Shown here piece after piece: positions 1-28,013 of a DNA stretch of 28,013 bases. The notes beneath the pieces are model-generated. The model saw only the letters and a program-made list of their open reading frames with translations, did no database searches and was not told the DNA's origin. Positions within the stretch are counted from its first letter, which is position 1. Every line of letters begins with the position of its first letter. This DNA is from a virus (taxonomy: Duplodnaviria; Caudoviricetes). A program made the translations under genes and the position numbers. The stretch covers positions 1 through 28,013 of IMG/VR virus record IMGVR_UViG_3300049844_000005. The stretch is one strand, 5' to 3'.

Positions 1-2
1 TT

Positions 3-2438
3 ATTGGATATGTTGTAAAAAAAGCTGGTGGTAATGGTTCTGTTTTTGTTAAAATACAAAATACACAAGAATTATCAGAAAGCAGCGATGTGTTATTTAC
101 ATCATTAACAAATAACGATATACTTGCATTTGAAGGAGGGTCTGTTAATTTATGGAAAAATAAAACAATAGCCTCTGTATTAGGTTATACACCATATGAT
201 GCGTCAAATCCTGCGGGATATATTTCTACTTATACAGAAACAGATCCTATTTATACAGCGTCTAGTTGGTATAGTACTGTAAATAACGCTTCTAATTGGA
301 ATACTGCTTATGGGTGGGGAAACCATGCTTCTGCCGGATATGTACCTCAAGCAAGAACAATAACTATTAACGGTACATCTTACGATTTATCAGCAAATAG
401 AAGCTGGACGATAACCGCATCAGAAACTGATACGCTATCTACTGTTACGGCTAGAGGAGCCATTACCACTGGCGACATATACACCCCTAACAATGGTGGT
501 ATATTTTTCAACGGCAATGGAGTGTATGGTAGCGGAGTGTTTGGTAGAAATTTTGGACAAGACTTAGGTTTTAATTCAGGAGGAGCTGAGACAATGAGAG
601 CCTACTCTGGAGGATATGTTCAGGCTACAAATTCATTTAGATCTCCTATATTCTACGATTCAAATGATACAACATATTATGGCGATTTTAATAGTACAAC
701 TAGACAATACCAAGCTATATCATTTGGCGACAGTAGTAGATATAGCGCAATAAATACAACTATAAATGGCGCTGGCGCTGGAGATAAATTAATATTATAC
801 GGTGGTACATCAAATTATGATGCTAGGCTATTGGTTGGTGCTGATTATGATATGTTATTCAAGTCACAAGGTAATAGTGCTGGTAAGGGATCTTTTAAAT
901 TTTACTCGGGTCAAAATTGCAGTTTAGCGATGACTATAGATGGATCTCAATATACATCATTAACTGGAGGATTAAGCGTAGCCGGAAATACATCTTGGTT
1001 CGGAGGTTATGGAGGCGGATCAGGTCCTGGATTAGCTTTTGAGAATCAAAATACTTTCGCTAGAGTTGTATTCTGGGGATTGGATTTTTATGATTGGAAT
1101 AACGGTACTCAAATGGTTATTAATGACGGATATGTATTAGCTAATAACAGTATGCGTTCTCCTATTTTTTACGACTCTAACAATACTGGATATTATGTAG
1201 ATCCAGCGTCTACGAGTGTTTTATCAAGCTTAAACCTAACCGGTCAACAAAATTTCACAACGCAAGGAGCAAAAGTGTATTTTGGAGATAATACTATAGG
1301 TAATCCGTTATGTATAGGAGAAGGCTTAATAGATACTTTAGGTGTTGACTCTGATTTTATGACGATTTATGGTAGAAATTCAATTAGATTTTTTACAAAT
1401 GGAACTGTAGAAAAAGGTAGGTTTGATACAGATGGGTTCAAAGCTACAGTAATGTATGATTTAAACGATACTGGTTATTATGCAGATTTTAATTCTACAT
1501 CAAATTCAGCAATAAGAGTTAGGGGAGGTTCGTTACACGGTCCAAATCCAACATGGGGTAGTTATCTTTTAGTAGGAGGAGATGGCAGAAATGGATACAT
1601 AGACAGTACGACAACGGCTTCTGTATCTACAACTAATGGAAATTTACATTTAGATTCAGCAAGCGGATATAGTACTCATATAAATTATTATGATGGTAAT
1701 GATATAATATTAGGGGGAGGCGCGAATAATGAAATAGGTAGAGTTTATAACGCTGGGTACTTACAAATGAATGGAAGTGTTAGAGCCCCTATATTTTATG
1801 ACTCAAACAATACAGGCTTTTATTTAGATCCTGCATCTACTAGTAATTTAAATGGACTTAGCTTATCTAGCGCCAGTACATTTTTAGGAGGTCTTAGCAT
1901 TGTTAGAAATGGAGGAGGCAGCGATCCTTATGGAGTATTAGCTGTATCTTGCCCAAGTGGCGACAACTATGCTTACATGGGTTTCACTAGAAATGGCGTT
2001 ATTGGGATGGCAATGGGTATTGATACTAGTAATAATTATTGGATAGGTACATCTGGGGGTGGTCACAACTCGGTGAGAACAGGAACTTACATGACTGTTA
2101 GTAATGGAGGCACAATAACAGCTACAGCAGACGTAGTTGCTTATTCAGATAAGAGAGTAAAAGAAAATATAGAGACCATTGATAATGCACTTAATAAAGT
2201 TTTATCTTTAAGAGGCGTTACTTATAATAGGACTGATAAAGAAGACAAGTCGCAAAAAATAGGGGTTATCGCTCAGGAAATTCAAAAGATTTTGCCTCAA
2301 GTTGTTCAAGAACAAGAGGATGGCATGTTAGGGGTTTCTTACGGTAATATAACAGCGGTATTGATTGAAGCAATAAAAGAACAACAAACGCAAATAGAAG
2401 AATTAAAACAATTAGTTAACACATTAACAAATAAATAA
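3..2438 (+). CDS. Tail fibre/spike protein with C-terminal peptidase S74-type intramolecular chaperone (5'-truncated)
   Basis: The frame of ORF 90..2438 is open back to the window edge (IGYVVKKAGGNGSVFVKIQ...), so the true start lies upstream. Body is G/S/T/N-rich. C-terminus has SDKRVKENI...GVIAQE...VSYGNITAVLIEAIKEQQ plus a coiled coil, typical of S74 chaperones. Confidence 0.9.
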   Translation: MGYVVKKAGGNGSVFVKIQNTQELSESSDVLFTSLTNNDILAFEGGSVNLWKNKTIASVLGYTPYDASNPAGYISTYTETDPIYTASSWYSTVNNASNWNTAYGWGNHASAGYVPQARTITINGTSYDLSANRSWTITASETDTLSTVTARGAITTGDIYTPNNGGIFFNGNGVYGSGVFGRNFGQDLGFNSGGAETMRAYSGGYVQATNSFRSPIFYDSNDTTYYGDFNSTTRQYQAISFGDSSRYSAINTTINGAGAGDKLILYGGTSNYDARLLVGADYDMLFKSQGNSAGKGSFKFYSGQNCSLAMTIDGSQYTSLTGGLSVAGNTSWFGGYGGGSGPGLAFENQNTFARVVFWGLDFYDWNNGTQMVINDGYVLANNSMRSPIFYDSNNTGYYVDPASTSVLSSLNLTGQQNFTTQGAKVYFGDNTIGNPLCIGEGLIDTLGVDSDFMTIYGRNSIRFFTNGTVEKGRFDTDGFKATVMYDLNDTGYYADFNSTSNSAIRVRGGSLHGPNPTWGSYLLVGGDGRNGYIDSTTTASVSTTNGNLHLDSASGYSTHINYYDGNDIILGGGANNEIGRVYNAGYLQMNGSVRAPIFYDSNNTGFYLDPASTSNLNGLSLSSASTFLGGLSIVRNGGGSDPYGVLAVSCPSGDNYAYMGFTRNGVIGMAMGIDTSNNYWIGTSGGGHNSVRTGTYMTVSNGGTITATADVVAYSDKRVKENIETIDNALNKVLSLRGVTYNRTDKEDKSQKIGVIAQEIQKILPQVVQEQEDGMLGVSYGNITAVLIEAIKEQQTQIEELKQLVNTLTNK
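639..1841 (+). repeat. Four dispersed ~20-aa repeats within the tail fibre
   Basis: RSPIFYDSNDTTYYGDFNST (~639), RSPIFYDSNNTGYYVDPAST (~1155), ATVMYDLNDTGYYADFNST (~1443), RAPIFYDSNNTGFYLDPAST (~1782). Confidence 0.9.
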
Positions 2439-2440
2439 AA

Positions 2441-2794
2441 ATGGCAATTACTTACACATTTATTCCAACAAAAGTAGAGATAGCTCCGTCATTAGATGGA
2501 TTAGAAAAAGTTATTACTAGGGTAAGATATGATTATGAAGGAATAAACGAAGATGGCATTAAAGGAACGTTTGCTGGCGTAACACCAATGCCGACTCCTA
2601 CAGATTCTGAAAACTTTAAACCTTTTGAAGAGTTACAACCAGAAGATATTATATCTTGGTTAGAAGCTACTGCGGATAAACCTCATATGCAAATGCGAAT
2701 TGAAAAACAAATTAACGAACAAGTTGCTCCTAAGTATGTAGATACACCATTACCATGGGCTTCTGATGAAGAAACTGTAACACCAGAGGTATAA
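2441..2794 (+). CDS. Hypothetical protein, probable fibre-associated/assembly protein
   Basis: 117-aa acidic ORF 2 nt after the fibre stop, with a PLPW motif near the C-terminus; function inferred from position. Confidence 0.6.
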   Translation: MAITYTFIPTKVEIAPSLDGLEKVITRVRYDYEGINEDGIKGTFAGVTPMPTPTDSENFKPFEELQPEDIISWLEATADKPHMQMRIEKQINEQVAPKYVDTPLPWASDEETVTPEV

Positions 2795-2795
2795 C

Positions 2796-3314
2796 ATGAC
2801 AATGCCAGCATCAGGTACTATTAGTATGTCTCAAATAAATACTGAATTGGGACGTTCTAGTACTGCTCAAATATCATTAGACACTGCTGAAAATGGAGGG
2901 TATGCTACTATCAATACAAACAGTTCTAGCAGACCTTCTGCATCTAATCCAGCTTCATTATCGGAATGGTATTCATATAATCATTCAGCTGCTCCGGCAA
3001 ACTCTGTTACAATAAGTAGTACATATTATTGGAGTTATACTACTTTAAGTAGTAATAGTGCTTCAGGTACAATAACAATAACAGGATCTAGTGCTACTTT
3101 TTACGCTAGGGCTATAATAATAAATGGTACACCTACAGTTACTGCTAATATAAATATAGGTGGTAATACAAGATCAGCTGTAAGATCTAAAACAACAGGA
3201 ACAACAGATTCGTCACCTTTGGTTTTAGGACCAGGGACTTATTCATATACAGTCAGTTTATCACAAGCTCAAAACAGCGGTATAGCTGGAGGAATAGTAT
3301 TTACACAACCTTAA
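2796..3314 (+). CDS. Putative fibre-tip/adhesin-like virion protein
   Basis: N-terminal MTMPASGTISMSQINTELG motif of a kind often seen after phage fibre genes, followed by an S/T-rich beta-like domain. Confidence 0.55.
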   Translation: MTMPASGTISMSQINTELGRSSTAQISLDTAENGGYATINTNSSSRPSASNPASLSEWYSYNHSAAPANSVTISSTYYWSYTTLSSNSASGTITITGSSATFYARAIIINGTPTVTANINIGGNTRSAVRSKTTGTTDSSPLVLGPGTYSYTVSLSQAQNSGIAGGIVFTQP

Positions 3315-3328
3315 TAAAAAAATAAAAA

Positions 3329-3562
3329 ATGGCAATAATTGCAGAAAAGAGTGTTAATGCTCTAAATAAGTTATCAGTTGAAATGTCGGTTAATGTAGAA
3401 TCAGAAGGAGCTACTATTTCTTATCATCTATCTAATGATAATGAAAATGTAATATCTTTTGGTAGCTTTAGTGTTGACGAAGAGTTTTATTTATCTCATG
3501 GAACTGACAAAAAATATCTTCTTAACTTTGTAGTCGAACAACTAAAATTAACATTGGTTTAA
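3329..3562 (+). CDS. Hypothetical protein
   Basis: 77-aa ORF with A-rich start context that fills the gap between neighbours. Confidence 0.65.
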   Translation: MAIIAEKSVNALNKLSVEMSVNVESEGATISYHLSNDNENVISFGSFSVDEEFYLSHGTDKKYLLNFVVEQLKLTLV

Positions 3563-3563
3563 A

Positions 3564-3701
3564 ATGGCAAAAGCTAAAAACGAATCTATAAAAGTAGATA
3601 AGAAAAAAGTAAGTAGACCAGGCATTCATGCTAAGTCTAAAACGTCTTTGTCTAAAGGTTCTAAAAACTATAAAAAACTAAATAAAGGACAAGGAAGATA
3701 A
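3564..3701 (+). CDS. Small basic protein, 45 aa (not in ORF track)
   Basis: MAKAKNESIKVDKKKVSRPGIHAKSKTSLSKGSKNYKKLNKGQGR. Starts 1 nt after the previous stop, and its TAA overlaps the holin ATG (TAATG). Confidence 0.8.
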   Translation: MAKAKNESIKVDKKKVSRPGIHAKSKTSLSKGSKNYKKLNKGQGR

Positions 3702-4135
3702 TGAAATATATTAACTACATATTTGCATCATTCATACTGTTTTTTGTACCTATTTACGGATTGCTTATTTCTGTAGGTGCAGCAATAGTGTTAGACACTG
3801 TAACTGGTGTGTATAAAAGTATAAGACTAGAGGGTTGGAGAAGTATTAGAAGTAGAAAACTATCTAATGTAATAAGTAAAATGGCTCTATACGAAGTCTG
3901 TATTATACTTTTATTTGTGATAGACAAGTATGTACTTAACGAATTTGTAAAACATGCTTTTGGTTTTGAATTTATGTTTACAAAGATATGTGCTATTCTT
4001 TTGATTTTTACAGAGTTAGTATCAATAAAAGAAAACATTGAGGAGACATTTAAAATAGATATTTGGAAATTGTTAAAAGGAACGTTTAACAGAGCTAAAG
4101 AAATCAAATCAGATATTAATGAAATAACAAGCTAA
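3701..4135 (+). CDS. Holin
   Basis: About three hydrophobic segments, D-x-x-TG motif, ELVSIKENI motif, charged C-terminus; TAATG-coupled to the endolysin. Confidence 0.8.
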   Translation: MKYINYIFASFILFFVPIYGLLISVGAAIVLDTVTGVYKSIRLEGWRSIRSRKLSNVISKMALYEVCIILLFVIDKYVLNEFVKHAFGFEFMFTKICAILLIFTELVSIKENIEETFKIDIWKLLKGTFNRAKEIKSDINEITS

Positions 4136-4593
4136 TGCAATTATCAAAAAACTTATCATTATCAGAAATGATAATTAGTTCTGAGGCTAAAAGAAAAGGA
4201 ATAAGTAACCAACCAACTGAAGAACATATATCTAATATGAAAAAATTAGCTATAAACGTTTTTCAACCTATTAGAGAACACTTTAACTCTCCAATACATA
4301 TATCTTCTGGATATAGAAGTTTAGCTCTTAATAAGGCTATAAAAGGCTCTGCTACGAGTCAACACTGTTCTGGTGAAGCTATGGATATTGATATGGATGC
4401 AACAAGTATCACAAATGCAGAAGTATTCAATTATATAAAAGATAACTTAGCATTTGATCAATTGATATGGGAGTTTGGTACAAATGAAAATCCAGATTGG
4501 GTACATGTATCTTACGAGTCTACTGGTAAACAAAGAAAACAAATACTTAAAGCAGTTAGAAAAAATGGCAAAGCGTCTTATATTAATATTTAG
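4135..4593 (+). CDS. Endolysin, peptidase M15 family (Zn-dependent)
   Basis: ISSGYRS, SQHCSGEAMD and WVHVSY motifs; directly follows the holin. Confidence 0.9.
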   Translation: MQLSKNLSLSEMIISSEAKRKGISNQPTEEHISNMKKLAINVFQPIREHFNSPIHISSGYRSLALNKAIKGSATSQHCSGEAMDIDMDATSITNAEVFNYIKDNLAFDQLIWEFGTNENPDWVHVSYESTGKQRKQILKAVRKNGKASYINI

Positions 4594-5047
4594 TCTATTA
4601 CTGTTATTTTCTTGTGCATCTAGAAAAGTAGATGTATCTAAGACTTCTACTGAGGTAAAAGTTGATAGTTCTGTTGTTACAAAAGTAGATGGTACTTATG
4701 TTAAAGACAATAATGTTTTTGCAGAAGAAACTATTGATGAGGTTGAATATAAACCTTTGGATAGTTTAAAACCAATGGTTATAAATGGCAAGTCATATAT
4801 TAATACAGTTATAAAATCAAAGAAAAAGCATTCTGTTAAAACCGATAAAACCAAAGCTATAGCTAAAGTATCTTCTGTAAAAAAGTTAAATGTAAAAAGA
4901 GAGGGTAAAAAAGAATCTTTTGAGAAGCATGTAAAGAAAGAAACTAACTATTGGATGTATCTTTGGTTTTTAATACCAATCATAATTATATGGTTGTTAG
5001 AGAAATATGGTAAGACTATGTTTCCATTTCTAAAGTTTTTTAAATAA
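4565..5047 (+). CDS. Putative unimolecular spanin (lipoprotein with C-terminal TM segment)
   Basis: Start moved from 4475 to ATG 4565, giving MAKRLILIFSLLLLFS-C, a signal peptide II with lipobox. C-terminal TM segment YWMYLWFLIPIIIIWLL. Third gene of the lysis cassette. Confidence 0.75.
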   Translation: MAKRLILIFSLLLLFSCASRKVDVSKTSTEVKVDSSVVTKVDGTYVKDNNVFAEETIDEVEYKPLDSLKPMVINGKSYINTVIKSKKKHSVKTDKTKAIAKVSSVKKLNVKREGKKESFEKHVKKETNYWMYLWFLIPIIIIWLLEKYGKTMFPFLKFFK

Positions 5048-5054
5048 AAATAAC

Positions 5055-5064
5055 TATATTTGCA
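5055..5064 (+). promoter_or_regulatory. Bacteroidota-type -7 promoter element
   Basis: TATATTTGCA, intergenic, upstream of ATG 5088; matches TAnnTTTG. Confidence 0.75.
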
Positions 5065-5087
5065 TATAAATTTAATCAAATACACAC

Positions 5088-5366
5088 ATGAAAGACAAGA
5101 AAATTTCAGATATGGTTGAGAACCGTATCACAGATCACCAGTTATCAAAGATTCAATCATTCGAAGAATCTTTCAGAAAAGGAAGAGAAATGTTTGGAGG
5201 AATGACGCTTCAATATGAATTTCAAAAAGGATCTTTACTATCTCAAATTGCAGAGTTAGAAAAAGACTATGGTAAATTCAAACAAGATTTGAAAGAACAA
5301 TATGGTGATATAGACATAGATACATCAACTGGTATTTTCACAGTTAAAGAATCTGAAGAAAAATAA
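5088..5366 (+). CDS. Hypothetical coiled-coil protein
   Basis: 92-aa helical, charged ORF flanked by its own promoter element and a hairpin. Confidence 0.7.
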   Translation: MKDKKISDMVENRITDHQLSKIQSFEESFRKGREMFGGMTLQYEFQKGSLLSQIAELEKDYGKFKQDLKEQYGDIDIDTSTGIFTVKESEEK

Positions 5367-5371
5367 AAAAT

Positions 5372-5395
5372 AAGCCATCCTAACCGATGGCTTTT
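5372..5395. terminator. Intrinsic terminator-like hairpin, possibly bidirectional
   Basis: AAGCCATC-ctaacc-GATGGCTT with a short T tail and an upstream A run. Confidence 0.6.
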
Positions 5396-5408
5396 AAAAT
5401 TTAATATA

Positions 5409-5624
5409 ATGCAAGAAATAAGAAAAGTCAGCATAGGGAATGACTACAAAAACTCTATGCACTACGTTGTCGGACAACCTGTGTTCGGTAGTTACGTAAT
5501 ACACGTAATACAAAGGACAGATACTGGTATTGTTATATGGATTGAAAAAGACAAAGAAGTTCTTTGTTGGAAAGAGATTAATAACAACGTACCTATGGTA
5601 CTGGAATTTAACATAAATTTCTAA
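5409..5624 (+). CDS. Hypothetical phage protein
   Basis: 71-aa ORF with TTTAATATA-ATG start context; TAATG overlap with the next gene. Confidence 0.75.
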   Translation: MQEIRKVSIGNDYKNSMHYVVGQPVFGSYVIHVIQRTDTGIVIWIEKDKEVLCWKEINNNVPMVLEFNINF

Positions 5625-6199
5625 TGAAGTCTCCGTATAACTTTGTGGTGTCTCCTATTGGAGAGCAGTATAATAATACAAAAAACATTGGTGGAGTTGA
5701 GGTTACTTTTAATACATCATTAGATTTAGCTAAATATGTAAACAGGATAGCTGTAGTTATTGAATTACCAATATACTATAAAGGAGATGTAAAGGTTGGA
5801 GATATTGTTGTTGTTCATCATAACGTATTTAGAACCTATCACGATATGAAAGGTAGACAAACTAAATCACCAGAGTTTTTTAGAGATGATTTGTATATCG
5901 TAAGTCAAGATAGAATATATCTTTACAAGTCTAATGGTATATGGAAGTCTCACTTAAACTACTGTTTTGTAAAACCAATTGCTAGAATTCAAAATGAATT
6001 ACTACACTCTACAGAAAAAGAAGAGAAACATATTGGTGTTATTGTATATCCAAGTAAATATCAAGAAGGGAAGTTAAACTTAAAGAGCGGTAGTTTTGTA
6101 GCGTTCACAAAGAATAGCGAGTACGAGTTTAATATAGACGAAGAGAAGGTTTATAGAATGTACGACAGAGACGTTGTAATCGAATTAAATGAATTATGA
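5624..6199 (+). CDS. GroES/Cpn10-like co-chaperonin, apparently two tandem domains
   Basis: VKVGDIVVV in the first half. The second half has YCFVKPI...GVIVY...LKSGSFVAFTKNSEYEFNIDEEKVYRMYDRDVV, which resembles the GroES C-terminus. Confidence 0.6.
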   Translation: MKSPYNFVVSPIGEQYNNTKNIGGVEVTFNTSLDLAKYVNRIAVVIELPIYYKGDVKVGDIVVVHHNVFRTYHDMKGRQTKSPEFFRDDLYIVSQDRIYLYKSNGIWKSHLNYCFVKPIARIQNELLHSTEKEEKHIGVIVYPSKYQEGKLNLKSGSFVAFTKNSEYEFNIDEEKVYRMYDRDVVIELNEL

Positions 6200-6489
6200 A
6201 ACACGATCACGCACTATTAAAAGAAATGATCATAGAAGCAGCGTATAAGTCTGTAATAGAACTTATAAAGGTACTTGCTGATGAAATCATATCTGATGAC
6301 ACACTAGATGATATATCTGCTGATAAAATGAGGAATGCTGTTTTAGCAAAGAAAACTGCTTTAGACGATGCGTTCTATATTTTAGCAAAGATAGAGACTG
6401 AGAAAAATATGCTTGAAGGTAATCAAAAAGAAGAAGTAGATGAAGTCAAATTCCAATCATTCGCAGAAAAAAGAAGTAAAGGAAGATAA
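6196..6489 (+). CDS. Putative terminase small subunit
   Basis: 97-aa helical protein immediately upstream of and overlapping TerL; assignment is positional. Confidence 0.45.
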   Translation: MKHDHALLKEMIIEAAYKSVIELIKVLADEIISDDTLDDISADKMRNAVLAKKTALDDAFYILAKIETEKNMLEGNQKEEVDEVKFQSFAEKRSKGR

Positions 6490-8707
6490 TAGTCTATTTA
6501 GAATTATTAATAAAATAGATTCGAAAGACATTGATAGGTTAAACAAGAAGAAAGAATGGAAGTATGGGTATAACCCAGAGTTCGATGTTGTTGTTATATC
6601 TAAAGATGGTACTATTGGAGAAGTGTACGAAATACAGGGTCTTCACATAGCACTACCTTCAGTACCAAAAACAGTTTACAAAAGAGATAAGAAAAAAGAA
6701 GAGCAGTATTGGAGTCCATTCGAATACCCAAAAGAACTTCAAAAAATAACATCTGTATTTCAATGGAATGAATATCCAAACGAATTCAAGAACAAGTACG
6801 TTGAATATATAGAGAATGAATTTGACAGAAGAGAAGAAGGGTTTTGGTTCTACAATAATGGTACTCCAACTTACGTAACTGGTACGCATTACATGTACTT
6901 GCAATGGACTAAGATTGACGTTGGTCATGCTGAATTCAGAGAAGCTAATAGAGTATTCTTTTTGTTTTGGGAGGCTTGTGTAGCTGATGAAAGAAGTTAT
7001 GGAATGTGTTATTTAAAGAATAGACGTTCTGGTTTCTCATTTATGTCTTCTGCTGAATTAGTTAATACCGCTACACTTGCGCGAGATAGTCGTTTAGGTA
7101 TTCTATCGAAGACTGGTAATGATGCTAAAAAAATGTTTACTGATAAAGTAGTTCCTATATCTGGTAACTACCCTTTCTTTTTCAAACCAATCATGGACGG
7201 TATGGATAAGCCTAAAACAGAATTAGCTTATCGTGTACCAGCATCTAAAATCACAAAGAACAATATGTCGTCTATGAAAGATGATGTTGATGGATTAGAT
7301 ACAACTATTGACTGGAAGAATACTGCTGATAACAGTTATGATGGGGAAAAATTACTAAGACTTATACATGACGAGAGTGGTAAGTGGGAGGTTCCAAATA
7401 ATATCCTTAACAACTGGAGGGTTACTAAAACCTGTTTACGTTTAGGTAGAAGAATTATTGGTAAGTGTATGATGGGTTCTACATCAAACTCTATATCAAA
7501 AGGAGGAGGGAATTACAAATCATTATACAACGATTCTGACGTTACAAAAAGAAATGCAAATGGACAAACACTTAGCGGTCTTTACGCTTTATTCATTCCT
7601 ATGGAGTGGAATTTCGAGGGATACATTGATATATATGGTCAACCAGTATTCAGGACTCCTGAGAAACCTGCTAGGGATATTCAGGGAGGCTTTATTTACA
7701 CAGGTGTAATAGATTATTGGGAGAACGAAGTTAATGCCTTAAAAAACAATTCTGACGCTTTAAACGAATTCTATAGACAGTTTCCAAGAACAGAGAGTCA
7801 TGCATTTAGAGATGAAGCTAAAAACTCTTTATATGATTTGGCTAAGATATACGAACAGATTGATTATAATGATGGATTAGAGATAAACAGAATTGTAAAT
7901 ACAGGGAAGTTTGCTTGGAAGAATGGTATTAAAGATAGTGAGGTTATATGGCTTCCTAGTAGAGATGGTAACTTTAAAGTTACTTGGTTTCCTAATAAGG
8001 ATATGGCTAATAAGATAGAAATAAAGAATGGTAAAAAATATCCAGGGAATACACATGTTGGTGCTTTTGGATGTGATACGTACGATATATCTGGAGTTGT
8101 TGGAGGTGGAGGATCTAAGGGTTCGCTACACGGACTGACAAAGTTTAATATGGATGATGCTCCAAGTAACTTTTTCTTTTTAGAGTATATAGCAAGACCA
8201 AGGACATCTGAAGAATTTTACGAGGATTGTTTGATGGCTTGTGTATTTTACGGTATGCCAATTCTTATTGAGAACAACAAGGTTGGTCAGTTAAGATATT
8301 TCTATAATAGAGGATACACTGGTTTTTGTTTAAGAAGACCTGATAAGCATAAGAATGATTTGAGTCAATCAGAAAAAGAGTTAGGCGGTATACCATCATC
8401 TACTCAAGTAATTGAGTTGCACGCAAATGCATTAGAAGCGTATATAGATCAGCATGTCGGTATTGATTATAGTGGTCAATTTAGAGAGGCTGGTAAGATG
8501 GGTAACATGTTCTTTAACAGAACTTTATTAGACTGGGCTAATTATGACATAAGTAATAGAACTAAGTTTGATGCTACCATCAGCAGTGGTTTTGCTATAA
8601 TGGCTAATCAAACATATGTATCTAAGCCCATTAGAAATAATAAAGAAATAATGTTTAATTTTGCAAGATATTCCAATAAAGGATTACAAAGCGAATTATT
8701 AAGATAA
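6440..8707 (+). CDS. terL: Terminase large subunit
   Basis: Walker A-like KNRRSGFS, Walker B LIHDESGK, motif III-like MGSTSN, nuclease acidic motifs GCDTYD and FDATISSG; precedes the portal. Confidence 0.92.
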   Translation: MKSNSNHSQKKEVKEDNSLFRIINKIDSKDIDRLNKKKEWKYGYNPEFDVVVISKDGTIGEVYEIQGLHIALPSVPKTVYKRDKKKEEQYWSPFEYPKELQKITSVFQWNEYPNEFKNKYVEYIENEFDRREEGFWFYNNGTPTYVTGTHYMYLQWTKIDVGHAEFREANRVFFLFWEACVADERSYGMCYLKNRRSGFSFMSSAELVNTATLARDSRLGILSKTGNDAKKMFTDKVVPISGNYPFFFKPIMDGMDKPKTELAYRVPASKITKNNMSSMKDDVDGLDTTIDWKNTADNSYDGEKLLRLIHDESGKWEVPNNILNNWRVTKTCLRLGRRIIGKCMMGSTSNSISKGGGNYKSLYNDSDVTKRNANGQTLSGLYALFIPMEWNFEGYIDIYGQPVFRTPEKPARDIQGGFIYTGVIDYWENEVNALKNNSDALNEFYRQFPRTESHAFRDEAKNSLYDLAKIYEQIDYNDGLEINRIVNTGKFAWKNGIKDSEVIWLPSRDGNFKVTWFPNKDMANKIEIKNGKKYPGNTHVGAFGCDTYDISGVVGGGGSKGSLHGLTKFNMDDAPSNFFFLEYIARPRTSEEFYEDCLMACVFYGMPILIENNKVGQLRYFYNRGYTGFCLRRPDKHKNDLSQSEKELGGIPSSTQVIELHANALEAYIDQHVGIDYSGQFREAGKMGNMFFNRTLLDWANYDISNRTKFDATISSGFAIMANQTYVSKPIRNNKEIMFNFARYSNKGLQSELLR

Positions 8708-8708
8708 T

Positions 8709-11132
8709 ATGACTCAAGATTTCTCATTACCTAATGTATATTTTCCAGATCAATTAGCTGACGACGCTACTAAACTAAGTAAAGAGTATGGTAGAAGTGT
8801 TGGTCACTCTATTCAATCAGAATGGTTTAGAAAAACATCTAATAGTGGTTCTAGGTTTTATACCAATAGAGACCATTTTCACAAGTTAAGATTATACGCA
8901 AGAGGAGAACAGTCAGTTCAAAAATACAAGAAAGAAATGAGTGTCAATGGCGACATATCTTATCTTAATGTAGATTGGACTCCAGTTCCTATTATTCCTA
9001 AATTTGTTGACATCGTGGTAAATGGAATGTCAAACAGGCAATACGAAGTTAAAGCCGAGGCTATAGATAGTATGTCTTCAATCAAAAAAGGAGCTTACAA
9101 GTATGAACTTGAGAAAGCTATGGTTGGAAAAACTATATTAAAAGATGCTAAAGAATTGCTTGGTGTAGATATGTATCCAATACCAGAAGAAGAGATGCCT
9201 TCTAATAAGCAAGAGCTAGATCTTCATATGGAATTTTATAAAGATGAAATTGAAGTTGTAGAAGAAAAAGCAATCGATAACGTATTCAAATTAAATAATT
9301 ACGATTTAATAAAAAGAAGAATAGACGAAGATGCTACAGTTCTTGGATTGTCTGCTGCTAAACATTCTTTTGATACTCACAACGGAATTAACATTGAATA
9401 TTGCGATCCAGCAAATATGGTTTGGTCTCCAACAGAAGATCCGACATTTCAAGACTGTTATTACTTTGGAGAAGTTAAAAACGTAAACATTACAGAGCTT
9501 AAAAAATTAAATCCTAGTCTTAGTCAAGAAGATATTAAAGAGATAGCTAAGTTAGCTTCTAAATGGGATTCTTATCAAAATATACAAGGTGGTAATGTTG
9601 CTGAAGGAAACTTAAACAACAATAGCGCTACACTATTATTCTTTGCTTTTAAAACTGATATGAATATCGTTTACAAAAAGAAAAAGAATGGTAATGGTGG
9701 AGAAAAAGTTATAAAGAGAGACGATTCATTTCAAGGACCAAAAACAGAAGATGCTCAATTTGAAAAACTATCTAAAAGAATAGATGTTTGGTTTGAAGGA
9801 GTATTGGTTTTAGGTACTAATCATTTATTGAAATGGGAGGTTATGAAGAACATGGTTAGACCTAAATCTTCTATATCAAAAGTTTACCCTCCTTACGTAT
9901 TGTCTGCACCTAGAATGTATAGAGGTTCTATTGATTCGTTAGTAAAAAGAATGATTCCTTTTGCTGATCAAATTCAATTGACACACTTAAAATTACAGCA
10001 AGTTATATCTAGTTTAAAACCTGATGGTGTATACTTAGATATAGATGGATTAAACTCTATTAACTTGGGTAACGGAATGACCTATACTCCAGAAGAAGCT
10101 TTAAATTTATACTTCCAAACAGGTAGTGTAATTGGTAGAAGTATGACTGAAGATGGAGAATTCAATAATGGTAAAATACCTGTTCAAGAATTAACAGCTT
10201 CTGGTGCAAATGCTAAGATACAGTCTCTTATAGGAATGTATAATCAATACTTAGGTATGATTAGAGCTGTAACTGGGTTGAACGAAGCTAGAGATGGTAG
10301 TATGCCAGATGAAAATAGTTTAGTTGGAACACAGAAATTAGCAGCGTTAAATTCAAATACAGCTACCAGACACATTCTTCAAAGTGGTATTTTTACGACT
10401 AGAAGATTAGCTGAATGCATTTGCTATAGAATGTCTGACGTATTAGAATATTCTGATATGAAAGAAGACTTTGCTAATATGATTGGTGGAAGTTCTATGG
10501 ATACTATAGAGAAGATTAAAGATTTACATTTATACAACTTTGGTATTTACATTGATTTAATGCCTGATGAGGAAGAAACCCAAATGCTTAATCAAAATAT
10601 ACAAGCTGCATTAGCGTCTGGAAAGATTGACATCGATGATGCTATTGATATCAGAAACGTTAAAAATGTTAAGATAGCTTCTCAATTATTGAAGGTTAGA
10701 AAGAAAAAGAAAGAAGAGAAAGACTTAGATACTCAAAAACAAAATTACGAAGCTCAAGCTCAATCTCAAGCTAAACTAGCTGAATCTACTTCTCAATCTA
10801 AAATGCAATTAATACAAGCTACTTCTACATCTGATGTACAATTAGAGCAATTGAAACATCAAAATGAAATGGAGAAAATGAAAGCTGAATACCAAATGAA
10901 AGCTGAATTGATAAAGCTTCAAGAAGGTATGAAAGGTGAGATTAAACAAAGTGAGATGTCTACTCTTGAAAGAAAAGAACAAGAGCGTGAAGATAGAAAA
11001 GACAAGAGAACTAAGTTACAAGCTACACAACAATCGAAAATGATTAAACAAAGATCTAAAGACGAGGACGCTATAGACTTTGAAGAAGAAGATGATTTAA
11101 TGGGTATTGACGACTTATTTAGTGGTATGTAA
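8709..11132 (+). CDS. Portal protein
   Basis: 807 aa, lies between TerL and scaffold/MCP. Has a PIIPKFVDIVVNG segment and a long C-terminal coiled coil (barrel), as in crAss-like/P22-like portals. Confidence 0.85.
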   Translation: MTQDFSLPNVYFPDQLADDATKLSKEYGRSVGHSIQSEWFRKTSNSGSRFYTNRDHFHKLRLYARGEQSVQKYKKEMSVNGDISYLNVDWTPVPIIPKFVDIVVNGMSNRQYEVKAEAIDSMSSIKKGAYKYELEKAMVGKTILKDAKELLGVDMYPIPEEEMPSNKQELDLHMEFYKDEIEVVEEKAIDNVFKLNNYDLIKRRIDEDATVLGLSAAKHSFDTHNGINIEYCDPANMVWSPTEDPTFQDCYYFGEVKNVNITELKKLNPSLSQEDIKEIAKLASKWDSYQNIQGGNVAEGNLNNNSATLLFFAFKTDMNIVYKKKKNGNGGEKVIKRDDSFQGPKTEDAQFEKLSKRIDVWFEGVLVLGTNHLLKWEVMKNMVRPKSSISKVYPPYVLSAPRMYRGSIDSLVKRMIPFADQIQLTHLKLQQVISSLKPDGVYLDIDGLNSINLGNGMTYTPEEALNLYFQTGSVIGRSMTEDGEFNNGKIPVQELTASGANAKIQSLIGMYNQYLGMIRAVTGLNEARDGSMPDENSLVGTQKLAALNSNTATRHILQSGIFTTRRLAECICYRMSDVLEYSDMKEDFANMIGGSSMDTIEKIKDLHLYNFGIYIDLMPDEEETQMLNQNIQAALASGKIDIDDAIDIRNVKNVKIASQLLKVRKKKKEEKDLDTQKQNYEAQAQSQAKLAESTSQSKMQLIQATSTSDVQLEQLKHQNEMEKMKAEYQMKAELIKLQEGMKGEIKQSEMSTLERKEQEREDRKDKRTKLQATQQSKMIKQRSKDEDAIDFEEEDDLMGIDDLFSGM

Positions 11133-11140
11133 AATATTCA

Positions 11141-11150
11141 TAACTTTGCA
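11141..11150 (+). promoter_or_regulatory. Bacteroidota-type -7 promoter element for scaffold-capsid genes
   Basis: TAACTTTGCA in the 44-nt gap before ATG 11177. Confidence 0.75.
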
Positions 11151-11176
11151 AAAAATTTAATTTAATATTTAATATA

Positions 11177-12286
11177 ATGGAAGGATTTACTTTTAAGGTC
11201 TTAGATGACGATGGTGAAGTACAAAATCAAGTAGAAGATACGCAAGTTGATGATACTATTGTAATTGATGATACGCAAGTTGACGATACACAGGTTGATG
11301 ATACTATTGATGACGATTCAAGCGTAGACGATACACAGAATGACGACACACAAGTTGACGATACTCAATCACAAGATATTGATGATGCTAGAGTATTAAG
11401 TTATTTAAAAGAAAGATATCAAAAAGAGTATGACTCTTTAGATGAAGTTCTTACACAAAAAGAAAAAGCTGAATTACCAGACGACATTAAAAAACTTATG
11501 GAGTTTGGAGTTGATAATTATCTTAAGATAAATAGAGACTGGAATTCAGAGAGTGATGCTACTATTCTTAAGGAATATTATAAGCAAACAAAACCTCATC
11601 TTGATGATGAAGATATCGCATATTTATTAGAAGAAGAATATTCTTATGATGAAGAAATTGATGATGATAGAGATATCAAAAAGAAAAAAGTTTTGTTAAA
11701 AGAAGAATTGTTTAGAGCTAAAAGTTACTTGAACGATTTAAAGGAACAATACAAGGTTGAACTAGGGTCTAGTAAAACTGAAGTTTCTGAAGATTATGAA
11801 AAGGCTTTTAATTTCTATCAAGAATATACTGAGACTTCAAAAAAAGAAGCTGAGATTGCTCAAAAAAAAGCAGATGTGTTTTTAGATAAGACCAATCGAT
11901 TATTTAATAGTGAGTTCAAAGGTTTTGAATTTAATCTAGGAGATAAAAAACAGGTTTTTAAACCTAGCGATGTGCTAGAAACTAAAACAACACAATCTGA
12001 TATTAGTAAAGTTATTTCTAATCATCTAGACGAAAATGGATATTTGAAAGACGAACACCAATATCACAAGGCTTTAGCAATGTTTAGAGACCCAGATGGT
12101 TTTGCTAAGTTCTTTTATGAACAAGGAAAAGCAGATGCTACTGATAATGTTATCAAAGACGCCAAGAATATTGAGATGTCTGTAAGAGATAACAAACAAG
12201 TAACTCCAAAAGGAGATGGTCCTAAAATGAGAGTTGTTTCTGGCGATGATTTTGAAGGTGGTATGAAAATTAGAAAAAGAAAATAA
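11177..12286 (+). CDS. Putative capsid scaffolding protein
   Basis: Very acidic N-terminus, helical core and basic C-terminal tip (KIRKRK); lies between portal and MCP. Confidence 0.7.
   Translation: MEGFTFKVLDDDGEVQNQVEDTQVDDTIVIDDTQVDDTQVDDTIDDDSSVDDTQNDDTQVDDTQSQDIDDARVLSYLKERYQKEYDSLDEVLTQKEKAELPDDIKKLMEFGVDNYLKINRDWNSESDATILKEYYKQTKPHLDDEDIAYLLEEEYSYDEEIDDDRDIKKKKVLLKEELFRAKSYLNDLKEQYKVELGSSKTEVSEDYEKAFNFYQEYTETSKKEAEIAQKKADVFLDKTNRLFNSEFKGFEFNLGDKKQVFKPSDVLETKTTQSDISKVISNHLDENGYLKDEHQYHKALAMFRDPDGFAKFFYEQGKADATDNVIKDAKNIEMSVRDNKQVTPKGDGPKMRVVSGDDFEGGMKIRKRK
11231..11368 (+). repeat. Degenerate 15-nt tandem repeat encoding DDTQV
   Basis: VEDTQVDDTIVIDDTQVDDTQVDDTIDDDSSVDDTQNDDTQVDDTQ. 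Confidence 0.85.
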
Positions 12287-12308
12287 TAATTAAACACAAA
12301 CACAAAAC

Positions 12309-13676
12309 ATGGCTCAAGCTGTAAATTTTTCAACTAACGCTATCACTGGTGGAGCTCAATTAACTCCAGCTCCAGTTAAAGCAACATTATCTACTAACTA
12401 TGTAGGTACATTTGACTTTTTGTCACATGAATTACCAGACCTTTACGAAAAAGAATTCGAAAGATTTGGTAACCGTTCTGTCGCATCTTTCTTACGTTTA
12501 GTAGGTGCTGAAATACCTTCTACTTCTGATTTGATCAAATGGAGTGAGCAAGGTCGTCTTCACGTATTTGGAACTGCTACTAAAGCAACTGCATCTACAA
12601 TTACTTTCTCTGCGGCTCACAACGTACGTTTGAACCAAACTGTAGTTATTAATGATACTTCTAACGGAGTTACTATTAAAGCTTTAGTTACTGGTATCGA
12701 TGTAGATGGTGTAACTGTAACTGTTGCTCCTTATAGCGCTGCTAACTTAGCTGCTTTGAGTACTACTTCAGGAGCTTTGAAAGTATTCGTTTATGGTTCT
12801 GAGTTCAAAAAAGGAACTAACGGTATGTCTGGTTCTTTGGAAGCTAAATCTGACATCTTAGAAACTAACCCAATTATCATCAAAGATAAGTACGAGGTTA
12901 ATGGTTCTGATATGGCTCAAGTTGGTTGGATTGAAGTTACAACTGAAAATGGTGCTTCAGGATACTTATGGTATTTGAAATCTGAGCACGAAACTCGTTT
13001 ACGTTTCGAAGATTACTTAGAAATGTCTATGGTTGAAGGTGAGCCTGCTGCTGTAGGTTCTGCTGTAGCTGCTGCTGGTTACAAAGGTACTAAAGGTTTG
13101 TTCTACGAAATCGCTAATAGAGGTAACGTTGGAACAGGTGCTATCACTGAAAGAGCTGACTTAGAAAACATCATCAAGGTGTTAGATAAAGAAGGTGCTA
13201 TTCAAGAGAATGTATTATTCGTTAACAGAAAAACATCTTTCGAGATTGACACTGTATTAGCTGCTCAAAACAACTTCGGTTCAAGTGGAGCTTCTTACGG
13301 TTTGTTTGACAACGAACAAGACATGGCATTGAATCTTGGTTTTAAAGGATTTAACTTAGGTTATGATTTCTACAAAACTGACTGGAAATACCTTAACGAT
13401 GCTACAACTAGAGGTTCTATCTCTGACATCGATGGTGTATTGGTTCCTGCTGGAACATTGACAGTTTACGACCAAGTTCTTGGTAAAAACGCTAAACGTC
13501 CGTTCTTACACACACGTTACAGAAAATCTGAAACAGAAGATAGAAAATACAAATCATGGATCGTTGGATCTGCTGGTGGTGCTTCTAACTCTGAATTAGA
13601 TGCGATGCAAGTTAACTTCTTATCTGAAAGAGCTTTGGTTGTTTTAGGTGCTAACAACTTCATGTTGTTGAAATAG
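12309..13676 (+). CDS. Major capsid protein
   Basis: 455 aa after the scaffold. Marked high-expression codon bias (TTC, AAC, TAC, ATC, CGT). Followed by a strong terminator. Confidence 0.88.
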   Translation: MAQAVNFSTNAITGGAQLTPAPVKATLSTNYVGTFDFLSHELPDLYEKEFERFGNRSVASFLRLVGAEIPSTSDLIKWSEQGRLHVFGTATKATASTITFSAAHNVRLNQTVVINDTSNGVTIKALVTGIDVDGVTVTVAPYSAANLAALSTTSGALKVFVYGSEFKKGTNGMSGSLEAKSDILETNPIIIKDKYEVNGSDMAQVGWIEVTTENGASGYLWYLKSEHETRLRFEDYLEMSMVEGEPAAVGSAVAAAGYKGTKGLFYEIANRGNVGTGAITERADLENIIKVLDKEGAIQENVLFVNRKTSFEIDTVLAAQNNFGSSGASYGLFDNEQDMALNLGFKGFNLGYDFYKTDWKYLNDATTRGSISDIDGVLVPAGTLTVYDQVLGKNAKRPFLHTRYRKSETEDRKYKSWIVGSAGGASNSELDAMQVNFLSERALVVLGANNFMLLK

Positions 13677-13705
13677 TAGTTAATAAGTTTCTTATTAATA
13701 TCATT

Positions 13706-13732
13706 AAAGGTAGACTTCGGTTTACCTTTTTT
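13706..13732 (+). terminator. Intrinsic terminator of the capsid gene
   Basis: AAAGGTAGAC-TTCG-GTTTACCTTT plus T tract; C(UUCG)G tetraloop. Confidence 0.9.
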
Positions 13733-13736
13733 GTTT

Positions 13737-13746
13737 TATATTTGCA
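13737..13746 (+). promoter_or_regulatory. Bacteroidota-type -7 promoter element
   Basis: TATATTTGCA directly after the capsid terminator. Confidence 0.65.
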
Positions 13747-13749
13747 TGT

Positions 13750-13818
13750 ACAAATTTTGATTTTTTCTCTCATTTTTTTTAAACCACTAATTAGTTAATT
13801 CTTTTAGTGGTTTTTTTT
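13750..13818 (+). ncRNA. Candidate ~70-nt small RNA
   Basis: Bounded by a promoter element and the hairpin AAACCACTAA-N13-TTAGTGGTTT with a T8 run; contains no ORF. Confidence 0.4.
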
Positions 13819-13837
13819 GTTATATAAAAATAAGTTG

Positions 13838-13847
13838 TATATTTGCA
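13838..13847 (+). promoter_or_regulatory. Promoter of the leader-tRNA operon
   Basis: TATATTTGCA, with TTG (13817-13819) 18 nt upstream as a possible -33 element; the expected start site falls at about ATG 13850. Confidence 0.75.
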
Positions 13848-13849
13848 CA

Positions 13850-13921
13850 ATGAAAAATACAAAAAACAATAGTCTACGTCACCCGCAACAAGATAATCTC
13901 TTGGGTGGAATTGGTGTGTAG
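13850..13921 (+). CDS. Attenuator leader peptide MKNTKNNSLRHPQQDNLLGGIGV (23 aa, not in ORF track)
   Basis: Codons 9-14 (13874-13891) are CTA CGT CAC CCG CAA CAA, cognate to all five downstream tRNAs. Confidence 0.8.
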   Translation: MKNTKNNSLRHPQQDNLLGGIGV

Positions 13922-13974
13922 TATTGTTATAAAAATATATTTGAACCAAAGCCATCCATATCGGGTGGCTTTTT
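13879..13974 (+). promoter_or_regulatory. Ribosome-dependent transcription attenuator
   Basis: 1:2 = TCACC/CAAGA (13879-83, 13889-93) with TCTTG-GGTGG (13899-908). 2:3 = TGGGTGG-aa-TTGGT (13902-15) with ACCAA-ag-CCATCCA (13945-58). 3:4 = terminator. Confidence 0.75.
13948..13974 (+). terminator. Intrinsic terminator immediately upstream of the tRNA array
   Basis: AAAGCCATCC-atatc-GGGTGGCTTT-TT, ending 4 nt before tRNA-Pro. Confidence 0.85.
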
Positions 13975-13978
13975 ATTT

Positions 13979-14051
13979 CGCGTAGTGACAAAATTGGTTA
14001 CGTGCCCGCCTTGGAAGCGGGAGACTGTAGGTTCGAGTCCTGCCTATGCGA
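13979..14051 (+). tRNA. tRNA-Pro(TGG)
   Basis: Acceptor CGCGTAG/CTATGCG, anticodon arm CCCGC-CTTGGAA-GCGGG, T arm GTAGG-TTCGAGT-CCTGC, A73; weak D stem; CCA not encoded. Confidence 0.9.
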
Positions 14052-14056
14052 CAAAA

Positions 14057-14128
14057 TACAGTATGATGCAATGGTTAGCATACGAGATTTTGACTCTCGC
14101 TATCTAGGTTCGAGTCCTGGTACTGTAA
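14057..14128 (+). tRNA. tRNA-Gln(TTG)
   Basis: Acceptor TACAGTA/TACTGTA, D stem ATGC/GCAT, anticodon arm CGAGA-TTTTGAC-TCTCG, T arm CTAGG-TTCGAGT-CCTGG. Confidence 0.92.
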
Positions 14129-14133
14129 CAAAT

Positions 14134-14207
14134 GGTGTTATTGCGCTTAACGGCAAGGCGGTTGGACTGTGAATCCAATTATATGAGTTCGAATCTCATA
14201 TAACACC
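14134..14207 (+). tRNA. tRNA-His(GTG)
   Basis: 8-bp acceptor GGTGTTAT/ATAACACC including G-1:C73, anticodon arm TTGGA-CTGTGAA-TCCAA, T arm ATGAG-TTCGAAT-CTCAT. Confidence 0.92.
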
Positions 14208-14210
14208 CAA

Positions 14211-14285
14211 TTTAGTATAGTTCAATGGATAGAACAACAAGCTACGAACTTGTAAATGGGAGTTCGAGTCTCTCTACTAAAACCA
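14211..14285 (+). tRNA. tRNA-Arg(ACG)
   Basis: Acceptor TTTAGTA/TACTAAA, D stem GTTC/GAAC, anticodon arm ACAAG-CTACGAA-CTTGT, encoded CCA. Confidence 0.92.
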
Positions 14286-14287
14286 AT

Positions 14288-14369
14288 ACCGAAATGACGT
14301 AAAAACGAATTGGCAGAGTATCCAGTCTTAGAAACTGGGGTTTTATGGGTTCGAGTCCCATTTTCGGTA
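14288..14369 (+). tRNA. tRNA-Leu(TAG), atypical (short variable region, enlarged D region)
   Basis: Acceptor ACCGAAA/TTTCGGT, anticodon arm CCAGT-CTTAGAA-ACTGG, T arm ATGGG-TTCGAGT-CCCAT, A73. Confidence 0.8.
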
Positions 14370-14386
14370 CAAATAAAATAAATTCG

Positions 14387-14396
14387 TACTTTTGCA
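14387..14396 (+). promoter_or_regulatory. Bacteroidota-type -7 promoter element
   Basis: TACTTTTGCA between tRNA-Leu and ATG 14421. Confidence 0.75.
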
Positions 14397-14420
14397 CTTT
14401 AATTTTAATATAATTTAATT

Positions 14421-15197
14421 ATGGCAAGACCAGTTACAAAGAAGGAGCTTCCTTCTAAGAAAGAATTCGAATTTAAAGATAGAGTATATCTGTTAAAAGG
14501 GAATTCAACACCAATCTCTTATACGCTTCGTTCAAAGCATTCACCAAACAAACCATTATTGTATTTTGACCAAGAGTTCAAAGTAAACCGTGCATTAAGA
14601 TGGAGTGACAATCAAACATCTCCTTTTATTGACGAACAAGATGGATACGCTGTAGCAACACCAATCATTTTTGAAAATGGTTCTTTGTATGTTAAGAAAG
14701 AACAAGTTGAGTTACAAAAATTCTTATCTATCTATCACCCAGACAACAACAATGCTTATTACGAGTTTGATGCTGAGGAAAAAGCAGCTGAAGAGTATGA
14801 TGAGTTAACCGCTAAGTTAGATGCTCAAAATACTGTAAGAGAAATGCCTATTGAGGACTTAGAAGCTATTGCTAGAGTACTATTGAAAGGTAAGGTAGAA
14901 TTAATGACTTCTTCTGAATTAAGAAGAGATATGTTGATTTTTGCAAGTAAGAATCCACAAGAGTTCACATCTTTAGTTAATGATGATTCTATTAAGTTTA
15001 GAAACATTGCTATTAGAGCGGTTCAAATGGATATCATAAATGTAAGTTCTGATGGAAGAACTGTTAATTGGAGTGGTAAAGATGGTGGTAGAATAATCAC
15101 TGTTCCATTTGGTGAGAATGCTTATTCTGCATTAGCCGCATTCTTTTTGACAGATGAAGGAATGGATGTTTTATCTGATATTTCAAACAAATTGTAA
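14421..15197 (+). CDS. Hypothetical protein of the virion module
   Basis: 258-aa ORF with its own promoter element and terminator; no motif recognised. Confidence 0.75.
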   Translation: MARPVTKKELPSKKEFEFKDRVYLLKGNSTPISYTLRSKHSPNKPLLYFDQEFKVNRALRWSDNQTSPFIDEQDGYAVATPIIFENGSLYVKKEQVELQKFLSIYHPDNNNAYYEFDAEEKAAEEYDELTAKLDAQNTVREMPIEDLEAIARVLLKGKVELMTSSELRRDMLIFASKNPQEFTSLVNDDSIKFRNIAIRAVQMDIINVSSDGRTVNWSGKDGGRIITVPFGENAYSALAAFFLTDEGMDVLSDISNKL

Positions 15198-15233
15198 AGC
15201 ATAACGCACCCATATAGTTGTTTGACTATATGC

Positions 15234-15265
15234 AAAGCACTCTCGGAAGGGGGTGCTTTTTTTTT
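15234..15265 (+). terminator. Intrinsic terminator
   Basis: AAAGCACTCTC-GGAA-GGGGGTGCTTT plus T run; GNRA loop. Confidence 0.85.
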
Positions 15266-15267
15266 AT

Positions 15268-15277
15268 TAACTTTGCA
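15268..15277 (+). promoter_or_regulatory. Bacteroidota-type -7 promoter element for tail genes
   Basis: TAACTTTGCA upstream of ATG 15292. Confidence 0.75.
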
Positions 15278-15291
15278 CAAAATAAGATATT

Positions 15292-15975
15292 ATGATGATT
15301 AACGATGTAAGAAACATGGTTGACTTTATACTCAATAAAGAAAGCCGTGGATACATAACACCTTTGCAGTTTAATACTTTTGCTAAACAAGCACAACAAG
15401 AAGTTGTTGATGAATTTTTTTACGACTATAATAAAAGCATCGTTAGCAAAAACCAAAGAACTGCTTATAAAGAACTTGTAAAAAAAGCTAAAGAGGGAAT
15501 GGATATTTTTGCAGTTGCTCCTACTACTTTAACTTATGATAGTGGTAGTGGTTTATTTGTTCCGCCATCTGATTTTTACACTAGTATCAGTTTAATATAT
15601 AACGGAAAAGAAGTTGAGGAAGTTCCTAGAGACAAGTTAAGTTACTTTTTGACAAATACAGTTGTTGGACCTAGTGTATTCTATCCTTCTTACATAAAGT
15701 ATAACGATAGGTATAAGGTTTACCCAGAGACGATAAATTCTGATGTAAAGTTAATATACTTTAGAAATCCTAAAGATCCTAACTGGACATACGAAATGAT
15801 TGGAGGTAATGCTATTTTCAATCAATCTAAATCTGGTTTTCAAGACTTTGAAGTTGGATTTGAAGATAAGTTTAAATTAATAACCAAGATACTTAAGTAT
15901 GCTGGTTTAAACATAAGAGAATCCGATGTTGTTGGTGCTGCTATAGCATTTGAAAACAGAGATGACGCAAAATAA
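15292..15975 (+). CDS. Putative head-tail adaptor/tail ring protein
   Basis: 227 aa; N-terminal helices (ILNKE.RGYITP.QFN.FAKQAQ), beta core, Y.R.P motif and C-terminal helix; position before the muzzle-like gene. Confidence 0.6.
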   Translation: MMINDVRNMVDFILNKESRGYITPLQFNTFAKQAQQEVVDEFFYDYNKSIVSKNQRTAYKELVKKAKEGMDIFAVAPTTLTYDSGSGLFVPPSDFYTSISLIYNGKEVEEVPRDKLSYFLTNTVVGPSVFYPSYIKYNDRYKVYPETINSDVKLIYFRNPKDPNWTYEMIGGNAIFNQSKSGFQDFEVGFEDKFKLITKILKYAGLNIRESDVVGAAIAFENRDDAK

Positions 15976-15989
15976 AAGTTAAATAAGAT

Positions 15990-16862
15990 ATGGCTCAAAT
16001 TACAGATTTTGAATACTATGAGAATAGTGGTAATAACCCTAAAGATGAAAATTGGGGTGATTACCAATATGTAGCATTGAAAGATGTTATCAATAACTTT
16101 TACATGATGTACGTTGGTGATGATAAAATCATAAACGATTGCAAAAGATACGAAGTTGTTTTTCACGCAAAAAGAGGAATGCAAGAGTTGAATTATGATG
16201 TTGCTAAAGAAGTTAAATCTTTAGAACTTGAATTACCAGATAACTTACAATTACCTGTACCTAAAGACTACATAAATTACGTTAGAATTAGTTGGGTTGA
16301 TGATGATGGTAAGTTTAGACCTATAATTCAAAATAACCAATCAGGTATTGTAACCGCTTATCTACAAGATAATAACTATAATGTATTATTTGATAATAAT
16401 GGTCAGGCTTTAGAAGGTACTTCTATTACTGAGACAAATAGCAGGAATCCAAAGTCGAACAATTTAAACGACAGTGGTACAGAATACTTATACGGAAGTA
16501 GATTTGGTATTGATGGTAAAACAGCCAATCAAAATGGAACTTTTATAATAAACAAGAATCTTGGAGTTATGAGATTTAGTTCTGACTTAGTTGGTAAAAC
16601 TATAGTTGTAGAGTACATATCTGATGGATTATCTGATTTATCTGAGGATGAAATAAAGATAAACAAATTAGCTGAAAAGTTTTTATATCACTTTATAAAG
16701 TATGAGATACTAACTAATAAGTTTGGAATACAAGAATATGTAGTTCAGAGAGCTAGAAACGAATACAGAGCAATTAGAAACAACACTAAAATTAGAATGT
16801 CAAATATTCGTTACGATGAGATTTTACAATCTATGAGAGGTGGAAGCAACTGGATAAAATAA
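15990..16862 (+). CDS. Putative tail ring/tubular protein
   Basis: 290 aa; P.DYINYVRI and VEYISDG segments; position between adaptor and muzzle-like gene. Confidence 0.55.
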   Translation: MAQITDFEYYENSGNNPKDENWGDYQYVALKDVINNFYMMYVGDDKIINDCKRYEVVFHAKRGMQELNYDVAKEVKSLELELPDNLQLPVPKDYINYVRISWVDDDGKFRPIIQNNQSGIVTAYLQDNNYNVLFDNNGQALEGTSITETNSRNPKSNNLNDSGTEYLYGSRFGIDGKTANQNGTFIINKNLGVMRFSSDLVGKTIVVEYISDGLSDLSEDEIKINKLAEKFLYHFIKYEILTNKFGIQEYVVQRARNEYRAIRNNTKIRMSNIRYDEILQSMRGGSNWIK

Positions 16863-16863
16863 T

Positions 16864-19800
16864 ATGGAGTTAAAAAAGACTTTTATAGGTGGGTTAATGA
16901 ACAAAGATTACGATGTTCGATTAATACCAGAAGGAGAATACATTGATGCTGAAAACATAATTGTATCAAATTCAGAAGGCTCTAACGTTGGTCTTGTTCA
17001 AAAATCAAGTGGATTAGATAAATTAACAAACATAAGTATTCCTACAGACGCAATAACAATAGGTAGTGTGTCAGAGGAAGGTAATGAGTGTATCTATTGG
17101 TTTGTAACATCAAGTATTGGTAACTTTATATACGAATATAATATATTAGACAATAACTCTTTATCAGTTGTTTTATCAGACAACAGGATTGGTGATGCAA
17201 ACATTTTGAACTTCAATTCAGAATACAAGATAACTGGAGCAAATGTAATATACAATTCTTTTAATAAAGAAAAATTACTTGTTTGGACTGACGATTTAAA
17301 CCCTATACGTTGTATAAACGTAAATAGAGCCAAATCCTTACCGATAAATGGATTTGAGACACAAGACATCAGTTTGTATAAAAGAGCTCCGTTTAAGTCT
17401 CCTAAATGTACTCCTACGCAGTTTGGGGATGGAACTGAAAACAATATAAAAGAAAGATTTTTATCTTTTGCTTATAGATATAAGTATATAGATGGAGAGT
17501 ATAGTGCTACTTCTTCATTTAGTAATCCTCAATTTTACCCATCTGATTTTTCTTTTAATTTTTCTACTCAGGAAAATACTGGAATGATTAACTCTTTTAA
17601 CGCTATAAACATAGGTTTTAATACAGGTGATAAAAATGTAACTGATGTTCAATTACTTTTTAAAGAAAGTAATAGTAATAATATATACGTTATTGAGAAT
17701 CTAAATAAAAAAGATGAGAAATACGGAGATGATTCTGATAAGACATTTTTATTCTCTAATAATAAAATATACTCTATACTTCCTGAAGATGAGGTTAACA
17801 GATTGTACGATAACGTACCAGTTGTAGCTAAAGCTCAAGAGTTTATAGGTAATAGAATAATGTTTGGAAACTATGTTGAAGGTAGAGATTTAGTTGATTC
17901 TTCTGATAAAAAAATAAATGTAGATTTCAAGACGTCTTTTGTAGCTGAAGATTTAAAGAATAACGAGTTAAGCGTAACCGTAAGTAGTGATGTAACAACA
18001 GATAATGTTTTGAACGTACAGTTAAAACCAAGTGATCTGTTGAAAGGTAAGATAATTACAATATCTTTTAGAGCGAGTAGTGATACTCCTTTTTTTGGTA
18101 ATTACAAGTGCGATTTGTCTTTTTATTTAGAAAAAACATATGCAAGTGCATTTGAACTATCTCAATCTGTAGAGTTTACTACATTTTTAACTTCAGTAGC
18201 CAACAATAATTTTAAAAATGCAAACCTAAGTAACGTAGAACCTGATAACGATGTTGAATCTTATCCAGAAAAGTACAAGCCTTTTGTGTTATTATCTGCA
18301 ATATCTAGTGATTTGTTAAGGTTAAAAATACCATATATAAGACATCAAATAGATACTACTCCTTCTAATACAGAAGACTCTTTATTTACATATCAAAATG
18401 AATACTATCACATAAAACAAGATACAGTAAAAGTATATTCGTCTGATGGTAATGTTTACGCTAGTTGTAAATCAAATAGAAGTTACGAGACTGGTATCGT
18501 TTACTTAGATGATGACGGTAGATATTCAACCGTTTTAACTAGTAAAGATAACACTTCATTTATACCTATCAAGAATAGCGTTACAAGTAACAACTTGGTT
18601 TTAACTATAAAAAATAAAGCTCCAAAATGGGCTAATAGATATAAAATATTCGTAAAAGACAGTAGATTAGATTACCACACAATATATAGTTCTGTTGCTT
18701 ACGAAGAAAATTCATTTTTATGGATAAAACTTGAAGGGCAAGATAAACAAAAGGTAAAAGAAGGTGATTATTTAATCATTAAGAAGAATTTAGATGGACC
18801 TTCTGAAGATGTTATAAAAGTACAAGTTTTAGAATATACTGTTAAAGATAAAGATTTTATATTAGATAATAAAAACCCTGCTGGTGATGACATAATAGAA
18901 CCAGCTGGTGTATATATAAAAGTAAAATCATCTTCTAGTTTAAACGTAAACAATATAGAAAAGAATTTTTACGACTTTGAAAAAGAGTCTATGGATACTG
19001 GTGACGATTTCTTTGTACTAGGTGGCGGCGTTGCTGGCTTTTCAGTAAACAAAGGTACGTTTAGCATTCCAAATATAGAGGACATACCAATATTGCCTGG
19101 AAGTAGAATATCTATATCTATAGTAAATCATAGAACTGGACTAGAAAATGTAGAGTTTAAAAAAGAATATATATCTAGTGATAGTTACAGTAGTTTCGAG
19201 ACTTGGTTTGGCACAGAAGGTGATGGATTAGGTGATTTTGAAACATATAGTTTTGTTAGGGGTTTTGCTACACCTTACGATACAGGTGGTGGTATATTTA
19301 ACGGATTACCAAATAGAGGAGAAAACATAACTTTAGATCCAAACGGTTATTTATATTTAAAAATAAAAAACGAGTTGAATGGAAATGGAGCTAACAGATC
19401 TTTTCTTAGTGCTCACATAACAATAACAAATGGATTTAGTGCTTTGATATTTGAAACAGACTCTAAAGATAATGATTCTGAAGTTTTTTATGAGACTCAA
19501 GATACTTATTTAATAGAGAATGGTTTGCATATGTCAAAAAAGGACGACTATGATGGGGATGTTGATCAAACAGTAAATTTACCAGCGGTAATAAACTTAA
19601 ATTGGTTTAATTGCTTTACTCAAGGTAACGGTGCCGAAAGTTATATTGTTAAAGATGTTTTCAATAAAAACTTTTTATCTACAAACTCAAGACCAAACGC
19701 TGTTCAATTAGATGGTTACAAACAAGTAAGGAATATTGCTTCTATAACTTATAGTGGTGCTTTTGATAAAACAACTAACTATAACTCTCTTAATGAATTT

Positions 19801-21504
19801 AACTTATCAAGAGCTAATTATAAAGATTTAGATGATAAGTATGGTAGCATTCAAAAGATACATTCTAGAGATACTGATTTAGTTGTATTTCAAGAAGATA
19901 AAGTTCATAGAGTATTATACAATAAAAACGTGTTGTTTGACGCAATAGGTGGAGGTCAAGTATCTTCTATAGAAGATGTTCTTGGTCAAGAAATACCATT
20001 TGCTGGAGAATGGGGTATTAGTAAAAATCCTGAGAGTTTTTCTTATTATGCAAACTCAATATACTTTACGGATGCAACTAAAGGAGTTGTATTGAGACTT
20101 GGAGGAGATGGATTAGAACCAATATCAAAATACAAAATGAGAGATTGGTTTAAAGACAACTTAAGAGAATACAAATCTAATTTCAAATATGGTGGTTTTG
20201 ACCCAGTACATGATAACTATATATTGTCTTTATCAGATCAAAAACCAACTTTTGAAAGTTTGCTTTCTTGTGGTCAAATAATACAATGGTTAAACATAGA
20301 TGCTAATACGTCTTACAGCTATACGATAGATTTAGGAAGTAACATTGGTAATCATGTTGTAAATTACACGATACCAACTGGTAGTGTATTTGATTTTGAA
20401 ATGAATGTAAATGGTGTTGTAAGTGTTTTAGAAAACGCTACTGGAAGCGGTAACTTTACAGTTGCAAAAACAACTACTGGTAGAGAAGGTTCTTTAACTA
20501 TATATAACAGAGAAAACACACCTGGTTCATTATCTCTTAAAAACATATGTGTTGCAAATCCTCAATTAGAAGTAATAACTTTAGTTGTTGGTGATGAATC
20601 AGATGCTGGTAAGTCTATGACTAATAAGTACGAATGGGTTAATTCTACAACATCTACTAGTGGAGGTTCTTCTTTATTAGATGTATTTACAACTACTTCT
20701 GTGACTAGATTCAACTCTGATACTGGTAGTGAAGGTGAAAATGAAATACCTTACAATAACTCTACTATAAGAGTAACGTCAACAAAAGGTACTGGTCAAT
20801 TTACTTCTTGTAATAGAATAGGATATGTTGTTACTAGTAGTGATTTAGATGCGCAACAAATATTAGATTCAGCTACATACCCTACAATAACAAATTCAGG
20901 AGATGACAATTACATTGAATTTACATTTACAAGAACTGGAAGTCAAAAACTTTACTTGGTTTGGGATTATATAGATGTTGAGAATTGTGATGTTACACCT
21001 TACTCTGTTAACCTATGTTATGATGCAGAAGACTTTGCCTTGGCTTGTGAGTGCGATTCAATACCAGAATGTACAGATAGAAGAGTTGTTTTCCAAATAT
21101 GTAATTCAAATTCAGCAATGGATGATAATTTCGATATTTACTTAAATGACACTTATATAGGTGCTGTGGATTTATCTTCTAATACACAAGTTGGATCTGT
21201 ATTTATAGCTGATACAAATACAAGTGTATCTTTAGCTTCGTCTGATTTTGCATGTCCATTGTCAGGAATGGTTACATACCACTTTGATCCGAGTATATTA
21301 CTTTCTTCAAACGTTTTAGAAATGAGAAATACTCAGAATAATGGTAATGGAAACTTTGGTTCTGTAGGAATTAGAAACTATTCTTTATCTGGAAATGATC
21401 TTAGTAGTCCTTGCGTTATTAACAACTTAGAATACTCTGGAACATCTGGAACTAGTTTTACACTTAACTTTGACTACACTCAGTGTTGTTCTGAAGTATT
21501 ATAA
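16864..21504 (+). CDS. Tail stabilisation/muzzle-like protein (N-terminal major part) with appended Cys-rich domains
   Basis: 1546 aa; G.MNKD.D.RLIP.GEY.DA.N start, FAYRYKY.DGEYS, GNRIMFGNY and GISKNPESF segments recalled from crAss-like stabilisation proteins. Confidence 0.7.
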   Translation: MELKKTFIGGLMNKDYDVRLIPEGEYIDAENIIVSNSEGSNVGLVQKSSGLDKLTNISIPTDAITIGSVSEEGNECIYWFVTSSIGNFIYEYNILDNNSLSVVLSDNRIGDANILNFNSEYKITGANVIYNSFNKEKLLVWTDDLNPIRCINVNRAKSLPINGFETQDISLYKRAPFKSPKCTPTQFGDGTENNIKERFLSFAYRYKYIDGEYSATSSFSNPQFYPSDFSFNFSTQENTGMINSFNAINIGFNTGDKNVTDVQLLFKESNSNNIYVIENLNKKDEKYGDDSDKTFLFSNNKIYSILPEDEVNRLYDNVPVVAKAQEFIGNRIMFGNYVEGRDLVDSSDKKINVDFKTSFVAEDLKNNELSVTVSSDVTTDNVLNVQLKPSDLLKGKIITISFRASSDTPFFGNYKCDLSFYLEKTYASAFELSQSVEFTTFLTSVANNNFKNANLSNVEPDNDVESYPEKYKPFVLLSAISSDLLRLKIPYIRHQIDTTPSNTEDSLFTYQNEYYHIKQDTVKVYSSDGNVYASCKSNRSYETGIVYLDDDGRYSTVLTSKDNTSFIPIKNSVTSNNLVLTIKNKAPKWANRYKIFVKDSRLDYHTIYSSVAYEENSFLWIKLEGQDKQKVKEGDYLIIKKNLDGPSEDVIKVQVLEYTVKDKDFILDNKNPAGDDIIEPAGVYIKVKSSSSLNVNNIEKNFYDFEKESMDTGDDFFVLGGGVAGFSVNKGTFSIPNIEDIPILPGSRISISIVNHRTGLENVEFKKEYISSDSYSSFETWFGTEGDGLGDFETYSFVRGFATPYDTGGGIFNGLPNRGENITLDPNGYLYLKIKNELNGNGANRSFLSAHITITNGFSALIFETDSKDNDSEVFYETQDTYLIENGLHMSKKDDYDGDVDQTVNLPAVINLNWFNCFTQGNGAESYIVKDVFNKNFLSTNSRPNAVQLDGYKQVRNIASITYSGAFDKTTNYNSLNEFNLSRANYKDLDDKYGSIQKIHSRDTDLVVFQEDKVHRVLYNKNVLFDAIGGGQVSSIEDVLGQEIPFAGEWGISKNPESFSYYANSIYFTDATKGVVLRLGGDGLEPISKYKMRDWFKDNLREYKSNFKYGGFDPVHDNYILSLSDQKPTFESLLSCGQIIQWLNIDANTSYSYTIDLGSNIGNHVVNYTIPTGSVFDFEMNVNGVVSVLENATGSGNFTVAKTTTGREGSLTIYNRENTPGSLSLKNICVANPQLEVITLVVGDESDAGKSMTNKYEWVNSTTSTSGGSSLLDVFTTTSVTRFNSDTGSEGENEIPYNNSTIRVTSTKGTGQFTSCNRIGYVVTSSDLDAQQILDSATYPTITNSGDDNYIEFTFTRTGSQKLYLVWDYIDVENCDVTPYSVNLCYDAEDFALACECDSIPECTDRRVVFQICNSNSAMDDNFDIYLNDTYIGAVDLSSNTQVGSVFIADTNTSVSLASSDFACPLSGMVTYHFDPSILLSSNVLEMRNTQNNGNGNFGSVGIRNYSLSGNDLSSPCVINNLEYSGTSGTSFTLNFDYTQCCSEVL

Positions 21505-21524
21505 ATAAACAATAAAAAAAATAA

Positions 21525-22031
21525 ATGGCAACAAGTTCAACATATTACACAGACAGTAGCAGTTTTAACACTGCTACGTCTGTGTACACAAATCAAGAGT
21601 TAACAATAAAAGCTCCTGATGGGTATTACTCAATAGGAGGTCTTTATAGAAGACAACTCTTTGGAAACTTGCAAGAGTTGGTAAGTTGTAGTGGAGCTCC
21701 ATTACCTGTTAATTGCGTTGTATCAGAATGGTCAGAATGGTCTTCATGCGTAGATGGATCTAAAACAAGAACAAGAACTGTTATAACTCCTGCTGAAAAC
21801 GGAGGTACGGCTTGTCCTGCTTTAACAGAGACTCAATCATGTTCTTCTGAAGAGGCTTGTACTAGTTACACACACATAGCAAGTAGAGACTCTTTAATAA
21901 CATATACAGCTTGTGATGGTACACCAAAATCGATAAGTACTTCTAGATTTAGTAGTTATACTTTCTGTGCGATAACTGGAAGTCAATCTGGTGGAACTGG
22001 TACTTGGTTTAATAATGGATTCTGTAGTTAA
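21525..22031 (+). CDS. Cys-rich virion accessory protein with thrombospondin type-1 (TSP1/spondin-like) domain
   Basis: PVNCVVSEWSEWSSC...TRTRTVITPAENGGTACPALTETQSC. Confidence 0.8.
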   Translation: MATSSTYYTDSSSFNTATSVYTNQELTIKAPDGYYSIGGLYRRQLFGNLQELVSCSGAPLPVNCVVSEWSEWSSCVDGSKTRTRTVITPAENGGTACPALTETQSCSSEEACTSYTHIASRDSLITYTACDGTPKSISTSRFSSYTFCAITGSQSGGTGTWFNNGFCS

Positions 22032-22043
22032 TAAAAATAAAAT

Positions 22044-22802
22044 ATGTCAAAGACAATAAGTTTCGATGAAAAGAATAATGGATGGACTTCATTCTGGTCT
22101 TATAAACCAGAGTGGATGTCTAGACTTGGAAATAACTTCTACTCTTTTAAGTGTGGTCAATTATTTAGACACCATTCAGAAGTGGCTAGTAAGAATTTGT
22201 TTTACGATAATAACGCATCTCTTGTAAATTACGATTCATATGTAGAATTTGCTTTTAACCAAGACCCAAGCGATGTTAAACATTTTAAAACAATGTCTTT
22301 AGAATCTAGTGATAGTAATTGGGATGTTGAAATTATAAGTAATTTAGATTCTGGATATATAGACAATACTCACTTCCAAACTAGAGAAGGAGAGTATTAT
22401 GCTTATATAAGAAGAAACGAAGAAGACTTATTGGACTTCTCACATATATCAGTTCAAGGATTGGGTACACCAATATCTAGAAGTGGTAATACGTATACGT
22501 TTTCTTCATTACCATCTTTTTTATCAGAAGAAGATTGTTTATATTTTGTTAAGACCAGTGACGGTTCTGTAGTTAAAGTCGGTAGATTGGTTTCTTTTAA
22601 TCAATCACAACTTACAACTGTAGTTCCAAATCCTTCAATAACAATAGAGAATAATGCTTTTTATTTTATAGCTAAAAACTCAGAGGCAGAAAGTTTTGGT
22701 ATTAAAGGATACTTTGCTAAAGTAAAGGTTAAGTCTACTGGTGTTGGAACACCGCAAGACTTATATTCTGTGAATTCACAAGTATTCAAATCTTTCCAAT
22801 AG
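22044..22802 (+). CDS. Probable C-terminal part of the muzzle/stabilisation protein, encoded as a separate gene
   Basis: Begins TISFDEKNNGWTSFWSYKPEW, then VKHFKTMSLES and GIKGYFAKVK, segments I recall from the C-terminal portion of that family. Confidence 0.6.
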   Translation: MSKTISFDEKNNGWTSFWSYKPEWMSRLGNNFYSFKCGQLFRHHSEVASKNLFYDNNASLVNYDSYVEFAFNQDPSDVKHFKTMSLESSDSNWDVEIISNLDSGYIDNTHFQTREGEYYAYIRRNEEDLLDFSHISVQGLGTPISRSGNTYTFSSLPSFLSEEDCLYFVKTSDGSVVKVGRLVSFNQSQLTTVVPNPSITIENNAFYFIAKNSEAESFGIKGYFAKVKVKSTGVGTPQDLYSVNSQVFKSFQ

Positions 22803-22834
22803 GTATTAAATAAATCTTTAATAGGTATTAAAGA
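22798..22834. promoter_or_regulatory. Operator-like direct repeat and palindrome
   Basis: AATAGGTATTAAA at 22798 and 22820; TCTTTAATA-gg-TATTAAAGA at 22815-22834. Confidence 0.5.
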
Positions 22835-22884
22835 AAAGTTTAAAGATAATAGTAAATATATATATAAATATATATATAATTAAG

Positions 22885-22894
22885 TATCTTTGCA
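22885..22894 (+). promoter_or_regulatory. Bacteroidota-type -7 promoter element for internal virion genes
   Basis: TATCTTTGCA upstream of ATG 22907. Confidence 0.75.
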
Positions 22895-22906
22895 TAAATT
22901 AATATA

Positions 22907-23299
22907 ATGGAATTTAGATATATTGAACAATCCGACTACGAAATGTTAGTTGATTGGTGGAAGTTTTGGAGATTTCCAGCTCCACCGATTGAAATGCTAC
23001 CTGATTCTGGTGTGATTGTGAACAAAGATGGTGTAGATATATGCGCTGGTTTTATATATTTCACAAATAGCAAGACATGTTGGATTGAGTTTATAGTTTC
23101 AAATCCAAGCGTGAAGCAAAAAGAAGACCGTAGAGAGGCGATAACTAATGTGATAGAGGTTTTATGCTCTATAGGTAAAAACAACGGTTATACGATAGCT
23201 TATACGTCTTTAAAAAATGAGAGTCTACAGAACAAGTATTTGGAATGTGGATTCATAGAGGGAAGTAAAAATTGTAATGAATACGTAAAACGATTATAA
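22907..23299 (+). CDS. GNAT-fold acetyltransferase-like protein
   Basis: 130 aa with GNAT-like order (ICAGFIY...WIEFIVSNP...KYLECGF); typical position before podovirus ejection proteins. Confidence 0.6.
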   Translation: MEFRYIEQSDYEMLVDWWKFWRFPAPPIEMLPDSGVIVNKDGVDICAGFIYFTNSKTCWIEFIVSNPSVKQKEDRREAITNVIEVLCSIGKNNGYTIAYTSLKNESLQNKYLECGFIEGSKNCNEYVKRL

Positions 23300-23300
23300 T

Positions 23301-24023
23301 ATGGCAGCAATAACGTCAGCCGCTGTGGCTGTAGCTGGAGGAGCTTATCAGGCTATAAGTTCAGCTAAACAAGCTAGAGAAGCTAAAGATGCTTTGAATA
23401 ATTTAAAAACACCTGAACTAAAAAATGTAGCTGAAGGTTTGCAAGTTAGTACTTTAGGTTCTGACTTACAAAGAGAAGAACTTGGTAGACAATATTCGAG
23501 TGGTGTAGATGCTTTAAGAAGTGGAGGTATAAGAGGTGTTATAGGAGGTCTTGGTACATTAAGCACTCAACAAAATCTAGCTAATAGACAAATTGGAGCT
23601 GATTTAGACGCTCAACAAAAGCAGATAGATCAAATTAGAGCTCAAGATGAGCAAAGAATACAAGGTGTTAAAGAGCAAAGATACCAAGGAGATATAGCTG
23701 CTTTGTCTTCTCAATATAATGCTGGTCAGCAAGGTGTTATGCAAGGCATATCTGGAATTGCTCAAGGAGTTGCTAGTGGAGCTCAAATGATACAAAGCCA
23801 AAACAACTTCGATAAGATGTTAAATGCTGGTATCCCAAATGCAGGAGCTAACGCACCAGTTATAAGCGGACTTAGTTCTGCTGGTTTGGTTAACACTGCT
23901 TATAACATGTTACCTACTGCTGCTAATATAGCTTCTGGATATTATTCATCTCCACAAATGACTCCTGCTGGATTGACTTATAGTACTATTCCAACAGCAA
24001 ATGTAAAAATTAAAACCACTTAA
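23301..24023 (+). CDS. Putative internal virion/DNA ejection protein
   Basis: A/G/Q-rich, with a hydrophobic Ala/Gly N-terminus and a Gln-rich coiled coil. Confidence 0.65.
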   Translation: MAAITSAAVAVAGGAYQAISSAKQAREAKDALNNLKTPELKNVAEGLQVSTLGSDLQREELGRQYSSGVDALRSGGIRGVIGGLGTLSTQQNLANRQIGADLDAQQKQIDQIRAQDEQRIQGVKEQRYQGDIAALSSQYNAGQQGVMQGISGIAQGVASGAQMIQSQNNFDKMLNAGIPNAGANAPVISGLSSAGLVNTAYNMLPTAANIASGYYSSPQMTPAGLTYSTIPTANVKIKTT

Positions 24024-24026
24024 TAA

Positions 24027-25523
24027 ATGGCTATAGGTAAAGTAAACGCATACGCTACTGTAGAAGGTCCTAAAGTTGATTTTGGAGATATAGCTTTGAA
24101 TGCACAAAAGATTCAACAAGCTGATCTTGAAAGAATGAAAGACATGATTCCCAAAAAAGAGAAGAATGACTTCAAAATAAATAACATAGAAGGAGGTTAC
24201 ACTAAAACAGGTAATGGTGGTTATGATCAATCAATGACTAATTTAGTTAATAAACTTACTGAAAGGAATTTACTAATAAATAAAGAAGCTGAATCTATAG
24301 GTAGATATACTCCTGAATTAGCTGCTGAACAACAAAAGATACAGAATACATTAAAAGGATTAGATATTGTAGCTAAAAAATTCACAGAAGACGCAACTGG
24401 TTTTGCAAAAGATTCAAAAGAAGGTAAGTTTTCTAGTGTAGATAAAAGTAGGTTTGACATATTTGAAGATATAGCTCAAAAAAGAAATGTTGAAATTGAC
24501 GAAGATGAAGATGGAGATATATTGTTTAGAGTTAGAGCTACCGATAAAGATGGAAAATACCTTTTAGATTCTAGTGGTAATCCAGTATATAAAAAATTCA
24601 ATGACAGAGGTGTAGAAAGAGACTCTATAACTAAGTATGAATTAGAAAATGGTTCTTTATTTGGAAACACAATTAAAGAATTAGATAGAACAAAAACCAT
24701 AGGTGAGATACAAAATAATCTTAAATTAAGAACTAGCGTTGTAGATGCTAATGGTACATTAACAAGAACAAGAACGTTTTTAAATGATGATGATGAAGGA
24801 TATGTTAACAATGCTGTAAATGGTGTGTTATCAAATTATGATAATTTAGCTTCTTATTTATATTCTTTAGATAGAGAAAAATACTCTACTCCTAAAACAC
24901 TTGAACAGTATGTAAAAGATGGAGACGTTGAAGTTGCTAGAAAAGCGATGAAAGATGGAGTATTAGCTGGATTAGGATTTGAAAATAAAGAAGATAGAGT
25001 TAAACCGCCAGTTACAAATATAAATCTAGGAAAAGAGGATAAAACAAATTACGTTTCTCCAATTGCTTCTGAAAAAATTGTTACATATAGAAAAGGAGGT
25101 AAGGTAAAAGGAGAAAGAGCTATTGGATATATGCTTTCAGTAAATCAAAATGACGACAATATATTTGTAGGAAGTCAAAAAGCTCAATTAGAAGGTGTTG
25201 GTTACGATAATCAATCTAAGAGATTTTATATTAGTTACTATGCTAAGGTAGGTGAAAACAAAAAAGTTAATGGAGGTTCTGAATCGACTAGTGTATCAGA
25301 AACAAGATATCTTCCTTTAAACGGAAAAGGAGCTAAAGTTTCTGTAGCTAATACGATTATACCTAAATTATCTTTCCAAGATGAAAATGGAAATGTAAGA
25401 AAATACAAAGATGTTAGTGAAATTATACAAGCTATAAAGAGAGCAGATCCTAATGGAAAATATTTCGGAGGGATATCAAATAAAAAAACCAATAAAACAA
25501 ACGACCCTTTAGGTATACGATAA
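24027..25523 (+). CDS. Putative internal virion protein
   Basis: 498 aa, hydrophilic; second of three successively larger genes. Confidence 0.55.
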   Translation: MAIGKVNAYATVEGPKVDFGDIALNAQKIQQADLERMKDMIPKKEKNDFKINNIEGGYTKTGNGGYDQSMTNLVNKLTERNLLINKEAESIGRYTPELAAEQQKIQNTLKGLDIVAKKFTEDATGFAKDSKEGKFSSVDKSRFDIFEDIAQKRNVEIDEDEDGDILFRVRATDKDGKYLLDSSGNPVYKKFNDRGVERDSITKYELENGSLFGNTIKELDRTKTIGEIQNNLKLRTSVVDANGTLTRTRTFLNDDDEGYVNNAVNGVLSNYDNLASYLYSLDREKYSTPKTLEQYVKDGDVEVARKAMKDGVLAGLGFENKEDRVKPPVTNINLGKEDKTNYVSPIASEKIVTYRKGGKVKGERAIGYMLSVNQNDDNIFVGSQKAQLEGVGYDNQSKRFYISYYAKVGENKKVNGGSESTSVSETRYLPLNGKGAKVSVANTIIPKLSFQDENGNVRKYKDVSEIIQAIKRADPNGKYFGGISNKKTNKTNDPLGIR

Positions 25524-25526
25524 TTT

Positions 25527-28013
25527 ATGGAAGAAGAAGTTTTAAATCCAATAACTCCTCAAGAGTTTTCAAGTAAAATAAAAGCTAAATATCCTCAATA
25601 CAAAGACATTGATGATGTTTCATTGGCTAAAAAAATGGTGGAGAAATATCCAGAGTATTCTGGACAAGTAGACTTCGGTTTAAAAAAAAAAGACGGATCT
25701 CAACCTACATATCGAAAAAATCTTTTGGAATTGGTATCGAAACCAAAAAAGCAAGGTACTTTATTGGGTACAGAGCCTCAAAAGAAAACTTCGGAATCGG
25801 TATCTTTAAATGGAACTACAAAGAGTAGATTTGGTAAGGTAGCTACTTCTAAACCAACTCCTGTTGGAATGAAGAAACTTAATGGTAAGTTATCTAACGA
25901 TGACTTATCTAAGATGAAAGCTACTAATAAACCAGAGGCTAACGTAATACAACAACCTAGTGAAAATCCTAGAGACGGATTCCTTGATTACTTAAGTGAT
26001 ACTGCTGAGGTTGGAGTTCTTTCTGCTGAAAAATTCCTAGTAGATACTCCAGAGATGATTTATGATTTAGCTTCTCAAGCTAACATGTTACCAACTGGAC
26101 AAGTAGACAGAGCAATTACAGAAGCAACTGGAATTACTCCATTTAAAAGAATGCAGAAGCAACTTGGCTTTGAAAATATACCATCTAATATACTAAAAGA
26201 AAAGATAGATGGCTTGAATAAAAGAATTCAAGACAAAAGTCAAGATTATGGAGGAGATCCTTTATCAGCTATTGAAAATGGTAGGTATTCAGATGCGGCT
26301 AAATTAATAGCTGGTTCAACACTACAATCAGCACCAATGATGGCTATAGCTATAGGTACTGGTGGTGGAACTGCCGGATTAGCTTCTATAGGTGTATTGA
26401 CTGCTTCCGGAAAATATCAAGAAAATTTAGATAAAAAAGAACTTTCTCAAAACGAAAGATTACTTAATGCTTCTGCCTCTGGAGTTTTAGAGTCTACATT
26501 GGGTCACTTTTTCTCTGGTGCATCTGGAGCTGTTGCTAAAAGAATACTTAAAGATAAAGGTGTAGAGGCAGGTTCTAAGATACTTTCAAATTCCTTTAGA
26601 AGGGTTGCTGAGAAAAGTATAATGAAAAATCCTATTGTTGGACTTGTTGGTGAGGTACTTGAAGAAACTGCTGTAGAAGGTGGTGAGCAATTAAATGATT
26701 TTTCAGTTGGTCTTAGAGATAGTTTTGACGGTAGAGCCGCTATAAATGCTGGTTTGTCTTCTCTTGGATTAGGTGGTACTAACACTGTATCTGTATATGG
26801 AGCAAAAGCATATATGTCAGCTAAGAAATATGGTCAAATAAAGAAGACCAATAAAGCTATATCTAGACTTCAAAACGAAATGAATAATGAAGGTATTAGC
26901 GAGGAGAGTAAAAAGATTTTTCAAATAAAGTCTGAGGAACTTATATCTAATAATAAAAAAGCTTTAGGTGAGGAGATTGAGAAATTAAAAATGCTTTCTT
27001 CAGAAGATAAATCATTACTTAATAAGACCAATAGTGTTATTGATGAGGCTATGGCTTCATTTGATAACATTAAAGAAGATAAAACATTATCTCCGGAAGC
27101 AAAAAGAATAGCTACTGCTGAGATATATAAAGACTACGTTGAAGCTAGCAAGGTTAAGAAAGGTATATTGTCAAAACTAAACGATGTAAAGGTTGATGGT
27201 GATTTCACTGATTTCACTGGGGTGCCTTTGGATTTCGATGTAGAGACTAGTGGAGTTGGTTCTTTACCTATCAACAAACAAAATGAATTAAATAAAAAAG
27301 CTCTTGATGAGTTAAATACAGAGTTAAATCCAACTGGTACTGAGCAAGTAGACATCACTAAAGATATGGTGTCTAAAAGAGCTAATGAATTGTACGAAAA
27401 AGAAACTGAGGTTGTACAGCCAATTCAAGAAGATGTAATTCCTACCCAAGAAGAAGTTGTTGATGACAATCAGAAAAATGTAGAGGATTTGCGTTCAGAT
27501 GAGCAGTTAGAATTGAAAGAAAAATTACCTAATGCGGAATTAAACGAGGAAGGTAAAATTGATTTAGAAAAACTAAGTACAGAAGATAAAGCTATTTACG
27601 ATGAAGTATACGATAGGTATGATAAATTAATCACTCCTTTACTACCTAAAAGCGAGAATAAAGATACAAATGTAGAAGATGTTGTTGAGGAAGATATTAA
27701 ACCTGAAGATATAAAGGTTTCTAAAAAAGAAGATGGCGATTTTGACACTAAAGCTATAGATGTATTTAAGGCTGGTTTAGAAGCTATTAAGATAACAAAA
27801 GCCACTTCAAAAGCTAAATTAAAATCATTAACAGATACAGTTAATTCTTTAGTCAAAGGTGAAGATGGAAAAGCTAGAAAAGGAAGTATAAGTGTAAAAC
27901 AAGCAAATTCAATAATAAAAAGAATAGGAAATCTAAACTTAGACAATCCTAAGACAACAGATAAATTAATAGAATACGTTACTAATATTGTCAACAATGC
28001 AGAATATAAAGAC
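25527..28013 (+). CDS. Large internal virion/ejection protein (3'-truncated; absent from ORF track because it has no stop)
   Basis: ATG 25527 MEEEVLNPITPQEFSSKIKAKYPQYKDIDDVSLAKKMVEKYPEY..., still in frame at the window end (at least 829 codons); Gly/Ala-rich hydrophobic stretch at about 26300-26800. Confidence 0.85.
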   Translation, partial: MEEEVLNPITPQEFSSKIKAKYPQYKDIDDVSLAKKMVEKYPEYSGQVDFGLKKKDGSQPTYRKNLLELVSKPKKQGTLLGTEPQKKTSESVSLNGTTKSRFGKVATSKPTPVGMKKLNGKLSNDDLSKMKATNKPEANVIQQPSENPRDGFLDYLSDTAEVGVLSAEKFLVDTPEMIYDLASQANMLPTGQVDRAITEATGITPFKRMQKQLGFENIPSNILKEKIDGLNKRIQDKSQDYGGDPLSAIENGRYSDAAKLIAGSTLQSAPMMAIAIGTGGGTAGLASIGVLTASGKYQENLDKKELSQNERLLNASASGVLESTLGHFFSGASGAVAKRILKDKGVEAGSKILSNSFRRVAEKSIMKNPIVGLVGEVLEETAVEGGEQLNDFSVGLRDSFDGRAAINAGLSSLGLGGTNTVSVYGAKAYMSAKKYGQIKKTNKAISRLQNEMNNEGISEESKKIFQIKSEELISNNKKALGEEIEKLKMLSSEDKSLLNKTNSVIDEAMASFDNIKEDKTLSPEAKRIATAEIYKDYVEASKVKKGILSKLNDVKVDGDFTDFTGVPLDFDVETSGVGSLPINKQNELNKKALDELNTELNPTGTEQVDITKDMVSKRANELYEKETEVVQPIQEDVIPTQEEVVDDNQKNVEDLRSDEQLELKEKLPNAELNEEGKIDLEKLSTEDKAIYDEVYDRYDKLITPLLPKSENKDTNVEDVVEEDIKPEDIKVSKKEDGDFDTKAIDVFKAGLEAIKITKATSKAKLKSLTDTVNSLVKGEDGKARKGSISVKQANSIIKRIGNLNLDNPKTTDKLIEYVTNIVNNAEYKD
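25679..25828 (+). other. Candidate -1 frameshift/slippage site with overlapping -1 reading frame
   Basis: T_TTA_AAA_AAA_AAA_G (A10 at 25682-25691). The -1 frame reads RRISTYISKKSFGIGIETKKARYFIGYRASKENFGIGIFKWNYKE, stop TAG 25826-28. Confidence 0.55.

Follow-up and report, generated by a model that had tools for sequence, protein, structure and literature searches.

The locus analysed here raises the question of why a phage should carry a compact set of tRNA genes that all have G at position 36 (i.e. the third anticodon nucleotide) and none of which has G at position 37. The methylation of G37 to m1G37, carried out by TrmD, is indispensable to almost all bacteria and serves as a target for antibiotics. 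The stretch of DNA that was analysed (28,013 nt; hereafter the window) is an IMG/VR phage fragment with a CheckV completeness of 46%, the early region lying outside it. ARAGORN located five plus-strand tRNA genes at positions 13979–14369 (i.e. Pro-TGG, Gln-TTG, His-GTG, Arg-ACG and an odd Leu-TAG; Table 1) and no further tRNA in the 28 kb window. The Pro, Gln, His and Arg genes scored 53.8–64.8 bits against the Rfam model RF00005, above its gathering score of 29 bits. Anticodon loops read from the sequence agreed exactly with the five loops given in an initial annotation of this DNA. Together the five tRNAs read all C-starting codons, and the probability that five random distinct anticodons would all have G36 was estimated at ~1e-4 (hand calculation, with 7 G36 among ~31 anticodons in host-family genomes). 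G36, which marks the TrmD substrate class, was present in five of five tRNAs, but the base that is methylated, G37, was absent and A37 occurred instead in all five, indicating that these tRNAs are not members of the class and form a parallel to it.

Table 1. Features of the leader region and the tRNA array in the window.
Feature	Positions	Strand	Details
Putative Bacteroidota-type promoter	13816..13845	+	TTTG 13816-13819; TAtaTTTG 13838-13845
Leader ORF	13850..13921	+	23 codons, stop TAG; MKNTKNNSLRHPQQDNLLGGIGV
Regulatory run	13874..13891	+	CTA CGT CAC CCG CAA CAA; six consecutive cognate codons
Segment 1:2 hairpin (anti-antiterminator), predicted	13865..13928	+	regulatory codons pair with the TTGGGTGG...GTGTGTAG part of the ORF
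Segment 2:3 antiterminator, predicted	13902..13958	+	predicted when the 5' part of the ORF is occluded; sequesters the terminator 5' arm
Intrinsic terminator (3:4), predicted	13948..13978	+	stem 13948-13972, 10 bp; 5-nt loop; T tract; adjoins tRNA-Pro
tRNA-Pro(TGG)	13979..14052	+	loop CT-TGG-AA; A37 at 14015; G72/A73 acceptor end; RF00005 55.1 bits
tRNA-Gln(TTG)	14057..14129	+	loop TT-TTG-AC; A37 at 14093; RF00005 61.3 bits
tRNA-His(GTG)	14135..14208	+	G-1; loop CT-GTG-AA; A37 at 14172; RF00005 53.8 bits
tRNA-Arg(ACG)	14211..14285	+	loop CT-ACG-AA; A37 at 14247; RF00005 64.8 bits
Atypical tRNA(TAG), reads CTN	14288..14369	+	82 nt; loop CT-TAG-AA; A37 at 14332; A73; RF00005 27.6 bits

The identity of nucleotide 37 in host-type bacteria was examined using the full tRNA sets of three Bacteroidota genomes, two of Flavobacteriaceae (i.e. 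Wocania and Polaribacter) and one of Bacteroidaceae. G37 was found in 8 of 8, 7 of 7 and 10 of 10 G36 tRNAs, respectively, and A37 in every other tRNA (28/28, 26/26 and 30/30). Gln, His and Arg-ACG tRNAs likewise had G37 in all three genomes, bearing out a tentative statement of the initial annotation about Bacteroidota. Pattern tallies covered 51–101 Flavobacteriaceae genomes, depending on tRNA type. tRNA-Pro-TGG was matched in 92 of 101 genomes, with G37 in 150 of 150 among the matches listed (of 154), tRNA-Gln in 80 of 101 (81/81 G37), tRNA-Arg in 40 of 51 (38 ACG and 17 TCG, all G37) and tRNA-Leu in 51 of 51 (52 TAG, all G37; 54 TAA, all A37). Coverage was thin for tRNA-His, which was matched in just 15 of 51 genomes (15/15 G37), and a phylum-wide Gln pattern was too family-specific, matching 5 of 41 genomes, all with G37. 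No G36 tRNA with A37 was observed in the three full tables or the Flavobacteriaceae tallies (i.e. the host counterparts do not already have A37). This exceptionless G37 indicates that nucleotide 37 matters for function beside G36 in the host. Exactly one TrmD gene was present in each of the three tabulated genomes. As the initial annotation had supposed, the array mirrors the whole host G36-G37 class with tRNAs that are unable to receive m1G37. The likely host family is of Flavobacteriaceae type.

A tabulation of the same nucleotide in related phages, which the initial annotation had proposed alongside that in Bacteroidota, gave mostly A37, with 49 of 54 distinct G36 tRNA sequences from the window and its relatives (L001-L018) carrying this base. 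All 15 phage tRNA-Pro found with an anchor leaving position 37 free had A37. The exceptions were T37 in three distinct His sequences and G37 in the Arg-ACG of one lineage (i.e. L006/L011). Positions 32 and 38 varied freely in the phage tRNAs, also in classes other than G36. In two complete genomes (phi19:1 and G108; CheckV 100%), this set of five made up the whole tRNA complement. The claim that the set consists only of readers of C-starting codons was upheld in the window, phi19:1 and G108 but not in Panino, Calle_1, phi38:1 and L477, in which the block also has Glu-TTC (C36) and Leu-TAA (A36). The Tenacibaculum phage pT24 was considered as an independent Flavobacteriaceae phage and set aside; its similarity consisted only of a promoter before an ordinary CDS, and its tRNAs (a CTA suppressor-like tRNA and two Ile-TAT) include no G36 tRNA and are uninformative.

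These distributions bear on an explanation in which A37 has no special role. The block would be an old inherited Pro-Gln-His-Leu-Arg module supplying tRNAs for codons seldom used by AT-rich hosts, A37 would have arisen by AT mutation pressure under relaxed constraint, and the attenuator described below would match supply to demand; we regard this as possible but doubtful. The block is common to different phage families (Assiduviridae phi19:1, Pervagoviridae Calle_1, and Panino), so the presence of A37 in all five types may reflect a single event in an ancestor. The phage tRNAs are AT-rich and distant from those of the host, and a host origin of the phage tRNA-Pro was rejected, its D-arm motif having no match in 185,579 species genomes. 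In a quasi-random sample of viruses, 5 of 26 distinct tRNA-Pro(TGG) had A37, suggesting that it may be a wider, perhaps neutral phage trait, and the T37 of His and the G37 of one Arg lineage suggest a loose constraint. This explanation does not, however, account for the retention in two complete genomes of a sole tRNA block that is exactly the host G37 class, nor for the prevalence of A37 while positions 32 and 38 vary freely; the invariance of G37 in hosts, with its implication that position 37 matters functionally beside G36, also argues against it.

A second alternative, which we consider unlikely, is escape from a tRNA-targeting activity (i.e. a host anticodon nuclease or a phage shut-off factor) that recognizes the G36-G37 (m1G37) loop; the phage tRNAs would go untouched and take the place of those cleaved, with the leader sensing the resulting stalls. 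All five types of phage loop differ from the host loop at position 37 and additionally at 32 and/or 38, as this alternative would have it, and the T37 variants of His fit a rule of 'anything but G'. Against this stand the drift of 32 and 38 in other phage tRNA classes, which makes loop divergence nothing special here, and the G37 retained in the Arg-ACG of L006/L011. A nuclease acting specifically on G36-G37 loops is not known, and the search of the window revealed no nuclease gene. Van den Berg et al. (eLife 2023, PMC10264068) report substitutions in the anticodon loops of phage tRNAs at sites where nucleases cleave, proposed as a means of evading host anticodon nucleases; in that system phage loops are likewise systematically unlike those of host isoacceptors while the anticodon is kept. 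As compared to that account, the window set differs in having a class-wide change of G37 to A37 in every G36 tRNA, which matches the rule by which one essential methyltransferase selects its substrates, in being under codon-matched attenuation and in having no known cognate nuclease.

The region upstream of the array was examined for regulatory elements. A putative promoter was assigned using the Bacteroidota-type consensus; a sigma-70 promoter scan found nothing. This promoter ends 4 nt ahead of the leader ATG, so the leader ORF is likely carried on a leaderless or almost leaderless mRNA, and the same TTGTATATTTRCA-NN-ATG arrangement also precedes leaders in relatives. The leader ORF was conserved in L014, L005, L008, L009 and L015, with amino-acid changes confined to positions outside the LRHPQQ run. 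The codons of this run are those read by Leu-TAG, Arg-ACG, His-GTG, Pro-TGG and Gln-TTG, and a run of at least 6 cognate codons in 22 random codons drawn with the window usage had P = 1.5e-5 (200,000 draws). For RNA extending to 13962 with no ribosome, the 1:2 hairpin was predicted at -19.9 kcal/mol and 0 of 10 nt of the terminator 5' arm were paired. The alternative 2:3 antiterminator was predicted at -18.9 kcal/mol, with 8 of 10 nt of this arm paired upstream, and the terminator hairpin at -14 to -16 kcal/mol. An equivalent antiterminator pairing, formed by different sequences, was found in 9 of 11 leaders examined and was not seen with the same parse in L001 and Calle block C. Matches to Rfam leaders were below the gathering scores (Phe_leader, 25 versus 55 bits; Trp_leader, 18 versus 41 bits) and stemmed from the terminator hairpin at 13948-13978. 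The region combines a short ORF with regulatory codons, a terminator before the tRNAs and mutually exclusive 1:2, 2:3 and 3:4 structures; as modelled, it is a four-segment attenuator of textbook form written in cognate codons.

The leaders of related phages were compared with the content of their tRNA blocks. Those of Panino, Calle_1, phi38:1 and L477 additionally contain GAA/GAG and TTA codons, matching the added Glu-TTC and Leu-TAA, such that leader codons shift along with block content. Separate leaders, again matched in their codons, belong to other tRNA blocks (Ala/Lys/Ile/Gly..., Tyr/Ser/Asn/Trp/Phe). A mismatch was observed for L012 and L016, whose leaders contain no Arg codon although the array has Arg-ACG. 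Judged from these codon matches, the leader would be a general sensor of codon supply and would not report an insult confined to G36 tRNAs, and the regulatory design is not specific to the m1G37 class. The proposal that the leader is the sensor of one specific insult was therefore not supported. A leader system that is general and covers all tRNA classes also fits the explanation by inheritance, in which A37 has no special role.

Codon usage was examined as a possible reason for the composition of the set. CNN codons made up 9.4% of 8381 codons in the window ORFs. Per 1000 codons, the window had 94 CNN as compared to 113–124 in two stand-in genomes of the host family, 8.6 His codons as compared to 20–22 and 3.5 CGN as compared to 10–16, these window counts covering structural genes only. 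Codon compensation (i.e. a greater use of CNN by the phage than by the host) was rejected for the window, as CNN is rarer there than in the stand-ins, indicating that high phage demand does not account for the set. The lower use of these codons counts against an inherited module that serves rare codons; it fits the nuclease alternative, in which CNN decoding would be a weak point during infection.

From the observed tRNAs and loops, the contrast with the host family and the leader ORF, together with the predicted leader structures, we favour, with a probability of roughly 40%, the interpretation that the five tRNAs are a demand-gated replacement of the host G36-G37 (m1G37) class that is functional without methylation by TrmD. 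The promoter would fire and ribosomes would translate CTA-CGT-CAC-CCG-CAA-CAA. Quick decoding would bring the ribosome to the stop codon, where it would cover segment 2, permitting the terminator to form such that no tRNA is made. Slow decoding of the six codons would stall the ribosome and leave segment 2 free, the antiterminator would form, and transcription would continue into Pro-Gln-His-Arg-Leu until the supply is back. The arrangement suggests that the array tRNAs are likely made on demand. With A37, the phage tRNAs neither could be nor would need to be methylated by TrmD, and would stay functional when m1G37 is limiting, whether through a shortage of SAM or through a burst of new tRNA that outruns TrmD. 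The TrmD-bypass interpretation put forward in the initial annotation was thus retained in part: the A37 tRNAs are not TrmD substrates and the host class is mirrored, whereas the G36-specific sensor received no support, and A37, judged by sequence, may be either adaptive (by TrmD bypass or nuclease escape) or inherited. A broader proposal, which we put forward tentatively and think rather improbable, is that Flavobacteriaceae phages have a codon-addressed, self-throttling tRNA supply in which each block is gated by its leader, and that the core block, which stands alone in minimal genomes, acts as a natural bypass of TrmD for the entire m1G37 class. If true, m1G37 or the G36-G37 loop would be contested during infection by SAM depletion, an overloaded TrmD or a class-specific nuclease.

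Genes that might take part in such a contest were sought, as the initial annotation had recommended for SAM lyases and tRNA nucleases. A phage-encoded TrmD was discounted, none being present in the complete phages Calle_1 and phi19:1. A 116-aa ORF of Panino (record positions 2841-3191) resembled SAM lyases at 27 bits, below the cut-off of 28 (PF23780 / phrog_2226), and Calle_1, phi19:1, G106, G107 and G108 gave no match to these models. With just this one sub-threshold match among the records of 6 relatives searched, a SAM lyase was rejected as a conserved companion of the array; no tRNA nuclease was found in the search. A 1829-aa 'tRNA methyltransferase' annotated in Panino had no Pfam match and its name was taken as unreliable.

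The leader and the array were compared with known systems. In common with the trp, his, phe and leu attenuators, the phage leader has a short ORF with regulatory codons, 1:2, 2:3 and 3:4 hairpins and a terminator directly before the genes. It differs in regulating tRNAs and not biosynthetic enzymes, in a codon run that mixes at least five amino acids matching the downstream tRNAs, and in being phage-borne, with several units of leader and tRNA block per genome in relatives. Studies of TrmD deal with the tRNA class in question, defined by G36 and its neighbour at position 37, and likewise with CCN, CUN and CGN codons; in the accessible parts of these studies methylation is lost from G37 tRNAs, whereas in the window set G37 itself is replaced. 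In E. coli, loss of m1G37 impairs charging by ProRS and growth, and ProRS prefers m1G37, according to the accessible part of PMC8643618, a preference that counts against the favoured interpretation, as an A37 tRNA-Pro may be charged less well. Codon-specific effects of TrmD and m1G37 are also treated in the part available of PMC8384417. The CAN readers of Salmonella are given as lacking m1G37 in the excerpt available of PMC13191261, whereas His and Gln tRNAs of Bacteroidota have G37, indicating that the phage set mirrors a larger class. The same excerpt describes vibriophage tRNA arrays, which likewise replace a failing host tRNA pool and sustain translation as host tRNAs decay. In the vibriophage concerned, most tRNA-Leu species carry m1G37 like the host (i.e. 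they keep G37 and rely on host TrmD), and the excerpt mentions no leader-peptide control of these arrays. A literature search found no description of a G36/A37 tRNA set or of codon-matched leaders gating tRNA genes; one match to 'G37A' concerned an inserted base named G37a and not a substitution. A natural m1G37-free set for all C-starting codons would show how far the TrmD requirement can be bypassed, and would be a ready tool for testing which of reading frame, charging and speed depends on m1G37. The leaders make the question of why phages carry tRNAs testable, as attenuation would report the codons that are limiting in infection, and cultured relatives on non-pathogenic marine hosts exist (i.e. 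phi19:1, phi38:1, Calle_1 and Panino, the first three growing on Cellulophaga). For phi38:1, infection RNA-seq from an efficient and an inefficient host was published in 2016.

The fifth tRNA of the array, with anticodon TAG, has an unusual structure. Bounds of 14304-14370 given by ARAGORN for this gene were replaced by 14288-14369, as the acceptor stem lies further 5' (7 bp, 14288-14294 / 14362-14368), with compensatory changes that preserve pairing in relatives. Its score of 27.6 bits is below the RF00005 cut-off of 29 bits. The D region consists of 27 nt, is A-rich and has no recognizable D stem, and a D stem was absent from the RNAalifold consensus of 8 homologues. The acceptor, anticodon and T stems covary among the window, L014, L018, L005, L007, L008, L003 and L004, suggesting that this is likely a functional although atypical tRNA. 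It does not have the form of a bacterial type II tRNA-Leu, as its variable region is only about 5-6 nt with no long arm; in the host, the Leu-TAG gene measures 83 nt and includes a long variable arm. The record for Calle_1 labels its own copy of this tRNA as 'tRNA-OTHER Undet'.

Exactly five tRNA genes (Pro-TGG, Gln-TTG, His-GTG, Arg-ACG and Leu-TAG) were identified in the window with ARAGORN, in the gap that separates the gene for the major structural protein from the structural gene after it. Four scored 54-65 bits against Rfam and the fifth 27.6 bits, versus a cut-off of 29. Their anticodon loops (CT-TGG-AA, TT-TTG-AC, CT-GTG-AA, CT-ACG-AA and CT-TAG-AA), identical to those read in the initial annotation, carry G36 and A37 in 5/5 cases and cover all five amino acids with C-starting codons. 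The window, an IMG/VR virus contig, is the entire record for this genome (46% complete by CheckV estimate), and all of its large ORFs are on the + strand and form a lysis and structural module. As the major structural protein exhibits 51-57% identity to its counterparts in Maribacter phage Panino and in 'elemo' isolates of Flavobacterium phage and also matches Cellulophaga phage records (<60%), the host very probably belongs to the Flavobacteriaceae. A TSP1 domain was observed in one virion-module ORF and is unusual within a phage structural gene cluster.

Coordinates of features in the window and in related phages
Feature	Sequence	Coordinates	Strand	Remark
Large terminase	window	6440-8707	+	structural module ORF
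Portal	window	8709-11132	+	structural module ORF
Major structural protein	window	12309-13676	+	structural module ORF
Tail fibre	window		+	lysis/structural module ORF
Holin and endolysin	window		+	lysis/structural module ORFs
Further virion proteins	window		+	structural module ORFs
168-aa virion-module ORF	window	21525-22031		TSP1 (thrombospondin type 1 / spondin-like, PF19028, 50.9 bits)
Promoter-like TAtaTTTG box	window	13838-13852 region
Terminator	window	13948-13972		followed by T tract; adjoins tRNA-Pro
TAG tRNA gene	window	14288-14369		82 nt
Acceptor stem of TAG tRNA	window	14288-14294 / 14362-14368		7 bp
Atypical TAG tRNA	L003 (Calle_1)	about 2880-2990		annotated 'Undet'
Leader ORF, other tRNA block	L003 (Calle_1)	1116-1205
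Leader ORF, other tRNA block	L406 (Calle_1)	from 819	-
Leader ORF, other tRNA block	L002 (Panino)	3416-3490
116-aa ORF CDS0017	L404 (Panino)	2841-3191		early; annotated 'SAM-dependent methyltransferase'
tRNA with CTA anticodon	L408 (pT24)	1501-1575		ARAGORN label Pyl

Position 37 was examined, as the initial annotation proposed, in Bacteroidota genomes found by a 16S probe scan, with tRNAs listed via RF00005 and loops read with ARAGORN. G37 was present in every G36 tRNA sequence of Wocania ichthyoenteri (8/8), Polaribacter ponticola (7/7) and a Bacteroidaceae genome (10/10), and A37 in all of their other tRNAs (28/28, 26/26 and 30/30, respectively); each genome has one trmD gene. Pattern tallies for evenly drawn Flavobacteriaceae genomes, with R permitted at this position, yielded G37 in all 150 listed of 154 Pro-TGG matches (92/101 genomes), in 81/81 for Gln-TTG (80/101 genomes) and in 15/15 for His-GTG (15/51 genomes). 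Every Arg match (38 ACG and 17 TCG, in 40/51 genomes) had G37, as did all 52 TAG and both GAG Leu tRNAs, versus A37 in all 54 Leu-TAA (51/51 genomes). These tables and tallies indicate that in Bacteroidota the G36 and G37 classes are the same set of tRNAs, Gln, His and Arg-ACG included, as suggested in the initial annotation and contrary to expectation from E. coli; the phage array mirrors this set with A37, in clean contrast to the host family. For Salmonella, a review (PMC13191261) describes CAN readers without m1G37.

Related arrays were obtained from viral contig scans and three named phage records. For the window and related loci L001-L018, ARAGORN called 54 distinct G36 tRNA sequences, of which 49 have A37, three T37 (a His subgroup) and two G37 (the L006/L011 Arg-ACG and, in L018, a second 'Pro' whose call is doubtful). 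The His subgroup loop, TT-GTG-TC, occurs in L005, L007, L008, L009, L010, L013 and L015; this pyrimidine is very unusual in a functional tRNA. The first scan presupposed A37 in tRNA-Pro; a rescan using the D-arm alone produced 37 matches, including 15 tRNA-Pro, all with A37 (15/15). A quasi-random background sample of viral tRNA-Pro(TGG) comprised 26 distinct sequences, 21 with G37 versus 5 with A37, indicating that A37 is a minority state among viruses yet extends beyond this lineage. That A37 is inherited or neutral, within a module supplying tRNAs for rare codons, is a somewhat unlikely explanation. CNN codons constitute 9.4% of the 8381 ORF codons of the window, and codon compensation is not supported, as the window uses CNN codons less than two stand-in host-family genomes do; if anything, the low usage fits CNN decoding as a weak point during infection. 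Two complete genomes from other lineages, those of Cellulophaga phage phi19:1 and of contig G108 (CheckV 100%), carry the same five tRNAs at a single site and no further tRNA, and the array likewise provides the only tRNAs of G107, a contig of the window's own type (73% complete).

Any account of the array has to include the 130 bases upstream of it. A putative promoter, resembling the Bacteroidota type, ends 4 nt before the ATG at 13850, a gap conserved in relatives, and the transcript encoding the leader peptide may therefore have little or no untranslated 5' sequence. The leader ORF translates as MKNTKNNS-LRHPQQ-DNLLGGIGV, with codons 9-14 (CTA CGT CAC CCG CAA CAA) representing every array tRNA by one or two codons; the chance of six consecutive cognate codons within 22 codons, given the codon usage of the window, is P = 1.5e-5. 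Folding of the leader yielded the classical four segments. The ribosome-free RNA folds the regulatory codons onto the TTGGGTGG... stretch close to the ORF end (-19.9 kcal/mol), leaving the terminator arm unpaired. When the 5' part is occluded, the TTGGGTGG... stretch pairs with CCAAAGCCATCCA (-18.9 kcal/mol), capturing 8/10 nt of the 5' arm of the terminator (-14 to -16 kcal/mol). Equivalent antiterminator logic was obtained from differing sequences in 9/11 leaders examined; the fold parse revealed no antiterminator in L001 or Calle block C. Ribosome stalling in the leader would cause read-through into the tRNAs.

Leader codons vary with the tRNA content of the downstream block. Blocks with the five tRNAs plus Glu-TTC and Leu-TAA follow leaders centred on QRLHQELEQP (Panino), RLHLEQLEQP (L477) and RLLHQEPLEQLRLP (Calle_1 / phi38:1), whilst ...LSLHSYRPLQQ... 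precedes Pro, Tyr, Gln, His, Arg and Ser in L006/L011, whose GTG start was read by eye and which lies outside the codon and fold analyses. In Calle_1, MKTIMNIATDIRTKGVK... precedes a second block (Ala, Lys, Ile, Gly, Met, Asp, Thr, Val and Arg-TCT) and ...YNNFSWYSNCSFSSYN... a third ((Tyr), Ser, Ser, Asn, Trp and Phe); a further Panino block (Ala, Lys, Ile, Gly and others) follows MRAATGIAIIGRTKDK.... Hence the leader appears to be a general codon-specific speed sensor gating the tRNAs that read its codons, rather than one tuned to the m1G37 class, as initially proposed. Restriction to G36 tRNAs holds for the window but not for all relatives, some of whose blocks add, for example, Glu-TTC and Leu-TAA. 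Codon-matched short leader ORFs before other blocks were also present in L472, L477 and L491; IMNIATDIRTKGVK precedes Ala-Lys-Ile-Gly-Met-Asp-Thr-Val-Arg(TCT) and NNFSWYSNCSFSSYN precedes Tyr-Ser-Ser-Asn-Trp-Phe, and each leader of these other blocks runs into a terminator for which an alternative antiterminator fold is available. The L012 and L016 leaders are without an Arg codon, and some block tRNAs go unnamed in leaders. In L007, L010 and L013 the promoter and the Pro-Gln-His-Arg array are retained, but in place of the leader ORF lies an unrelated, ORF-free stretch of ~75 nt that ends in its own terminator (some 90 nt ahead of the tRNA-Pro at 1498, after orientation); this may represent either another type of sensor or a leader that has decayed. 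Amongst promoter plus ATGAA loci (L462-L571), 52/110 had a short ORF (<=45 aa) with no called tRNA within 200 nt; one dataset contributed many of them, and they may be either further elements of the leader type or simply small genes.

Because of the target base of TrmD, A37 tRNAs cannot be substrates of this enzyme. Our main reading, with a probability of roughly 0.4, is that the array is a demand-gated replacement for the host G36-G37 class that functions without methylation, A37 being adaptive; this would account both for the identity of the minimal set with that class and for the change at position 37. An alternative, evasion of some factor recognising the anticodon loop, is unlikely. In E. 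coli, loss of m1G37 cripples charging by ProRS (PMC8643618), which provides a reason to avoid TrmD dependence and also puts charging of an A37 tRNA-Pro in question. As early genes are absent from the window, the SAM lyase suggested initially was sought in relatives. S-AdoMet lyase profiles (PF23780 and phrog_2226) had no match in Calle_1, phi19:1 or G107, nor did PF23780 in G106 or phrog_2226 in G108, so a conserved partner is not supported; the sole match, a Panino 116-aa ORF, was sub-threshold (PF23780, 27 bits versus a cut-off of 28; phrog_2226, 26.8 bits). The nearest concepts are phage tRNAs substituted in the anticodon loop (PMC10264068), classical leader-peptide attenuation, and phage arrays replacing decaying host tRNAs, in which most tRNA-Leu retain m1G37 according to a review (PMC13191261). 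Full-text searches outside subscription journals found no paper describing leader peptides that control tRNA genes or the replacement of G37 by A37 across a whole tRNA class.

The bounds of the fifth gene were set from its acceptor stem, whose pairing is preserved by compensatory changes among relatives. Covariation extends to the anticodon and T stems, whilst the D stem is absent and the variable loop short, and this TAG tRNA is not a normal type II tRNA-Leu. The atypical form, with an A-rich 27-nt D region containing TGG and with A73, is conserved in the window, L003, L004, L005, L007, L008, L014 and L018, and is missed or shortened by ARAGORN. L001, L002, L012 and L016 instead carry a canonical class I tRNA (74-75 nt) with the TAG anticodon; neither form resembles the type II tRNA-Leu of bacteria. 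The Tenacibaculum phage pT24 encodes an amber-suppressor type tRNA and two tRNA-Ile(TAT).
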